A DNA stretch of 64,000 nt from positions 3,072,001 through 3,136,000 of the forward strand of contig OZ253564.1 of the NCBI GenBank assembly GCA_965262915.1, in the 5' to 3' direction. This DNA comes from Candidatus Spongiisociaceae bacterium (lineage in GTDB: Bacteria > Actinomycetota > Acidimicrobiia > Spongiisociales > Spongiisociaceae). Position 1 is the first letter of the stretch. Each line of letters begins with the position of its first letter. The position numbers were made by a program, and so were the translations under genes. Positions 1 to 64,000 of this stretch are shown piece after piece. The notes beneath the pieces were generated by a model. That model was not told the DNA's origin. It saw only the letters and a program-made list of their open reading frames with translations, and did not search any database.

Positions 1-42
1 CACACCGTTCGAGGCGTGGGATACGTGGCGAGGGAACGGTGA
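1..42 (+). CDS. C-terminal fragment of OmpR/PhoB-family response regulator (MprA-like), truncated by window edge
   Basis: Frame 1 reads HTVRGVGYVARER*, the typical winged-helix C-terminus (TVRGVGY); its stop overlaps the kinase GTG start (GTGA). Confidence 0.85.
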   Translation, partial: HTVRGVGYVARER

Positions 43-1410
43 GCCTGCGCTGGAGATGGGCGCTTGGCCTGGGAATGGTGGCCGCTCTGGCCATCGGCCT
101 CACTACCTCCGCCGCCATTGTATCTGCCAAACGCCAGCTACAGGCGACAGTCGATGTGGACTTGAGAGAGCGAGCGGTGGAGGTCAACCGGTGGGCCGGG
201 GTACTGCTCACCAACGGTCGGAACGTCCCTCGGCGCCTCCAACCAAGGATCATCGATTTCGACGCGGTCGTTCAGGCCTTCGACACCGACGGCACAGTCG
301 TCCTGCGGATGGGGCGGGAGGGAGTGGCTCCACCGATCGAGGCAACGGATCTGGCCGTTCTGGCAGGTGGGCGGAGATCGTTGATCCGGGATGTGCGCAT
401 AGACGGCACCCCCTACCGGATGATCACCCTGAGAGTGGCGCGCGCGACCGCTTACGAGACCGGCCCGTTGGCGTTTCAGATCGCGACCGACCGGTCGCGG
501 GTCGATACCAACCTTAAGGCGCCGACCCGCTCGCTGGTCTTGATAGGGGTGGTAGGTGTACTTCTGGTGGCGTTCACCGGCTGGGTCCTTGCCTCCCGGG
601 CGGTGCGGCCGGTTGAGGACCTCCACCGAGGCGGCTGAACAGATAGCCTTCACTGAACAGTTGGATACCGGGGGACAACTGGATACGTCTGCTCCCGGCG
701 AGATCGGTCGGTTGGCCGCTGCTTTCTCCTCGATGCTCGGCGCTCTGTCGGCCTCGAGGCACCAGCAGCAGCGGCTCGTGTCCGATGCCGGTCACGAGTT
801 CCGGACGCCGATCACAGCTCTCAAGACCAATCTCGAAATCCTCAGGCGGCAGGGCGACAGCCTGTCGAGCCGTCAGCGAGCTGAACTTGTCGAAGCGGCC
901 CATTCGGAGTCGAACCAACTAGCCGCTCTGGCTGCCGAGTTGGTCGATCTCGCCTCTGATGTGCATCACACCGACGAGAAGATCACCAACTTGGATCTCG
1001 AGTTGCTGGCCACGGAGGTCGCCAACCGCCACCGCCGGGTTGGTGATAGGAAGATCGTGGTCTCGGGAGAGGGCGCGACGGTGACCGGACGGAGGTCGCA
1101 GTTGGAACGGGCGCTCGGAAACCTGGTCGACAATGGGATCAAGTGGGCAAGTGCGAACGTGGAGATCGTCCTGGATGGATCCACGGTGACCGTTATCGAT
1201 GACGGCCCCGGTGTCGCTGAGCATGAGATCCAACACATTTTCGAGCGTTTCTACCGGTCACGCGAGGCCCGCTCAACACCCGGCACCGGGCTCGGACTGG
1301 CCATCGTGGAACATCTGGTGGTTGCACATGGCGGAACCGTCTTCGCGCGCAATGCTCAATCCGGCGGGGCCGAAGTGGGCTTCACGCTGCCCGTAACCCA
1401 TGATCCGTGA
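39..1410 (+). pseudogene. HAMP-domain sensor histidine kinase (MprB-like) with a +1 frameshift at ~624 (pseudogene or sequencing error)
   Basis: ORF 39-638 has two TM helices and the HAMP start. ORF 556-1410 has the H-box (DAGHEFRTP), N-box (NLVDNG), DDGPG and GTGLGL. Deleting one C at 623/624 gives RPVEDL-TEAAEQIA in one frame. Confidence 0.85.
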
Positions 1411-1559
1411 TGTCCCGGTTCCAATGGCAGCCCCAGCCGGGATCGTCCACTCCCTTCGCCCTCTGGTCCGGGACGGTGTGGGTGATGATGCGGTAACGGG
1501 CCTCGGCGGAGGCTACCGAGACCCGTTACCGGAGGGGAGACGGCTAGTCGGCTGTCAGA

Positions 1560-2042
1560 TCAGGCATCCTCGACACTGGATTCGGATGCCTCCTTCTCTG
1601 CATGCCGGTGACGACCACCGCCTCCATAACATTTGCCATGCTCGGAGCGGACGTCCTCCAACTCCTCCTTCGTGATCTGCCCGTCTTCGAGCGCACCGGC
1701 GAAGGGTCCATCCGGGTCTGTAAGCCGAGCCGCGAAGGGAAGCTCCGCTATCTCCTCACAAGTCAGCACATCGTCCTCCAAGAACGACTCCAACTGAGCC
1801 CGTGCTGTCCGGCGGGCTTCCAGAACCTCGGCCCTCTTCTCCTCGAACGCCGCAACGATTGCGTCGGACTGCTCCTGGGTGATGGTCTCGCCTTCTACGA
1901 GGTCTTCCAGGACTTGTTCCAACAGGCCTGCTCTCTCGTATCGGGATCTGTGTTCGGATCCGTGATGGCCGGCTCGTGCCCATGCAATCGTTGCAACCCC
2001 CAGCACGAGGACCGCAACCACCGGAATGACTATCTTGCGCAT
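1560..2042 (-). CDS. Secreted helical acidic protein of unknown function
   Basis: Signal peptide MRKIVIPVVAVLVLGVATIAWA with an AAGGAG RBS upstream; Glu-rich helical repeats. Confidence 0.7.
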   Translation of the reverse strand: MRKIVIPVVAVLVLGVATIAWARAGHHGSEHRSRYERAGLLEQVLEDLVEGETITQEQSDAIVAAFEEKRAEVLEARRTARAQLESFLEDDVLTCEEIAELPFAARLTDPDGPFAGALEDGQITKEELEDVRSEHGKCYGGGGRHRHAEKEASESSVEDA

Positions 2043-2094
2043 ACCTTGCTCCTTTCTCCAACCGGTTATGCAGAGCAAATCGTCCAATCCCAAC

Positions 2095-2133
2095 CTGTGC
2101 CTTTCCTGAGAGCAACCTGAAGATTCCGTGAGA
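2095..2133 (-). promoter_or_regulatory. Four 11-bp-phased hexamers resembling the MprA box (TCTCAG-N5-TCTCAG)
   Basis: Minus strand reads TCTCAC-ggaat-CTTCAG-gttgc-TCTCAG-gaaag-GCACAG, upstream of the secreted protein gene and next to an OmpR-family system. Confidence 0.6.
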
Positions 2134-2193
2134 AACGACGCGTGTGACAGTTACCTGACCTCAGCCGTCGGGGACGCGCGACGGGGGATAGTT

Positions 2194-2294
2194 CTAGGAG
2201 AATGCTGGAGAACGGGTAAATGATTGGCCCGTCCTCCGCTGACGTGGCACTCTGTCAGTCGGGCCAACGGTGGGGCTTTTCAGCACCCTCCTAG
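2194..2294 (+). mobile_element. MITE family A (~100 bp, CTAG-flanked, IS5-like ends)
   Basis: CTAG-GAGAATGCTG...CAGCACCCTC-CTAG; the internal sequence is homologous to 16787-16892, 22744-22848 and 35449-35553. Confidence 0.8.
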
Positions 2295-2427
2295 ACCGTG
2301 CTTATTCAGATACACCCTGTAGTACCGTTATACAACGTGCCCATCGTTGTGCAGCAAGACTGTGCTATGGCATCAAGCTTCAGAGGGCGGTCCCAAAGGA
2401 ACCAGCGAGAGTCGAGCGCGCTTCTGC

Positions 2428-3231
2428 CTAGAGGTCGAAGGGGGTGTCGGTGAACATGTCGCTCACCTTCGGCTTGGGCCGCTCGGAGGCGGGAGCAGTC
2501 AATCCGAGCCGGGACCGTACCGCCGCGTATCCGCCCGCTTCCAGCTCGTCTGCCAGATCCGGACCGCCGGACTCGACGATACGGCCTCCGATCATGATGT
2601 GGACCCGGTCGGGTACCGCGTACTTGAGGATCCGGCTGTAGTGGGTGATCACCAGCACCGCCACCTCATCGCTACGCATAGCCGACACCGCCTGTGCCAC
2701 CTGTTTGACGGTATCGATGTCGAGGCCCGAATCGACTTCGTCCAACACCATCACCGTGGGTTCCAGTACGGCCATCTGGAATATCTCGGAACGCTTCTTC
2801 TCGCCTCCCGACAGATTCCCGTTGACCGAGCGGCTGAGAAACCGCTCCATGCCGAACCGACGGGCCTCCGCTGCTATCCGGCCTCCCACGTCCGAGGCAG
2901 AGGCCCCTAGGGAGATAGCGGCTTCCTCGACGAACACGGACAGGTCCAGGCCAGGAATCTCCACGGGGTATTGGAAGGCTTGGAGCAACCCGGCTCTCGC
3001 CCGCTCGTCGACGCCCAAGTCGGTAAGGGACCGACCGTCTACGAGTATCGTTCCTGATACCTGGTAGCCCGATTTCCCGGCCAGCACATGGCAGAGGGTG
3101 GACTTTCCTGAGCCGTTGGGACCCATGATGGCGTGCACCTCGCCGAAAGGCACGCTGAGGTCCACGCCTTTGAGGATGTCCAGACTACCCACAGAAGCCT
3201 TCAGACCCTCGACCCGGAGCGCGGTCGTCAT
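2428..3231 (-). CDS. sufC: Fe-S cluster assembly ATPase SufC
   Basis: GEVHAIMGPNGSGKST, AFQYPVEIPG, LSGGEKKRSEI, LDEVDSGLDID, ITHY. Confidence 0.95.
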   Translation of the reverse strand: MTTALRVEGLKASVGSLDILKGVDLSVPFGEVHAIMGPNGSGKSTLCHVLAGKSGYQVSGTILVDGRSLTDLGVDERARAGLLQAFQYPVEIPGLDLSVFVEEAAISLGASASDVGGRIAAEARRFGMERFLSRSVNGNLSGGEKKRSEIFQMAVLEPTVMVLDEVDSGLDIDTVKQVAQAVSAMRSDEVAVLVITHYSRILKYAVPDRVHIMIGGRIVESGGPDLADELEAGGYAAVRSRLGLTAPASERPKPKVSDMFTDTPFDL

Positions 3232-3554
3232 GGCTCCCCCCGTCCGGGCTCGAGTCCCACCATCACCACCCCGTGCTCGACCCGCACCGTGTAGGTGGGG
3301 ACCGGGCGGGTGGCGGGGAGGGAATCGGGGCGGCCGGTCCGCACGTCGAACTCGGAGCCGTGCCGGGGACACTCCACGTCGTAGTCGAACAACTCACCCT
3401 CGGCCAAGGAAGCGTCGGCATGGCTGCACCGGTCGCCGATCACGAAAAAGTCGTCCTCGATACGGAACACGGCCAGACGGTGACCAGCCACCTCCACTCT
3501 CGTACCTTCCCCGTCGAGGAACGTGTCCGCGTCACCTACCCGTATCCACTCCAT
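3228..3554 (-). CDS. Rieske [2Fe-2S] ferredoxin
   Basis: CSH...VECPRHGSEFD motif; translationally coupled between sufD and sufC. Confidence 0.92.
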   Translation of the reverse strand: MEWIRVGDADTFLDGEGTRVEVAGHRLAVFRIEDDFFVIGDRCSHADASLAEGELFDYDVECPRHGSEFDVRTGRPDSLPATRPVPTYTVRVEHGVVMVGLEPGRGEP

Positions 3555-4822
3555 CAGAAGCTCCCCCTCTGCTGGGCACCTGCGAACTTGGCCGCCACCG
3601 CTGCCCGCGAAGGTGGCGCCAGACCGGGAACCGCCAGTTTGGAAAGGATCTCGTTGAAGAACCCGCGAACCAGGAGGCGTTCCGCCTTGTCGGTGGGTAG
3701 ACCGCGGCTCATGAGGTAGTACAACTGGTCCTCGTCGAGCGGGCCGGAAGACGACCCGTGACCGCACTGGAGATCATCGGTGAGGATCTCCAGGTTGGGT
3801 ATCGAGTGGACCTTGGCACCGTCGGACAGCACCAGGTTGCGGTTGGTCTCGAATGCGGAAGTTCCCACCGCCGGGTTCTCGATGCGCATCAACCCGGCCC
3901 ACACCGCCTGGGCTCTATCGGCCACCGCCCCTTTGAGGAAGATGTCGGATGTGGTGTGGGGGCCGTAGTGGGTCACATGGATCCGGTAGTCGAGCACCTG
4001 CCTGCCGTCGCCGAAGTAGATTCCACCCATCTTGACGGACGAGCCCAGACCCTGGAGCGAGATACCCAGACGTTGGCGAGCGTACCGACCGCCCAAGCCG
4101 ATCTCGTCTATGCGTAGAGTCGCATCGCGGTCGGCTACGAACTGGTGGTGGGCGACCATCCGGGCCGAGTCCGCCAAGCGTTGTACCACCGACACGGTCA
4201 GCCTGGCATTCCGGTCGGCCAGTACCTCCAGGATCGGGCATACGAGTACCCGGGCGCCCGGAGCGGAACGGTACACCACGACCACCGACGCCTCCGAGCC
4301 GGGTCCTCCGATGACCATTATGTGGGGGAAGACGGCCGCACCGTCGGTCACCGACTGAACATCCACCACCACCGGCGCGGTCACCGCGCGCCTGGCCGGG
4401 ACGAGGATGGCCGCGCCGGGAGGGCCGAAAGCGTGGTTGGCGGCGGTGAAGATATCGATATCGGGCGGCGCGGCGACGCCGTAGCGGGACCGTACGTGCT
4501 CTTCGGGCATCTCCGAGATTGCCCCGACGGTGACCTCGTCCCCCTCGCTGTCCACCACCGTCCCATCCACCAGCGTCACGCGGGCGACCGAGCCACCCAG
4601 TGCCTCCAGGTACTCATCACTTCCCAGCTCGCCGGACGGCTGCGGGACGGGACCATAGTCATCGAGCGAGAAGTCGAGATCGACATACTTCCAATCCTCG
4701 TCGCCGGCAGACGGCATCGAAGACTCGGACCAGACTTCGAGACCGCGGCGCCGGAGGGGCGCCAACCAGTCAGGGGCGGCATCTGACTTCGAAAGGGCTG
4801 CAAATGGTGATGATCCGGGCAC
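3554..4822 (-). CDS. sufD: Fe-S cluster assembly protein SufD
   Basis: EDWKY, NRNLVLSDGA, SIPNLEI, CGHG, QLYYLMSRG; GTG start placed after a GGAGG RBS. Confidence 0.92.
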   Translation of the reverse strand: MPGSSPFAALSKSDAAPDWLAPLRRRGLEVWSESSMPSAGDEDWKYVDLDFSLDDYGPVPQPSGELGSDEYLEALGGSVARVTLVDGTVVDSEGDEVTVGAISEMPEEHVRSRYGVAAPPDIDIFTAANHAFGPPGAAILVPARRAVTAPVVVDVQSVTDGAAVFPHIMVIGGPGSEASVVVVYRSAPGARVLVCPILEVLADRNARLTVSVVQRLADSARMVAHHQFVADRDATLRIDEIGLGGRYARQRLGISLQGLGSSVKMGGIYFGDGRQVLDYRIHVTHYGPHTTSDIFLKGAVADRAQAVWAGLMRIENPAVGTSAFETNRNLVLSDGAKVHSIPNLEILTDDLQCGHGSSSGPLDEDQLYYLMSRGLPTDKAERLLVRGFFNEILSKLAVPGLAPPSRAAVAAKFAGAQQRGSF

Positions 4823-5039
4823 GGACCGATCCTCCACATCGTGGGTGTCGCATGGTAGACGGGTTCCCCATCGTATTAGCACTATCGCCGTAGTGCGAAG
4901 CCGGTGCTCGCTGACAGATGGCCGGATCAAGGCGTTGACTGCTCCACCTTGTTATAGCTACCAGCTAACGGACGCACAATCACCATTGGCAAAGGTCCGC
5001 TGGCACCGTTCGACCCCCCAGGCTACTCCTCCAACGGCG

Positions 5040-5735
5040 CTACCGGTCACCGATCGCCCCGGCAGCCCTCTCGAAGACGCTGTCCAGCATCTCCTGGGTG
5101 AGCCGCCCGGTGAAGGTGTTCTGCTGGGAAGGGTGGTAGCAACCGATGAGAAGGGGAGCGCCGGGGCCGAGTTCCACCTCCACCCCGTGGCCGAATCGGG
5201 GGCGAGGACGAGGAACCTCCCATCCCCGCTTGAGGCCGAGCCGCAGCGTCTGGTCGAAGGCCATACCTCCGAGGGCAACGATCACCTGCACCCGGCGGCA
5301 CAGATCGAGTTCGGCATCCAGCCAGACCGCGCAGGTGTCCCGCTCCGCGGGGGTCGGGCGGTTACCGGGCGGTACGCACCTCACGATGGCGGTTATGGCG
5401 GCGTCGCGGAGTTCGAACCCGTCGTCGCGGCTGACTGCCACCGGACGGTTGGCGAATCCCGTCCGGTAGAGGGCTCGGAACAGCCACTCGCCGGAGCGGT
5501 CGCCAGTGAACATGCGACCGGTCCGGTTGGACCCGTGGGCGCCCGGTGCGAGGCCGATCATGAGCAGCCGAGCGGTCGGGCCGCCCAGCATCGGCACCGG
5601 GCGGGCCCAGTACTCCTGGTCGGCATAGGCGGCCCTCTTGGAGGCCCCCACATGCTCGCGCCACGCGACCAGTCTCGGGCAGCGGCGGCACTCGATCAGT
5701 TCCTCCTGGGTCCGCCTGAAGGCTTGGTCACTCAC
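5040..5735 (-). CDS. Uracil-DNA glycosylase family 5 (UdgB-like)
   Basis: [44 protein letters not shown]. Confidence 0.92.
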
Positions 5736-7348
5736 GATCCGGGTGCGGGGCCGGTCGACGCTCCGGAATCACCGTCCCCTTCCGGCGGAATGGCTGCGGG
5801 CGGTTCGGCCTCGAGAGCACCCACCTTGAACCGGCTCCTCGCGTTCCACAACATCCAACCCAGCTCCAGGCCCTCGGCGGCGTCGATCTCGGCGCGTACC
5901 TGCGAAGGGTCATCGTAATAGAAGTCCTGCAGCCAAGGCCGGATGATGGCCGCTCCTTCCAGACGCTTCATACCGTGGGCGAGTGCAGACCCTACGACCT
6001 CGCCAGGATGATCGTTCGGCTTGTCGAACCCGAACCAGCCCTTCGAGTAGTGGCTCGGGTAGACCATCGGCGAAATCACATCGACCGCGGCCGAGAGGGA
6101 AGCGAACTCCTGGCCGATCCCGCCGTCGTCGGCCACCGAGGTGATGAAGCCGAAGATGTCGGCGGCCACCAGGCAGCCGAGCGGGTGCAGTCGATCGACA
6201 GCCTCCTGCAGGAAGCCGGTGATCGCCTTCTTCCTGACCTCCGCTGAACTGTCGAGGTCGAAGCGGACGGTCTCCGGAAAGCCATCCGGAAAGCGGACGT
6301 AGTCGAATTGGATCTCGTCGAAGCCCGCCGAACAGACCTCGTCGGCAAGGTCCAGCGCGTAGGCCCGGGCCTGGCGGTCGGTGGGATCGAGGAAGTACTG
6401 GTTGCCCTTCCTGTACGGCGACTCGGTAGCGGTGTCGTAAGCCGCCATGTCCTCCCTGAGTCGGGCAGCGATCGGATCCTGGAAGGTCACGATACGAGCG
6501 ATCTTGTAGAGGCCCCGCCGGTCCATTTCGGCCACCACCCTGTCAAGATCGAACAACCTGTCCGCAGCTCCGAGCTGGTTGGCCAGGGCCACTTGCGTGT
6601 CGTAGAGAACACGACCCGACTCGTCCTTGACATCGATGACCAGCGAGTTCACGACCGTCTCATCGGCAATCGCCAGCAGTTCTTCCCACTGTTCGGGGTC
6701 GGTGTGGACCGAATAGGCGACATGAAGTCCTCTGATGACCCGCGGTTTGATCTCGATGTTGGTGACCAGGAACTCGCCGTCCCAATAGAGCGCCCTGTCA
6801 TGCCATCCCGGCCGGCTGACACTGATGGTGCCCACCGACGGGCGACTGATCTCGAAACGGCCCGTCTGGTCGGTCATCACCTCCCTGTCCCCGAGGGACA
6901 CGGAGGCAGCCGACAGACCGAAGCCGTTGCCGTCCACTACCGTACCCCGTAGCACGACAGGGCGGAGCATGAGTTCCAAAGGGTTCTTCTGGAAGGCCTC
7001 CACGGCCACGGCGCCGGGGAAGAACCCTTCGGCCTCGACCGAAACGGAGAACGGTACCCCCTCCCAACGGACCTGGATGACGCCGCTATCGTCGGTGACC
7101 AAGCGGTTGCCGCTGACCTTCGCCCGGGCGCCGATGATCGGGACTCCAAGATCGTCCTGGACCTGAACCGCCACCATCGGAACCCGGCCGGGCGGCGGAA
7201 CGGGCGCCTCCCCGACTACCACCACGGACTGTGCCATGCATCCAGCCAGGAGGATGCCGAGCAGAGCAACAGCCACCGGCCGCGCCCACCGCAGCGGGCT
7301 GTGGCGAAGCGAGGCGGACCGGGGTAGTCCGATCACTGCGCTCCCCAT
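5732..7348 (-). CDS. Lipoprotein with carboxypeptidase-regulatory-like beta domains and a putative glycoside hydrolase (DUF4015-like) domain
   Basis: Lipobox LLAGC; [47 protein letters not shown]. Start approximate. Confidence 0.8.
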
Positions 7349-7640
7349 CGCACATGGCAGACCGATGGGCACGGCTCGCGGCTGGTGCATCTGCTCGTTC
7401 GGGCGGATCTGAGACTGATGACCATGGTGGAGCACTCGCCGAGCACATCTACTGCAATGACCTCCAAAGGGTAATAGCACCTCGGAGACTATCTTCAACC
7501 GGTCTCGGCCGAACCGCATCTCCACCCTCGATACAGCCTTTCCCGGGAAGGACTTTACGAAACCAGGAGAGATCACGTTGCGAAATCCGTTTCGGGGTGA
7601 TACGTTGCCTTGCCTCAGCAAAAGAGAGGTTCGTGCAGGC

Positions 7641-8579
7641 GTGGTGATCGTAGCCCGGGAAGCGTTGCCGCTAGCGGATACCGTGGGTATGTACCTGGAG
7701 GAGGTGTCCACCCACTCCCTGCTGACGGCCGAGGACGAAGTGGAACTGTCCCGAACGATGGAACTCGGCCTTCGGGCACAGGAAGAGTTGGACACGTCAC
7801 CCCAACTCGGTCCCACGGAATGTCGCAAACTCCTCCGGTTGGTCCGGCAGGGCGACGAGGCCAAGGCGCTCTTCATCCAATCGAACCTCCGTCTGGTCAT
7901 CTCGATCGCCAAGCGCTACGTGGGTCGCGGTCTGGATCTGATAGACCTGATCCAGGAAGGCAACCTGGGGTTGATCAGAGCGGTCGAGAAGTTCGACTGG
8001 CGCAAAGGGTTCAAGTTCTCCACCTACGCCACCTGGTGGATTCGTCAAGCCATCACAAGAGGCTTGGGGAACCAGGCCCGTACCATCCGTCTCCCGGTTC
8101 ACATGGTGGACATCGTGCGCACCGTGAACGAGACCCGCTACACGCTGACCGAGGAGTTGCGGCGCTCGCCCACCCGCGAGGAGATCGCCGAGGCCAGCGG
8201 ACTCGATATCGACCGGGTGCACGCGGCCCTGGACGCGCCCGGCAGTACGATTTCACTCGACCGGCCCGTCGGGGAGGACGGTGACGCCGCTTTCGGGGAC
8301 TTCGTGGAGGACAAGGGAGCCACCGACCCGTTCGTCCACGCAGCGGTGGAGATCCGCAAGCGGCAGATCGCCGAAGCCCTGACCGTCCTCAACCCGAACG
8401 AGCGCACGGTGATCGTCAAGCGATACGGGCTAGGAGGGTCCGACCCCCATACGCTGACCGACATCGGCGCAATTCTCGGGCTGACCCGCGAGCAGATCCG
8501 CCAGATCGAGAATCGAGCCCTCTCGAAGCTCCGGCATCCCTCGTTCTCCTTCGGACTCAGGTACCTGCTGGAGCTCTAG
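7641..8579 (+). CDS. Sigma-70 factor, RpoD/SigB-like, lacking region 1.1
   Basis: NLRLVISIAKRY, DLIQEGNLGLIRAVEKFD, KFSTYATWWIRQAI, TIRLPVHM and a region 4 HTH; start approximate. Confidence 0.92.
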   Translation: MVIVAREALPLADTVGMYLEEVSTHSLLTAEDEVELSRTMELGLRAQEELDTSPQLGPTECRKLLRLVRQGDEAKALFIQSNLRLVISIAKRYVGRGLDLIDLIQEGNLGLIRAVEKFDWRKGFKFSTYATWWIRQAITRGLGNQARTIRLPVHMVDIVRTVNETRYTLTEELRRSPTREEIAEASGLDIDRVHAALDAPGSTISLDRPVGEDGDAAFGDFVEDKGATDPFVHAAVEIRKRQIAEALTVLNPNERTVIVKRYGLGGSDPHTLTDIGAILGLTREQIRQIENRALSKLRHPSFSFGLRYLLEL

Positions 8580-8633
8580 GAGGGTGGTCTAAACGGTGGC
8601 GAGCAACGGCCGGTCTTCGTGCGAACAGGCATG
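8576..8633 (+). mobile_element. MITE family C, partial (abutted by a family B element)
   Basis: CTAGGAGGGTGGTCTAAACGGTGGCGAGCAACGGCCGGTCTTC matches the starts at 28977, 32339 and 40578. Confidence 0.7.
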
Positions 8634-8779
8634 AGAGGATGCGCGGGTAGGTGCTCACCTGGGGGACAACCCTTTTACGTCAGTTGACAAGTTCCCAGCG
8701 ATAACCAGGGGGTTCTCGCGCCGGAATCGGACAGGCTATTCAGCAGGGCCGGTCGCGATCCTCCTACGCGCACCTTCTT
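8633..8779 (-). mobile_element. MITE family B (~145 bp)
   Basis: Ends GAGGATGCGCGGGTAGG...CCTACGCGCACCTTC; reverse-complement homolog of 23877-24024 along its whole length. Confidence 0.8.
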
Positions 8780-8932
8780 GTGTCATCGGCCGACAAGCCG
8801 TGGAGGGGCTTTGCACCACCCTCCCGGGAGGTACCGGCGGCTGCCGGCCGGTGTCCGGTGGCCAACGGGAAGGAGAAACCTGTGGCGTATCCGCCTTAGC
8901 GGTCGCGTGGTCTCCGCCACCCGGCGACGTGC

Positions 8933-10348
8933 TCAGCCGACCGCGCCCGCCTCCAGCATGTTGAGCTCGATGAGGCGGTTCATCTCGACCGCGTACTCCA
9001 TAGGGAGTTCCTTTACGATCGGCTCGATGAACCCCGCCACCACCATCGACGTGGCCTCGTCCTCGGTGAGTCCTCTGCTCATCAGGTAGAAGAGTTGGTC
9101 CTCGCCCACCTTCGATACGGTCGCTTCGTGGCCGATCTGGGTGTCCGCCTCTTCGATCTCCATATAGGGGTAGGTGTCCGACCGGCTGGCGTCATCCAGG
9201 ATCAGCGCGTCGCACCGGACGAACGACTTGGCCTTCTCGGCACCCGGCTCGACCCGTATCAGCCCGCGGTAACCAGCCCGGCCGCCACCCTTGGTGATGG
9301 ATTTGGACAGGATCGTCGAGGTGGTGTTGGGGGCGGCATGCACCATCTTGGCCCCCGTGTCCTGATGCTGGCCCGGTCCGGCGAAAGCGATCGACAGCAC
9401 CTCACCGTGCGCTCCGGGCTCCATCAGCCACACTGCCGGGTACTTCATCGTGAGCTTCGATCCCAGATTGCCGTCGACCCATTCCATGGTGGCGTCGGCG
9501 TAGACGGCGGCGCGCTTGGTCACCAGGTTGTACACGTTGTTCGACCAGTTCTGGATGGTCGTGTAACGACACCGGCCGCCCCGCTTTACGACTATCTCGA
9601 CCACGGCGGAGTGCAGCGAATCGGTCGAGTAGACGGGCGCGCTGCAACCCTCGACGTAGTGGCAGAACGCTCCCTCGTCGATGATGATCAATGTCCGCTC
9701 GAACTGGCCCATGTTCTCCGAGTTGATCCGGAAGTAGGCCTGGAGGGGCTGGTCGACGTGCACGCCCGGTGGAACGTAGATGAACGAACCGCCCGACCAT
9801 ACGGACGAGTTGAGCGCCGCGAACTTGTTGTCGTTGGGCGGGATGATCTTACCGAAGTGCTCCCGGACGAGGTCGGGGTGCTCCCTAACGGCCGAGTCCA
9901 TGTCCATGAACAGAACGCCGAGACTCTCGAGGTCCTCGCGATTCCGGTGGTAGACGACCTCCGACTCGTACTGGGCGGTCACCCCGGCCAGGAACTTGCG
10001 CTCTGCCTGGGGGATCCCCAGCTTCTCGTAGGTGTCCTTGATGGACTCGGGAACCATGTCCCAGTCCTTGGCCTGCTCCTCGGCCGGCTTGACGTAGTAG
10101 TAGATGTTGTCGAAGTCGATCTCATCGAGCAGCCCGCCGCCGCCCCAGGTGGGCATAGGTCGGCGCAGGAAGCGACGGTACGCCTTGAGGCGGAACTTGA
10201 GCATCCACTCCGGCTCGCCCTTGATGAACGACATCTCGCGGATGATTTCCTCTGATAGGCCCTTCTCGGGTTTGAAGACGTAGTCGTCCTCCGGATCACT
10301 CCAACCGAGCTTGTAGGCGCCGAGATCTATGTCAACTGTGGTGGTCAT
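8933..10348 (-). CDS. sufB: Fe-S cluster assembly protein SufB
   Basis: [64 protein letters not shown]. Confidence 0.97.
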
Positions 10349-10413
10349 GAGATGCTTCTACCGTAACCTCTGCTGTGTCTAGTCGGCCCCGATCGTCACG
10401 GGGCTGCACGACT

Positions 10414-10440
10414 TGATCATACCAACTCTCCTGGTCAATC
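10414..10440 (-). promoter_or_regulatory. Probable sufB -10 element (TATGAT) overlapped by an Rrf2/IscR-like imperfect palindrome
   Basis: Minus strand GATTGACCAGGAGAGTTGGTATGATCA, upstream of sufB. Confidence 0.35.
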
Positions 10441-10605
10441 AGGGCGGCAATCGGTGCTGACAGGGCGCTCGGGCAGGCGGACACGATCACCCCGTGTACT
10501 CACTCCCTATCCGGATGCTGTTCGGGAAACCCCCGATCACCATGGCCGCCCCATGAAATGTCGCAAGCTGTGTTCCCCGGGTGAGTGCCTATCCGTGCCA
10601 TTCTC

Positions 10606-12069
10606 CTAACGCCACGGCATGTCCGTAGGAGTGACCGGGTCGGGCATCATCGTGTCTCCCATGAGGTACCCGTCCACAGCTGTGGCGCAACTCCGGCCCT
10701 CGGCGATCGCCCAGACGATCAGAGACTGTCCTCGTCCCATGTCGCCGGCGACGAAGACACCCTCGATGTTGGTTGACCAGTTGCTGTTCCTGGCGACGGT
10801 ACCCCGGTCGGTCAGGCGGACTCCCAGCTGTTCCAGCATCGGCGAGCGTTCCGGTCCGGTAAAACCCAGGGCCAGCAGCACCAGGTCGGCAGGGTACTCC
10901 TCATCAGTGCCCTCGATCTTGTCGAAGGACATCCGTCCATCACGGAACGACAGGTCGACGCCGCGGGTCCGCAGGGCCGTCACTCGGCCCCGTCCGTTCC
11001 CGACGAACTCCTCGGTGTTGATGGCGAAGCGCCGCACTCCTCCCTCCTCATGGGCCGAGGAGACCCGATACATGAGGGGCCAGGTCGGCCAGGGTGTGCT
11101 GTCGGCCCGCGCGTCCGGCGGCCGGGGCATGATCTCGAACTGGTGCACGGAAGCGGCACCCTGCCGGTGGACGGTCCCCAGGCAGTCGGCGCCCGTGTCT
11201 CCCCCACCGATGATGATCACATGCTTGCCGGACGCGGATATCGGAGGCTCATCCGTGTCCCCGAACCGGACACGGTTGGCCATGGGGAGGAACTCCATGG
11301 CCTGGTGGATCCCGGCGAGGCGCCTTCCCGGAATGGGCAGATCCCGCCACCGGGTGGCGCCCGCGGCCAGGATCAACGCGTCGAACCCGGACATCAGGCG
11401 GTCGGCGGTCAGGTCGACGCCCACTTCGGCATCGACCACGAACTCGGTGCCTTCCGCTTCCATCTGGTCGAGACGCCGGTCGAGGACACGCTTCTCCATC
11501 TTGAACTCGGGTATGCCGTATCGGAGCAGGCCCCCGATGCGGTCGGCCCGTTCGTAGACCGTCACGGCATGTCCCGCCCGGGTGAGTTGCTGGGCTGCCG
11601 CGAGGCCGGCCGGACCGGACCCCACCACCGCCACCCGCTTGCCCGTGAGCGTGGTCGGTACGACCGGAGCCACCCACCCTTCCGCCCAGGCCCGCTCGAT
11701 GATCTCGAGTTCCACCTGCTTTATGGTCACCGGGTCCGAGTTGATACCCAGGACGCAGGCAGCCTCGCACGGCGCCGGACACAGCCTTCCGGTGAACTCG
11801 GGGAAGTTGTTGGTGGCGTGGAGGCGGTCGATCGCCTCCTTCCAGTTGTCGCGGTATACGAGATCGTTCCAGTCCGGGATGAGGTTGCCGAGGGGGCATC
11901 CGCCGTTGCAGAAGGGGATTCCGCAATCCATGCACCGCGATGCCTGGTCGCGGAGATCCTGGAGCGGGAACTCCGCGTAGACCTCCTGCCAGTCGAGGAG
12001 CCGTACATCGACCGATCGCCGGGAAGGCGTCCGGCGCCCGTGCTTGAGGAAACCCTTGATGTCACCCAT
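10606..12069 (-). CDS. gltD: Glutamate synthase small subunit
   Basis: [58 protein letters not shown]. Confidence 0.97.
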
Positions 12070-15000
12070 GGTCCGCACCCATGATTGCCTCGAGTACCGG
12101 TTCTCCGGTGATCTCCGCGTGGCGCACGGCCTCGATGACTCTCCTGTAGTCGTCCGGCATCACCTTCACGAAACGCCACACCTCTTCGTCCCATCCAGCC
12201 AGTATCCGTTCGGCCGGCGCGGAGCCCGTCTCCAAGTAGTGGGCCGTCACCCGGTCGTGCAAGAACCTCAGGTCCTCGCCACTGAGGGGATCGAGCGACA
12301 CCATCTCCAGGTTCACCCGGCCGGGGAAGGATCCGTCCGAGTCGTACACGTACGCGATGCCGCCTGACATGCCCGCGGCGAAGTTGCGACCGGTAAGGCC
12401 GAGGATCACCGCTCGCCCTCCGGTCATGTACTCGCAACCGTGATCGCCGATACCCTCCACCACGGCCACTGCGCCCGAGTTGCGGACGCAGAATCGCTCC
12501 CCCACCACGCCCCGCAGGAACATCTCACCGGAGGTCGCCCCGTAGAGGATCACGTTGCCGGCGATGATGTTGTCCTCTGCCACGAGGGGAGCTTCGGGGG
12601 GTGGCTTCACCACGATACGCCCGCCGGACAGACCCTTACCCACGTAGTCGTTGGCGCTCCCGACGAGATTCAGGGTGATGCCCTTGGGCAGGAAGGCGCC
12701 GAAGCTCATACCGGCCCAACCCGTGAAGTTGACGGTGATGGAGTCGTCCGGGAGTCCGGCCGCCCCGAAGCGGCGGGTCACGTGATAGCCGAGGAGGGTT
12801 CCCACCGCTCGGTTGACGTTGCGTACGGGCAGGTCCAGGGTCACCGGAGGGCCACCCGACAGCGTTCCCTCGGCCAGTTGGATGAGGGTCTGGTCGAGGG
12901 CTTGGTCCAGGCCGTGATCCTGCTCGGTGGTCTGGTGTCTGGCCTGGCCTGGGGCGAGTTCCGGCACGTAGAAGATCGGAGACAGGTCGAGGCCCTCGCT
13001 CTTCCAGTGGGCCGCGGCATCCCTCACGTCCAGCAACTCGGCATGGCCGATGGCCTCGTCGAGCCTCCGGAAGCCCAGTTCGGCGAGCAGTTCCCGGACC
13101 TGTTCGGCTATGAAGCGCATGAAGTTGACGACGAACCGGGCTTTTCCGCTGAACCGTTCGCGCAGTTCCGGGTTCTGGGTGGCGACGCCGACCGGGCAGG
13201 TGTCGAGGTGGCACACCCGCATCATGATGCAGCCCGAGACCACCAGCGGTGCGGTGGCGAACCCGTACTCGTCGGCACCCAGCAGCGCCGCGATCACCAC
13301 ATCCCGGCCGGTCTTCAGTTGCCCGTCGGTCTGTACCACGATCCGGTCCCGCAGGCCGTTGAGTAACAACGTCTGCTGCGTCTCGGCCAGACCGATCTCC
13401 CAGGGACCGCCGGCGTGCTTGATGGACGTGAGGGGGGAGGCGCCCGTGCCACCGTCGTAGCCCGAGATCAGGACTACGTCGGCCTTGGCCTTGGCGACCC
13501 CGGCGGCAACCGTTCCCACGCCCATCTGGGCGACCAGCTTCACGTGGATCCTGGCCCGCGGGTTGGAGTTCTTCAGATCGTGGATGAGTTGCTTGATATC
13601 CTCGATGGAGTAGATGTCGTGATGGGGCGGCGGCGAGATCAGACCTACACCGGGAGTCGACATGCGGGTCTCGGCGATCCACGGATACACCTTGTAGCCG
13701 GGTAGCTGGCCCCCCTCGCCCGGCTTCGCCCCCTGAGCCATCTTGATCTGGAGGTCGTCGGCGTTCACCAGGTACTCGGACGTCACTCCGAAGCGGCCCG
13801 ATGCCACCTGCTTGACCGCACTGCGCCGCAGGTCGCCATTGGGGTCGGCAATGTTGCGGGCCGGGTCTTCACCCCCTTCCCCCGTGTTCGACTTGCCGCC
13901 GATCCTGTTCATGGCGATGGCCAGAGTCTCGTGGGCCTCCTTGGAGATGGAACCGTAGGACATGGCCCCGGTGTTGAACCGCTTCATGATCTCCCGAACT
14001 GGTTCGACCTCTTGGATGGGGACCGGCGTTCGGTCCTCGGTCCTGAAACGGAACAGGCCTCTCAGGGTGCCCAGGCGCTCCGACTGGTCGTCGACGAGGC
14101 GGGTGTACTCGTTGAAGATGTCGTAGCGGCCCTCCCGAGTCGAATGCTGGAGCTTGTACACCGTATCGGGGTTGAACAGGTGGTACTCGCCCTCCCGCCG
14201 CCACTGGTACTCCCCGCCGCCGTCGAGATCCCGGTGGGCCGTCTCCCCCGGGTTGTCGGCAAAGGCCGCTCGGTGACGGTGGACCGCCTCCGCAGCGATG
14301 ATCTCGAGATCAACACCCCCGATCCGGCTCACGGTGCCGGTGAAGTAGGAATCGATCACCTCGGCGCCGACTCCCACCGCCTCGAATATCTGGGCCCCGA
14401 TGTATGAGGCGATTGTCGAGATGCCCATCTTCGACATCACCTTCAGAATGCCCTTGTCGGCCGCCTTCATGTAGTTGGCATGGGCTTTCCCCCTGTCCAT
14501 GCCAACTAGGCCGTGGCTCTCTCCGTCGATCATGTGGTCGATGGCAGCGAAGGCCATATAGGGGTTGATGGCGGTGGCGCCGTATCCCAGCAGCAGGCAC
14601 AGGTGGTGGACCTCCCTGGCGTCCCCGGTCTCCACTATCAGGCCCACCCGGGTGCGGTTCCGGGTCCGGACAAGATGGTGGTGTACGGCGGCGGTCGCGA
14701 GGAGGGACGGAATCGGAACCCGGTCCCGGCTCACTTCACGATCGGACAGTGCGATCGCCCAGACCCCCGCCTCGATCAGCTCGTCGACCTCGGCGCAGAC
14801 CTGCGCGAGAGCGTCGCGCAGGGCGGCTCCGCCGCCGTCGGGGCGGAAGTGGCAGCGCACCACGGCGGCTGACCCGCGGATCTTCGGGACTTCGTCCATG
14901 CTCAGCAGTGATGCGAGTTGCCCGTTGTCGATTATGGGGCTGTCGAGTTCGATCATGTTGCACGAGTCGGGCCCCGGGTCCAACAAGTTCGACTCCGGAC

Positions 15001-16639
15001 CGATGGTCGTTCGCATCGAGGTCACCAACTCCTCCCGGATCGCGTCGAGCGGAGGATTGGTCACCTGGGCGAAGAGTTGCTTGAAGTACTCGAACAGCAT
15101 GCGGCTACGGTTGGAGAGGACCGCCGGCGGCGTGTCGGTCCCCATCGAGCCGAGCGCCTCCTCGCCGCCGAGCACCATCGGCGCGATCAGCATCTTCAGT
15201 TCTTCGTGGGTGTAACCGAAGGTCTGGAGGCGCTGGAGTACGGGCAGCCGGTCGTCACCTTCCGGTGCCACCGCCGGAAGGTTCCCGAGGTGGACCAGCC
15301 CGTCGCCGAGCCACGCCGTGTAGGGCCGCGCCGTCGCGAGGTCCCGTTTGATCTCCACGTTCCGAACGATGCGGCCCGCAATGGTGTCCACCAGGAACAT
15401 CCTTCCGGGGCGGAGCCGGCCCTTCTCGACGATACGCGACTGGGGCACGTCGGTCACCCCCACCTCGGAAGCCATGACCACCAGGTCGTCATCGCTGACC
15501 CAGTAGCGGGAGGGGCGTAGCCCGTTACGATCCAGCACCGCGCCGATCTGCCTCCCGTCGGTGAAGGCGATCGATGCCGGGCCGTCCCACGGCTCCATCA
15601 ACGCGGAGTGGTAACGGTAGAAGTCCCGCACCGCGGGATCCAGGCTCTCGTGTTTCTCCCACGGCTCGGGAATCATCATCAGGACCGCTTCGGGGAGCGA
15701 GTAACCACCCATGTAGAGGAGCTCCAGCACCTCGTCGAAGCCCGCCGTATCCGAGACCCCCGGCGTGCAGACCGGGAAGATGCGATCGAGGTCACCCGGG
15801 ATGAGGTCGGTTGCCAGGAGGCTCTCCCGGGCACGCATGAAATTGCGGTTGCCCTGGATGGTGTTTATCTCGCCGTTGTGGGCGATCATCCGGTAGGGAT
15901 GCGCCAGAGGCCACGTCGGGAAGGTGTTGGTGGAGAAACGTGCATGCACCAGGGCGATCGCGCTCTCGACCCGGTCGTCGTGGAGGTCGGGGTAGAAGTC
16001 GGCCAGCTGCGTCGCGGTGACCATCCCCTTGTAGATGAGCGTGCGGCACGACAGGCTCGCGAAATAGACTCCCTCGTGCATGGCCGAGGCGCCGCCGATG
16101 GCCTCCGCCGGACGATCGTCGCCCGATACGAGGCGTACCTCGTGCTCGATCCGTTTCCGCACCACGTAGGCCCGTCGCTCCAACGCCATCGCCGACGCGC
16201 CCCGACCGTCTATGAACACCTGGCCGATGGCCGGCATGGTCCTGCGCGCATCTCGCCCTATCACCGACGGATCCGTCTGTACCTCGCGCCAGCCCAAGAC
16301 ATCGAGGCCCTCCTCGGCCGCGATTCTCTCCACGTGCCGGATCCCGAGTGCGGTGAGGTCCTCGCGGTTGGGGAAGAAGGCGATTCCGGTCGCGTAGCGG
16401 CCGATGGGAGGGAGCGCGAACGGTACCGCCGCACGCAGGAAACGATCGGGCACCTGCAGGAGAATGCCGGCGCCATCCCCCGTCGCCGGGTCGGCGCCCG
16501 TGGCCCCCCGGTGCGCCATGTTGCATATGGCTCCTATGCCGAGCGAGACCAGATGGTGGCTTCGTCTTCCTTTCAGGTCCGCGACGAAGTTGACACCACA
16601 GGCGTCGTGCTCGAACTGCTCCCGGTAGAGACCGGCCAT
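12062..16639 (-). CDS. gltB: Glutamate synthase large subunit
   Basis: [70 protein letters not shown]. Confidence 0.98.
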
Positions 16640-16786
16640 CAACTCCCCTTCCCCCGGTCTTGCTGACAACCCTCACCATGTGGCGTGGAGGCACCCGTTC
16701 GATCGGGCCGGATCGACGAGGTTCGTCCGGCGTCAGGTAAAAACACCGACTATACACGCCTGCCGGCGGAGCCGCTCCGAGCGGTT

Positions 16787-16892
16787 GGAGGAGAATGCTG
16801 AAGAACGGGTAAATGGTTGGCCCGTCGTCCGCTGACGTAGCATTTTGTCATCGACCGTCGAGCCAACGGGGGGTTTCTCAGCACTCTCCTAG
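16787..16892 (+). mobile_element. MITE family A
   Basis: GAGAATGCTGAAGAACGGGTAAATGGTTGGCCCGTC...CAGCACTCTCCTAG, homologous to 2194-2294. Confidence 0.8.
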
Positions 16893-16913
16893 GACCTGAT
16901 AACTTGGGAGGGC

Positions 16914-17372
16914 ATGCCCGTTATCGTCATAGGCGCCGACACGCCCGTCGGAGACGCCATCGTGGATCTCGTCCTACCGTCGGCGGCCGAGGTGCGGGCG
17001 TTCGTCTCGGATGGGCAGCGGGCCCGCGATCTCAGGGATTCGAGTGTCAAGGTGGCACTCGGCGATGTCTCTGATCCATCTCATGTCGAAGCGGCTGCCC
17101 TCAACTGTTTCTGCGCGGTCCTGGTAGTCGAGGCGGCCACAGACGGTCGTGAGAGAGCGTTCGCCGCCGATCCGCAGGCTGTCATCGAGGGATGGGCCGG
17201 AGCGATCCGTAACGCAGGTGTTCAGCGCGCCATCTGGGTGGCCGGAGAGGGTAGCCGCTTACCGCTCCCCCGGCCGGTACCCGAGGTGGCGACCGTCACC
17301 GTCGGCCGATACATCGAGGGGGCAGCCCGGGAGGTGGCAGAGCTCGAAGGAGTACACCAACTCCCGGATTGA
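16914..17372 (+). CDS. NAD(P)-binding Rossmann (NmrA-like) small protein
   Basis: MPVIVIGADTPVG...VKVALGDVSD; GGAGGG RBS. Confidence 0.7.
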   Translation: MPVIVIGADTPVGDAIVDLVLPSAAEVRAFVSDGQRARDLRDSSVKVALGDVSDPSHVEAAALNCFCAVLVVEAATDGRERAFAADPQAVIEGWAGAIRNAGVQRAIWVAGEGSRLPLPRPVPEVATVTVGRYIEGAAREVAELEGVHQLPD

Positions 17373-17458
17373 CTCCGGCGGCCGGTGGCCCATGCCGCCT
17401 TCGGCGTCCCCGAGCTACCGGGCTCGGAAGCCTCGCGCGTCGCCGATCCGACCAGGGG

Positions 17459-18598
17459 TTACCCGCGTCGGACGGTCTCGGATGCGAGACGGTTTCTCAA
17501 GACCTCGCCCAGCGCCCCCGGAGCGTCGGCATGGGTGCTGGCATGGGGGGCTACCCGCAGGAACCCGTCTCTCACCGTGAGCCTGAATCCGGCCTCCGTC
17601 AGCCGCTTGTACGCCTCGGCAACCGGCTCGCCGGACGGGCGGAAGCTGACGATGCCGCTCCGCTCCGAGTCTTTCGCCCAGGGTCTCACGACGTGGGCAC
17701 CCGCTCTCCGAGCCTCGTCCTCAACCGCCTTCGAACGGTCGATCACCGTAGCCTCCACATCCTCGATCCGCGCCCTGCGAAGCGCTTCCAGCGAGCCGCG
17801 CAACGCCGCGACGGAGGTGAGCGGCGGGCTGCCCATGGTGAAGCGGCGGGAGTTGTCGAGAGGGGGGTGCGGGAGGGGTACACGGGTGTCGAAAGGATCT
17901 TTCACTCCGGGCCAGCCCACCAAGGTCGGGGAGAGCCGCTCGAGCGCCCGCTCCGAGACGGCCATCACCCCCACCCCACCACCCGCCCTCAACCACTTGT
18001 GACCTCCGGCCACCACGACATCGGCATGCTCCATCGAGAAGCGCACCGCACCCAGGGCCTGGACGGCGTCGACCACCACCAGAGCTTCGCCGGCGGCTTC
18101 GCGCATCGAAGCCAGATCGCACCGGTAGCCGGTGTGGAAGTCGACGTAACTGAGCGCCACGGCCGTGGTCGAAGCGTCCCGGGCTCGGGCAATGAGATCG
18201 GCGGTGAGGCGGCCACCGGGGACCTCGACCATCCTCGGCTCTATGCGGCCCTCCTCGCCGGCCCGCACCCACGGATACAGGTTGGCGGCGAACTCGGTAC
18301 GGGGGATGACCACCGAACCGCCGGAGAGGCCGAACGCCACCGCAAAGAGGCCGGAGGAGGTGTTCGGAACCACGCCCACCCGGTCCGGTGCGGTACCGAT
18401 CAGATCGGCTGCCAGGGCCGAGGTGAGCTCGAGCTGCTCCATGACCAGTGGGATCAGACCCCCCTGCCCGCCCGCCATGGCCTCTCCCATCTCGGCGAGA
18501 CGCGCCCGCGCGGGGATCGACATGGCGCCGATCGCGGCGAAATCGAGAAAGCCGAACGGCTCGTCGTACTGCTTGAGGAAGGACTCCGATAAGGACAT
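17459..18598 (-). CDS. Class V PLP-dependent aminotransferase/lyase
   Basis: LDFAAIG, VPNTSSGL, VVDAVQALG, GGHKWL, ERSGIVSF. Confidence 0.88.
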   Translation of the reverse strand: MSLSESFLKQYDEPFGFLDFAAIGAMSIPARARLAEMGEAMAGGQGGLIPLVMEQLELTSALAADLIGTAPDRVGVVPNTSSGLFAVAFGLSGGSVVIPRTEFAANLYPWVRAGEEGRIEPRMVEVPGGRLTADLIARARDASTTAVALSYVDFHTGYRCDLASMREAAGEALVVVDAVQALGAVRFSMEHADVVVAGGHKWLRAGGGVGVMAVSERALERLSPTLVGWPGVKDPFDTRVPLPHPPLDNSRRFTMGSPPLTSVAALRGSLEALRRARIEDVEATVIDRSKAVEDEARRAGAHVVRPWAKDSERSGIVSFRPSGEPVAEAYKRLTEAGFRLTVRDGFLRVAPHASTHADAPGALGEVLRNRLASETVRRG

Positions 18599-18709
18599 GG
18601 ACGGGGCGAGCCTACTCCTCTCTGCACTGCCCGGGACGACGAGAGGAGTACCGTAGCCGGGGTAACGCAGGCCGACTCCCGACAGCGGCCTCACGATCCG
18701 GAGTGGGAA

Positions 18710-19819
18710 ATGGCCGACCTTCCGTCCTCGACCGGAGTAGCGGTCATCGGATGCGGGATCATGGGCGCCTGCGCCGCGTACCACCTGGCTGCATCCGGCG
18801 CCGATGTCACCGTGCTGGAGCGTGACACGATCGGTTCGGGCTCGACGGCCAAGTCGGCCGGCGGGTTCAGAGCGCAGTTCTCGGACGAACTCAACATCAG
18901 GATGGCGGTCGAGAATATCCGCCGCCTGGAACGATTCGAGGCCGAGTTCGACACGGATATCGGCCTCAGGCAGTGGGGATACCTGTTCCTGCTGACCGAG
19001 CGGGACGTGGAGACCTTCCGCCGAGCGGTCGATCTGCAACGGTCCCATGGAGTTCCTTCGGAACTGATCGATCCGGAAACCGCCCGGGCTATGGCGCCCG
19101 GAATCCGCACCGACGACCTGGCCGCCGCTACGTTCTGTCCTTGGGACGGTTCCTGCACACCCGAGGCCGTGGCCCAGGGATACGCCCGGGCCGCGGTCCG
19201 TCACGGCGCGATCATCGTCCAGCAATGCGAGGCGATCGAGATCGTCGAAGCCGGGGGCCGGATAAGGGGTATCCGGACCAGCCACGGGTTCATCTCGACC
19301 GGTGAGGTCGTGCTCACGGCGGGCGTGTGGAGCCCCCGGCTCGCCGCTCCGCTCGGCCTCCGTCTCCCGGTGCGGGCCGAGAGACGGCACATCTGGCTGA
19401 GCCGGGGCCCCGATCCGTTCCCCCACCGCCTCCCCTTGGTGATCGACTTCGCCACCGGCTTCTACATACAGCGGGAGGGGCGCGGACTGGCGATGGGCGG
19501 CCGGGCTCAGACTCTGGAGGAGTTGGCGCCCACCGTCGCAAACCGTGCTCCATGCCTCCTCGAATCGGAGATAACGCATGGCTGGTGGGGCTACTACGCA
19601 ACGAGCCCCGACCACAACGCCCTGATCGGATCCGCGCCCGGAGTCGAACGGCTCCACTACGCGACCGGGTTCAGCGGGCACGGTTTCCAGCAGGGACCAG
19701 TAGTCGGACGTCACCTCGCCGAACTCGCCCTGGGGTTGGTACCCACTTTCGACCTGGCGCCCTTCGATGCACGCCGGTTCGAAACCGGCTCGACCATACC
19801 CGAGTCAGCGGTTATCTGA
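18710..19819 (+). CDS. FAD-dependent oxidoreductase (DAO / sarcosine oxidase beta-like)
   Basis: IGCGIMG, GSTAKSAGGFR, GYLFL, ATGFSGHGFQQGP. Confidence 0.92.
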   Translation: MADLPSSTGVAVIGCGIMGACAAYHLAASGADVTVLERDTIGSGSTAKSAGGFRAQFSDELNIRMAVENIRRLERFEAEFDTDIGLRQWGYLFLLTERDVETFRRAVDLQRSHGVPSELIDPETARAMAPGIRTDDLAAATFCPWDGSCTPEAVAQGYARAAVRHGAIIVQQCEAIEIVEAGGRIRGIRTSHGFISTGEVVLTAGVWSPRLAAPLGLRLPVRAERRHIWLSRGPDPFPHRLPLVIDFATGFYIQREGRGLAMGGRAQTLEELAPTVANRAPCLLESEITHGWWGYYATSPDHNALIGSAPGVERLHYATGFSGHGFQQGPVVGRHLAELALGLVPTFDLAPFDARRFETGSTIPESAVI

Positions 19820-21066
19820 TGCCGAGTCTCGACCTGAGCCCCGAGGACCGGGCCATGCTGGCCGGGGAACTCGGCGAGGCCGACGCCGTCGCCATGCGCC
19901 TGCTGGTCGGACTGGCCCGAGCAACCGGCGCCCGCCGCCTGATCGACATCACCGGCGCCCATATCGACGGGACCCTCTACCTCGGCCGGGCCAGCCTCGA
20001 CTATGCCACCCGCCTGCGCGATCTCGGCGGGAGGGTCCGGGTGCCCACCACGCTCAACGTTTCCTCGCTCGACCTGCTCCACCCGGAGTTGTTCCGGGGC
20101 GACGACTCGACCCGGCGAGCGGCGCGGGCGACCATGCAGGCCTACCTCGACATGGGCGGGCGCCCCACATGGACCTGCGCTCCGTACCAGCTCCCCGAGC
20201 GACCGCGGTTCGGGGACCGGGTCGCCTGGGGGGAATCCAACGCCATCGTGTTCGCCAACTCGGTACTGGGCGCCCGTACCCCGCGGTTCGGGGACTTCGT
20301 CGACATCGCGGCAGCGCTCACCGGGCGGGCGCCCGAGTTCGGTCTCTACCTGGACGACTGCCGCCGGGCCGGGGTGCACTTCGACGTATCCGGCATTCCT
20401 CAGCCTGCCAAGGTGACCGAGCAGTTCTTCGCGGTGCTCGGCTTCCTGGTAGGGAAGGAAGCCGGTCTCGAAGTGCCGGTCATCACCGGAATCGAGTCAG
20501 CCACCGAGGACCAGATGAAGGTGCTCGGCGCCGCCGCGGCCACCTCGGGGGCGGTGGGGTTGATTCACCTGGTCGGGGTCACACCGGAAGCTCCTACCCT
20601 GGGGAGTGTCACCGTGGGGCGGCGGCCGCGATTCGTGGAGGTCACCCCGGAGGCTCTCGATGCCGCCTACGGCGCGCTCTCCAATGCCTCGGCCGGAACC
20701 CTGCGTACCGTGAACCTCGGTACTCCTCATTACTCGGCCAGACAGATCGTCCGGCTCGGCGCCCTGCTGGGAGGACGGAGGGTGCATGAGCGCGTGACCA
20801 TGTACGTGAACACGGGACGCGATGTCCTTCGCTCGACACAGGAGGTCGGCGACCTGGAGGGATTGGGCGTGGTGTTCGTGGTCGACACCTGCACCTACGT
20901 CACTCCGATGATCGAGGACCGGAACGGGGTGGCGATGACCGACTCGGCCAAGTGGGCCTACTACGCCCCCGGCAACCTCGGCTTGGAGGTCATGTTCGGA
21001 TCAACCGCCGACTGCGTGGAGTCGGCCCTCGCGGGCCGGGTGGTGCGGGAGACCACACCGTGGTGA
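19819..21066 (+). CDS. Aconitase X large (catalytic) subunit
   Basis: AHIDG, VPTTLN, TWTCAPY, AWGESNAIVFANSVLGART, GVTPEA, DTC, SAKWAYY; ATG overlaps the upstream TGA. Confidence 0.9.
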   Translation: MPSLDLSPEDRAMLAGELGEADAVAMRLLVGLARATGARRLIDITGAHIDGTLYLGRASLDYATRLRDLGGRVRVPTTLNVSSLDLLHPELFRGDDSTRRAARATMQAYLDMGGRPTWTCAPYQLPERPRFGDRVAWGESNAIVFANSVLGARTPRFGDFVDIAAALTGRAPEFGLYLDDCRRAGVHFDVSGIPQPAKVTEQFFAVLGFLVGKEAGLEVPVITGIESATEDQMKVLGAAAATSGAVGLIHLVGVTPEAPTLGSVTVGRRPRFVEVTPEALDAAYGALSNASAGTLRTVNLGTPHYSARQIVRLGALLGGRRVHERVTMYVNTGRDVLRSTQEVGDLEGLGVVFVVDTCTYVTPMIEDRNGVAMTDSAKWAYYAPGNLGLEVMFGSTADCVESALAGRVVRETTPW

Positions 21067-21482
21067 AGATCCGGCTGCAGGGTAAGCCCCTTGTGCCGGG
21101 CGCGGCCGTGGGAGATAGCCTGGTGCTCACCGAACCCCTCAGCTGGTGGGGTGGGTTGGATCCGATCACCGGGACCGTGGTGGACGGCAGCCATCCCCAA
21201 TTCCGGGAGCGGACCACCGGGAGGATCCTGGTTCTGCCCCACGGACGCGGGTCCTCGGGAGGCTCGGCCGTTCTCGCCGAGTCCATAAGGGCGGGAACCG
21301 CGCCGGCGGGACTGGTGCTGAACAGTGCCGACCCCATCCTGGTCGTAGGGGTGATGGTGGCGGCGGAACTATATCCCGGACGTGGTTGCCCGCTGGTGGT
21401 CGTCGAGGAGGGGTTCGACTTGCTGGGCGGCGACCGCTCGACGCGTGTTCACCCCGACGGAACAGTCGAACAGGAAACCTGA
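21063..21482 (+). CDS. Aconitase X small (swivel) subunit
   Basis: LSWWGGLDPITG...HP...GRILVLPHGRGSSGGS. Confidence 0.9.
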   Translation: MKIRLQGKPLVPGAAVGDSLVLTEPLSWWGGLDPITGTVVDGSHPQFRERTTGRILVLPHGRGSSGGSAVLAESIRAGTAPAGLVLNSADPILVVGVMVAAELYPGRGCPLVVVEEGFDLLGGDRSTRVHPDGTVEQET

Positions 21483-21555
21483 TATCGGCTGCTGGTGGCC
21501 ATGAATCTGCCGCCGGTGACCACTACCGATCACCAAACACCGGCCACCGGCCGCA

Positions 21556-22188
21556 TCATCGGCCGGCCAGGCGCGCCTCCACCAGCCCGTTGACCGACTC
21601 GAGGGCTGTGATCGAGCGCCCGATCCTGGTGGCCGGATCGTCTGTCTCGAGGATCTCCTGCCTGTCGAGGTCCGGTACCGGGAGAACATCGAGCGCCCGG
21701 TACGCAGCGGGCAGGGCCTCGTCGGGCAAGGGCCCGATAGACCCGGTGTTGATCCCCATCTCGGCGAAGAGCGCCAACCCGCGCCAAAACGCCCGGTCGA
21801 GGCGTCGGCGACATCGAGGATCGGCGACAAAGCCGGACGGATCGTCCAGGCGTTGGACCCGGGCTTGCGGATACGGATCGTCGGCGAGCCACCCCTCGAC
21901 CCGGATCCGGGTATCGCCGCGGGCGACTACCAGGAGTTGCCCGTCCCCCGGCGAACCGACTCCTGTGATGGTCACAGCGACGCCGACGTCGAAACGGGCG
22001 TCTCCACCCCCGACCTCCCAACCTCGTTCGATCAGCACCACCCCGAACCCCGAGTCCCGCCGGACGCAGCGGTCGATCATCTCCAGGTACCGGGACTCGA
22101 AGACGCGCAAGGTCAGTACGGCACCGGGGAAGATGCCCCTACTCAGCGGGAACATCGGGAGCCACTCGACCGATGGTCGCTCAGGCAT
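21556..22188 (-). CDS. LON peptidase substrate-binding domain protein
   Basis: LPMFPL...FPGAVLTLRVFESRY...FGVVLIERGWEVGGG. Confidence 0.88.
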   Translation of the reverse strand: MPERPSVEWLPMFPLSRGIFPGAVLTLRVFESRYLEMIDRCVRRDSGFGVVLIERGWEVGGGDARFDVGVAVTITGVGSPGDGQLLVVARGDTRIRVEGWLADDPYPQARVQRLDDPSGFVADPRCRRRLDRAFWRGLALFAEMGINTGSIGPLPDEALPAAYRALDVLPVPDLDRQEILETDDPATRIGRSITALESVNGLVEARLAGR

Positions 22189-22672
22189 CGCCGGGAGAAG
22201 CCGTCCCTCGGGGCACCCGGCGGGTATGGCCCGACCGTTGCTGTACCCGGAAACGTATGCGAGCGACCTCCGTGAAGCCTACGAAGATCGGAAACGCGTA
22301 CCCGCCCGGATTCGGGAAGAGAAGGTTGTTGAAGGTGAAGGCCCGGGTCACGCCCGTATCACTTCCCGCCGGCCTCCCGAGACGGTGCGTGACCTTGATG
22401 TGCTGGGCGAACCGCTTCCCGCCGAACAGGCTCTTCCCGTCCTCATCGACGAGGTCGACGGACAGATCGAACTCTTCGAGGTGCGACCACGGCACCCTGA
22501 TACGGATCCCGATCCCCAGCGACGGATGGCGGGCCGGAAACGAACCCACCCAAAGCATGTCCCATCCCCCACCGAGAACGTACAGTTTGCCGCCCACCGC
22601 CTGCACGGCATCGGCCACCATGGCGAACTCGACCCTGGGAGTCGGATCGAGCGAGGTCTCGAGAGAGTCCAT
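22181..22672 (-). CDS. Conserved hypothetical protein (DUF6941-like)
   Basis: ADAVQAVGGKLYVLGGGW...PGGY motif; leaderless TAGAGT-N6-ATG. Confidence 0.75.
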   Translation of the reverse strand: MDSLETSLDPTPRVEFAMVADAVQAVGGKLYVLGGGWDMLWVGSFPARHPSLGIGIRIRVPWSHLEEFDLSVDLVDEDGKSLFGGKRFAQHIKVTHRLGRPAGSDTGVTRAFTFNNLLFPNPGGYAFPIFVGFTEVARIRFRVQQRSGHTRRVPRGTASPGDA

Positions 22673-22681
22673 CCCGCAACT

Positions 22682-23078
22682 CTAGGAGACATCCCAATGG
22701 GTTGCCCCATCATCGTCCTGCCTCCGGGAAAGGCTGGATTGATCCAGGAGGGTGGTCAAGGCCCCCGGTTGGCCCGGCGGTCGGTGAGAGACTGCCGCAT
22801 CAGCGGACGACGGGCCAACCATGTAGCCTTTTCTGAGCACACTCCTAGGATGGCAGTGGTTCTCGTTGACGCCCGACCGTTCCCGACCGGCGTACTGGTC
22901 TTCGATCTCGATCCCGGCTTGCTCGACGGAGGTTCACCGGGCCCGGGCCCGATACCGGGTCTCCCAATCTCCTAGGAGGGTGGTATAGGACCCCTACACG
23001 GCCCGTCGACCGATGAACGAGTGTGCCTCCGGAGGCAGGCGGACCGTTGTTCCCCATCGTCTTACAGCCGTCTCCTAC
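22682..23078. mobile_element. Tandem cluster of four CTAG/CCAG-delimited MITE-like modules (incl. family A 22744-22848 and family C 22972-23078)
   Basis: Junctions CTAG 22682, CCAG 22744, CTAG 22845, CTAG 22972 and CTAC 23075; the family A and C modules are homologous to copies elsewhere in the window. Confidence 0.7.
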
Positions 23079-23182
23079 GTAGCCACCCTCACGTGCCTGC
23101 GTCCGTCCGAACGGGTGGGTCGGCACTCGACCCCGATCCGTCCACTGCTGGAACGCTTCCGCCGAGAGCACTCCACCGGGTC

Positions 23183-23842
23183 GTGAGATCCACCGGGCTG
23201 CTGCTGGCGCTGGCCCTGCTAGTCGGGGCCTGTGCGCCATCGTCGCCCGAAGCCGCCGATCCGTTCGATTCGGTGGCACTACTCCGCGGCCGCGTGTGCG
23301 GGAGGGACATGGTGGGAGGCGTGGTGGTAGGACCGGGCCTGCTCGTGACGGTCGCGCACAACGTCGCGGGATCGCAGGGCGGCCTCAACGCCACCTTCGA
23401 GGACGGGCTCGAGCACCCGGTGACCTTGGTGGGCATCGACGTCGACCGCGATCTGGCGCTGCTGTCCGCCCCGACCGTCCGGCATCCTTCGATCTTGCTT
23501 GCGCATCCGACCCCCGGCGAGAATGGGCGGATCATCCGCCTGCGGGGCCAAGCCAAGCGAGCCGAGGTGCTCTTCACGGATGCCGAACCGGTGACCGCGG
23601 TAGGTCGGAACCTCTATGACGAGGAGAGCACGGCGCGGAGAGAGAACGTCCGGGTGCGCGCCGAGGCGGGGGCCGGCTACTCGGGCAGCCCCGTTCTCAA
23701 CTCCGACGACCATATGACCGGACTGGTGTACGCCACAGCCCGGCTGGAGGACATGACCTACGCCAACGCATCCGCGGAGGTCGAGTCGTTCTTGGCGGCA
23801 TCCGATCCGACCACCGAGGCTAACCCGGGCCACTGTCCCTGA
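23183..23842 (+). CDS. Trypsin-like serine protease lipoprotein (MarP-like protease domain)
   Basis: Lipobox LVGAC; triad TVAHNV / DLALL / GYSGSP; start approximate. Confidence 0.8.
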   Translation: MRSTGLLLALALLVGACAPSSPEAADPFDSVALLRGRVCGRDMVGGVVVGPGLLVTVAHNVAGSQGGLNATFEDGLEHPVTLVGIDVDRDLALLSAPTVRHPSILLAHPTPGENGRIIRLRGQAKRAEVLFTDAEPVTAVGRNLYDEESTARRENVRVRAEAGAGYSGSPVLNSDDHMTGLVYATARLEDMTYANASAEVESFLAASDPTTEANPGHCP

Positions 23843-23876
23843 GCCGGTTGCTAGTTGTCAGTTCTCAGTAGTCATC

Positions 23877-24024
23877 GGAGGATGCGCGGGTAGGCGAATC
23901 GCGACCGTCCCTGCTGAACAGCCTGTCCGACTCCGGCTCTAAAAACCCCTGGTTCTCGCTGTGAACTCATCAACCGACGCAAGAGGTGTCTTCCCAAGGT
24001 GAGCACCTAACCGCGCATCCTCTT
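23877..24024 (+). mobile_element. MITE family B
   Basis: GAGGATGCGCGGGTAGG...CCTAACCGCGCATCCTC terminal inverted repeats; homolog of 8633-8779. Confidence 0.82.
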
Positions 24025-24096
24025 GACGAGCCGCCCGCAGCTTGGAAACCACAACCGGCAACCAACCACCGGCAACCTGCAAGTAGCATCAGCCGG

Positions 24097-25251
24097 GTGT
24101 CGCCCTCCCCCTCTCGAATACCTCGCCTGATCGTGCTCGCCTACATCGCGACGCTGGCTATAGGCATAGGGGTGATCTTCTCACTCTTGGCAGAGATACA
24201 GGACCGCTACGGTTTCCCGACCTGGTCGTTGGGCCTCCTGGCCGGTATCCCCTTCGCTATGACCCTCTTCGGCAACATCTGGCTGACCCCGCTGGCCGAC
24301 CGAGGGTGGGAGGTACGGCTGGTCACATTGGGCTGCGCGCTGCTGGTGGCGTCCCTGGTCTGGATGATCTTCGCCACCGCTCTGTGGCAATGGGTGGCGG
24401 CGAGAGCGCTCATGGGACTCGCCGAAGGTGTCTCCGTAGGGGCGTGCCGGCGGATCATGATGAGTTGGGATCAGGACCGCCCTGGGCGAGCGCTGAGCAA
24501 TGTCATGGTGGCGATGATCGGTGGGATCCTGCTCGGTCCTCCCCTCGGGGGAGTGCTGAACGAGATCAACCATGTCCTTCCATTCCTGGTTCCGGCCGCG
24601 GTGGGCCTCCTGGTGCTCTTCCTTCTCCCGATGGTCCGACCCGCCGCGGAGTTCCAGCGAACACCCGCCCGGCTCTCCCGGCGCCGCCTGACTGCCATCC
24701 CGGGCTTCGCCTCCGGCTTGCTGCTCGCCGCTTCGAACTGGCTCTACATCGGGGTCATCGATGCGATCTGGGCCCGCTACATGACCGACCTCGGGGCGCG
24801 GCCGGTGGTCGTGGGTCTCGGGTTTCTGATCATCGCTCTTCCGACCGTGGTGCTCACACCGATCGGCGGTCGGTTGGCCGATCGCACCAACCCGGTGCGG
24901 CTCGCTCTGGTAGCCGCGGTCGGAGGACTCCCGCTGGTAGCGGCGTACGGGCTCGTCGGCGGGATACCTGCCCTGCTGGTCGTAGGGGCGTTGCACTCGG
25001 CATTCTGGGCCTTCGTGACCCTTCCGGGCCAGGCTGCGGTCGCCAAGGTAGCGCCCCCGGGCCAGGCGGCGGAGGCTCAGGGTCTCGTGGAGGTCTACGG
25101 GCTTACTCTGGCTGCCGTAGGAGCGTTCGCGGCGGCGCCTATCTACGAAGCCGCCGGTCCGACGGCGCTCTTTCTGATCACCGCCGCCGCCCTGGCGATC
25201 ACGCCCCTCGCCGTGTTCATCCGCCGGGACATATGGCTGCGGGCCTTCTGA
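24097..25251 (+). CDS. MFS transporter
   Basis: About 12 hydrophobic segments, LADRG and GRLADR loop motifs; leaderless TAGCAT-N7-GTG start. Confidence 0.88.
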   Translation: MSPSPSRIPRLIVLAYIATLAIGIGVIFSLLAEIQDRYGFPTWSLGLLAGIPFAMTLFGNIWLTPLADRGWEVRLVTLGCALLVASLVWMIFATALWQWVAARALMGLAEGVSVGACRRIMMSWDQDRPGRALSNVMVAMIGGILLGPPLGGVLNEINHVLPFLVPAAVGLLVLFLLPMVRPAAEFQRTPARLSRRRLTAIPGFASGLLLAASNWLYIGVIDAIWARYMTDLGARPVVVGLGFLIIALPTVVLTPIGGRLADRTNPVRLALVAAVGGLPLVAAYGLVGGIPALLVVGALHSAFWAFVTLPGQAAVAKVAPPGQAAEAQGLVEVYGLTLAAVGAFAAAPIYEAAGPTALFLITAAALAITPLAVFIRRDIWLRAF

Positions 25252-25577
25252 AGAACCGGGTGGGCAGGACTCGGAGTGAGAGGGCGGAACGGGCCGATGC
25301 CGCGCGGGCCCGTAGGTCGCCTGCCCGGGGGCAGTCCGGTAGTCGATCGAAGATGCCACCCGGTATTGTGTCGGATGCCAAGTGTCAACCGGTGCGGCAC
25401 AAGCAAGAGACCGGCATCTGACCGGAATCCATGTCCTGGCCGGTCGATCCGATACGCGCCCGGTCAGAAGGAGACCACTGACGATGACGATTGCCTCGAT
25501 CCCCCGACGGCCCGTCTCCACCGCCGGCCTTGTCCGGGCGAGCTACCGGTGCCCTGACAGGTCCGCTTCCAAACGGG

Positions 25578-26471
25578 GTGCGCGCCGTGGTCGCCGTTGA
25601 CGTAGCGGTCCGCGCCGGTGCTCTCCTCGGTGAGTGCCCGCTGTGGAGTCCCGAGGAAGCGGTGCTGTACTGGGAGGACATCGACGGTCGGTTGGTGCAC
25701 CGTTACGACCCGGCCACCGGCATGGACGAAACCCGCGAGGTCCCGGGACGCCCCGGATCGATGGTTCGTACCACCCGACCCGGAAGACTCCTGATCGCAG
25801 CCGAGACCGAATTGGTCTGGTTCGACTGGGACACCGGCGCCACGACTCCGTGGGTGACCCTCGAGCCGGACGGCACGGGCAACCGGATGAACGACGGCCG
25901 GACGGATCCCGTCGGGCGCTTCTGGGTCGGATCGATGTACCAGCGGGCATCCGACGAGCGGTACACCGGCAGCCTGTACCGGATCGAGGGGGACGGATCC
26001 TTCACGGTCACCCGCCGGCGGATCGGAGTCCCCAACGCCTTGGCCTTCGATCCCGCACGGGAACGGATGTACTTCGCGGATTCCTTGGCAGGTGCCGTCT
26101 TGAGCTACGACTACGACCTGGAGACCGGGATCGCTCGTAACGAGGCCGTTTTTGCCGACTTCACCGACCTCCCCGGACGGCCCGACGGAGCGTGTGTCGA
26201 TGCCGAGGGTTGCTACTGGGTGGCAGCCGTCCACGGCGGGGCCGTGCTGCGGTTCACTCCCGACGGTGTAGTTGACCGCAGGATCGACATGCCGGTCACC
26301 AAGCCCTCGATGACGGCCTTCGGGGGGTCCGATCTGGGGACTCTGTTCGTAACCTCGATCGGTGGTGGCGGCAGCCATCCACTGGCAGCCGATGAACCCC
26401 GAGCGGGTGACCTGTTCGCGATAGACCCCGGTGTCACCGGCATGCCCGATGCCCCGTTTGCCGGTCTCTGA
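25578..26471 (+). CDS. SMP-30/gluconolactonase family protein
   Basis: LGECPLW, RMNDGRTDPVGRFWVGSM, PNALAF, PDGACVDAEG, FGGSDL; start approximate. Confidence 0.92.
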   Translation: MRAVVAVDVAVRAGALLGECPLWSPEEAVLYWEDIDGRLVHRYDPATGMDETREVPGRPGSMVRTTRPGRLLIAAETELVWFDWDTGATTPWVTLEPDGTGNRMNDGRTDPVGRFWVGSMYQRASDERYTGSLYRIEGDGSFTVTRRRIGVPNALAFDPARERMYFADSLAGAVLSYDYDLETGIARNEAVFADFTDLPGRPDGACVDAEGCYWVAAVHGGAVLRFTPDGVVDRRIDMPVTKPSMTAFGGSDLGTLFVTSIGGGGSHPLAADEPRAGDLFAIDPGVTGMPDAPFAGL

Positions 26472-26538
26472 AGTCCGGGCCTTCCGAACCCGCGCCCAGG
26501 ATCGTTACCATCCTCCCACCGCATAGGGAGGTGTCGAG

Positions 26539-27519
26539 ATGGCGCACCGAATCTGGTTCGAACGCAAGGTCATTGCCGATCTCAGGCCCTATATCCCTCC
26601 ATCGGTGGAGATGCTGGGCCCCAGCCGCCCCGACAACGTGCACGCCGGGATCGAGACGGCCCGAGCAGCGATAGCAGCGAGGTTACGTTACGACGACCGC
26701 CTCTTCGATCTGGCGCCGGATCTGGTGGCGATCTGCCGCACCGGAATCGGGTGTGATGCCATCGACTTCGAAGCCGCCATGCGGCGGGGCGTAGCGATCT
26801 GCAACGTTCCGGACGGACCAACGGTCTCCACCGCGGAGCACGCGGTGGCGCTCATGCTGGCCACCGCGAAACGGGTGATCCAGTCGGGAAACCGGCTCCG
26901 CAACGCCCGAGGCAACTACTACGCGTCGCACCGAGCGTTCGAGTTGGACGGCAAGACATTGGGCCTCGTCGGGTTCGGCAGGATCGCCCGGCGCGTCGCC
27001 ACCATCGGTAGCGGCTTCGGTATGAAGATCCTGGCCTACGATCCTTATCTCGCCGACGACGCATTCCCACCGCCGGTGGTCCGGGCGCCGACTCTCGACG
27101 AGTTGCTCGCCCGCAGCGACGTGGTATCGGTTCACGTGCCTATGACCCCGGGCAATGCCCGGATGTTCGACGAAGATGCGTTCGCGAGGATGAGGCAGGG
27201 ATCGGTGTTCGTGAACGCTGCGCGGGGCGGCCTCGTCGATCAGGAAGCCCTGCTGGACGCGTTGGATTCCGGCCACCTGTTCGGTGCGGGGCTCGATGTG
27301 ACCGATCCCGAGCCGCTCGACCCCGGCCACCCGCTGCTGCACCGGCCGAACGTGACCGTAACCCCCCACATCGCAGCGGCAACGAGCGAGGCCCGGGTGC
27401 GCATGTTCAAGTTCGCCGTCGAGCAGGCGTTGATGGTGATCGAGGGGCGTAGACCCCCACATCTCGTCAACCCCGACGCCTGGGGTCGCGTACTCGCCCG
27501 GCTGGAACAACAGGGATGA
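26539..27519 (+). CDS. D-isomer-specific 2-hydroxyacid dehydrogenase
   Basis: GLVGFGRIA, VNAARGGLVD, GAGLDVTDPEP, TPHIA. Confidence 0.93.
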   Translation: MAHRIWFERKVIADLRPYIPPSVEMLGPSRPDNVHAGIETARAAIAARLRYDDRLFDLAPDLVAICRTGIGCDAIDFEAAMRRGVAICNVPDGPTVSTAEHAVALMLATAKRVIQSGNRLRNARGNYYASHRAFELDGKTLGLVGFGRIARRVATIGSGFGMKILAYDPYLADDAFPPPVVRAPTLDELLARSDVVSVHVPMTPGNARMFDEDAFARMRQGSVFVNAARGGLVDQEALLDALDSGHLFGAGLDVTDPEPLDPGHPLLHRPNVTVTPHIAAATSEARVRMFKFAVEQALMVIEGRRPPHLVNPDAWGRVLARLEQQG

Positions 27520-28688
27520 AAAGAAGGCTCCGGATCGGCCTCGTCGGTTTCGGATGGATGGGCCAGGCCCACTCCCGCTCGTACATCTCGATCCCCCTCT
27601 ACTTCCCGGAGGCGCCCTTCCGGCCGGTTCTCGCCGCGGTGGCCGAAACCATCCCCGAGCGGGTGCGCCGGGCTGTCGAGGACTTCGGGTACCGAGCCGG
27701 GACCTCCGACTGGCGGGAACTGGTGGACCGACCCGACCTCGACATCATCGACATCACCGCTCCCAACGCCATGCACCAGGAGGTCGCGGAGGCGGCCGCG
27801 GCAGCCGGGAAGCACATCTTCTGCGAGAAGCCGGTGGGGATATCCACGGATGCCACCGCCCGGATCGAGTTAGCCGCCCGGCGGGCCGGGGTGATTACCG
27901 GGTGCGGCTACAACTACCGGTGGGCGCCGCTGGTCCGTTACGCAAAGCAGTTGATCGAGGAGGGCCGGGTGGGTACCCCAACGCACTACCGGGGCCGTTT
28001 CTTCAGTATGTACGGCAGAGACCGGCTCGGGTTGCTCACCTGGCGGTTCCTCCAGGAGGCGGCCGGCCACGGCGCTCTGACCGACATCATGTCCCATGCC
28101 ATCGACATGGCCCAGTTCCTCTACGGACCGATCCGTAGGGTGGTGGCGACCCGGGAGACTTTCGTGGTGGAACGCCCTCTCCCCACCGGGACGGGAACGC
28201 ACTACGACCGCGGCTCACCCGTCGATCCGACCGGGAAGGTGACCAACGAGGACTACGTGGGCGCGCTGGTCCAGTTCGCCAACGGGGCAAGAGGAACCCT
28301 TGAGGCCGACCGCTCGATCTTCGGACCGCAGTGCCAGCTGGCGTTCGAGTTGAACGGATCGAAGGGCGCCATCTCGTGGGACCACGAGAAGCTCAACCAG
28401 CTACGCCTCTACCTGCCGGAGGAGCAGCCCGACGACGGTTTCATCGAGGTCCTGGCGGGTGACAAGTTCTACCGCCAGGCGAACCTGGTTCCGGGCGGCG
28501 GCAACTCGATCGGGTTCGAGGACCTGAAGATCCTGGAGGCGTACGAGTTTCTCTGCTCGGTGGCGTCCGGGACGCCCCACGAGCCGGGCTTCGCGACGGC
28601 AGTCGCCAACGCCTCCGTGGCTGCCGCGATGATCCGCTCGTGGACATCGGAGCGGTGGGAAGACGTAGAGTCCGTGCGTATCGATTGA
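27516..28688 (+). CDS. Gfo/Idh/MocA oxidoreductase (inositol dehydrogenase-like)
   Basis: IGLVGFGWMGQAHS, KHIFCEKP, GALTDIMSHAID. Confidence 0.92.
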   Translation: MKRRLRIGLVGFGWMGQAHSRSYISIPLYFPEAPFRPVLAAVAETIPERVRRAVEDFGYRAGTSDWRELVDRPDLDIIDITAPNAMHQEVAEAAAAAGKHIFCEKPVGISTDATARIELAARRAGVITGCGYNYRWAPLVRYAKQLIEEGRVGTPTHYRGRFFSMYGRDRLGLLTWRFLQEAAGHGALTDIMSHAIDMAQFLYGPIRRVVATRETFVVERPLPTGTGTHYDRGSPVDPTGKVTNEDYVGALVQFANGARGTLEADRSIFGPQCQLAFELNGSKGAISWDHEKLNQLRLYLPEEQPDDGFIEVLAGDKFYRQANLVPGGGNSIGFEDLKILEAYEFLCSVASGTPHEPGFATAVANASVAAAMIRSWTSERWEDVESVRID

Positions 28689-28748
28689 CGACGCGCCGAC
28701 GAGGTGACCCATGGCACCTTGTTGACGGGAATGCAATAGGAGACACGA

Positions 28749-28976
28749 ATGGAGACCGTCCGGCTTACGACCGCCCACGCCAACCGTCTTCCTCTGCTCA
28801 TTCTCTCGGGTGACACCTTCCAGCATCGGATCGTCGACCCGGTGCTCCAGCAGATCGAGGTGTTCGAGGATCCGACCGTCACCGTTTGCGACACCTTCAA
28901 GCCGGTCAGCTGCTAATGGGACCGCATTACCCGACCCGAGCAGGTAATCCGGTCGCTACCGCCTATGAGCACTGCT
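28749..28976 (+). pseudogene. iolD: IolD (trihydroxycyclohexane-1,2-dione hydrolase) remnant
   Basis: After an AGGAG RBS: METVRLTTAHA-NRLPLLILSGDTF...DPVLQQIE...FKPVSC*WDRITRPEQ. Shows an internal deletion, TAA at 28914, and truncation at the MITE. Confidence 0.8.
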
Positions 28977-29083
28977 GTAGGAGGGCGGTCGAAAACGGTG
29001 GGAAGCAACGGCCCGTCTTCCTCTGAACTGGCATCATGTCATCGGTCGACGGGCCGTGAAGGGGTTTCACACCCCCCTCCTAG
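28977..29083 (+). mobile_element. MITE family C, full length
   Basis: GTAG-GAGGGCGGTC...CACACCCCCCTC-CTAG; reverse-complement homolog of 22972-23078. Confidence 0.8.
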
Positions 29084-29109
29084 AGGCCGGTAACCAAAGG
29101 AGGTAGAGG

Positions 29110-29916
29110 ATGGGACGTTTCAGCGGCAAGGTAGCGCTCGTCACCGGGAGCACGCAGGGTCTCGGCGAGGGCGTCGCGGAACGGTTCGTCGAGGAGGGAC
29201 TCGCCGGGCTCGTCGTAACAGGGCGCAACTCCGAGCGAGGCGATGCCGTCGCGAGCCGTTTGGCGGACGGAGGCTGCCGGACCGTATTCGTCCCGGCCGA
29301 CCTCGCCGAGCCAGAGGGGCCCGCCGGGCTCATCGAAGCCACTGACCGGAACTTCGGCCGCCTGGACATCCTCGTGAACGCGGCCGGAGACTCGCACCGG
29401 GGAACGATCGAGGACACCGGTATAGAGCTGTTCGATCACCTCATGGCCGTGAACGTCCGGGCACCGTTCATGTTGATGCAGGGCGCCATCCGTATCATGC
29501 GACGGGAAGGCATCGAGGGCTCCATCATCAACATCGCATCGGTGGCGTCCCACGGCGGCCCGCCCTACCTGACCGCCTACGCGACCAGCAAAGGAGCGCT
29601 GGTGGTGCTGACCCGTAACGTCGCCCATTCGGTGGCCTGGGACCGCATCCGGGTGAACGCATTGAGCATCGGCTGGATGGACAGCCCGGCCGAACACATG
29701 ATTCGGGAGCGTTTCCACGGGGGCGATCCGCAATGGTTGGAGAAGGCGGAGGAGAGCCAACCGTTCGGACGGCTCCTCAAGACCCATGAAGTCGCCAAGG
29801 CGGTCGCGTTCCTCGCGTCGGACGACTCGGGAATGATGACCGGAGCGGCGGTGGACTTCAACCAGATCGTCGTGGGCCCCGAACCGGGACCGGCTCACCG
29901 CCCCTCCCACCGGTGA
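29110..29916 (+). CDS. Short-chain dehydrogenase/reductase
   Basis: TGSTQGLG, LVNAAG, YATSK, IRVNAL. Confidence 0.93.
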   Translation: MGRFSGKVALVTGSTQGLGEGVAERFVEEGLAGLVVTGRNSERGDAVASRLADGGCRTVFVPADLAEPEGPAGLIEATDRNFGRLDILVNAAGDSHRGTIEDTGIELFDHLMAVNVRAPFMLMQGAIRIMRREGIEGSIINIASVASHGGPPYLTAYATSKGALVVLTRNVAHSVAWDRIRVNALSIGWMDSPAEHMIRERFHGGDPQWLEKAEESQPFGRLLKTHEVAKAVAFLASDDSGMMTGAAVDFNQIVVGPEPGPAHRPSHR

Positions 29917-30117
29917 GCCTGCGAACGACACAGCCCGATGCGGCACTCCACGCCGGCCTGTCCGGGAGACATACTTCCTCGACTACCTGCCATCGGGGCC
30001 GGTGGGCGAGTAGCGGGGTCCGCGGCGCCTTCCTACCCGACCGCACCAGGATCCACGACGACCGGGGCACCGGTGCGATGAGCCTTCCGGACCCATGCGC
30101 GGAGGTTTGACAGGAGT

Positions 30118-31104
30118 ATGAGCGGAATCCCGACCGAGGCGCCCCCCGAGACCCTGGCATTCAACGCCGAGGTAGTGGCCCTCACGCGAAACTTGTCGCC
30201 CGCATGGGAAGTTGGCGTTTCGGAAGCGCGTCGGGTGAGAGAAGAAGGTCTGTCGATACTCGGCCCCCGGATCCTGTCTCCCATAGCGTCCGACCGCATG
30301 ATCGACGGAGCAGGCGGACCCATCCGCCTGCGGGTGATAGCTCCCGAGGGCGAGCCACGAGGGATCTTCCTGCATATCCACGGGGGAGGTTGGGTCTGGG
30401 GAGGTCCCCACCACCACGACCCCCTACTGGTGTCCCTGGCGGACGCCACGAGGCTGGTGGTGGTCTCGACGTCCTACCGTTTCGCTCCCGAGAACCCCTA
30501 CCCGGCAGGGCCCGATGACTGCGAGGAGGCGGCCCTGTGGTTATACCGCAACGGCCCTACGGAGTTGGGACAGGAACTCGTCGCGATCGGCGGGGAATCG
30601 GCAGGCGCCCATCTCGCCGCGGTGACCTGCCTACGCATGCGGGACCGGCACCGGCTCAGGCCTTTCGAGGTCGCGCTGCTCACCTACGGTTGCTATGACC
30701 TCCGCTGTACACCCTCCGTGAGGGCCTTCGGCGACCAGCCACTGATCCTCAACACCTCGTCAGTCCGGTGGTTCGTCGAGCAGTTCACCGGCAACCGGAA
30801 CCTGGAGGACCCGGACGTGTCGCCGATCTGGGCCGATCTCGCCGGTCTGCCGCCTGCTCTCTTCACCGTAGGTGGTCTGGATCCTATGCTGGACGACTCG
30901 TTGTTCATGTCCGCTCGGTGGCGGTCAGCGGGTAACGATGCCCGGCTCGACGTGTGGCCGGGCGCCATACACGCCTTCGACCTCTTCGATACCGCATACG
31001 GGCGAGCCGCCCGGGACCGGATGCACCGGTTCGTCAACTCGGTTCTGGGCGACGGCTCGGAAAGATGTCCAGGTCGCCTTGCTAACGGTCTGTCTGTGAA
31101 GTGA
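30118..31104 (+). CDS. HSL-family alpha/beta hydrolase (esterase)
   Basis: HIHGGGW, YRFAPE, GGESAG, DPMLDDS, HAF. Confidence 0.92.
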   Translation: MSGIPTEAPPETLAFNAEVVALTRNLSPAWEVGVSEARRVREEGLSILGPRILSPIASDRMIDGAGGPIRLRVIAPEGEPRGIFLHIHGGGWVWGGPHHHDPLLVSLADATRLVVVSTSYRFAPENPYPAGPDDCEEAALWLYRNGPTELGQELVAIGGESAGAHLAAVTCLRMRDRHRLRPFEVALLTYGCYDLRCTPSVRAFGDQPLILNTSSVRWFVEQFTGNRNLEDPDVSPIWADLAGLPPALFTVGGLDPMLDDSLFMSARWRSAGNDARLDVWPGAIHAFDLFDTAYGRAARDRMHRFVNSVLGDGSERCPGRLANGLSVK

Positions 31105-31246
31105 GCGCTTGGAATGTGTTGCAGAGCCGTTCCTCGCAAGGCCCACCGACGAGAGCGTGACCGGCAGCGGCATGGCGAGGAGTCGGAATGCGGCGGGGAT
31201 CGTCACCGACAAGCAGGATCGGGCGAATCGTCCTGCAGACAGACCA
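31086..31246. mobile_element. 161-bp MITE with GGTCTGTCTG terminal inverted repeats and CTAA target duplication
   Basis: CTAA|CGGTCTGTCTG...CAGACAGACCA|CTAA. Confidence 0.65.
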
Positions 31247-31289
31247 CTAAGGTCGGTCCCCCGACCCGTTGACGTAAGGAGAAGCCCGA

Positions 31290-32342
31290 ATGGACCTGTT
31301 GCCAGGCGTGGCAGCCTGCACTGTCACCACCAGCCGACTGCGTACCCACTACTACGAATATGGACCGGAGTCCGGGACTCCGGTGGTGATGATCCATGGG
31401 AACCTGTCAACCGGTCGCTTCTTCGAACATCTGTGGCCGGGGGCGCCGGACGGCTACCGGTTCATCGCTCCGGACATGCGTTCCTTCGGCCGCTCCGAAC
31501 CCAAACCTATAAACGCCACGAGAGGCCTCCGCGACTGGGCCGACGATACCCGGGCTTTGCTGGAGGAACTCGACATCCGGCAACCTCCCCACCTGGTCGG
31601 ATGGTCGACCGGCGGCGCCGCCATCGCCGCCTACGCGATGAAGCATCCGGTCGCCTCCCTGACCTTCATCGACCCCGTCTCACCCTACGGATATGGTGCC
31701 ACCCTCCGAGACGGCACGCCGTGCCAACCCGACTGGGCGGGTACCGGTGGTGGAACCGGGAACCCCGAGTTCACCGCCCGGCTGGCTTCCGGAGACCGGT
31801 CCGCCGACGACCCGGTGTCGCCTCGAAACGTGATGACCTCCTCCTACTGGTCGGCCGAATACCGCCTCCCGCCCGACCGGGAGGAGATCCTGGTGGACGA
31901 GGTCCTTCTCACCGTCACCGGCGACGACGGTTACCCCGGAGACCTGACACCTTCGGAGAACTGGCCCAATGTGGCGCCGGGAGTCCGGGGCATACTCAAC
32001 GCGCTCTCGGGCAAGTACTGCAACTGGTCGGGCCTGGTCGGTCTGGCCGGCAAGCCCCCCGTGCTGTGGACGCATGGCTCGGCCGACATCGTGGTGTCGG
32101 ACGGCTCGTTCTGGGAGATGGGCACCCTCGGCCAGATGGGTGTGATACCCGGCTGGCCGGGCGAGGACGCCTTCCCGCCCCAGCCCATGGTGTCCCAGAT
32201 CAGAGACATCCTCGATCAGTACTCCGAGGCGGGAGGCCGGGTGAAGACCGAGATCCTCGAAACCTCAGGCCACGGCCCCCACATCGACGCCGCCGACCGT
32301 TGGTCCGAGACCTTCTTCGCCTTCCTGGCCTCCATCGACTAG
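31290..32342 (+). CDS. Alpha/beta fold hydrolase
   Basis: MIHGNLS, APDMRSFGRS, VGWSTGG, SGHGPH. Confidence 0.9.
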   Translation: MDLLPGVAACTVTTSRLRTHYYEYGPESGTPVVMIHGNLSTGRFFEHLWPGAPDGYRFIAPDMRSFGRSEPKPINATRGLRDWADDTRALLEELDIRQPPHLVGWSTGGAAIAAYAMKHPVASLTFIDPVSPYGYGATLRDGTPCQPDWAGTGGGTGNPEFTARLASGDRSADDPVSPRNVMTSSYWSAEYRLPPDREEILVDEVLLTVTGDDGYPGDLTPSENWPNVAPGVRGILNALSGKYCNWSGLVGLAGKPPVLWTHGSADIVVSDGSFWEMGTLGQMGVIPGWPGEDAFPPQPMVSQIRDILDQYSEAGGRVKTEILETSGHGPHIDAADRWSETFFAFLASID

Positions 32343-32405
32343 GAGGGTGGTCCAAAACGGTGGGGAGCAACGGCCCGTCTTCCTCTGAACATGACACCCG
32401 CCTAT
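32339..32405 (+). mobile_element. MITE family C, internally deleted
   Basis: CTAGGAGGGTGGTCCAAAACGGTGGGGAGCAACGGCCCGTCTTCCTCTGAAC is nearly identical to the 28977 copy. Confidence 0.72.
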
Positions 32406-32443
32406 CGGGGATCCAGGTGTAGGCGAGAGCGGTACCGACGAAC

Positions 32444-32512
32444 GTGCAGACAGCGTATCTATAGATGTGCAGAAGCGGTATAGATAACTGTGCGAAAGTG
32501 GTAGTGTACATG
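32444..32512 (+). repeat. Three degenerate 23-bp tandem repeats upstream of the AAA ATPase gene
   Basis: GTGCAGACAGCGTA / GTGCAGAAGCGGTA / GTGCGAAAGTGGTA start at 32444, 32467 and 32490. Confidence 0.6.
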
Positions 32513-32517
32513 CTACT

Positions 32518-33744
32518 GTGGACGGATACCTGACGCGCCTCGTGGATCCCTGGATCGCGGAGCTACTCGCCTCGGCCCCTGCGGTGATGATCACAGGGGC
32601 GAGGGCCGCAGGTAAGACCACGACCGCGCTCCGGCACGCGTCGAGTGTCGTTCGGCTCGACAACGAGCAAGAAGCCGGCCCCTTCAGGGCGGACCCTGAT
32701 GCTGCATTACGAGACCGCCCCGAGCCGGTGCTGTTGGATGAGTGGCAGGAGTGTCCCGAGGTGCTCGGCGCCGTGAAGCGGGCAATCGACACCGAACGAC
32801 GGGCGGGCCGGTTCATTCTGACCGGTTCGGTCCACTCTGATACCGATCCGGCTCTGTGGCCGGGCGTCGGTCGGCTCATCAGAGTCACGATGCACCCGTT
32901 GGCTGTCCGCGAGCAACTCTCGTGTAGAGGGCGCCTGTTCCTCGACCGGCTCCTCACCGATGACCCGACGGAGCCGCCCGCGGACACTCCCGACTTGCGC
33001 GGATACGCCGAGATCGCCTTGCGGGGCGGATTCCCCGAGCCGGCCATCCACCTTCGAGGCCGGGTCCGCGACGGCTGGCTCGCCGCTTACGTCGAGCAAC
33101 TCACCCAGGGCTCACCGAGACCCGGCAGAGTACCCGACGCCGCCCGGCTCGGCGCCTTCTTGCGGGCTTATGCCCTGAACTCGGCGGGTGTCGTCAGCGA
33201 TACGACCCTCTATCAGGCCGCCGGAATCAACCGTCGTACCGCCATCGGCTACACGAAGCTGCTCACCGACCTCGGCGCCATCGCCGAACTCCCCGCATGG
33301 AGTAGCAACCGCATCAAGCGTCTAACCCGAGGACCGAAGCGATACATCGCCGACACGGGGCTGTGGGGAGCGGCCGTTGGAGCGGATCCCGCCTTGGTCA
33401 TGAGTGACGGACTCCTTCTGGGCCGTCTTATCGACACCTTCGTGACCAACCAACTGAGGGCCGAAGCCGCGGTCGATCCGAACCGGCCACACCTCCACCA
33501 CCTGCGGGATCGCGAAGGTCGGCACGAAGTGGATCTCATCGCTGACCTGGGAGCCCGAGGGCTGGTCGCGATCGAGGTCAAGGCCCACAGCGCGCCGTCG
33601 CTCAAAGCGGCTCGGCACCTCGTCTGGCTACGCGACCGGCTGGGCGACCAGTTCCTGGCAGGCGTTGTCCTGCACACGGGCCCGGAGCCCTTCCAACTTG
33701 CCGACCGGATCCGGGCTATCCCGATTAGCGCACTCTGGAACTGA
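32518..33744 (+). CDS. AAA_14-type ATPase with DUF4143 C-terminal domain
   Basis: GARAAGKTT, LLDEWQ, FILTGS, GGFP, KRYIADTG, HEVDLI...AIEVKA. Confidence 0.9.
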   Translation: MDGYLTRLVDPWIAELLASAPAVMITGARAAGKTTTALRHASSVVRLDNEQEAGPFRADPDAALRDRPEPVLLDEWQECPEVLGAVKRAIDTERRAGRFILTGSVHSDTDPALWPGVGRLIRVTMHPLAVREQLSCRGRLFLDRLLTDDPTEPPADTPDLRGYAEIALRGGFPEPAIHLRGRVRDGWLAAYVEQLTQGSPRPGRVPDAARLGAFLRAYALNSAGVVSDTTLYQAAGINRRTAIGYTKLLTDLGAIAELPAWSSNRIKRLTRGPKRYIADTGLWGAAVGADPALVMSDGLLLGRLIDTFVTNQLRAEAAVDPNRPHLHHLRDREGRHEVDLIADLGARGLVAIEVKAHSAPSLKAARHLVWLRDRLGDQFLAGVVLHTGPEPFQLADRIRAIPISALWN

Positions 33745-33864
33745 GTCAAACCCGCAGGACTGCAGGGTCGGCGTTACCCGCGGCTGCCCAGTCCCCCACT
33801 AACCTCGACAGCGCGATTGGAAAGAAGCCGGTCGGACCCGACAATCACATCACAGGAGTCTCTC

Positions 33865-35289
33865 ATTACCTCACACCCTCTCTACTGCGATCTGCTCGTT
33901 ACGGGCGGAGTGGTGGTCACTGTGGACGACCGGCGCCGGGTGATCGATCCGGGAGCGGTCGCCATTGCCGGAGAACGGATCGTCGCGGTCGGTAGCGCCG
34001 CCGACCTGGGCGGTTACCGGGCGAAGCGCGTCATCGATGCCAAGGGGAAGGCGGTACTCCCTGGCTTGATCGACACCCACCAGCATCTCTTCCAGTACCT
34101 GCTGCGGGGTCTGGGCGAGGGACTGGAGCTATGGCCGTGGCTGTCCGACTTCATGTGGCCGGTCACCACCACGATCTCCACTGACGAGGCCCGGATCGGA
34201 GCACAGATCGGAGCGGTGGAAGCGGCCCGCTCAGGAGTCACCACGGTTCTGGACAACCACTACGCACCCACCGATTTCGACTCGACGATGGCGGTGGCCG
34301 GCGCGATCGAGGAGGTCGGGATCAGGGGCGCGGTCGCGCGGGGCATGACCGGAGAGCTGACCGGGATGGCAGCCAAGCATGGCCTCGCCGGTGAGTTGTT
34401 CCGATACTCGAACCGCGAGGAGATCGAGATCAGCCGGGCGTGCATAGCGGCGCGACCGCCGACCAGCCGCGTGGGGGTCTGGCCGGCGCCGCTCAACATC
34501 ATCTATGTGGACCAGCGTCTGGTGGTGGAAGCAGTGGCTCTGGCCCGGGAGAAGGGCACCGGCTGGCACTCGCACTGTTCGGAAGCCTCCAACGATCCGG
34601 TCTTCTACCTCGAGGAATACGACCGCCGTCCGGTGGTATGGATGGCGGAGCAGGGTCTGCTGGGTCCCGAGACCACGCTGGCACACGGCATCTTCCTGGA
34701 CGATCAGGAGGTTGAACTGGTCGGGGACTCACGCACCGGCATCGCCTACTGCCCGATCTCGCACCAGTACATCGCGCTAGGCGTCATGCGCCTGCGCGAC
34801 CTGAGGAGCGCCGGGGCGACCGTGGGTCTGGGCCTCGACGGGGGCAGCGGCCACCGCTTGGACATGTTCGCCTGCATGAAGCAGGCGGTACTCCTGCAGC
34901 GTGTGCACTCGCAGAACCCCACCGAGTCGAACGGCGAGGAGGCCATCGAGCTCGCCACCCGCGTCGGCGCAGAGTACATGGGGATCGACGCCGGGGTCAT
35001 CGCGCCCGGAAAGCTGGCCGATCTGGTGATCGTCGATCAGTCCGGTCCGCACCATGCACCGCTCCACCGCACCGTCGCGTCCGTCGTCTACTCCACGAGC
35101 GCCGCCGACGTGACCCACACGATCGTCGGTGGAGAGGTGGTCTTCGAGGACGGCCACTGCACGAAGGTGGACGAGGCGGAGGTCATCGAGGAGGCGAACG
35201 GTCGGGCGGCCGATCTCGTCGTACGAGCCGGACTGGGCCCGCTCCTGGAACCGTGGCGGATGGGACCGGCACCCGGGGGGAGCCGGTGA
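33865..35289 (+). CDS. Atz/Trz (MTA/SAH deaminase-like) amidohydrolase, probable ATT start
   Basis: PGLIDTHQH, HSHCSE, AHG, GLDG, PGKLADL; AGGAG RBS 6 nt before ATT. Confidence 0.88.
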   Translation: MTSHPLYCDLLVTGGVVVTVDDRRRVIDPGAVAIAGERIVAVGSAADLGGYRAKRVIDAKGKAVLPGLIDTHQHLFQYLLRGLGEGLELWPWLSDFMWPVTTTISTDEARIGAQIGAVEAARSGVTTVLDNHYAPTDFDSTMAVAGAIEEVGIRGAVARGMTGELTGMAAKHGLAGELFRYSNREEIEISRACIAARPPTSRVGVWPAPLNIIYVDQRLVVEAVALAREKGTGWHSHCSEASNDPVFYLEEYDRRPVVWMAEQGLLGPETTLAHGIFLDDQEVELVGDSRTGIAYCPISHQYIALGVMRLRDLRSAGATVGLGLDGGSGHRLDMFACMKQAVLLQRVHSQNPTESNGEEAIELATRVGAEYMGIDAGVIAPGKLADLVIVDQSGPHHAPLHRTVASVVYSTSAADVTHTIVGGEVVFEDGHCTKVDEAEVIEEANGRAADLVVRAGLGPLLEPWRMGPAPGGSR

Positions 35290-35708
35290 GACCCCAACCG
35301 GACTCGGTCCGGATGGTGGCCGTCGTGGGGGCGGGCGTCATGGGCCACGCCATCGCCCGGGTCTTCGCGCAGGTCTGACCGTCCACCTGGTCGATCCGCC
35401 AGACCTGATTCCCGAGAGCCGCCGGAGCATGGGCCTCGACGGGTCGCTCTAGGAAAGTGCTGAGAAACCCCCGTTGGCTCGACGGTCGATGACAAAATGC
35501 CACGTCAGCGGACGACGGGCCAACCGATTCCCCGTTTTCCAGCATTCTCCTACCTGGCGGACCCGGTGGAGCGCGGCTACTTCGGTCCCGCGCGGGCGCC
35601 GGATTCTAGGACTACTGCGGCCGCGCGGAGGTGCTGCGCAAACGGGACCTGGCACACCCGGCGGTCGTCGACACTTTCGAGGCGGCCGATGCTCTCGACC
35701 CGGTGTGA
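35286..35708 (+). pseudogene. 3-hydroxyacyl-CoA dehydrogenase-family pseudogene with its middle replaced by a MITE
   Basis: N-part VAVVGAGVMGHAIARVFAQ/GLTVHLVD; C-part LADPVERGYFG/AGAGF*DYCGRAEVLRKRD; frameshifts and stops. Confidence 0.72.
35449..35553 (-). mobile_element. MITE family A
   Basis: Near reverse complement of 16787-16892; flanks are CTAG...CTAC. Confidence 0.82.
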
Positions 35709-35746
35709 GTTTCCCCAGCCATTCCCTCGGAATGTAAGGTGCGAGG

Positions 35747-36562
35747 GTGACTGCAGACACTCCCCTGCCCGCGGGCTCGCCATCCGGCCTCGCCCAGGCC
35801 ATAGAGATCGCAGGTGTTACCAAGCGGTTCACGATGTCGAGACGGCAGTTCCTGGTGGCGGTCGACGACATCGATCTCTCGGTGGCGCAGGGAGAGTTCG
35901 TTGCCATCATCGGTCCGTCCGGATGCGGCAAGTCGACCATCCTCCGGATGCTGGCCGGTCTGGAGAGGCCGACGGCGGGAACCGTGCAGCTCAACGGGGC
36001 GTCGCCCGCCGAGTTGGTGGCTGCCCACCGCCTCGGGGTTGCCTTCCAGGAGCACGCCCTCCTGCCATGGCTCTCCGCATGGGACAACATCGCCCTCCCG
36101 TTCCGGGTAATGGGCGCCAAGCCCGACGCCGACCGCATCTCCTCCCTCATCCGTCTGGTGGGGTTGAGCGGTTTCGAGAGGGCCCGACCCAAACAGCTGT
36201 CCGGCGGTATGCGGCAGCGGGTCGCCATAGCCAGAGCGTTGGCTCTCGAGCCCGAACTGCTGCTGCTGGACGAACCGTTCGGGGCGCTCGATGCGGTGAC
36301 GAGGCGCCGGATGAACCTGGAACTCCAATCCATCTGGGCGGAGCAGCGCATCACCTCCGTCCTCGTGACGCACTCCGTTGACGAAGCTATCTTCCTGGCC
36401 GACCGGGTCATCGTGCTCACCGAACGACCCGGCCGGATCAAAGTCATCGAGAAGGTCCCCTTCGGCCGGCCCCGGAGCCGGGAGTTGATGACCACCGAGG
36501 AGTTCCATTCCCTCGCTGACAAGCTGATGCTCGCCATCGACACCGGTGAGGGGACCGATTGA
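35747..36562 (+). CDS. ABC transporter ATP-binding protein (TauB/SsuB-like), no cognate permease adjacent
   Basis: GPSGCGKST, LSGGMRQR, LLLDEPFGALD, VTHSVDEA. Confidence 0.92.
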   Translation: MTADTPLPAGSPSGLAQAIEIAGVTKRFTMSRRQFLVAVDDIDLSVAQGEFVAIIGPSGCGKSTILRMLAGLERPTAGTVQLNGASPAELVAAHRLGVAFQEHALLPWLSAWDNIALPFRVMGAKPDADRISSLIRLVGLSGFERARPKQLSGGMRQRVAIARALALEPELLLLDEPFGALDAVTRRRMNLELQSIWAEQRITSVLVTHSVDEAIFLADRVIVLTERPGRIKVIEKVPFGRPRSRELMTTEEFHSLADKLMLAIDTGEGTD

Positions 36563-36841
36563 CGGGAGGAGCCCGGTGCGCCGTAGCCCGGTCCGGGCCT
36601 TCCTTCCGATGCCCGCAGGCCGTCTGGCCGGTCCGGTCATGGTCGGGGTGGCACTCAAGTAGGATCAAAGAGACCTGTGTCCTGCCGGCTCCTGCCGCGC
36701 CCGGACGGATCGTTCGACCGATCGATGCGACTGTTCGGCCGGTATGCGGGTAGGTTGCGGGACGGCAAGCGCTCCCGGTCGTTCTGCTCCCGGACAGGCC
36801 AGCTGCCCCCGATGCGGCGATATGACTCGAGAGGACTCCCC

Positions 36842-37807
36842 ATGACCGAGATCGAAGCGACTTGGGACTTTCGGGACCCGTACCTCTGGATGCAGAAGAC
36901 GGCCCGAAGTGCGCTGCCGCCCCTGATCATCACTGCCGCGATCAGCGGAGGCGGCCACGGTAAGGAGTCCAACCCGGCCCTCCCCGAAACCCCGGAGGAG
37001 CAGGCGGAGGAAGCGCGCAGGGCCTACGAAGCCGGCGCTTCACAGATCCATGTGCACGCCCGCGATCCGAACGACTGGAGCCAGTGCGCCGGCAACCCGG
37101 AGGACTACGGGCGGGTGAACCGGATGATCCGCGAGCAGTGCCCGGACGTGATCATCAACAACAGCACCGGAGGCGGTCCCACGTTGACCACCGAGGAGCG
37201 TTACTCACCCCTGTTCGCCGACCCGGCCCCCGATGTGGCAACGCTCAACCTCGGCCCGTTCGTCTCCAGGTTCACGATGCCCGAGCGCCCCGCCCATCTA
37301 CCCCACCCGCGCGGGCCTGTCGAGTACGACATGTGCAGCGGGACGACCTACGGCGAACTCAACCACTACGCGTCCGTAATCGCCGAGCGAGGAATGAAGC
37401 CCGAACTGGAGGTTTACGATCCGGGCCAGTACTGGGTGCTCCGAGACCTCATCTACAACCACAACGTCACACCGCCATACATGGTGCAGTTCGTCCTCGG
37501 CGCCCAGACCGCCTCGTTCCCGACCCCTGCCAACCTCACGTCGCTGATCAACGAGCTACCGGCCGGAGCTCTGTTCTCGGTGATCGGCACGGGCCCCTTC
37601 CAGATCCCTATGAACGTCCTCGGAATTCTCCTTGGAGGCCACGTTCGGGTGGGACTCGAGGACAACATCTACTACCGGAAAGGCGAGAAGGCGACCGGTA
37701 ACGCCCAGTTGGTGAGCCGCATCCGCCGTATCGCTGAGGAGATGAACCGCGAGATCGCCACCCCGGCCCAGGCACGCAGGATGCTGGGCCTTCCCCAGGT
37801 CGCATGA
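36842..37807 (+). CDS. Beta-keto acid cleavage enzyme (BKACE / Kce family)
   Basis: IITAAISG, NPALPETPEE, AGASQIHVHARD, NSTGG, KPELEVYD, GGHVRVGLEDN. Confidence 0.93.
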   Translation: MTEIEATWDFRDPYLWMQKTARSALPPLIITAAISGGGHGKESNPALPETPEEQAEEARRAYEAGASQIHVHARDPNDWSQCAGNPEDYGRVNRMIREQCPDVIINNSTGGGPTLTTEERYSPLFADPAPDVATLNLGPFVSRFTMPERPAHLPHPRGPVEYDMCSGTTYGELNHYASVIAERGMKPELEVYDPGQYWVLRDLIYNHNVTPPYMVQFVLGAQTASFPTPANLTSLINELPAGALFSVIGTGPFQIPMNVLGILLGGHVRVGLEDNIYYRKGEKATGNAQLVSRIRRIAEEMNREIATPAQARRMLGLPQVA

Positions 37808-37835
37808 CCTCGACCGAGACGGCCCGGGCGACTGA

Positions 37836-39173
37836 GTGAACAGCAGCAGCCCGCGCCGCCAGGTTCTCGATGTCGGATCGTTCGAGGTCCGCGAGGTGAA
37901 TGCAGGTTCGACAACGTCGTTGCGCGACGGAGTGCTCACCATCGACACCGACGACCTCGCTGGGAGACTGGTGGACGGGACGAACTTCGCTTCGGTCTCG
38001 GTGGACATCGTGCGGCCCGGCGACTCCGTGCGGGTCATCAACGCTATCGATGCCGTGGAACCTCGTATCAAGGTCGATCCCCCCGGCACTGACTTCTCCG
38101 GTCTGCTGACGGGTCCGCGGCAGGTGGGCCTGGGCACCACTCATGCGCTCAAGGGCGTGTCGGTGGTCGAGACCGCGCTCCCGGTTCCGGGCGAACCCGT
38201 CTACTGGCGGGAAGCGGTCTTCGACATGGCGGGAACGAGCGCGAAATACTCACCGTTCTCGGATCTGGCCAACGTGGTGGTGTCCTGCGAACCGACCAGG
38301 GACCTGCTGGAGAGCAGCGGACGCCCCACCAACCTGTTCGAAGGGACACCGGAGGCGGTCGAATACAACAGGGCCGTCCGCTTAGCGGGGCTCAAGGCTG
38401 CCAAGTACCTGGCCGCGACGACGCTCGGACAGACACCCGACCGGGTGGATACGTTCGATCTGGCACCGTTGCCGGACAGCGAACTACCGGCCGTGGTCTA
38501 CCTGTACCAACTCGCCATCCCCTACCTGCACGGGGAGATCGCACCGGGTGCCGGCGCTATAGGTGGAGCGGCGCACCTCCCCACCCCTATCCACCCCAAC
38601 GAGTTGCTGGACGGGGCCCTGGTGTGCGGATGGAACGCGATCGCCTGCATGCGGGAACTCACCTACACCGTCCAGAACCACGCCATCGTCAAGGATCTGT
38701 ACGCCCGCCACGGCAAGGAGATCGACTTCCGCGGGGTGGTGCTGTTCACCAACGGGGACTCGCGGGCCAGCAAGGAGCGCCTCGCCAACCACGCAGCCGG
38801 CCTGGCGATAATGATGGGCGCCGAGGGTGCGCTGATCAACTACGCCGGGGGCGGGCATCCCGCCGTCGACGCCATGATGATCTGTCGGAACCTCGAGAGG
38901 AGAGGCGTGACCACCACCATGCTGTCCATGGAGATGGCTGCCAATCCCGGAGAGTCGGGGTTCGTCCATTTCGTCCCCGAGGCGGACGCCATCGTGAGTA
39001 CCGGGAACTACGAGGAAACCGTGACGTTCGAGGCGGTCGACCGGGTGATCGGCGGCGATTCCCTCATCCGGATCGATGGTGATCCCGCCGGGGCGTTCGA
39101 CGCTCCGCTGGCCATCGTGCTGGCGAGCACCCACCAGTTCGGTCACACCCGTATAAGGGGAGAGGAGTACTGA
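37836..39173 (+). CDS. Glycine/sarcosine/betaine reductase component B proprotein-like subunit (GrdE/GrdI-like)
   Basis: VRPGDSVRV...DAVEPRIKV, G.THALKGVSV, HPNELLDGALV, QNH...LYARHGKEIDFRGV, GGGHP, EADAIVSTGN. Confidence 0.88.
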   Translation: MNSSSPRRQVLDVGSFEVREVNAGSTTSLRDGVLTIDTDDLAGRLVDGTNFASVSVDIVRPGDSVRVINAIDAVEPRIKVDPPGTDFSGLLTGPRQVGLGTTHALKGVSVVETALPVPGEPVYWREAVFDMAGTSAKYSPFSDLANVVVSCEPTRDLLESSGRPTNLFEGTPEAVEYNRAVRLAGLKAAKYLAATTLGQTPDRVDTFDLAPLPDSELPAVVYLYQLAIPYLHGEIAPGAGAIGGAAHLPTPIHPNELLDGALVCGWNAIACMRELTYTVQNHAIVKDLYARHGKEIDFRGVVLFTNGDSRASKERLANHAAGLAIMMGAEGALINYAGGGHPAVDAMMICRNLERRGVTTTMLSMEMAANPGESGFVHFVPEADAIVSTGNYEETVTFEAVDRVIGGDSLIRIDGDPAGAFDAPLAIVLASTHQFGHTRIRGEEY

Positions 39174-39182
39174 GAGGCGCCC

Positions 39183-40511
39183 ATGGCCGGCATAGTTCAC
39201 TATCTCAACCAGTTCTTCGGAGGTCTCGGCGGCGAGGACCGGGCCGGAATCGGACCTGTGAGCGAAGCGGGCCCGGTCGGTACGGGCAGGGGCCTGGTCC
39301 GGTTGCTGGAAGGAGGCAACCGGATCGTAGGAACTGTCATCTGCGGCGACAACTACATCGCCCAGGGCGGCGAGGCGGTGGTCGACGAGGTCCTTGATCT
39401 GATATCGGCCCACGACCCGGATGTGGTAGTGGCCGGACCGGCGTTCGGATCCGGACGGTACGGCCTGGCCTGCGGCGCGGTCTGCCGGGCGGTGATCGAA
39501 CGGCTGGGCATACCGGCGGTGACGGCCCTCCATGCCGACAGCCCCGGCGCCCACGAGTTCCGCCCTTGGGTACCCGTCATCCCCACCGCCCAGACCGCGG
39601 CGGGGATGGGCGCGGCCCTCCGCGAAATGGCCCGCCTGGCGAACAAGCTGGGCCGGGGCGAGGAACTGGGCGGCGCCCGGGAGGAGGGTATCCTCACCAA
39701 GGGCCTCCGGCGCAACATCTTCGAGGATAGGAGAGGTTCCACCCGGGCAATCGAGATGCTGCTCGCCAAGATGCGCGGCGAGCCGTTCGAGACCGAGTGG
39801 CCCCTGCCCCGCTACGAGCCCGCCGAACCCGCCGAGCCGTTGGCAAAGGGCCGACACTTCCGGCTGGCGCTGGTGACCGAAGCGGGAATAGTCCCGGCAG
39901 GCAACCCCGACCGGCTGCCTTCGGGATGGGCTAGCGACTGGCTGAAGTACCCGATCGAGGGCAGGGACGGTTTTGCAGAAGGCGAATTCGAGTCGGTGCA
40001 CGGCGGGATCGACACCAGTCTCGCCAACCGCGATCCCGACCGCCAGGTCCCTCTGGACGCCACCCGGTTGCTGGAGACCGACGGCCGCTTGAGCCTTCAC
40101 GATGAGCTGTTCACCACCACGGGCAACATGGGTTCGCTCCGGGACATGACCCGTATGGGCGCCGAGATGGCACGGGCGCTGGTGGCGGACGGGGTCCAGG
40201 CGGTGATCGTGGGGGCCACCTGAGGGACGGGTACGCGTAGCGGGTCTACGCTGGCGAAGTCGATCGAGAACCAGGGAATCCCGGCCGCGCTGGTCACGGC
40301 TCTGGTGCCCCTGGCCGAGTCGGTCGGCGTCCTCCGCATCGTGGCGGGCACGGCCGTCACGCATCCGTTCGGGGACCCTGAGTTGGAGACCGCCGACGAA
40401 CTCGATTACCGCAGGCGGGTGGTGGAAACGGCCATCGCAGCACTCGAGGCGACCGTGTCGGAACCCACGGTGTTCGAAGTCGGCCGCCCGGCGCCGGCCG
40501 CGGTGTCATGA
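39183..40511 (+). CDS. Selenocysteine-containing reductase component B subunit (GrdB/GrdF/GrdH-like), Sec at TGA 40221-40223
   Basis: VHYLNQFFGGLGGED, ICGDNY, AGPAFGSGRYGLACG and HGG.D; GrdB homology continues in frame past TGA (AT-U-GTGTRSG...GIP...RIV...HPFGDP); SECIS hairpin downstream. Confidence 0.88.
40235..40251 (+). promoter_or_regulatory. Bacterial SECIS-like hairpin
   Basis: GCGTAG-CGGGT-CTACGC, a perfect 6-bp stem with a G/GU-containing loop, starting 11 nt after the in-frame TGA. Confidence 0.75.
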
Positions 40512-40577
40512 GCTGTTTTGGTGGCCGCATCGGGCTCGCAGCCGACCCCGGAAGGGGGAAAGTGTGGTGCGCCCGGC

Positions 40578-40641
40578 CTCGGAGGGTGCTCTAAACGGTA
40601 GGGAGCAACGGCATTCCAGCCGTTCCTGTGCACCCTTCTAA
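40578..40641 (+). mobile_element. MITE family C, short derivative
   Basis: GGAGGGTGCTCTAAACGGTAGGGAGCAACGG...GCACCCTTC-TAA. Confidence 0.65.
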
Positions 40642-40666
40642 GGTGAGGCAGCCGAGAGGAGTGACG

Positions 40667-42139
40667 ATGGCTCGACGCCCGAACATACTGTTGCTCCAAG
40701 CCGATCAACTGGCCCCACACTTCCTGCCCGTATACGGCCATCCGGTCACCCTGGCGCCCAACCTCTCGGAGCTGGCCGGGAGCGGCGCCGTGTTCGACTC
40801 GGCCTACTGCAACTCTCCCCTCTGCGCTCCGTCCCGTTTCTCGATGATGACCGGGCAGATGCCGTCCGACATCGGCGCCTACGACAACGCCTCCCCCCTC
40901 TCCCCTGCCGTCCCCACCTTCGCCCACCACCTCCGGCGGGGTGGGTACCGGACGGTCCTGGCCGGGAAGATGCACTTCGTCGGACCCGATCAACTGCACG
41001 GCTTCGAGGAACGCCTCACCACCGACATCTACCCGGCCGACTTCGGGTGGACACCGGACTGGGACGACGCGGACCGAGATCCGGTCCGCTCCTACCTCCG
41101 CCAGGCGGCCCGTGACCTAAAGCGGGCCGGCGTATCGGGACCCACCCTGCAGATGCATTACGACGACGAGGTGACCCACCGGGCGGTCCGGTGGCTCCGA
41201 GGACCGGGCGACGGGGACAGGCCCTTTGCGCTGACCGTGTCCTTCATCCATCCACACGACCCGTTCAACATCACCCGAGCGTACTGGGACCGCTACCGGG
41301 GCCGTGCGATCGACGATCCGATCACCCCACCGGCGGCGACGGATGTGCCGCTCGACGAGCCTTCCCGGCAGCTGCGGGCGGCTCTCGACCTCGACGGCCT
41401 GGACCTGAGCGGCGCCGAGGTGCGCACCGCCCGCCGCGCCTACTACGCGGCCATCAGCTACCTGGACGACTGCATCGGTAAGGTCCTGGCCGCCCTCCGC
41501 GAGCGCGACCGTGGCCGGCCCACCGCGATCATCTTCGTGGCCGACCATGGAGAGATGCTGGGCGAGCGCGGGCTCTGGTTCAAGATGAGCTTCTTCGAGC
41601 GTTCGGCCCGGGTACCGATGATCATCACCGGTCCTGGCATAGCACCGACTCGAGTTGCTACGCCGGTATCCCTGATCGACCTCCTACCCACCCTCCTCGA
41701 CATCGCCGGCGTCGGTGCGGACAGCGCCGGTACCCCCGGAAGGAGCCTGGTCCCGCTGGCGTGTGGCGAACGGGAGACGAGCGCGCCGCCCGTCTTTGCC
41801 GAGATGCTTGGAGAAGGTGTGACGGACCCTGTGGTGATGGTCCGGGAGGACCGCTTCAAGTACATTTCCATCCCCCGAGCAGCTGCGGGCCTCTTCGACG
41901 TCGTCTCGGACCCCGAGGAGCTCTCGGATCTGGCCGGTGCCACCCGCTTCAGGGACGTGGCCGAGCGGCTGGCTGCTCGGGCAGGTGCACGCTGGGATCT
42001 CGCGAGGCTGAGGGCGGAGGTGGTGGCGAGCCAGAGGGACCGGAGATTGGTCCACCTAGCGCTGATCGCCGGCAAGCACACTCCGTGGGACTACTCGCCG
42101 GCGACCGAAGCGGCCGGCTCGTACATACGCAACGTCTGA
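40667..42139 (+). CDS. betC: Choline sulfatase-like sulfatase
   Basis: RPNILLLQADQL, YCNSPLCAPSR, GKMHFVGPDQLHGFEERLTTDIYPADFGWTPDW, DHGEMLGERGLWFKMSFFE. Confidence 0.88.
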   Translation: MARRPNILLLQADQLAPHFLPVYGHPVTLAPNLSELAGSGAVFDSAYCNSPLCAPSRFSMMTGQMPSDIGAYDNASPLSPAVPTFAHHLRRGGYRTVLAGKMHFVGPDQLHGFEERLTTDIYPADFGWTPDWDDADRDPVRSYLRQAARDLKRAGVSGPTLQMHYDDEVTHRAVRWLRGPGDGDRPFALTVSFIHPHDPFNITRAYWDRYRGRAIDDPITPPAATDVPLDEPSRQLRAALDLDGLDLSGAEVRTARRAYYAAISYLDDCIGKVLAALRERDRGRPTAIIFVADHGEMLGERGLWFKMSFFERSARVPMIITGPGIAPTRVATPVSLIDLLPTLLDIAGVGADSAGTPGRSLVPLACGERETSAPPVFAEMLGEGVTDPVVMVREDRFKYISIPRAAAGLFDVVSDPEELSDLAGATRFRDVAERLAARAGARWDLARLRAEVVASQRDRRLVHLALIAGKHTPWDYSPATEAAGSYIRNV

Positions 42140-42474
42140 CGCGGCGACGGAAAGGGGTCCTGGCAGACCGGCGAGCCTCGGATCGGCCGACTCGTGCTCG
42201 CGACATCCCGAGACCGGCACGAACCGCCCACGTGCTACGAGATGCGCATAGCTAGGCATGGTCTATCGGCTGTATTGGCTAGGGCGAGATCGATCCGGGC
42301 CGGAACGCCTCACCGAGTCGGCCCCGCTTACTCGGGCCCCCACCAGCCAACCGGATGGTCGGTGCTCAACCAGAGGATGGGATCCCGCGCTCGACGTCGG
42401 TCGGGTTGGTAGCGAGCTCCCCGGCCGGGGAGCGAGACAGGGCGCAACCCGCGCCCGGTCCTCCCGTCGGGCGC

Positions 42475-43878
42475 TTACCGCCGCCACGGTACGAGCAGAC
42501 CGTGTAAGCCGGCTCGGTCGATCAGGTCATCGGCCCGGGCCTGCGCTTCGCTCATCACCGCCTCCTCGTCGACCATGGTGCAACGGCCGTTCTCCAGCAC
42601 GACGTTGCCGTCGATGATCGAATACGCCACATCCGATCCCCTGACACAGTAGGTAAGGGCGGAGACAGTCCTGTGCCACGGTGTGAGATGGGGACTGCGC
42701 ATGTCGACGACGATGATGTCGGCCAGCTTGCCGGGAGCGAGCACACCGGCGTCGATCCCCGCGTAGCGCGCTCCTTCTCTCGTGGCCATCTCCAATGCCT
42801 CTTCACCGTTGCTGATGGTCGGATCCAGGGTATGGACACGCTGGAGCAGGATGGACTGCTTCATCACCTCGAACATGTCCTGGCGGTGGTTGCAGCACGG
42901 ACCGTCGGTGCCGAGACCGATCGGCGCTCCGGAGGCGCGCAGGTCGCGCAAGCGCATGACGCCAAGGGCTATGTACTGGTGGGATATGGGGCAGTAGGCG
43001 ATCCCGGTCTCCGTCTCGCCCACGTGATCGATCTCGGTATCGTCGAGGTAGATCCCGTGAGCGATGGTCGCTTCCGACCCCAGGAGACCCTCCTGGTAGA
43101 GCCATTCGACCGGCCGGATGCCGTACTCCTCGAGATATGTGGGAGGGTCCTCGAGGCGCTCGGAGCAGTGCGTGTGCCACCCAACACCCGCCTCGCGGGC
43201 CAGGGCGACGCTCCGCCGGACCAGGTCCTGATCGTTGTAGATGATGTTGAGGGGCGCCGGCCACACCTCGACGCGGCCTCCGGCCGGGTACGACTCAATG
43301 GCCGTCGTAGTGATCTCGATCTCCTCGTCGTTGGAGTAGGAGAACAGCTCCCCGGCCAGGTTGGACCTCCGAGCGATGTCGGTCGCCTCCCCCGCGATTC
43401 CTCGGGCCACCGCTCCCCGCAGCCCCACCTCGCGGATGGCGCCGGCCACCGCCAGGGTCGTGTCGAGGTCGGACGGCGCGTAGTGGTGGTCGATGACAGT
43501 GGTGGTGCCCGCCTTGACAGCCTCCACCGCCCCCAGCTTGGCGCCGATCCGACCCTCGGCCAGGTTGATGGAGATCGAGTAGGGCCACATGAAGTCAGTC
43601 AGCCAGGTCCACAGCGGCATGCCCTCGCCCAACCCGCGCGCCAGACCCTGGAACAGGTGGTTGTGGGTGTCGATCAGTCCCGGCAGCACGGCGTGGCCGG
43701 TGCAGTCGATAGTGCGGCGTGCCCGGTAGCCGGCCAGGTCAGCGACCGGCCCGACCGCGACGATCCGGCTGCCCGTCACCGCCACGGCCCCCGGTTCGAT
43801 GACCCGGCGGTCGTCATCGACGGTCACCACTGACCCTCCGGTGAGCAGGATGTCGCAGTCCTGGCTTCTCTGGTTCAT
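42475..43878 (-). CDS. Atz/Trz amidohydrolase, close paralog of 33865-35289
   Basis: PGLIDTHNH, HTHCSE, GTDG; shares IAYCPISHQYIALGVMRLRDLR with the paralog. Confidence 0.92.
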   Translation of the reverse strand: MNQRSQDCDILLTGGSVVTVDDDRRVIEPGAVAVTGSRIVAVGPVADLAGYRARRTIDCTGHAVLPGLIDTHNHLFQGLARGLGEGMPLWTWLTDFMWPYSISINLAEGRIGAKLGAVEAVKAGTTTVIDHHYAPSDLDTTLAVAGAIREVGLRGAVARGIAGEATDIARRSNLAGELFSYSNDEEIEITTTAIESYPAGGRVEVWPAPLNIIYNDQDLVRRSVALAREAGVGWHTHCSERLEDPPTYLEEYGIRPVEWLYQEGLLGSEATIAHGIYLDDTEIDHVGETETGIAYCPISHQYIALGVMRLRDLRASGAPIGLGTDGPCCNHRQDMFEVMKQSILLQRVHTLDPTISNGEEALEMATREGARYAGIDAGVLAPGKLADIIVVDMRSPHLTPWHRTVSALTYCVRGSDVAYSIIDGNVVLENGRCTMVDEEAVMSEAQARADDLIDRAGLHGLLVPWRR

Positions 43879-43895
43879 CGGGCGGAACCTCCCTT

Positions 43896-44828
43896 TCATC
43901 CGGCGGCCGCGCCGTCCCGGTCGACTTCGGGGGCCGGGATCTTGAGCAGCCGACCGGCCGTACCCCCCATGATGGCTTCCAACTCCTCGGCGGTGAGTTC
44001 GGGCCCGCCAACCTGTTCGGCAACCCGGTTGACGCTCCGGAAGATGCCCGAAGCCACCCCACGGGAACCGGACTTGTGCTTGTCGTTGTTGTCCGACCCG
44101 TAGACCGCCCGATCCAGCGCGCCCAGGCTTCTCAATCTGCCGAGCACCCGGTACAGGTCACGGGGGTCCCCACCAGCGTAATAGGACAGGTCGGCGTAGA
44201 AGTTGGGATGGCGGGCCACGACCGCGATTCCTTCATCGACATAGGGAAAAGCCAGGTAGACGAGGACTTTGAGATCCCGGTAGCGAATGCCCAGTTCGTC
44301 GAGGAGCAGCGGCCGGGCGTGGTGCATGGGAGCGTTGATGATCGGTGTGAAGCCGGTGTGGGTGTGAATGGGGAGGTCGAGGTCGAGGCACTTCTCGTAG
44401 ACCGGCGCCAGCCTCGGGTCAGCAGGATCGTGGTGGTGGTAGGTGGGCAGTAGCTTCATCATGCGGAACCCGTACTCCCGGACGCAACGCTCGATCTCGT
44501 CGGTGGCCTCCCGCACGTCACGCAGCGGATCCACGCACACCACCCCATACAGACGGCCGGGGTGGGCAGCACACTGGGCCGCCGTGTAGTCGTTGGGTAC
44601 GTGCACCTCGTGCTCATCCGGGAACCGCGGATGGTAGGTGGTGCGGCGTAGGTCCGATCCGTGGGCCAGACCGACATCGATACCTGCCTGATCGAGCAGT
44701 TCCACCAGGGCTGCGCCGTCCGTCCACCGGTAGTCCCCGCCATAGGGCCGATACAACTCCTCCATCCACCAGACCGGTGCGTGGCGAGGGGTCTCGGTGA
44801 GGTAGAGGAGCACATCGACGGTAGGCAT
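43896..44828 (-). CDS. Amidohydrolase_2 family protein lacking the N-terminal HxH motif
   Basis: MPTVDVLLYL; HTHTG; YGSD; paralog of the adjacent gene. Confidence 0.85.
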   Translation of the reverse strand: MPTVDVLLYLTETPRHAPVWWMEELYRPYGGDYRWTDGAALVELLDQAGIDVGLAHGSDLRRTTYHPRFPDEHEVHVPNDYTAAQCAAHPGRLYGVVCVDPLRDVREATDEIERCVREYGFRMMKLLPTYHHHDPADPRLAPVYEKCLDLDLPIHTHTGFTPIINAPMHHARPLLLDELGIRYRDLKVLVYLAFPYVDEGIAVVARHPNFYADLSYYAGGDPRDLYRVLGRLRSLGALDRAVYGSDNNDKHKSGSRGVASGIFRSVNRVAEQVGGPELTAEELEAIMGGTAGRLLKIPAPEVDRDGAAAG

Positions 44829-44832
44829 CGGA

Positions 44833-45732
44833 TCAATCCATCCGGTACAGCCTGGCGGCGTTGCCGCCCACGATCGCGTCGATCTGCCCGGACGTGAAAG
44901 GCTCCCGGTCCGTACGCTGGGCCACATCGGCGAGTTCCTCCATAAGGTGGGTCCCGATCTGCTGGCCTCCCCCGGTCCGATCCTTGTCGTTGTTGTCCGA
45001 GCCGTAGACCACCCGGTCCAGAGCATCCAAGCCCCGGAGTTTGTCGAGGGCGTCGAAGAGGGGCTCCGGACCGGCCCCGACAAAATAGGCGATATCCGCG
45101 TAGAAGTTCGGATGCCGCGCCACCACCGCGATGCCCTCGTCAACGTACGGAAAGTTGATGTACGCGAGAACGCGCAGGTCGCGGTAGCGGATGCCGACCC
45201 GGTCGAGCGGTTCGGGGTGACCGTACCGGAGCGCCGCCGTGATGATCGGCGAGTACCCGGTGTTCACATGTGCCACGATGCCGAGTTCCAGGCAACTCTC
45301 GAGCATGGGCGCCACCGCCGGGTCGTCGATGTAGTAGTTCTGGTAGGTGGGTAAGAACTTCGACGACCTGAACCCGTATTCCTTCACGCAGCGACGCTGT
45401 TCGATCACCCCGGCTCTGACATCCCGCAGGGGATCGATGTTGGCCACACCGATCAGCCGATCGGGGAACCGGGCCACCTGGCGAGCGGTGTAGTCGTTGG
45501 TTACGAACAGGTTGCGCTGATCGGGGAAGCCGGGATGGTAGGTGGTGCGGCGGATGTCGGAGCCCTGGACCATCCCGATGTCTACCCCGGCCCGGTCGAG
45601 GATGCCCACGATCGCTTCGCCGTCGGTCCAGATGTAGTCGCCGCCGTAGGGCCGGTACAACTCTTCCATCCACCAGAGCGGAGCCTGCTCGGACGACTCG
45701 GTCAGATGGAGATGGCAATCGACCGTTATCAT
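44833..45732 (-). CDS. Amidohydrolase_2 family protein
   Basis: MITVDCHLHL; NDY...PDRLIG; HPNFYAD; YGSD. Confidence 0.88.
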   Translation of the reverse strand: MITVDCHLHLTESSEQAPLWWMEELYRPYGGDYIWTDGEAIVGILDRAGVDIGMVQGSDIRRTTYHPGFPDQRNLFVTNDYTARQVARFPDRLIGVANIDPLRDVRAGVIEQRRCVKEYGFRSSKFLPTYQNYYIDDPAVAPMLESCLELGIVAHVNTGYSPIITAALRYGHPEPLDRVGIRYRDLRVLAYINFPYVDEGIAVVARHPNFYADIAYFVGAGPEPLFDALDKLRGLDALDRVVYGSDNNDKDRTGGGQQIGTHLMEELADVAQRTDREPFTSGQIDAIVGGNAARLYRMD

Positions 45733-45825
45733 CAGGCTGCTCCCCCATCGACCCTGCGGATGCCGCGATGGCCGCCTCCAGAGTGTGTTCCGGGTCCGAG
45801 GGGGGCGCCCGCCATGGGAGCGGAG

Positions 45826-47049
45826 CTACGTATAACTGATGACTCCTTCCTCGGCCATATGTCTCAACTCAGCCTCCCCGTACCCTATCAAGCCTCCCAG
45901 GATCTCCTCGTTGTGCTGGCCGAGGGCAGGCCCGGTGGTCCGCACCTGTCCAGGAGTCGCCGACAGACGGCCGACCAGGTTCTGCATGCGCACAGGCCCG
46001 AGGACGGGGTCCTCGACGGTGGTGACGCTCTCGTTGTGGGCGAATTGCGGATCCTCGAAGATACCGGCGATATCCAGTATCGGGGCGATGGCCGCTCCGG
46101 CGGCCCCGAACGTGGCCACAACCTCGTCGGCATCCCTCTCCGCCACCCACGCTCCAATGACCTCGTCCAACTCGTCTTGGTGCTGGAGCCGTCCGGTGTG
46201 GTTGGCGAACCACTCCTGCTCGGCGAGTTCGGGATGCCCGACCAGGTCGACCGTCCGTTCAGCGGTCGACTGCGAGGAAGCCGACAGTCCCAACCAAACG
46301 CCATCTCTCGACAGGTACGCGTTGCGCGGCGCGGTGAATGGGGCCCGGTTGCCGCTCCGGCCCTGTGCGACTCCTAGCTGGTCGTACACACTGGCCTGCG
46401 GTCCCAGCAACCAGAAGATAGGTTCGTATATCGACAGGTCGATCATCTGCCCCACCCCGGCCTCCGCTTCCCTGGCCCGGAGAGCCGCCAGGGTCAGGAA
46501 GGCGCCGCTGATCCCGGCTATGCCGTCCGCCAAGGCGAACGGCGGCAGGGTCGGTGGCCCGTCCGGATACCCGTTCATATGGGCAAAACCCGACATCGAC
46601 TCGGCCAGAGTGCCGAAACCTGCACGCTCCCGGTACGGACCGGTCTGACCGAAGCCGGTCACCCGTACCATCACCAGCCGCGGGTTTATCTCGCGCAGGT
46701 CGTCCCAACCGAGGCCCCACCGCTCCATGGTCCCCGGACGGAAGTTCTCGACGAGGACATCGGCCCCCTCCACCAGCCGCAGCAACGCCCGTCGCCCGAG
46801 ATCGTGGGAGAGTTTGAGGGTTACGGCCCGTTTGTTGCGGTTGACCACCGCCCACCACAGCGAGACCCCGTCCTTCTCCCAGCCCAGGTTCCGGAGGCTG
46901 TCCCCGCCGGGATGCTCCACCTTGATGACATCGGCGCCGAAGTCCCCCAGCAGGGTGGCCACCATCGGCCCGGCGAACAGCGTGGCCGCATCGACGACCC
47001 TCAACCCCTCCAGGGGGCCTTTCACGTCGTTGTTGAGGTTCTCTTGCAT
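45826..47049 (-). CDS. Class III CoA-transferase (CaiB/BaiF)
   Basis: GPLEGLRVVD, LGDFGADVIKVE, NRNKR, ADVLVENFRPG, GFGQTGPY. Confidence 0.95.
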   Translation of the reverse strand: MQENLNNDVKGPLEGLRVVDAATLFAGPMVATLLGDFGADVIKVEHPGGDSLRNLGWEKDGVSLWWAVVNRNKRAVTLKLSHDLGRRALLRLVEGADVLVENFRPGTMERWGLGWDDLREINPRLVMVRVTGFGQTGPYRERAGFGTLAESMSGFAHMNGYPDGPPTLPPFALADGIAGISGAFLTLAALRAREAEAGVGQMIDLSIYEPIFWLLGPQASVYDQLGVAQGRSGNRAPFTAPRNAYLSRDGVWLGLSASSQSTAERTVDLVGHPELAEQEWFANHTGRLQHQDELDEVIGAWVAERDADEVVATFGAAGAAIAPILDIAGIFEDPQFAHNESVTTVEDPVLGPVRMQNLVGRLSATPGQVRTTGPALGQHNEEILGGLIGYGEAELRHMAEEGVISYT

Positions 47050-47173
47050 CGGGCGAGCCTACCGGTTCGGTGTCCTGGTACCACAGCCGTGTCGATGACG
47101 CCGATCGCTGCTCGCCTTCCCCTTCCGGTGCGATGCATGAGCGTCGGGCCCGGTCGCCGCCGCTGCAACGACC

Positions 47174-47617
47174 CTATTCGACCTGCCCGGGGGGACGTCG
47201 CAACCGCTTGGTCTCGGCGCGTTTCCGCTTCTCCTCGAGCCGCCTGCGGTGAGCGGCTGGCCCGGGTCGCATTGCCCGGCGCGGGGGCGGGTCCGGCGCC
47301 AGTGCATCGTCGAGCAGGGCGCGCAGGCGTCGCCTGGCGACCTGGCGATTCCTCCATTGGGAGCGGTGGTCGGCCACCACCAAACGCACCGAGCCGGAGC
47401 GTATCCGGGTGGCCAGCCGCCGCTGCATCCGTCCCCTCTGCGCTTCGGACAGGGCGTCCGATCCAGCGATGGAGAAAGACAGGCCGACACGGGTGTTGGC
47501 CCGGTTGACATGCTGGCCTCCCGGCCCCGAGGCGGGCCCGAAATCCCAACGGAGTTCCCGGGCGGGAATCACCGGACCCCGCTCCAGGTGGAGGTCTCGT
47601 TTCGCGTCGGGCGTCAT
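47174..47617 (-). CDS. arfB: Alternative ribosome-rescue peptidyl-tRNA hydrolase ArfB
   Basis: SGPGGQHVN, RSQWRNR, basic tail RRRLEEKRKRAETKRLRR. Confidence 0.92.
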   Translation of the reverse strand: MTPDAKRDLHLERGPVIPARELRWDFGPASGPGGQHVNRANTRVGLSFSIAGSDALSEAQRGRMQRRLATRIRSGSVRLVVADHRSQWRNRQVARRRLRALLDDALAPDPPPRRAMRPGPAAHRRRLEEKRKRAETKRLRRPPGQVE

Positions 47618-47636
47618 GATGATGCAAACTACCGGT

Positions 47637-48524
47637 ATGAGCACCGATACACCCAACTCCTGGATCCTGGCTGCCCGGCCCCGGACGCTCTGGGCCGCGA
47701 TCGCGCCGGTACTGGTCGGTTGCGGTCTGGCGCTCGGAAGCGGCGTCTTCCGGGCGGATGCAATGGTTGCCGCCCTGATCTGCGCCGTCGCCCTCCAGGT
47801 CGCGGCCAACTTCGCCAACGACGCCTCGGACGCCCGCCGGGGCGCCGATCCCGAGACGAGGATCGGTCCGACGCGGGCCGTGGCGACCGGTCTCCTGACC
47901 TCCCGGCAGGTCTGGATCGGCGTGTGGGCCATGTTCGGGATGGCTGCGGTCTGCGGCCTCTACCTGGCCTTGATCACCAGTTGGGTCATCGTCGCGGTGG
48001 GCGCAGCTGCCATCCTGGCCACGGTCACCTACACGGGCGGCCCGTCTCCCTACGGGTACCGGGGATTCGGCGAGATATCGGTGTTCGTCTTCTTCGGCCT
48101 CACCGCCACCGTCGGGAGTCGCTACGTGCACGACGGATCGGCACCCCTCGAGGCGTGGCTGCTGGCCATTCCGATCGGATTCACCGCGTCGGCCATACTC
48201 GTTGCCAACAACGTGCGTGACATCGAGACCGACGCGGTAGCCGGCAAGCGAACCCTGGCGGTGATGCTCGGCCGCGACCGTGCCCGAAGGCTGTACACGG
48301 TGATGTTGAGTGCGTCCTTCGCGGTGATCGCAGGAACGGCGGTGATCGGGATCGTTCCGCGCTGGACAGCGCTGGCGTTGCTGGTCTCGCCGTTGGCGTT
48401 CCCACTGATTGCGACCATCCGCTCCACAACGGACGGTCCAATGCTGATCAGAGTTCTCGAAGGGACGGCTCGCCTGCATTTGCTGGTAGGTCTCGGGCTG
48501 GGAGTCGGGGCAGCACTCGGATGA
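47637..48524 (+). CDS. menA: 1,4-dihydroxy-2-naphthoate polyprenyltransferase
   Basis: WILAARPRTL, ANFANDASD...GAD, YTGGPSPYGYRGFGE, NNVRDIETDAVAGKRTLAV. Confidence 0.94.
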   Translation: MSTDTPNSWILAARPRTLWAAIAPVLVGCGLALGSGVFRADAMVAALICAVALQVAANFANDASDARRGADPETRIGPTRAVATGLLTSRQVWIGVWAMFGMAAVCGLYLALITSWVIVAVGAAAILATVTYTGGPSPYGYRGFGEISVFVFFGLTATVGSRYVHDGSAPLEAWLLAIPIGFTASAILVANNVRDIETDAVAGKRTLAVMLGRDRARRLYTVMLSASFAVIAGTAVIGIVPRWTALALLVSPLAFPLIATIRSTTDGPMLIRVLEGTARLHLLVGLGLGVGAALG

Positions 48525-48649
48525 CAGCAGTCTCAGGTTTACCCGGAGCCGCTTCGTGTCCATTGGTACCGGCAGGCTCCAGAACCCATCCGCCTGGAGC
48601 TATTTCCGGGAGACGCGCGTATGGGACGCTTCGACAAGAACCGAAGCAT

Positions 48650-49471
48650 TCAGGTGAGTGACAGTTCACGCAGGAAGTCGGCGATCTCCGCGGCTACCAG
48701 ATCGGGACGTTCCATCACCACCATGTGGGACTGGCCCATCAGGAAAGAGGTCTTGGTGTTGGGGAGTCGGCCCTCCAGGGCGTCCATTACCGCCTCCAGT
48801 TCTCCGGGATAGTCGGAGATCAACAGCCTGATCGGCGCGGTCAGCTCATCAAGGCGTCCGTACAGGCCGGTCTCGGTGCTCGCCGCGAAGACAGCCGACT
48901 CCACCTCGGGACGGCAAGCCAATGCGACACCATCGGCATGGGGCGCCAGACCGCCCTCCAGGTACCCGGAGAAGGCGTCCGCATGCCACCGCTTGAACAA
49001 CGGTTTCGAACGGTAGGAGGCAGCAGCAGCCTGGCGGGACGGGAATGTCGGGCGACGCATCGCCGCCATCATCGCCAGGGGGTGATCTCCGGAGGAGCGG
49101 AAATCCGGCGGGATGATGACCGGCTCGATCAGGACCATGCCGGACAGCAACCCGGGGCGGATCATCTCTGCCATGACCGTGGCCGATCCGCCCATGGAGT
49201 GTCCGACGCCTACGACAGGGGCGGTCGGTGACAATCCGTCAACCAGATCGACCAGATCGCGTCCGAATGTCCACCACGTGATCGGTGAGCCGAGCGGAGG
49301 AGCGCTTCCATGGCCCCTGGCATCCCATGCCAGGGCGGTGGCGCCCACTCCCTGCCTCCGGAGTTCGGCCACGACCGGTCGCCAGACCTCCTTGCAGAAT
49401 CCCGTAGCGTGACCCAGCAGCAACAGCGCGTCACTTGAACCCGCGTGCCACTCGAGCCCAGCATTGTTCAT
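48650..49471 (-). CDS. Alpha/beta fold hydrolase
   Basis: HATGF, DARGHG, GHSMGG, SHMVVME. Confidence 0.88.
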   Translation of the reverse strand: MNNAGLEWHAGSSDALLLLGHATGFCKEVWRPVVAELRRQGVGATALAWDARGHGSAPPLGSPITWWTFGRDLVDLVDGLSPTAPVVGVGHSMGGSATVMAEMIRPGLLSGMVLIEPVIIPPDFRSSGDHPLAMMAAMRRPTFPSRQAAAASYRSKPLFKRWHADAFSGYLEGGLAPHADGVALACRPEVESAVFAASTETGLYGRLDELTAPIRLLISDYPGELEAVMDALEGRLPNTKTSFLMGQSHMVVMERPDLVAAEIADFLRELSLT

Positions 49472-49606
49472 CACTGGATGTCCTCGATCGGCCCGATCCC
49501 GCATGTGCTCTCGCCTCCATGGGGCCTTCCGCTCATGAGGCGTAGCCAGGGTCGATCAGCCCGTTCATACCGCAGCCCGTCTCCTCGGCCCGACAGTGCG
49601 CGTCGG

Positions 49607-50846
49607 CTACTCGACGTCGTCGGTCAGAGTCCAGATCTGCTTCAGCGGGAGCTCGGTCTGGATCTCCTTCGGAAGACGGTCGTAGCTCTCGGTGATCTTG
49701 CGGATCAGATCGCCCGAGCTCCAGGTGCGAAGGTTGAACCATTGGTCCCGCGCCAGTCTTTGCGCACCCCGGTTGAAGCCGCTCCACGACACGAACAGCG
49801 CCTTATCGGCGCCGAAGTTCCTGGCGGCGTCTAAGCCTGAATCCACCGATGGGGAGCACGCAGCGGACATGGAGATATGGTGGAAATGCCTCCTGATCTG
49901 CGGCGATAGCTATTGGTAAGCATGGTTCGGTCCTGGGAAGAGGAGCAACTTCCTGTGAGTGGTGGATCCCGGAGATCGCCCTGGTCAGGATTGGTTTTCG
50001 GAACATGAATCGGTGGATTCAGGCTAAGAGGTTGCGCACCGTGGGCGCGTCCACGGCCATCTGTCCTGACTTGACCTGGACCGCGATCCTCGGCGCATTC
50101 AAACCGAGTGGCCCTGAGCCAGCCAGCATGTCGACCCCGCCGTCGGGACCGGCCGGGGACCGGTTGGTGATGTAGCCCTCCGCCCTGAGAATCGCCTCAA
50201 CCAATCTCTCCAGCCCATGTCCTTTGAACGTCCGGGCTATGTGGGCCGCGATGCGGTCGGTGGCCAGCTGCTCCATATCCACCGCGCCTTCCTCGTCGAT
50301 GGAGTCCGTGCCGTCCTCGTGAGACACGTCGTCCGAGTGACGGAGTTCTGGATCGCGCCCGGTCCGAGAGAACTCGGCCAGACGGGCGACGGCGTTGTTC
50401 CGCTTGGGCCTGAAGACTGTATGCAGGCCGCCCAACGTGTGGAGAAGATCTTGGCGGAGTGAACTTCGTGGTTGCTCAGTCCGTAGCCAGTCCACGGGGC
50501 GAACGTGACGGCAGCCGTCAGGGTTGTCAGGCCGGAACTCGTATCCGCCCGCGTAACGTCCTACTGCCAGGGTCCTCGTCCTCTTGGCGGGCAGCACCAC
50601 CAGATCGCCGGTGTCGATCTCATGGACGAAGCGGAAGATCTGCCCGGCGTGGTTCGCCAGCCTGTTTCCCTCGGCGTAGCCGGTAGCTGTGAGCATCTCG
50701 CGGACCTGATCGCGTGTCGTGACGGCCGACAAGTCCCCCAGGTCATCCCAATCGATAACGACTACGCCCTTCTCCAAGGCGAAGTCCTCATACTCACCGT
50801 CCTTGCCGGCGCGGACCACCCATGCTCTCATCGTTCGAGCCTCCAT
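49607..50846 (-). pseudogene. Mrr-like restriction endonuclease interrupted by a 188-bp MITE
   Basis: AWVVRAG..., DGGVD...VQVKS; the C-terminal part FGADKALFVSWSGF...LPLKQIW lies beyond the insertion. Removing the element plus one TSD restores the frame (VRNLLDAARNF). Confidence 0.9.
49836..50023. mobile_element. 188-bp MITE, perfect 15-bp TIR CCTGAATCCACCGAT, 5-bp TSD CTAAG (IS1380-like ends)
   Basis: CTAAG|CCTGAATCCACCGAT...ATCGGTGGATTCAGG|CTAAG. It can alternatively be parsed as a 16-bp TIR with a TAA TSD. Confidence 0.9.
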
Positions 50847-50848
50847 TC

Positions 50849-53548
50849 TCAGTCGTCGGCGTGCCAGGGATCGACGACATCCGCCGGGATGTCGTACCGG
50901 TTGATGGCCGCAGCCACCACCCCCGGGTCCACCATGCCTGAATCTGCCAGATGGGCCAGCACGGCGACGACGATGTGGGGACCGTCTACCTCGAAGAACT
51001 TGCGCAGGGACTCACGGGTGTCGGAACGACCGAATCCGTCGGTACCCAGCGACGTGTAGGGCTGGGGAATCCAGCGAGAAACCTGGTCAGGGACCGCCCG
51101 CATGTAGTCGGTAACCGCCACTACGGGACCTCCCACCCCGGCAAGGCGCTCGGTAACGGCCGGACGGCGGGGGGTCTCGCGTGGATGGAGACGGTTCCAC
51201 CTCTCGGTCGATATAGCGTCGTCCCTGAGGGAGCCGTAGGAGGTTACGCTCCACAATTCGGTCCCCACGTCGTAACGCTCCGCCAATTCGTCCCTGGCCC
51301 ACCGAGCCGCAGCGTGGCTAGGTCCTGAGAAGAGAACGGCAGCTCGATGAGTGGCGTCCTGCGGTGCCTCGGAAAACCGGTACATCCCTTCGACGATGCC
51401 CTGGCGGACCCCTTCGGGCATCTTCGGCTGGGGATAGTTCTCGTTATATATCGTGATGTAGAAGATTATGTCATCGTGGGCGACACACATCCGTCGGAGA
51501 CCGTGTTCGATGATCACCGCCAGTTCGTAGGCGAAAGCGGGGTCGTAACAGACAACACCCGGGTTGGTACCAGCCAGAATCGGGCTGTGGCCGTCCTGGT
51601 GCTGTAAACCCTCTCCCGCCAGCGTCGTCCGCCCGGCGGTCGCTCCCATTAGGAAGCCACGCGCTCGGGCGTCGGCAGCCTGCCAGATCAGGTCGCCGAC
51701 CCTTTGGAACCCGAACATGGAGTAGAAGGTGAAGAACGGAACTGTGGGCACGCCCCTATCCGCATAGGATGTGCCGGCGGCGATGAAGCTGCACATGGAT
51801 CCCGCTTCGGTGATGCCCTCCTCCAAGATCTGCCCGTCCTGTGCCTCCTTGTATGAGAGAAGCATGTCCGCGTCGATCGGCTCGTACTTCTGACCTGCCG
51901 ATGCGTAGATCTTCAACTCACGGAACAGACCGTCCATCCCGAACGTACGGGCCTCATCCGGCACGATCGGGACAAGACGCTCACCGAAGTTCTCATCCCT
52001 GGCCATGCTGCGCAGCATGCGGACGTAAGCCATGGTGGTAGAGGCGGCGAAGGCGCCCGTTCCGGCGTGGAACTCCTCGTATATCGCGGGATCGGGTAGC
52101 GGCGCAGGCCGCCGGATCCGCACGGAACGGCTCGGGAGTGTCCCATGCAGTGCCTTGCGCCGGTCCATCATGTACTGGTACTCGGGTGAGTCCACCGAGA
52201 ACCGGCAATAGGGAAGCTCCCGACCATCCTCGAGCTGCTCGGCCGCAATGTCATCCTGCAGGCTGAGCCGTACCCGCAACTCGTGGAACTGCTCGTTCGA
52301 CATCTTCTTGATCTGGTGCGTCGCATTGCGGCCTTCGATGTCCGGCCCGAGGGTCCAGCCCTTGATGGTCTTGGCGAGGATCACCGTGGGTGCCCCCTCC
52401 TGCTCGGTGGCAGCCTTGTAGGCCGCGTATAGCTTCTTGTAGTCGTGGCCCCCGCGGGGTAGTTTCTCAAGGTGACGGTCCGAGAGGTGAGCGACCATTC
52501 GACGAAGTCGAGGGTCGGGTCCGAAGAACTTCTCCCGTATCTCCGAGCCGGGCGCGACCTGGAGTCGCTGGTACTCACCGTCCACCGTGTTGTTCATGCG
52601 ATGAAGAAGGACGCCGTCCACATCGCGAGCCAGGAGTTCGTCCCAACCCCAACCCCAGATCACCTTGATGACGTTCCAGCCCGCGCCACGGAACACCGCC
52701 TCCAACTCCTGGATGATCTTGCCGTTGCCGCGGACAGGACCGTCTAGACGCTGCAGGTTGCAGTTGACCACCCAGATCAGGTTGTCCAACTGCTCGCGGG
52801 CCGCCAGCGAGATCGAGCCCAGGGTCTCCGGCTCGTCGCACTCGCCGTCACCGAGGAAACACCAAATGCGCGACTCGCTGGTGTCGTCGAGGCGGCGGCT
52901 GTGGAGGTAGCGGTTGAAGCGGGCCTGGTAGATGGAGGCGATCGGTCCGAGCCCCATCGAGACGGTGGGGTACTCCCAGAACTCGGGCATCAAGCGGGGG
53001 TGCGGGTACGATGACAGGCCGCTTCCCGACAGCTCGCGGCGGAAGTGGTCGAGGTTCTCCTCGTCCAAGCGCCGCTCCAGGTACGCCCTGGCATAGATCC
53101 CCGGAGCAGCGTGGCCTTGGATGTATACGTGGTCGCCGGGCGTGCCGTCGGCCTTGCCGCGGAAGAAGTGATTGAATCCGACTTCGTACTGGGCCGCGGA
53201 CGAAGCGAAGGTGGACAGATGCCCGCCTATCCCCTCTGCCGCCTTGTTGGCCTTGACAACCATGACCGCGGCGTTCCACCTGATGAAGCGCCGGATCCTC
53301 TTCTCCAGGTACTCGTCACCGGGGAACCACGCCTGCTCTTCCGCGGGGATCGTGTTGACATACGGGGTGGAAACGGAAGCCGGATAGCCGACCTGGAGCT
53401 GCCTGGCTCGTTCCAGCATGGCCCGCATGAGGAAACGGGCGCGCGTCTTCCCGCGTTCGTTAACGACCGACTCCAGCGAGTCGAGCCATTCCTGGGTTTC
53501 CTCCGGATCGATGTCGGGAAGTTGGTGGAAGAACCCGTCGATCATCAA
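50849..53548 (-). CDS. aceE: Pyruvate dehydrogenase E1, homodimeric type
   Basis: DIDPEETQEWL, GGHLSTFAS, PTVSMGLG, GDGECDEPE, NLQRLDGPVRGN, LEEGITEAG, GFGRSDTR. Confidence 0.98.
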   Translation of the reverse strand: MMIDGFFHQLPDIDPEETQEWLDSLESVVNERGKTRARFLMRAMLERARQLQVGYPASVSTPYVNTIPAEEQAWFPGDEYLEKRIRRFIRWNAAVMVVKANKAAEGIGGHLSTFASSAAQYEVGFNHFFRGKADGTPGDHVYIQGHAAPGIYARAYLERRLDEENLDHFRRELSGSGLSSYPHPRLMPEFWEYPTVSMGLGPIASIYQARFNRYLHSRRLDDTSESRIWCFLGDGECDEPETLGSISLAAREQLDNLIWVVNCNLQRLDGPVRGNGKIIQELEAVFRGAGWNVIKVIWGWGWDELLARDVDGVLLHRMNNTVDGEYQRLQVAPGSEIREKFFGPDPRLRRMVAHLSDRHLEKLPRGGHDYKKLYAAYKAATEQEGAPTVILAKTIKGWTLGPDIEGRNATHQIKKMSNEQFHELRVRLSLQDDIAAEQLEDGRELPYCRFSVDSPEYQYMMDRRKALHGTLPSRSVRIRRPAPLPDPAIYEEFHAGTGAFAASTTMAYVRMLRSMARDENFGERLVPIVPDEARTFGMDGLFRELKIYASAGQKYEPIDADMLLSYKEAQDGQILEEGITEAGSMCSFIAAGTSYADRGVPTVPFFTFYSMFGFQRVGDLIWQAADARARGFLMGATAGRTTLAGEGLQHQDGHSPILAGTNPGVVCYDPAFAYELAVIIEHGLRRMCVAHDDIIFYITIYNENYPQPKMPEGVRQGIVEGMYRFSEAPQDATHRAAVLFSGPSHAAARWARDELAERYDVGTELWSVTSYGSLRDDAISTERWNRLHPRETPRRPAVTERLAGVGGPVVAVTDYMRAVPDQVSRWIPQPYTSLGTDGFGRSDTRESLRKFFEVDGPHIVVAVLAHLADSGMVDPGVVAAAINRYDIPADVVDPWHADD

Positions 53549-53749
53549 TGCAGCGACCCTCCTGCCATTGTGCCTAGAACCTACTCTATCGCCTCCGCGT
53601 GACAGTGACGCACCGTTATGAGACAGGGAGGGTCGTGAAATCAGCCCTACGTGTTTCGGGTGTCGGCCAGGTGTGTCTCATGGCGCCGCTCTGGCTTGAT
53701 CAGGCATTTGAGGGGCCAATCCGACTCCGGTCCGCCCTGAGTCGACGGC

Positions 53750-54340
53750 TCAGCGCAGCCCGAGTGGCGGGTACCGGTCGGTGAGCAGGTTCGCATAAGC
53801 CAACGTCTGGACGTGGAAGCGATTGACGCCGACTATGAGGTTGAGCATCCCGATAGGCCAACGGCCCATTAGGAGCACGGCAAAGAGTCCGATGAATTCA
53901 ACGACACCAGCCACGACGTTCCACACGACCCACATGACCGCTACGGGAATCAGCAGGATGGGGCGGAAGAACACACTGGCCCTGCTCCGATTTTCTAACT
54001 CGGGATGGAAGTTGACAACCACCTCCGGGTCGCCACCGTTGTCGGCTGCGGTGGCATCAAAGTCGAACGGCGGGTAGGAGTTCCGTAGAAAGCTGGCGAA
54101 CGTCGCGACCCGGATGTTGTATCGGATCAGCATGCAGTTGAAGTTGGCCAGCCCCTCCGGTAGCCGGCCAGTGAATACGATAGCGATCCAAGAAAAGACG
54201 GTGACTACCGAGTCGATGGCTCCGACCACCGACAACACGATAAGGTGTGGAATCGACAATATGGCATTCCCGATGACCCGCCAGCGGTTGACCTTCTCTG
54301 GTGCGTTGAACTCGAACGTGGCTGGATAACCCAAGAACAC
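53750..54340 (-). CDS. DUF4389-like membrane protein
   Basis: Duplicated RW...IPH...FTGRLP...YPPF / GRWP...LTDRYPP units. Confidence 0.82.
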   Translation of the reverse strand: MFLGYPATFEFNAPEKVNRWRVIGNAILSIPHLIVLSVVGAIDSVVTVFSWIAIVFTGRLPEGLANFNCMLIRYNIRVATFASFLRNSYPPFDFDATAADNGGDPEVVVNFHPELENRSRASVFFRPILLIPVAVMWVVWNVVAGVVEFIGLFAVLLMGRWPIGMLNLIVGVNRFHVQTLAYANLLTDRYPPLGLR

Positions 54341-54526
54341 TCTCCCTAGATTGCTCTTGTAGTGTACCAGAACTACGTAGCACGGTTGGGAAGGGTGGGA
54401 TTCTGCGATCCGGTACTAAACGGCTCCACCGAAGACGAGTGCAGCACCAAGAACGCCACCAATCGGAACCCGATGCAGAAGGGTAATCGGCCGACCTGAC
54501 GAGATCGGGTCGGGAGCAGGTAGCCT

Positions 54527-55702
54527 ATGGGGGTGAGCGTTTGGTGCCTGGATCCGTCCGTCAGCCACCTCAACCACGGGTCGTTCGGCGCCACGCCCGC
54601 GACCGTCCTCGAAGCCCAGCAGAGGTGGCGCGACCGTCTTGAGTCCAACCCGACTCGATTCATGCTGGAGCAATACCAGCCGGCTCTAGACCGGGCTCGA
54701 CACCAGGTGGCCGCCTTCGTAGGAGCCGAGCCGGCCGGGCTCGTGTTCGTCAACAACGCGACAACGGGAGTAAACGCGGTTCTTCGGTCCCTGGAGGCGA
54801 CCCTGCGACGGGGCGACGAGATCGTGATCACCGACCACGGCTACAACGCCTGCCGGAACGCCGCTGCGGTCACCGCGGCCCGTACCGGCGCCCGGGTGGT
54901 TCTCGCAGCCGTCCCGTTCCCGGTCGATGGGCCCGACGCCGTGATCGAGAGCATCATGGAGGCGGTCACCGGCCGGACCCGCCTGCTGCTGATCGACTCG
55001 GTTACCTCGCCCACCGCGCTCGTCCTCCCGGTCACCGAACTGGTAGCCGCCCTCGAACCCGACATAGCGGTGCTGGTAGACGCCGCCCACGCCCCCGGGA
55101 TGATCGACTTCGATGCCTCCGCGATCGGCGCTTCCTACATCACGGCGAACTGCCACAAGTGGATGTGCGCCCCCAAGGGCTCGGCGTTTCTCTACGTGCG
55201 GGAGGATCGCCGGAGCCGGATCTACCCGGCCGTGATCAGCCACGGATACAACGGCGCCTGGCCCGCGGAGGGAGGACACCTCCATACCCAGTTCGACTGG
55301 ACCGGCACCGACGATCCCACCGCGTGGCTGGCTGTTCCGGACGCTCTCGACGCGGTGGGCGCGCTCCGGCCGGATGGTTGGGAAGGTGTACGGCGCACCA
55401 ACCGGGAACTCTGCCTGGCCGGGAGGGACATCCTCGTAGATTCGCTCGGCATCGAGGCGCCTGCCCCCGACGAGATGATCGGGTCGATCGCCTCGGTGCC
55501 GCTCCCCGACTCGTCCGTACAGGACGCAAATATCTTCGACTCCCTGATGGTGGCGTTGCGGTGCAATTGGTCCATCGAAGCGATGGTCTTCAACTGGCCC
55601 CGGCCGCCCCGCCGCCTGCTTCGCATATCGGCCCAGCAGTACAACCGGATCGAGGAGTTCCATCGTCTCGCCGAGGCGGTCGCGACCGAACTGTCGGCCT
55701 GA
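54527..55702 (+). CDS. Class V PLP enzyme (isopenicillin N epimerase / C-S lyase-like)
   Basis: LNHGSFGA, NATTGVN, VTSPTA, VDAAHAPG, NCHKW, WTGTDD. Confidence 0.9.
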   Translation: MGVSVWCLDPSVSHLNHGSFGATPATVLEAQQRWRDRLESNPTRFMLEQYQPALDRARHQVAAFVGAEPAGLVFVNNATTGVNAVLRSLEATLRRGDEIVITDHGYNACRNAAAVTAARTGARVVLAAVPFPVDGPDAVIESIMEAVTGRTRLLLIDSVTSPTALVLPVTELVAALEPDIAVLVDAAHAPGMIDFDASAIGASYITANCHKWMCAPKGSAFLYVREDRRSRIYPAVISHGYNGAWPAEGGHLHTQFDWTGTDDPTAWLAVPDALDAVGALRPDGWEGVRRTNRELCLAGRDILVDSLGIEAPAPDEMIGSIASVPLPDSSVQDANIFDSLMVALRCNWSIEAMVFNWPRPPRRLLRISAQQYNRIEEFHRLAEAVATELSA

Positions 55703-55916
55703 CAGGCGCCCACCGGACCGGACGGTGGGCGACGGTGGCGCGTCCACGATACGCACCTCGGCACTCTCGAAGGCCCGAGTTGATTCTTCCGTCCACCGTC
55801 GAGCCATTCGAGGCCTCGAACCTCTCCCGCCCGTGCCCCCGGGACGAGATCGGGCAGTCCAAGGTATCGGTATAGGGGCCGACGTCGGGGTGGGCGACGC
55901 AGCGAAGGACCGGCGC

Positions 55917-56762
55917 TCAGCGTATGCCTATGAAGAGGTCGTCCTCGCGGAAGGGAACGTGAACCCGCGAATACAGGCGCTGGAAGGCCTCCGTACCGAG
56001 CGCGCTGGGCATATCGTCCTCGGGCACCTGGAGCATGAACCAGTCTTCGGGGATCTGGGAACGATGGGCTCGCAGGGCCTCCACCTTGAGATCCACCCAG
56101 TCGGTCACATCGACCAAAGCAGTTATGTCCCCGTCCGGGGTACCCCAACCTTCCGACTCCTTCGCCTCCTCTTCAGTGATCAGACCGGCCCGGCGCCGGG
56201 CAGCGGTCATGACTGCCACCCTCGATCGGGGCCAGGTACTCATGTAGAGTTTTCTCACCCGCCAGGGCTCCTCGTCCTCCTCGAGCGGAAAGCGCCTAAC
56301 GTCGTCGGTACCGAAGTAGGCGGCCAACCCGACCCGGTGGACCTGGATATGGTCCGGATGCCCGTAACCCCCGAACGGGTCGTAGATGGTGAGCACCTCC
56401 GGGGTGTACCGACGGATGAGATGCACCAACCGGGCAGTCGCGTCCATGAAGTCGGCCTGCCAGAAGGACCCCGGATGGCGGTTGGGATCGGTCCCCATCA
56501 TTCCGGAGTCGCGGTATCCCAGGAAGTGGTGGTTGGGTACACCGAGGATGGCCAGGGCCTTGGCGATCTCCTCCGCCCTCAACTCCACCAACCGGGGGCG
56601 GAGTTCGTCCGGGTTTTCGTAGTTGTGGATCTCTCCCTCCGCCCCGTCGGTAGCGGTGACCACCGCCACCTGCTCGCCCGACTGCGAGTACTTGGCGAGC
56701 ACACCCCCGGTCGACGTGACTTCGTCGTCGGGATGGGCATGGAAGGCAAGCAGTCCGGGCAT
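55917..56762 (-). CDS. PIG-L family deacetylase (Mca/MshB-like)
   Basis: HAHPDDE, ATDGAEGE, LGYRDSGMMG, GGYGHPDH, AHRSQI. Confidence 0.9.
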   Translation of the reverse strand: MPGLLAFHAHPDDEVTSTGGVLAKYSQSGEQVAVVTATDGAEGEIHNYENPDELRPRLVELRAEEIAKALAILGVPNHHFLGYRDSGMMGTDPNRHPGSFWQADFMDATARLVHLIRRYTPEVLTIYDPFGGYGHPDHIQVHRVGLAAYFGTDDVRRFPLEEDEEPWRVRKLYMSTWPRSRVAVMTAARRRAGLITEEEAKESEGWGTPDGDITALVDVTDWVDLKVEALRAHRSQIPEDWFMLQVPEDDMPSALGTEAFQRLYSRVHVPFREDDLFIGIR

Positions 56763-56885
56763 AGGTTCTCCGGTGAGGGGTCAGCGATTTCGATGCGTCA
56801 GGATAGAGGGAAGGAAACAGATCCCGGTCACGTGCGATCCGGCGAGGCCGTTCGAAGGAGAGATTCGACGCTCGGCGGGAGGGAC

Positions 56886-57893
56886 TCATCCCCCGATGTA
56901 GCTCATCTCGACTTTCGGAAGAGCTACCGTGGCCTCCGAGCGGATCTCCGAATAACGGTCTGTCCTTGCCTCCCAGATCCGCTGCACGGCTCGCACGATC
57001 TGCTCCTCGTCTGCCCCGGCCCTCAGCAGCGTGCGCAGGTCGGTGCCGTCGGTGGCGAACAGGCAGGTGTAGAGCATCCCCTCGGCGGAGATGCGAGCCC
57101 TCGTGCACGTAGCGCAGAACGGCTGGGTGACCGAGGCTATAAACCCGATCTCCCCCCGGCCGTCCACGTACTGCCAGCGCCTGGCCACCTCCCCCCGGTA
57201 GTTGGGCACCACCGGCCGGATCGGGAACACGGCGTCGATGGCTCGTATCAACTCGGCAGCCGGTACCACGTCGTCCAGACACCACCCGTTGGTGGCTCCC
57301 ACGTCCATGTACTCGATGAAACGCAGTATGTGACCGGTCCCGCGGAAGTAACCGGCCATGTCGACCGCACCGTGATCGTTGACCCCGCGCTTGACGACGG
57401 CGTTGACCTTGACCGGCAACCCGGCCGCCGCGGCCACCTCGATCCCTTCGATCACCGCTCCCACCGGAAATCCGACATCGTTCATCGCCTGGAACACATC
57501 GTCATCGATGGAGTCGAGGGAGACGGTGATCCGGGCCAACCCCGCGGATGCCAGGGCGGCGGCCTTGCGCGCCAGCAGCGATCCGTTGGTGGTGAGGGTG
57601 ACCTCGCATCCGGTCGCCTCCACGAGCATGGCGACCAGATCCTCGATGCCTTTCCGCAGTAGCGGCTCGCCTCCCGTGAGCCTGATCTTCTGCACGCCCA
57701 ACTGCTGGAAAGCCCTGGCCAGCGTGGTCAACTCCTCGAAGCTGAGGAGCAGATTGCGCCTGAGAAAGACGTAGTCGCGGTTGAATATCTCCGCAGGCAT
57801 GCAGTAGCGGCACCGGAAGTTGCACCGGTCGGTTACGGACAGCCGCAGATCTCGGAGGTAACGCCCTCGGGTGTCGACGACCACGGACTTCAT
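56886..57893 (-). CDS. moaA: GTP 3',8-cyclase (radical SAM)
   Basis: LRLSVTDRCNFRCRYCMP, LTGGEP, FCATCTRAR...LYTCLF, C-terminal MSYIGG. Confidence 0.96.
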   Translation of the reverse strand: MKSVVVDTRGRYLRDLRLSVTDRCNFRCRYCMPAEIFNRDYVFLRRNLLLSFEELTTLARAFQQLGVQKIRLTGGEPLLRKGIEDLVAMLVEATGCEVTLTTNGSLLARKAAALASAGLARITVSLDSIDDDVFQAMNDVGFPVGAVIEGIEVAAAAGLPVKVNAVVKRGVNDHGAVDMAGYFRGTGHILRFIEYMDVGATNGWCLDDVVPAAELIRAIDAVFPIRPVVPNYRGEVARRWQYVDGRGEIGFIASVTQPFCATCTRARISAEGMLYTCLFATDGTDLRTLLRAGADEEQIVRAVQRIWEARTDRYSEIRSEATVALPKVEMSYIGG

Positions 57894-58095
57894 GGCCATA
57901 GACTACCGCTCTTCCGCACCGAGCAGTACGAGCAGCAGACCTGCCCGTAGTGCTCGCTACCACTTGATCATTACATAGTACTGATCTATCTTATCCAATG
58001 TGGACATGATCAACCATAGCAAACAACGCATAGACACTGGCGGTCTCGAAGTATCTATCGGCTGCCCGGTGGGTGGGCACCCGCCCGAACCCGGT

Positions 58096-58521
58096 ATGAG
58101 CGTGGGTGGGGGTCTGCTCCGCCGGTGGCCATCGGCCCGCCGTCGGGACGCGGGGCGTGAGAGGGGATCCGCTACGGTCGAGGTGCTGATGGCGATGGGA
58201 ACCGCGCTGGCACTCACCGTCCTTCTGGTCAACGCCCTCCTCATGCTCTATGCCAGATCCGTCATCCAGCACGCTGCCGATGTCGGGGCCCGGAGCGCCG
58301 CCCGATCCGGAGGCAGCGCATCTGTCTGCGAGACCCTCATCACCGCTACCATCGGGGATCTCGCCAGTCTCTACCGCGACGACACCGCGGTGCAGTGCTC
58401 GAGGGGCGCGACGACCACTACGGCCACGGTCTCCGCAGACCTCGATCCGGTGTTCCCCGACCTCGGACCGGGATGGAGCTTCACCATCCGGGCCACGACC
58501 GCGACCGAGCCGGCACCTTGA
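58096..58521 (+). CDS. TadE-like pseudopilin
   Basis: ERGSATVE + hydrophobic helix + AADVGAR. Confidence 0.8.
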   Translation: MSVGGGLLRRWPSARRRDAGRERGSATVEVLMAMGTALALTVLLVNALLMLYARSVIQHAADVGARSAARSGGSASVCETLITATIGDLASLYRDDTAVQCSRGATTTTATVSADLDPVFPDLGPGWSFTIRATTATEPAP

Positions 58522-58958
58522 CGCGCCGCACGCTTCGGTCTGTTCGCCGGAGCCAACGGGGCGCCGCAGCGGTGGAACTGGTTCTGGTAGCGGCATTCAT
58601 ACTGATCCCGTTCGCAATGCTGATGCTCGGGCTGCCCATCCTGGTGGAATACCGATCGATGGGGGACGCCGCAGCCCGGGAGGCGGTGCGGGCCTGCGCG
58701 AATGCATACAATCCGTCCACCGGGCAGCAGCGCGCCCACGACATCGCTCACCAGATCCTGGACGAGCGAGGCATCGCAGCGGAAGGCGCCTCCGTCTCGG
58801 TCGACTGCCTGCGCGCCTGGGAACCCGGCGGCGTGGTCACCGCAACGGTCTCTTTCGATGTGCCAGTGCTGGAAGTGGTCGGAATCGGGGATTTCGGTTC
58901 TGTGACCATCGAACGGACCTACTGGGAACAGATCGAGCCCTACCGCAGCGCGCCGTGA
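58518..58958 (+). CDS. TadE-like pseudopilin
   Basis: QRGAAAVE + hydrophobic helix + AAREAVR; coupled TTG start. Confidence 0.82.
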   Translation: MTRRTLRSVRRSQRGAAAVELVLVAAFILIPFAMLMLGLPILVEYRSMGDAAAREAVRACANAYNPSTGQQRAHDIAHQILDERGIAAEGASVSVDCLRAWEPGGVVTATVSFDVPVLEVVGIGDFGSVTIERTYWEQIEPYRSAP

Positions 58959-59398
58959 AGCGGCCGGCCGGCAACCGGAGTCCGTTCGGGGACGACCGAG
59001 GGACGGTCGTCCTGTGGAGCCTCGGCCTGCTACTGCTGCTCTTCTTCTCGGGCGGCCTGGCCTTGGATCTGTGGCGGGTCCTCTCGCATCACGGAACCCT
59101 CACCGGCATCGCCGACAAGGCGGCGGTGGCGGGCGCGGCTGAGATAGATGTGAACGCCCTTTACTCGAACCGGCTCGTGCTCGTGCCTGGCAGAGCAGTG
59201 GGCGCGGCCGAGGCTTTCGCCCGCGCCCAGCCGGGGTGGGAGGGTGGTTCGATGACCGTCCGGGCTTCGGCCGGCCCAAGGGACGTCTCGGTGGAGTTGA
59301 CCGGTACCGTGGAACTCACGCTGCTCAGAATGTTCGTTCCTCCCCAGGGTCTCCTCGTCACGGTCTACAGCCGGGCCTCGCCGATCCTGTTCGAGTAG
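58955..59398 (+). CDS. Tad (TadG-like N-terminal) domain protein
   Basis: DDRGTVVLW + hydrophobic helix, GLALD...ADKAAVAGA. Confidence 0.8.
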   Translation: MKRPAGNRSPFGDDRGTVVLWSLGLLLLLFFSGGLALDLWRVLSHHGTLTGIADKAAVAGAAEIDVNALYSNRLVLVPGRAVGAAEAFARAQPGWEGGSMTVRASAGPRDVSVELTGTVELTLLRMFVPPQGLLVTVYSRASPILFE

Positions 59399-59732
59399 CG
59401 GGTCGAGATCCGGTTATGCCGGCTGGCGCTATCACGCGCAAAGCGCCGTAGGCAGAGGAGCGAGGGACCCACTCCTTCGACGGCGGGGTGATCTCCCGAC
59501 GGGAGATCAGCAACGGTGGAATGATGTCCCGTTCGAGACCGCCCCGATGTTTGGTACGTCCATCGCGCAATGCGACTGTGACAGGATCAACCCCCACAAG
59601 ACCCGGTCTTCCCGGTACGGCCTCGCTCCGGCCGCGCATCTTCTCTCAATGAGCCCCAACGCTCCCGCAGGGGTGGCACGGAGGGGCACGCCTATCATCG
59701 GTCGAGCACGAACGGCGCGGGAGGTCCCGTCA

Positions 59733-60749
59733 ATTAAGGCTGCCCTGCTTACCGCCTACGGGGAACCGTTGGAGATCAGGGATGTCCCCACACCCAGGCC
59801 GGGACCCGGCCAGGTGCTGGTACGCGTCGCCGGGGTGGGCGTGTGCCACTCCGACCTCACGGTGGTCTCGGGTCGTTCGAGGATCACCTTCGGCCTTCCG
59901 TTGATCCTCGGTCACGAGGTCTCCGGCTATGTGGCCGCACTGGGAAAGGGCGTGACAGGGATCGAGGAAGGTGATCCGGTCGCGGTCTTCGGTGCGTGGG
60001 GATGCGGGCAGTGCCGGTACTGCGTCCGCGGGGACGAGCAGGCGTGTGACCAGTTGCGCTGGGTCGGACACGGCCCTCCCGGTGGCTACGCCGAGTACCT
60101 GATGGTCCCGGCTGCCCGCCACCTCGAGCTGATCGGGAAGCTGGATCCGGTGGAAGCGGCGGCCCTCACCGACGCCGGTCTCACCCCCTACCGGGCGGTG
60201 CGGCGGGCGCTGCCCCGACTGGTTCCGGGTTCGGTGGCGGTGGCGATCGGGATCGGAGGCCTAGGGCACTTCGGGTTGCAGTACCTGAGGATCCTCTCTG
60301 CTGCCCGCGTGGTGGCCGTGGACACCTCGCCGCTTGCCCGCCGCCTCGCGACGCGCCTAGGCGCCGACCTCGTGCTCGACCCCGCCGACGACGTGGCCGG
60401 CATGGTGCGGGACCTGACCGGGGGTGACGGCGCCGACGTGGTGCTCGACTTCGTCGGGTCCAGCGCCACCATGGAGCTCTCGGTTCGTGTGGTCGGCCGT
60501 TTCGCCCTGATCGTCAACGTGGGCCTCGGAGGCGGCGTCCTGTCCTATTCGCCCTACGGCTACCCTGCGGAGGTCGACCTGACCACCGCGTGGTGGGGCA
60601 GCCGCAACGACCTTCACGAGGTGGTGTCTCTGGCCCGCGCCGGCCGGCTTACCCCGTCATTGGAACGCCATCCACTCGGAGAGGTCAACGAGGTCCTGGC
60701 CCGCCTCGAGGCGGGGAAAGTGGAGGGCCGGGCAGTCCTGATCCCCTAG
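59733..60749 (+). CDS. Zn-dependent alcohol dehydrogenase, probable ATT start
   Basis: (M)KAALL, GVCHSD, GHE, CGQCRYC...C, GIGGLG, GRAVLIP; GGAGGT RBS 7 nt before ATT. Confidence 0.9.
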   Translation: MKAALLTAYGEPLEIRDVPTPRPGPGQVLVRVAGVGVCHSDLTVVSGRSRITFGLPLILGHEVSGYVAALGKGVTGIEEGDPVAVFGAWGCGQCRYCVRGDEQACDQLRWVGHGPPGGYAEYLMVPAARHLELIGKLDPVEAAALTDAGLTPYRAVRRALPRLVPGSVAVAIGIGGLGHFGLQYLRILSAARVVAVDTSPLARRLATRLGADLVLDPADDVAGMVRDLTGGDGADVVLDFVGSSATMELSVRVVGRFALIVNVGLGGGVLSYSPYGYPAEVDLTTAWWGSRNDLHEVVSLARAGRLTPSLERHPLGEVNEVLARLEAGKVEGRAVLIP

Positions 60750-60901
60750 CCGGACACCGGCGACATTGCCGAATCCTTCCGGGAGGCCGTCCCCGGACCC
60801 GTCCCGGACGCCGGATGACCCAGGTATGTAACATGTCGTGCGATTGCCCGGGACGGGCCGGACTGTGTGTGCCTTCCCGGGATCCAACGAGAAGGAGACA
60901 T

Positions 60902-62734
60902 ATGTTGATCCATCGAACAGCCCGCTGGTGGGCGCTGCTGCTGACGCTGGCATTGTTCGCCATGGCTTGCGGCTCGGACGATACGGAAGAGGCCGCGCCT
61001 GCGACCACCGCGGCGCCCGCGACCACTTCCGCACCGGCCACCACCGCTGCTGCGGCGGAGGTAACGACTGCTACCACGGTCGTCGAGGTGGGCACCACAA
61101 CCACGACCCAGGCCCCGGAAGGCGCGACCACAACGACGGCTGCCCCGACCACAACCACAACCGAGGCGATGGCCGAGCCCCTGACAGGCCGCGAGGCGAC
61201 CGTGGTGGTCGGCAAGAAGATGGATGCCGACACCAAGTTCGACCCGGCCCGGGCCTTCGAGGAACTGTACGTACTGGTACTCGGATCCGCTTACGACACG
61301 CTGGTGCAGTGGGCGCCGACCGAAAACGGGTATGACTACCAGAAGCTGATTCCCGAGTTGGCTACCGAGTGGTCGTCCAACGCCGCCGCCACCCAATGGA
61401 CCTTCACGCTGGACCCGAACGCCCGCTTCCACGACGGGGCGTCGGTCACCTCCGAGGATGTTGCTTTCTCGTTCATGCGCCTGAAGAACGTGGCCGGTAC
61501 ACCCTCCTACCAGGCGGCCAACATCGACAGCGCCGATACGCCCGACCCCCAGACCGTCGTGTTCAACCTGGCCGCGCCCGACCCGGAGTTCCCAGGCCTG
61601 ACCACCGCTGCCGCTTTCAGCGTCCTCAACAGCGCGCTCGTGAGGGCCAACGGCGGTACGGACGGGGAGGACGCCGCAGAGACCGACACCGCCGAGGAGT
61701 GGTTGGCTCTCAACAGCGCCGGCTCCGGTCCGTTCACCTTCGACTTCTCCGACCCGGGCAACCGCCTCGAGATCGTCCGAGTCGACGACTACTGGGCTGG
61801 TTCGCCCGCCGTCATGGAGCGGGTCATCTTCGTGAACATCCCCGAGGCGCAATCGCGCATCGACGCGCTGAGCCGCGGCGATATCGACCTGGCGTGGACA
61901 GTGATCCCGCATCAGGCCGCGTCGTTGGGAGAGAACTTCACGATCCTCCAGGCCAACACCAACCATTGGTACTACGTGATGTTCACGACCGATCCGAACA
62001 ACAACGCGTTCGTGGCCAACCCGACGGTCCAGAAGGCGCTCAAGTACGCCATCGACTACGACGGCCTCCAGCGACTCTGCCCCGGCTACACCGCCAACCG
62101 GGTGTACGGGCTCGCACCGATGCGGCTGGGCGGCATCACCGAGGGTTACGAGCGCGACCTCGACAAGGCCCGTGAGTTGCTGGCAGAAGCGGGCTATCCC
62201 GACGGCTACAACGACTCGGAGAACCCGATCCGTCTCCAGACGTTCCAGTGGAGCGGGTTCTGTCCCGGATTCGGCGACGTGGCCCAGAAGTTGGCCTCCG
62301 ACTTCAACGACATCGGCGTCGTTACCGAGGTGCAGATCCGGGACGCCGGCGTCTTCTTCACCGACTTCCGCAAGGGTGACCTCGACATCAACGTGAGCGA
62401 CTGGTTCCCTGAGTACCCGTCAGCGGTGAACTCGGCACAGGTGTCGTTCGCCGACGGGTTCCTGTCGTGGCAGCGGTCGCTATGGCCCGACAATTCGGAG
62501 GGCTGGCCTCTCTATGAGGAAACCCTGGCGGCTGGCCACGCCACGCTGGAGGCCATCGATCCGGCAGAGCGGATCAGGCTTCTGAACGAGACCGAGCGGT
62601 TCAGCCTGGAGAGCAACCCGACCCACCTGATGGTCGAGATCCCCGAGTGGTACCCGCACGTCAACACACTGACCGGCGTCTACTACCACGCCGTCTATCG
62701 GTTCGAGCCCTACCGGATGGGGCGGTCCCGGTAG
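60902..62734 (+). CDS. ABC transporter substrate-binding lipoprotein, family 5, with Thr/Ala/Pro-rich linker
   Basis: Lipobox AMAC; ATTAAPATT repeats; PELA.EW, FHDG...DVAFS, GSGPF; AAGGAG RBS. Confidence 0.92.
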   Translation: MLIHRTARWWALLLTLALFAMACGSDDTEEAAPATTAAPATTSAPATTAAAAEVTTATTVVEVGTTTTTQAPEGATTTTAAPTTTTTEAMAEPLTGREATVVVGKKMDADTKFDPARAFEELYVLVLGSAYDTLVQWAPTENGYDYQKLIPELATEWSSNAAATQWTFTLDPNARFHDGASVTSEDVAFSFMRLKNVAGTPSYQAANIDSADTPDPQTVVFNLAAPDPEFPGLTTAAAFSVLNSALVRANGGTDGEDAAETDTAEEWLALNSAGSGPFTFDFSDPGNRLEIVRVDDYWAGSPAVMERVIFVNIPEAQSRIDALSRGDIDLAWTVIPHQAASLGENFTILQANTNHWYYVMFTTDPNNNAFVANPTVQKALKYAIDYDGLQRLCPGYTANRVYGLAPMRLGGITEGYERDLDKARELLAEAGYPDGYNDSENPIRLQTFQWSGFCPGFGDVAQKLASDFNDIGVVTEVQIRDAGVFFTDFRKGDLDINVSDWFPEYPSAVNSAQVSFADGFLSWQRSLWPDNSEGWPLYEETLAAGHATLEAIDPAERIRLLNETERFSLESNPTHLMVEIPEWYPHVNTLTGVYYHAVYRFEPYRMGRSR

Positions 62735-62761
62735 TCGAGGTGTCGCGGGAGACCGGACAAC

Positions 62762-62798
62762 GGATCGGGGGGCGGCCCAGGCGGTCGCCCCCCGATCC
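62762..62798 (+). promoter_or_regulatory. Strong GC-rich hairpin between SBP and permease genes (attenuator or mRNA stabiliser)
   Basis: GGATCGGGGGGCGGCC-CAGGC-GGTCGCCCCCCGATCC. Confidence 0.6.
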
Positions 62799-62838
62799 CC
62801 TTCTCGCGCGACGTACGCCATGACCTTGAGGAGTTGAG

Positions 62839-63876
62839 GTGCGCTGGTTCGCGCTGCGGCGCCTCGCCCTAGCCCCGTTCGTGCTGCTGGGCATGACCGG
62901 CATCACCTTCTTGGTGTCCCAGCTGATCCCCATCGACCCGGTGGCGGCCTACCTGGGCGGTCGGGGGGCGGCCCACTCCGACGCGGCCGAACAGGCGATC
63001 ATCGACGCCCTCAACGCCCGCTGGGGATGGGACAAACCGATCCCGCAGCGCTACTGGATCTACCTGACCAACCTGCTGCGGGGTGACATGGGCGATTCGA
63101 GCCACACGGCGCGTGCGGTCAGCACCGACTTGGCCAACGTGGTGCCCCCCACCATCGAGCTGGTGGTGGCGGCTCTCGTGATTGCCCTTGTCTTCGGTAT
63201 CCCGCTCGGCGTGTTCGCGGCGGCGCGCCGGGGGGGTGTCTGGGACGAGGCCTTCAAGGTGATCTCGACCCTGGCGATATCGGTCCCGGTGTTCTGGCTG
63301 GCCATCGTCGGGTTCACTGTCTTTTACGGACGGCTCGGCTGGGCGGCCGGGCCGGGCCAGCTGGACATCTTCACCCGCCCGCCGCCGGAGGTGACCCGGA
63401 TGGTCGTGGTCGACTCCATACTCGCCCGCCGATGGGATACCTTGGTGGACACCCTCCACCACCTGGCCTTCCCCGCTCTGTTACTGGGGTCGGTCATCGG
63501 CTTCTACTTCGCCCGGGTGGTCCGCTCCGAGATGGTCGAAGCCTTGGAGTCGGACTATGTCCGCACCGCCCGGGGCAAGGGCCTGCGCCGCCGGCTGGTC
63601 CTCTACCGCCACGCCCTGCGAAACGCCCTCATCCCGGTGATCACGCTCTCGGGCCTCGCCTTCGGATCGCTGCTAACCGGGGTCATCGTGGTCGAACACG
63701 TGGTGGGGTGGCCGGGCCTAGGCCAGTACGCCTTCGTAGCGGCCACCCGCTTGGACCTCAACGCCATAACGGGCGTGGTGCTGGTGATCAGCCTGGCCTA
63801 CGTCTTGGCGAACCTGGCGGTCGACCTGCTGTATACGGTGGCCGACCCGCGGGTGCGCGACGGGATGAGGTCGTGA
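62839..63876 (+). CDS. Peptide ABC transporter permease (DppB-like)
   Basis: GDMGDS, PVFWL, DYVRTARGKG, HALRNALIPVIT, WPGLG, DPRVR. Confidence 0.94.
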   Translation: MRWFALRRLALAPFVLLGMTGITFLVSQLIPIDPVAAYLGGRGAAHSDAAEQAIIDALNARWGWDKPIPQRYWIYLTNLLRGDMGDSSHTARAVSTDLANVVPPTIELVVAALVIALVFGIPLGVFAAARRGGVWDEAFKVISTLAISVPVFWLAIVGFTVFYGRLGWAAGPGQLDIFTRPPPEVTRMVVVDSILARRWDTLVDTLHHLAFPALLLGSVIGFYFARVVRSEMVEALESDYVRTARGKGLRRRLVLYRHALRNALIPVITLSGLAFGSLLTGVIVVEHVVGWPGLGQYAFVAATRLDLNAITGVVLVISLAYVLANLAVDLLYTVADPRVRDGMRS

Positions 63877-64000
63877 CATCGGGCCGGGTACGCCGACTGG
63901 AGGAGGCGGCTGCGCCGACCCGCCTCGCGACAACCCTGGCGTCGCTTCGGCCCCGGACGTTCCTCGAGACCTACGGCGTGTTGGTGATCCTGGTGATGGT
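63873..64000 (+). CDS. Probable second permease (DppC-like), truncated by window edge
   Basis: GTGA overlap with the upstream stop; open frame ending in a hydrophobic stretch (YGVLVILVM). Confidence 0.55.
   Translation, partial: MTSGRVRRLEEAAAPTRLATTLASLRPRTFLETYGVLVILVM

Follow-up and report, generated by a model that had tools for sequence, protein, structure and literature searches.

Related Systems

Four substrates are assigned to Grd-type selenoenzymes by NCBIfam or in the literature cited here: glycine, sarcosine, betaine, and fluoroacetate; D-proline has its own related reductase. In the Stickland glycine reductase, GrdE and GrdB work together with GrdA and GrdC/GrdD, GrdD being the acetyl-thioester carrier of the canonical protein C. 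The protein-B genes of Peptoclostridium acidaminophilum are located apart from grdA and grdCD, as are those of the module described below. Betaine reductase (GrdH/GrdI) also works via GrdA and protein C; its protein B combines a selenocysteine (Sec)-containing subunit of the GrdB family with a partner of the GrdE family from which the Asn-Cys processing site is absent. The fluoroacetate reductase FarE/FarB of Cloacibacillus porcorum relies on shared GrdA and protein C; FarB has no CxxC after Sec, and FarE, in which the processing cysteines are missing, is not made as a proprotein. FarB/FarE and GrdI, for which these losses are reported, still function with GrdA and protein C (PMC10838667).

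The BKACE family includes Kce and the dehydrocarnitine cleavage enzyme. A route to betainyl-CoA consisting of carnitine dehydrogenase and a BKACE is established (PMC12482172; PMC9321204). No published example of a BKACE joined to a Grd operon was found, and the literature searched gave no paper that deals with BKACE and also with selenoproteins or glycine reductase. In the 64-kb stretch of DNA analysed here (the window) a BKACE is encoded next to a GrdE/GrdB-like pair, GrdE' and GrdB', and these proteins represent a branch of the glycine/betaine reductase family that has not been characterised before.

Organization of the Locus

On the plus strand of the window, the remnant of a 3-hydroxyacyl-CoA dehydrogenase (HCDH) gene is followed by genes encoding a lone ABC ATPase, BKACE, GrdE', GrdB' with an in-frame UGA, and a choline sulfatase (Table 1). 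An earlier note on this DNA had described such a co-oriented run, and Pfam and NCBIfam searches combined with read-through of the TGA bear it out.

Table 1. Features of the BKACE-grdE'-grdB' locus and its flanks (window positions).
Feature	Position	Strand	Evidence
AmhA, TRZ/ATZ-type Amidohydro_1 deaminase-like gene	33817..35289	+	Pfam Amidohydro_1, 173 bits
HCDH remnant, N- and C-terminal ends only, frameshift and stop	35316..35705 (about)	+	tblastn
Orphan NitT/TauT-type ABC ATPase paralog	35747..36562	+	Pfam ABC_tran, 124 bits
BKACE, Grd-linked type 2	36842..37807 (ORF open from 36677)	+	PF05853, 277.7 bits
GrdE' (GrdE-family subunit), canonical Asn-Cys processing site missing	37836..39173	+	PF09338 (Gly_reductase), 324.7 bits
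GrdB' (GrdB-family selenoprotein), 442 aa, Sec347, motif U-G-T-G-T-R-S-G-S	39183..40511	+	Pfam GRDB and TGA-as-Sec reading
UGA Sec codon	40221..40223	+	Aligns with Sec of confirmed GrdB, GrdF, and GrdH
SECIS hairpin, 6-bp stem GCGUAG/CUACGC, loop CGGGU, 11 nt after UGA	40235..40251	+	
Choline sulfatase, BetC type	40628..42139	+	Pfam Sulfatase and Choline_sulf_C; TIGR03417
AmhB, second TRZ/ATZ-type amidohydrolase	42475..43899	-	Pfam, NCBIfam searches
Two Amidohydro_2 genes	43896 to about 44870; 44833-45732	-	Pfam
Family III CoA-transferase	45826..47049	-	PF02515, 400 bits

The best NCBIfam matches of AmhA are 5'-deoxyadenosine, 8-oxoguanine, and related deaminases, each under its cut-off, and an AmhA ortholog is found upstream of BKACE in 11 of the 18 orthologous loci from the same bacterial family (the family loci). 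The HCDH pseudogene reported earlier is real but small: using the HCDH of a related cluster (L137) as query, tblastn detected two ends only, one corresponding to query residues 15-33 (79% identity over 19 aa, E 2e-4 for the whole window) and one to residues 282-320 (38% over 39 aa, with an internal stop). The Rossmann motif can be recognised in the translated frame, and the remnant has no match to Pfam 3HCDH_N. The orphan ATPase displays 69% identity to the ATPase of the module-adjacent transporter in relatives, and a complete ATPase/SBP/permease set of the same genome is found at C1:3271530-3275422. The HCDH pseudogene and the orphan ATPase immediately upstream of the BKACE, as well as a frameshift in the other GrdB of the genome, which adjoins GrdC, could be taken to mean that the locus is a decaying remnant without function in this genome. 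We give this almost no credence, since the reading frames of BKACE, GrdE', and GrdB' are intact and 76-94% identical to their orthologs, and both the Sec codon and the SECIS element are kept.

The choline sulfatase meets the NCBIfam equivalog TIGR03417 (587.7 bits, cut-off 433), and a relative with 41-43% identity is the last gene of two distant clusters. It is, however, found at the same position in only three of the 18 family loci, and the linkage suggested for it in the earlier note is thus weak. Orthologs of AmhB and of the CoA-transferase are found in six and four of these loci, respectively. Amidohydro_2 genes are present near the module in all 18, and are located immediately upstream of BKACE in the distant clusters.

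The Selenoprotein GrdB'

The UGA of GrdB' is read as Sec. The Pfam GRDB domain (PF07355) matches 39183-40223 (391.8 bits, over the cut-off), and with the TGA read as Sec (U347) the frame runs on to a second TGA at 40509-40511. Sec is found at the conserved (S/A)T-U-G position, and its TGA is retained in 18 of 18 orthologs. The 20 nucleotides spanning the hairpin (40233-40252) are identical in 18 of 19 orthologs, with zero synonymous change; of the 14 codons flanking them, 13 are variable. The folding energy of the hairpin is by itself not significant (z 0.65).

Among the NCBIfam models, the subfamily-level TIGR01918 is the only one that GrdB' passes (427.5 bits, cut-off 65). It fails the models for glycine reductase GrdB (TIGR01917; 407.8 versus 602), sarcosine GrdF (NF040794; 425.1 versus 800), and betaine GrdH (NF040795; 382.3 versus 775), all of which are passed by their own controls (L107, L133/L146, and the second L142 pair). 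It also fails the regular-expression motifs for glycine-specific GrdB, which L107 and L090 pass, and for GrdF, which L133 and L146 pass (motifs from Nobu et al., 2022; PMC9751293). The UxxCxxC motif is missing (UGTGTRSGS), both cysteines beside Sec being lost. Among 110 sequences 66 have both of these cysteines, 14 have one, and 29 have none, while the partial L048 is without the U. GrdB' is placed outside the UxxCxxC clade containing the confirmed GrdB, GrdF, and GrdH; this GrdH, in contrast to GrdB', retains the motif, and no BKACE was found beside GrdH/GrdI at the single locus examined (L142). The Sec-GrdB/GrdE pair pointed out earlier is thus real and divergent.

The Subunit GrdE'

GrdE' scores above the PF09338 cut-off. 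When aligned with C. difficile GrdE, one GrdG, and one GrdI, it has W-N at Cys242 (C. difficile numbering) and thus not the Asn-Cys self-cleavage site where the pyruvoyl group is formed. The second canonical cysteine (246 equivalent) is invariant, and given this residue GrdE' could still be processed at another site. The canonical processing cysteine is likewise absent from the GrdI beside the confirmed GrdH. Compared to the Stickland glycine reductase, the module has the protein families, the Sec position, GrdA, and GrdC in common, but differs by the missing CxxC and Cys242 equivalent and by having no detected GrdD. The pair resembles FarE/FarB in that the CxxC is gone from GrdB' and the first processing cysteine from GrdE', but differs in host, gene context, and the BKACE partner, and GrdE' fails the FarE equivalog NF053623 (145.9 bits, cut-off 675).

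The Grd-Linked BKACE

The PF05853 domain shared with Kce and the dehydrocarnitine cleavage enzyme is full length (profile positions 1-274) and scores over the cut-off, while the Kce equivalog is failed (242.3 bits, cut-off 382). The start is likely at 36842 (MTEIEATWDF), matching the orthologs. Across all 18 family loci the identity is 82-94%, and this type 2 BKACE is confined to genomes with the module and one fragmentary genome. The genome encodes a second BKACE, 34.5% identical to the first, which adjoins an HCDH-thioesterase fusion. As these two make up the expected carnitine route, the Grd-linked BKACE probably uses a different 3-keto acid. Like the BKACE of carnitine catabolism, the Grd-linked BKACE has an HCDH partner in the distant clusters, which survives as the remnant in the window.

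Partner Proteins and Conservation

The window contains no grdA, grdC/D, trx, or selABD genes, as had been observed before; every such match, including all those to thioredoxin, is found outside it, and so is tRNA-Sec. The genome encodes a single Sec-GrdA (C1:3478236-3478676, minus strand; 189.9 bits, one TGA) and one GrdC (protein C beta; 589 bits, cut-off 450) about 368 kb from the module, and the genome-wide search that the earlier note proposed identified selA, selB, selD, and tRNA-Sec as well. GrdD (protein C alpha) was not found in the genome: its model scored 22 bits at best (cut-off 350), a tblastn search using the C. difficile protein gave no match, and none of 29 family genomes passes the model. 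This indicates that the back end of the system is not canonical.

The order BKACE-GrdE'-GrdB' is kept in all 18 family loci, and the three constitute one conserved unit. Each of the 19 family genomes bearing the module has both GrdA and GrdC, and neither is found in seven of the ten family genomes that have no GrdB' ortholog. In most family genomes GrdC-GrdA is 12 kb to 1.2 Mb from the module, while in two (G005 and G006) the distance to BKACE is about 1 kb. In other lineages BKACE-GrdE'-GrdB'-GrdC-GrdA form one contiguous run. GrdC-GrdA directly follows GrdB' in L137 and in eight of the nine metagenome contigs from outside the family with 1.1 kb or more of sequence beyond GrdB'; contig L158, whose genes are frameshifted, has no GrdC match in the 1.1 kb after GrdB'. 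BKACE is located upstream of GrdE' in all 12 metagenome contigs that extend upstream.

The module is accordingly not self-sufficient, its GrdA and GrdC partners being encoded elsewhere in the genome. The description of the module as stand-alone is correct for the window, but not for the genome, and with GrdA and GrdC in this genome and in all module genomes the way in which the Se-alkyl intermediate is discharged no longer needs to be regarded as unknown. A self-contained module, in which the selenoether is discharged without GrdA or GrdC, for instance by an internal thiol as proposed for D-proline reductase, would agree with the lack of grdA, grdC, and trx in the window and with the distances seen in most family genomes. 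It is nevertheless very unlikely: the two partners adjoin the module in other lineages, GrdB' is the sole GrdB found in 13 module genomes (E<=1e-30), leaving GrdC-GrdA no other GrdB to serve, and the loss of both cysteines beside Sec leaves no nearby resolving thiol. The earlier note had named as counter-evidence a canonical grdA/grdCD/trx set elsewhere in the genome with the proteins inside the GrdH/GrdI clades; grdA and grdC are indeed found elsewhere, but grdD is not, and the proteins do not belong to that clade.

Proposed Mechanism and Substrate

We regard it as fairly probable that BKACE, GrdE', and the Sec-containing GrdB' form the substrate-specific front end of a glycine/betaine-reductase-type selenoenzyme system, that is, a protein B with BKACE as feeder enzyme. 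An HCDH-type dehydrogenase would deliver a 3-keto acid to BKACE, which would use acetyl-CoA to split it into acetoacetate and X-CH2-CO-CoA, comparable to the formation of betainyl-CoA from dehydrocarnitine. The Sec of GrdB' would then attack the alpha-carbon of this thioester or of its free acid, and X, for which a tri- or dimethylammonium group is the most likely identity, would depart. A pyruvoyl Schiff base would not be required, because the cysteine of the canonical processing site is missing from GrdE'. GrdA would take over the Se-carboxymethyl group, and GrdC would free the acetyl unit, which could return to the BKACE step as acetyl-CoA, with thioredoxin as the source of electrons.

Judged from the sequences, the absence of the CxxC and of the first GrdE cysteine would fit an alpha-carbon with a good leaving group, as in a betaine-type compound. 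Such a substrate, in line with the trimethylammonium compound suggested earlier, is plausible, as GrdE' resembles GrdI in not having the processing cysteine, and as GcvT-like, Rieske oxygenase (with reductase), HCDH, and sulfatase genes are recurrent neighbours.

The same machinery might instead serve the breakdown of N-heterocycles, of methylated purine-like compounds, or of halo- or sulfonio-acetates, GrdE'/GrdB' then reducing a fragment set free by the amidohydrolases and not a betaine. The TRZ/ATZ deaminase-like, Amidohydro_2, adenosine deaminase, and Bmp-type neighbours point to N-heterocycles over simple betaines, and among the neighbours it is the two TRZ/ATZ deaminase-like and the Amidohydro_2 genes that recur most constantly. 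Relatives encode NMT1/THI5-type binding proteins, and the distant clusters contain an adenosine-deaminase equivalog (258 bits, cut-off 217), a Bmp-type binding protein, a Bmp+NMT1 fusion, a VanA_C-only protein, a Rieske-FNR-Fer2 reductase, and a GST, a set that may resemble the caffeine N-demethylase system NdmABCDE. FarEB furthermore shows that the leaving group need not be an amine. We still consider another substrate class rather unlikely, as it gives BKACE no clear role, as the choline sulfatase, the GcvT-like gene, and HCDH suit quaternary-amine catabolism better, and as all these neighbours except the adenosine deaminase are under their equivalog cut-offs.

A special form of the preferred front-end mechanism, where GrdE'/GrdB' acts on the CoA thioester made by BKACE and GrdA and GrdC release acetyl-CoA and not acetyl-phosphate, seems distinctly unlikely. 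If true, GrdD would be unnecessary, acetyl-CoA would cycle catalytically between BKACE and the reductase, and the reduction would be paid for by NADH from the HCDH step. Acetoacetate and a free amine would then be formed from a carnitine-like 3-hydroxy-4-ammonio acid in a redox-neutral and O2-free manner, a new selenium-dependent amine release outside the Stickland fermenters.

The BKACE-linked proteins add a further conserved branch to the Grd family, with no CxxC, no canonical processing cysteine, and a 9-residue insert in GrdE' as its signature, and with a dedicated feeder enzyme and a GrdD-less back end. Should the substrate be a carnitine- or betaine-like osmolyte, the branch would be an unrecognised source of methylamines and provide a handle on how protein C works without GrdD. 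The five-gene operon form is a compact gene set for expression and assay. The hosts, which are not classical amino-acid fermenters, belong to an actinobacterial family and to a planctomycete-labelled lineage. As for the genome studied here, the actinobacterial origin assumed in the earlier note is confirmed by its four WhiB genes; among 14 control genomes only Corynebacterium has WhiB matches.

Gene Content of the Locus

The gene list that an earlier note had drawn up for the window was correct, the Pfam and NCBIfam matches agreeing with the reading of the ORFs and the selenocysteine (Sec) codon. At its core are a β-keto-acid cleavage enzyme (BKACE), a GrdE-family protein (GrdE') and a GrdB-family selenoprotein with Sec at position 347 (GrdB'), together referred to as the module. 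The Amidohydro_2 proteins and several neighbours are named by Pfam alone, while gene calling in the high-GC loci used a third-position GC heuristic and gives approximate starts.

Genes of the module and its surroundings (window positions)
Feature	Position	Strand	Remark
TRZ/ATZ-type amidohydrolase	33817-35289	+	
3-hydroxyacyl-CoA dehydrogenase (HCDH) remnant	~35316-35705	+	two ends only, frameshift and stop; tblastn with L137 HCDH
NitT/TauT-type ABC ATPase	35747-36562	+	
BKACE	36842-37807	+	likely start; ORF open from 36677
GrdE-family gene (GrdE')	37836-39173	+	
GrdB-family gene (GrdB')	39183-40511	+	in-frame TGA 40221-40223
Choline sulfatase	40628-42139	+	
Second TRZ/ATZ amidohydrolase, two Amidohydro_2 genes, family III CoA-transferase		-	convergent to module

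The HCDH pseudogene proposed in the earlier note is real, as seen with the HCDH of L137 (a distant related cluster from a record titled Planctomycetaceae MAG) as query, but it is just a short relic, tblastn giving 79% identity over 19 residues and 38% over 39 residues. Pfam 3HCDH_N had no match to it within the window, and a search there with the genome's own HCDH-thioesterase yielded nothing above noise, leaving the L137 HCDH as the sole detecting query; with this query the remnant was not found in the other 18 family loci. The ABC ATPase is a 69% paralog of the ATPase in the genome's full copy, about 160 kb away, of the transporter that relatives carry near the module. The genome encodes four WhiB genes, and since these matched only Corynebacterium among 14 control genomes, the organism is placed in Actinomycetota.

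An AAA_14/DUF4143 ATPase gene (32518-33744, +) lies upstream of the TRZ/ATZ amidohydrolase gene, and a similar gene is found after GrdB' in a related genome (L049:11074-12222), in the slot taken by the sulfatase in the window. The slot after GrdB' appears to be variable. A gene with a Mrr_cat restriction-endonuclease domain (50019-50846, -), located beside a pyruvate dehydrogenase E1 gene, is unrelated to the module.

Selenocysteine in GrdB'

The UGA of GrdB' is a Sec codon. The genome encodes selA, selB, selD, and tRNA-Sec, and the TGA is kept in all 18 orthologs within the family, which are 76-81% identical to GrdB'. A SECIS hairpin with a 6-bp stem (GCGUAG/CUACGC) and the loop CGGGU begins 11 nt past the UGA. 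Of 19 orthologs, 18 share the 20-nt stretch bearing it without any difference, and the region displays zero synonymous change over six consecutive codons, compared to variation in 13 of the 14 flanking codons. Fold energy was rejected as support, as the 71-nt fold was no better than shuffles (z 0.65), and the case for the SECIS thus rested on the synonymous-site invariance.

The selD gene (G000:C1:4560939-4561865, -; C1 is a contig of G000, the genome holding the window) also has an in-frame TGA, so that its product is a Sec-containing selenophosphate synthetase. Weak thioredoxin-fold matches with one TGA per frame are found at G000:C1:2053539-2053676, 750044-750193, and 751385-751537, and these frames may encode further selenoproteins.

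GrdB' and GrdE' Form a Distinct Branch

GrdB' passes the subfamily model TIGR01918 only, and scores well under the cut-offs for glycine GrdB, sarcosine GrdF, and betaine GrdH; controls from C. difficile, two Lachnospiraceae-type loci and one Alkaliphilus locus pass their own models. GrdB' also fails both the published glycine GrdB motif and the published GrdF motif, while the controls pass (PMC9751293).

A maximum likelihood tree of GrdB was calculated from 105 rows, after five partial or duplicate records (L048, L067, L078, L121, and L122) and one sequence with a run of X (L088) had been dropped. The 19 family sequences fall into a single clade (SH-aLRT 100), which is joined by sequences titled Dehalococcoidia (support 84) and by the long-branched L137 (support 87). 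A separate clade of 64 rows (support 99) contains every confirmed GrdB, GrdF, and GrdH protein, and GrdB' lies outside it. Every member of the 64-row clade contains the motif U-x-x-C-x-x-C, while the window clade and L137 have the cysteine-free UGTGTRSGS. Among 110 sequences, both cysteines follow Sec in 66, one in 14 and none in 29, and the single remaining sequence is partial and without U.

GrdE' has W-N in place of Asn241-Cys242 of C. difficile GrdE, while the second cysteine is retained. The Asn-Cys pair is retained in the compared GrdG and absent from the GrdI beside a confirmed GrdH. GrdE' of the family and of L137 further share a 9-residue insert that is absent from the other 13 aligned GrdE sequences. 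A sequence search of solved structures gave no match for GrdB' or GrdE'.

This combination of features has a precedent in fluoroacetate reductase: FarB is without CxxC, FarE, described as 'similar to grdI', is missing two processing cysteines, and the enzyme nonetheless works through GrdA and protein C (PMC10838667). By analogy, the precedent points to a substrate that would not need a Schiff base.

GrdA and GrdC Are Encoded Elsewhere in the Genome

The 64-kb window is devoid of grdA, grdC, sel and thioredoxin genes, and the earlier note described the module as stand-alone. This description does not hold, since a single Sec-GrdA and a single GrdC are encoded in the genome, about 368 kb from the module. 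Of the genes sought in the whole genome, selA, selB, selD, tRNA-Sec, GrdA and GrdC are thus present outside the window, but GrdD was not found. A GrdB' ortholog is found in 19 of the 29 family genomes, and all 19 encode a TGA-bearing GrdA and a GrdC scoring above cut-off. Of the ten genomes without GrdB', seven lack GrdA as well as GrdC, another encodes the two along with a paralogous GrdB, and two have fragments only. GrdB' is the sole GrdB detected (E<=1e-30) in 13 of the 19 module genomes; paralogs of 40-46% identity are readily found at this threshold, so the search is sensitive enough. In these 13 genomes GrdC-GrdA is left without any other protein B to serve. In two family genomes (G005 and G006) GrdC-GrdA is divergent to the BKACE gene, about 1 kb apart.

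The cluster with GrdC and GrdA in the window's genome comprises GrdE, a frameshifted GrdB, GrdC, an aspartyl-protease-like ORF, an opposite-strand radical-SAM gene, and GrdA. This GrdB (L007:13654-14963, -, equal to G000:C1 ~3481650-3482960) has one frameshift near the junction of ...ILTEGG and LVPEGN..., which points either to a pseudogene or to an error in the assembly. A third GrdE/Sec-GrdB pair (L008:8466-11095, +, equal to G000:C1 ~2786465-2789094) is situated about 130 nt upstream of a gene whose 430-aa product matches Ribonuc_L-PSP (RidA-type). In this pair the GrdB has the motif UGTGTRCGA and is 44% identical to GrdB', and the GrdE is likewise without processing cysteines; the pair has orthologs in several related genomes.

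Conservation of the Module and Its Neighbours

In L137, genes for BKACE, GrdE', GrdB', GrdC, and GrdA follow each other in a single run (72, 56, and 44% identity for the first three; 582 bits for GrdC). A metagenome scan with GrdE' gave 14 contigs, in which the motif WNAIACM is present by construction because it was among the scan patterns. BKACE lies upstream of GrdE' in all 12 contigs that reach upstream, which, together with L137, upholds the proposed link between the two. GrdC, then GrdA where the contig continues, directly follows GrdB' in eight of nine non-family contigs extending at least 1.1 kb downstream; the sole exception, L158, has frameshifted genes and no GrdC match in 1.1 kb downstream. 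In a scan of genome contigs, BKACE was found at 2 of 80 loci, mostly Firmicutes glycine reductases, among the matches listed.

The proposed link to choline sulfatase fared worse, as a sulfatase is present at only 3 of 18 family loci; the CoA-transferase is found at four and the ABC ATPase at six. Amidohydro_2 genes are near the module at all 18, and a TRZ/ATZ amidohydrolase at 15 (upstream type 11, downstream type 6, both in two). Relatives also have an NMT1-type binding protein, a permease, a GcvT-like gene, an enoyl-CoA hydratase, a glyoxalase, and an ABM monooxygenase.

The L137-type clusters start with a divergent HCDH gene, followed by a Bmp+NMT1 binding protein, an ATPase, a GcvT-like gene, two Amidohydro_2 genes, the module, GrdC, and GrdA. 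After GrdA come a Rieske oxygenase, an adenosine-deaminase equivalog, a VanA_C-only protein, a Rieske-FNR-ferredoxin reductase, and a GST, and a convergent sulfatase closes two of the contigs. The Rieske/VanA_C oxygenase, the Rieske-less VanA_C protein, the reductase and the GST (L137:13409-18899, and the distant clusters L154, L157, and L159-L161) make up a set which we take to be typical of the caffeine N-demethylase NdmABCDE; no NCBIfam model matched it in these clusters.

The family encodes two types of BKACE. Type 1 is found beside an HCDH-4HBT_2 thioesterase fusion (L147:3257-4741, -, and G000:C1:1860828-1861721, -), and occurs in 25 of the 29 genomes irrespective of Grd genes. These two proteins are the expected carnitine dehydrogenase/dehydrocarnitine-cleavage pair. 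Type 2, the Grd-linked BKACE, is 34.5% identical to type 1 and confined to the module genomes and one fragmentary genome. Among solved structures, BKACE matched only Kce and unnamed DUF849 entries in a sequence search.

Proposed Chemistry and the Absence of GrdD

In the known route, carnitine is converted via dehydrocarnitine to betainyl-CoA by carnitine dehydrogenase and BKACE (PMC12482172; PMC9321204). The type 2 BKACE would convert a related 3-keto acid to an X-CH2-CO unit, and this would undergo reductive cleavage by GrdE'B' at its alpha-carbon. GrdA and GrdC would then complete the reaction, and the acetyl unit would go back to the BKACE step. In this scheme we infer the substrate, the processing of GrdE' and the roles of the amidohydrolases. 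The substrate may instead belong to a heterocycle class, as heterocycle-type deaminases and binding proteins are among the module neighbours. In the literature searched there was no mention of BKACE together with a selenoprotein or glycine reductase, nor any account of such a system with a BKACE link or without GrdD; the supplementary GrdBE tree of PMC9751293 was outside its coverage.

In the scan of genome contigs, GrdD is present at 51 of the 80 loci among the matches listed. It was not found in the 29 family genomes, where no score on the NCBIfam GrdD model exceeded 32 bits (cut-off 350). A tblastn search with C. difficile GrdD, a protein that reaches 602 bits on this model, gave no match in the window's genome or in the 14 metagenome contigs. 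There was also no GrdD match of sufficient length in L137 or in GrdE-GrdB-GrdC-GrdA loci titled Dehalococcoidia, Thermodesulfobacteriota, Deltaproteobacteria, and Desulfobulbus. This gene order without GrdD in the flanks is seen in seven loci (L068, L090, L115, L116, L134, L135, and L137) carrying these titles or Planctomycetaceae. BKACE as a general replacement for GrdD was rejected, since GrdD-less loci of this order also occur without BKACE. A bold possibility, within the BKACE-first scheme, is a substrate in CoA-thioester form from the outset, which would account for acetyl release without GrdD.

Follow-up and report, generated by a model that had tools for sequence, protein, structure and literature searches.

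In the 64,000-nucleotide stretch of Candidatus Spongiisociaceae DNA analysed here (the window), a gene of the selenoprotein B family is interrupted by an in-frame TGA followed by a hairpin, and this observation is confirmed. The best overall explanation, which appears likely, combines readthrough of the TGA as selenocysteine (Sec) with a Grd-type protein B for a substrate other than glycine. The synthesis of one 442-aa selenoprotein by such readthrough, as inferred in the first-pass annotation, is strongly supported and, judged from comparative sequence evidence, nearly certain: the TGA is conserved, the segment downstream of it evolves slowly, and the hairpin stem exhibits both silent-site invariance and covariation.

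Reading frame and annotation

The frame opens with an ATG at 39183 on the plus strand and continues for 346 codons to the in-frame TGA at 40221-40223, the putative Sec codon; 95 further open codons (40224-40508) then lead to a TGA at 40509-40511, and the complete frame (39183-40511) would encode a 442-aa member of the GrdB/GrdF/GrdH/FarB family with Sec347 in the context ATU-GTGTRS. The first-pass annotation had placed the end of ORF 39183-40223 at the Sec site of GrdB, with the same frame continuing to 40511, and these coordinates are exact. The read-through protein matches TIGR01918, the model of the glycine/betaine/sarcosine/D-proline reductase selenoprotein B family, with 427.5 bits over model positions 2-431 of 431 (cut-off 65.45), compared with 332.7 bits for the part before the TGA alone, and the 95 residues after the TGA match positions 347-431 on their own (E 1.1e-20), as they do in TIGR01917. 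GC3 is 0.84 in the segment after the TGA and 0.83 upstream of it. The Pfam family PF07355 is matched with 390.7 bits (cut-off 22), the match ending at residue 346, that is, at Sec.

In an AlphaFold model (mean pLDDT 91, pTM 0.58) the tail after Sec is folded into a second domain, the post-TGA part supplying strands and helices of this predicted C-terminal domain, and Sec347 follows strand 340-344 and stands where helix 348-362 begins. No relative with a solved structure was found by sequence search, and Foldseek and VIA-align returned generic flavodoxin-like matches only; the best of them involved residues 1-164 (Z 10.7), and the C-terminal domain was hardly covered.

The C-terminal segment is lost by standard gene callers. 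Among the database matches listed, 116 of 120 protein products end at the same residue before Sec, and a split at Sec is therefore the usual database state of the selenoprotein B family; gene division of this kind arises routinely in annotation, and the family is a known one, in which GrdB has long been established as a selenoprotein (PMC1794560, PMC3091704). Only two of the 120 listed matches (P0079 and P0090) run full length, with C at the Sec position, and these may be Cys homologs or a database rendering of U.

Conservation downstream of the TGA

One GTDB scan yielded 553 confirmed relatives, and the best 80 loci of these were analysed, providing 84 aligned Sec sites, or 85 with the window. 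Throughout this set of the best 80 loci plus the window the Sec-site codon is TGA (85 of 85 copies), and an open frame of 84-111 codons lies behind it in 84 copies, the remaining one being cut by a contig end. The closest copies are at L010-L018, nine loci with 76-81% identity whose titles read Acidimicrobiia, Ca. Spongiisociaceae or, once, 'bacterium', and the window nests among them in a clade with 100% SH-aLRT support in a quick tree of 81 rows, from which four partial rows were dropped and which carries a long-branch warning. For these ten Acidimicrobiia copies the pooled Nei-Gojobori dN/dS is 0.20 before the TGA and 0.11-0.14 after it. By this measure the post-TGA segment is under purifying selection, and the decay (dN/dS near 1) that the first-pass annotation had named as contrary evidence was not observed.

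Constraint at silent sites is concentrated in the hairpin. In the same ten copies codons +1 to +3 after the TGA are free at silent sites and codons +4 to +9 are invariant; all five four-fold codons within the hairpin are invariant, compared with 18 of 148 elsewhere in the gene, and it is at the hairpin that the gene has its longest invariant run, 20 nt from 40233 to 40252. The covariation analysis across orthologs proposed in the first-pass annotation was based on 84 rows, 80 of them distinct, with one minus-strand copy left out. Stem cells are 93.4% paired, with 47 double changes at three pairs, a level reached in none of 500 shuffles and compared with 22-67% in slid controls, these counts being of sequences rather than events and inflated by relatedness. 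RNAalifold recovered the same five core pairs unaided. A19 accompanies U27 in 21 of 21 copies, a change that may have arisen once, and G28 accompanies C18 in seven of seven. A Cys-to-Ser change at codon +6 is paired with a silent change on the opposite stem arm (21/21 copies), and the hairpin contains the codons TCT and CGT, found elsewhere in these genes at 4/201 and 13/319, respectively. As judged from this alignment, the stem covaries across phyla.

Structure of the predicted SECIS hairpin

Eleven nucleotides (40224-40234) separate the TGA from the predicted bacterial SECIS hairpin, a 17-nt element at 40235-40251 on the plus strand (nt 15-31 from the U of UGA) with a 6-bp stem, core pairs 16-20 with 26-30, a 5-nt loop CGGGU and GG at 22-23; its size and position are precisely those given in the earlier annotation. 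The folding energy of the 17-mer is -6.2 kcal/mol (z -2.0), a stability equalled in 8 of 200 shuffles, and in contexts of 40-101 nt its z is only -0.1 to -0.6, which is not significant. The window contains 1436 TGA triplets. A loose bSECIS-like shape is found at 983 of them when no energy filter is applied; a stem of at least six Watson-Crick pairs whose loop lies at a distance of 16-37 nt is found at 34, and at 4 this distance is 16-19 nt. Taken alone, the hairpin is weak evidence for Sec insertion.

The bacterial SECIS consensus, as given in PMC13188914, comprises a 3-9 nt loop, a 4-16 bp stem, a G in the first two loop positions, a loop located 16-37 nt from the UGA and a free energy of -7.5 kcal/mol or lower. 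The window hairpin has the consensus shape (5-nt loop, 6 bp, loop starting with CG, spacing 17 nt); the energies to be set against -7.5 kcal/mol are -6.2 for the 17-mer and -11.4 with the stem enforced in 45 nt, where the unconstrained fold shifts the register. In this 45-nt context ViennaRNA prefers the shifted register (-14.6 versus -11.4 kcal/mol, a gap of 3.2) and gives the originally proposed stem a probability of 0.01. The shifted register is preferred in 6 of the 10 Acidimicrobiia copies, and the original one in 68 of the 75 other copies; the original register appears to be favoured, because it is supported by conservation and covariation.

The description of the hairpin as a textbook E. 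coli SECIS holds for spacing and position, since it shares with the fdhF minimal SECIS a 17-nt hairpin at nt 15-31, 11 nt after the UGA, with G23 in the loop. However, among the fdhF determinants bulged U17, G23 and U24 (listed in PMC8659212), only G23 is present, U17 being replaced by a paired G17 and U24 by G24, and there is no conserved lower stem. The GU noted in the loop does exist at 24-25, but it does not provide U24, and no more than 10 of the 85 copies have U25. The window hairpin belongs to the GrdB-family stems and has a mismatch between C21 and U25. Neither a tRNA-Sec nor a SECIS family was detected by ARAGORN in the window and 28 loci or by Rfam at gathering thresholds in the window; Rfam SECIS models have been reported to miss bacterial elements. 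A scan for promoters and terminators gave matches at chance level only.

Relation to glycine-specific GrdB

The window protein carries UGTGTRS, with UxxGxxS in place of UxxCxxC, the motif named for GrdB in PMC13188914. UxxGxxS is found in 21 of the 81 tree rows, ten of them Dehalococcoidia copies. The protein matches two of the six parts of the published GrdB motif, which is complete in 35 of 52 CxxC copies and in none of the 21 UxxGxxS copies, and the GrdF motif is absent (both motifs as given in PMC9751293). Scores against the specific models of both subunits are likewise below their cut-offs: 407.8 bits versus an equivalog cut-off of 602.2 for TIGR01917 (GrdB), 425 versus 800 for NF040794 (GrdF), 235 versus 780 for NF040793 (GrdG) and 382 versus 775 for NF040795 (GrdH), the last being lower than the GrdF and GrdB scores; NF053623 (FarE) gives 145.9 versus 675, and there are no farA or farC neighbours. 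Motif and model scores together indicate that the window selenoprotein B is not a glycine-specific GrdB, and the original label, taken in that sense, was overstated.

Other members of the family are varied in motif and context. The Dehalococcoidia MAG loci L001-L009 and L033 are of the UxxGxxS type and have a perfect 7-bp stem; L002-L009 carry grdB with no grdE in the 8 kb flank, and L033 has two grdE genes together with grdC (9320-10774) and grdA. Further motif classes, UxxSxxC and UxxGxxC (L047, L054, L070, L080; L051, L053, L064; L040), have partners without the pyruvoyl Cys. The type represented by L051, L053, L061 and L064 adjoins a sodium:sulfate-family transporter, and such neighbours suggest other substrates.

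Partner subunit and gene neighbourhood

The gene immediately upstream (37836-39173, plus strand) encodes a GrdE/GrdG/GrdI-like partner subunit of 445 aa (PF09338) and ends 9 nt before the grdB start. Asn267 of this protein aligns with the pyruvoyl-forming Cys, and Cys271 is retained; a Cys near residue 242 is present in 46 of the 74 GrdE-family partners examined. The pyruvoyl group derives from the GrdE Cys, and in C. difficile the peptide 242-266 carries the cofactor, as stated in PMC9908766.

A BKACE gene (beta-keto-acid cleavage; 36842-37807, plus strand; PF05853) precedes that of the partner, scoring below all NCBIfam equivalog cut-offs; comparisons with NCBIfam, PDB and the ESM Atlas yielded no assignment of its class. 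Enzymes of this kind convert a beta-keto acid and acetyl-CoA to an acyl-CoA and acetoacetate. BKACE is located directly 5' of grdE in all nine Acidimicrobiia loci, with 91-96% identity, and in all nine the BKACE-grdE-grdB trio is intact, with grdE adjoining grdB. Within the flanks examined, it was found near none of 11 Dehalococcoidia and Acidobacteriota UxxGxxS copies.

A TRZ/ATZ-type amidohydrolase gene (33817-35289, plus strand), a less constant neighbour, is linked upstream in six of the nine loci, with a downstream paralogue in two more. The gene of a nitrate/sulfonate-type ABC ATPase (35747-36562, plus strand) has no adjoining permease or binding-protein gene called in the window; in relatives, by contrast, genes of NMT1-like binding proteins and of permeases are found close to the cluster. 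Downstream of grdB, the choline-sulfatase gene betC (40667-42139, plus strand; TIGR03417, 587.7 bits, cut-off 433) adjoins the cluster here and in one of the nine Acidimicrobiia loci, and it was rejected as a core part of the system on account of this single adjacency. A convergent block on the minus strand (42475-47049) contains, according to domain profiles, a second TRZ/ATZ amidohydrolase, two Amidohydro_2 proteins and a CoA-transferase III; the cluster is adjoined by one or more Amidohydro_2 genes in nine of nine loci and by a CoA-transferase gene in one of nine. The paralogous TRZ/ATZ pair (33817-35289 and 42475-43899) and the two paralogous Amidohydro_2 genes (43896-45732) flank the cluster from opposite strands, and comparisons of these amidohydrolases gave no substrate.

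Two further features of the window were noted. An antisense ORF of 626 codons (38484-40364, minus strand) overlaps grdE and grdB and failed a codon-position GC filter; it resembles the shadow frames that are common in genomes of high GC content. At 49607-50846 (minus strand), sequence resembling a restriction endonuclease (Mrr-type, by eye) is divided between an ORF of 275 codons and a short one downstream of it, and the gene may be broken.

Selenocysteine machinery and other Grd components

None of selA, selB, selC, selD, grdA or grdC is present within the 64-kb window, and a motif scan of the loci found SelA and SelB only in the clostridial L034, L035, L042 and L045, three SelD matches being spurious. 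The genomic background was obtained from the supplementary tables of PMC12008989 on 98 UBA5794 draft genomes, which are tied to the analysed loci by lineage only and do not tabulate selC. In these tables grdB occurs in 12 of the 98 genomes, and all 12 have selA, selB and selD, which are found together in 65 of 98 overall; the same 12 also have grdA (PF04723 in two pieces), a GrdE-family gene (PF09338) and a GrdC-family gene (PF19364; PMC12008989). Genes grdA, grdE and grdC occur together in 12 of 12 genomes with grdB and in only 1 of 86 without it, and grdB is enriched among sponge-associated genomes (8/14 versus 4/84; PMC12008989). Cytochrome c oxidase (coxA) is present in 10 of the 12, the host lineage thus mostly having this enzyme, and pta is present in none (PMC12008989). 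Six of the 12 grdB genomes, when looked up, were sponge-derived SZUA-232/VXMP01 with 66-67% GC, compared with 65.7% in the window. SZUA-232 is taken here to be the same as Spongiisociaceae.

At the ortholog locus L016 (77% identical) grdC is identified by NF040746 with 591 bits, above cut-off (L016:3291-4712, minus strand), and a second selenoprotein gene, grdA, with the context CFV-TGA-TA (CxxU), overlaps it downstream (L016:2800-3249, minus strand), about 3 kb upstream of the grdB ortholog. This grdA has no comparable perfect SECIS stem, and it therefore gives no independent support for the hairpin shape. Sec machinery has been reported in the sister order (10.64898/2026.04.03.716425) and as enriched in sponge symbionts (PMC5649159). 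Slaby bin76, in which SelA and SelB are present, was rejected as direct support and serves only as background, because it is a member of a different UBA5794 family and lacks grdB.

Proposed reaction and substrate

It is nearly beyond doubt, from the conservation described above, that SelB acting on the in-frame hairpin would deliver Sec-tRNA to the UGA at 40221 and so give one 442-aa protein. From family knowledge and gene context, this would very likely be the Sec subunit of the substrate-specific protein B in a complex of the glycine-reductase type, its partner being the GrdE-like product of 37836-39173 in uncleaved form. The selenolate of Sec347 would attack the alpha-CH2 of an X-CH2-COO- substrate and expel X. 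GrdA, through its Sec, would take over the carboxymethyl group and hand it on to GrdC, the genes of both lying elsewhere, and would be re-reduced by thioredoxin. The losses of UxxCxxC and of the pyruvoyl Cys suggest a substrate needing no Schiff base, and it is reasonably probable that the substrate is neither glycine nor sarcosine and has a leaving group of this kind; candidates would be a betaine-like onium compound or another heteroatom-substituted acetate. More tentatively, the substrate may be the acyl product of the neighbouring BKACE, with acetyl leaving a FabH-like GrdC as acetyl-CoA, the BKACE co-substrate. Against such a link as a general rule, 4 of the 12 grdB genomes have neither carnitine dehydrogenase (cdhA) nor BKACE in the tables of PMC12008989, and the Dehalococcoidia copies have other neighbours.

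GrdC and the fate of the acetyl group

GrdD carries the acetyl-thioester cysteine. No grdD was found in the window or in any of the nine Acidimicrobiia loci, and the KO table for the 98 UBA5794 draft genomes has no grdD row (PMC12008989). Release of the acetyl unit as acetyl-CoA is proposed because GrdD appears to be missing. The survey of GrdC tails covered 39 complete grdC genes in the analysed loci, one open-ended gene and the partial genes being dropped. From the conserved C-terminal motif to the end of GrdC there are 51-66 residues in all 21 unfused loci with an adjacent grdD and 24-41 in all 15 loci, L016 included, with no grdD in the examined DNA (11 of these having more than 3 kb of downstream sequence and 4 ending less than 700 nt after grdC). 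An extension of about 30 aa is thus present in 21 of 21 cases with grdD and absent in 15 of 15 without it. GrdC-GrdD fusions are found in L035, L045 and L049. The FC cysteine is kept in 39 of 39 GrdC proteins, two with weak FabH-family matches. It is conceivable that GrdD docks on the C-terminal extension, and that GrdC is able to transfer acetyl to CoA by itself.

The strongest competing view, itself rather unlikely, is that Sec is inserted and acetyl phosphate is made as usual, through a divergent, unlinked GrdD or the housekeeping PlsX. Known protein C consists of GrdC and GrdD and forms acetyl phosphate, as described in PMC9908766, and GrdD and PlsX both match PF02504. However, PF02504 is present as a single copy in each of the 12 grdB genomes, as in 82 of 86 grdB-less ones (PMC12008989), and loss of the GrdC tail tracks the absence of grdD. 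Acetate kinase (ackA) occurs without pta in 8 of the 12 grdB genomes, and its presence in all 8 cdhA-positive grdB genomes fits acetyl phosphate and speaks against release as acetyl-CoA; however, it is missing from the other 4, and xsc, present in 5 of the 8, would explain those cases (PMC12008989). Because of this co-occurrence, ackA was rejected as evidence for Grd-derived acetyl phosphate.

Alternative functions and readings

A glycine betaine reductase of the GrdH/GrdI type, fed by choline sulfate (through betC) and by carnitine (through BKACE and betainyl-CoA) and releasing trimethylamine, would be a special case of the preferred explanation and is slightly less probable than the conventional acetyl-phosphate route. 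The partner is unprocessed, as is GrdI, and the neighbours betC and BKACE point to betaine chemistry, BKACE being a step of the carnitine-to-betaine route (as described in PMC9321204); cdhA is found in 8 of the 12 grdB genomes (PMC12008989), and carnitine genes are enriched in sponge symbionts, as reported in PMC5649159. On the other hand, the GrdH score of 382 bits lies far below 775, the betC link is not conserved, and neither carnitine dehydrogenase nor a betaine transporter was seen among the scanned neighbours (amidohydrolases, an NMT1-type transporter, GcvT-like and cupin proteins). Moreover, 7 of the 8 cdhA-bearing grdB genomes have two BKACE genes and grd-less sisters with cdhA can have one, and for this reason the linked BKACE may not be the one of carnitine metabolism.

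An independent function of the selenoprotein, as a peroxidase or redox protein of a symbiont exposed to oxygen, is improbable. GrdB reportedly shows peroxidase activity, according to the title of one paper; coxA is common in these genomes, and no grdA or grdC lies within the window, but both resolving cysteines are lost and grdB, grdE, grdA and grdC travel together in 12 of 12 genomes. It is less probable still that the TGA is a true stop, marking a pseudogene, a sequencing error or two genes, the second being a 68-aa ORF from GTG 40305. TGA is the commonest stop in the window (24 of 29 genes) and 346-aa products are listed in databases; nevertheless, the codon at this site is TGA in all 85 aligned copies, purifying selection and silent-site constraint extend between it and GTG 40305, no purine-rich ribosome site precedes that GTG, and the post-TGA part forms strands and helices in the modelled C-terminal domain. 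A genome-wide reassignment of TGA to Trp or Gly, which has nothing beyond the open frame in its favour, is refuted by the same stop usage and by the gene's own terminal TGA, standing where orthologs use TAG or TAA, and can practically be disregarded.

Comparison with known systems and implications

Readthrough at a Grd-type protein B for a non-glycine substrate thus remains the preferred explanation, and the system can be compared with four known ones. It shares with clostridial GrdB/GrdE the full-length homology (408 bits to TIGR01917), the Sec position, the stem at nt 16-30, the GG of the loop and the upstream partner, but differs in having UxxGxxS rather than UxxCxxC, in failing the GrdB motif, in a partner without the pyruvoyl Cys, in an operon without grdA, grdC, grdD or trx, and in a lineage with no detectable grdD and mostly with cytochrome c oxidase. 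Similar scores relate it to sarcosine GrdF/GrdG, although they are far below the cut-offs and the GrdF motif is absent. The fluoroacetate system FarB/FarE of Cloacibacillus porcorum also has a B subunit without CxxC, an unprocessed E subunit and unlinked A and C components, and betaine GrdI is likewise unprocessed (PMC10838667). The losses of CxxC and of the pyruvoyl Cys are therefore not new in kind, as both have been described for FarB/FarE and the latter also for GrdI. FarE differs in lacking both cysteines, whereas the window partner keeps the second, and BKACE takes the place of radical SAM and antiporter genes.

In the open literature searched, neither grd genes from Acidimicrobiia nor a class lacking GrdD was found described; the main text of PMC12008989 gave no matches for 'grd', 'glycine reductase', 'betaine' or 'seleno', the enrichment appearing in its supplement only. 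Grd enzymes have been described as working only in anaerobic environments (10.1101/2022.07.06.499078). It may tentatively be suggested that sponge symbionts respiring oxygen, together with some Chloroflexota and Deltaproteobacteria, possess a GrdD-free Grd-type class of enzymes with the window protein as a substrate-binding selenoprotein. In this class a tail-less GrdC would pass acetyl to CoA and a BKACE-coupled, acetyl-CoA-neutral cycle would strip an onium or heteroatom group from a host metabolite, serving catabolism rather than Stickland energy conservation.

The readthrough itself amounts to an annotation correction, the selenoprotein family having been known for a long time. Of greater significance is the variant, which is conserved in a lineage mostly endowed with cytochrome c oxidase and has neither the resolving cysteines nor the pyruvoyl site nor, it appears, GrdD. 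If the proposal is true, the Sec machinery that has been reported to be enriched in sponge symbionts would acquire a specific function. The capacity of GrdC to act in the absence of GrdD could then be tested directly, and the way would be open to a new substrate for selenium-dependent cleavage of C-X bonds.
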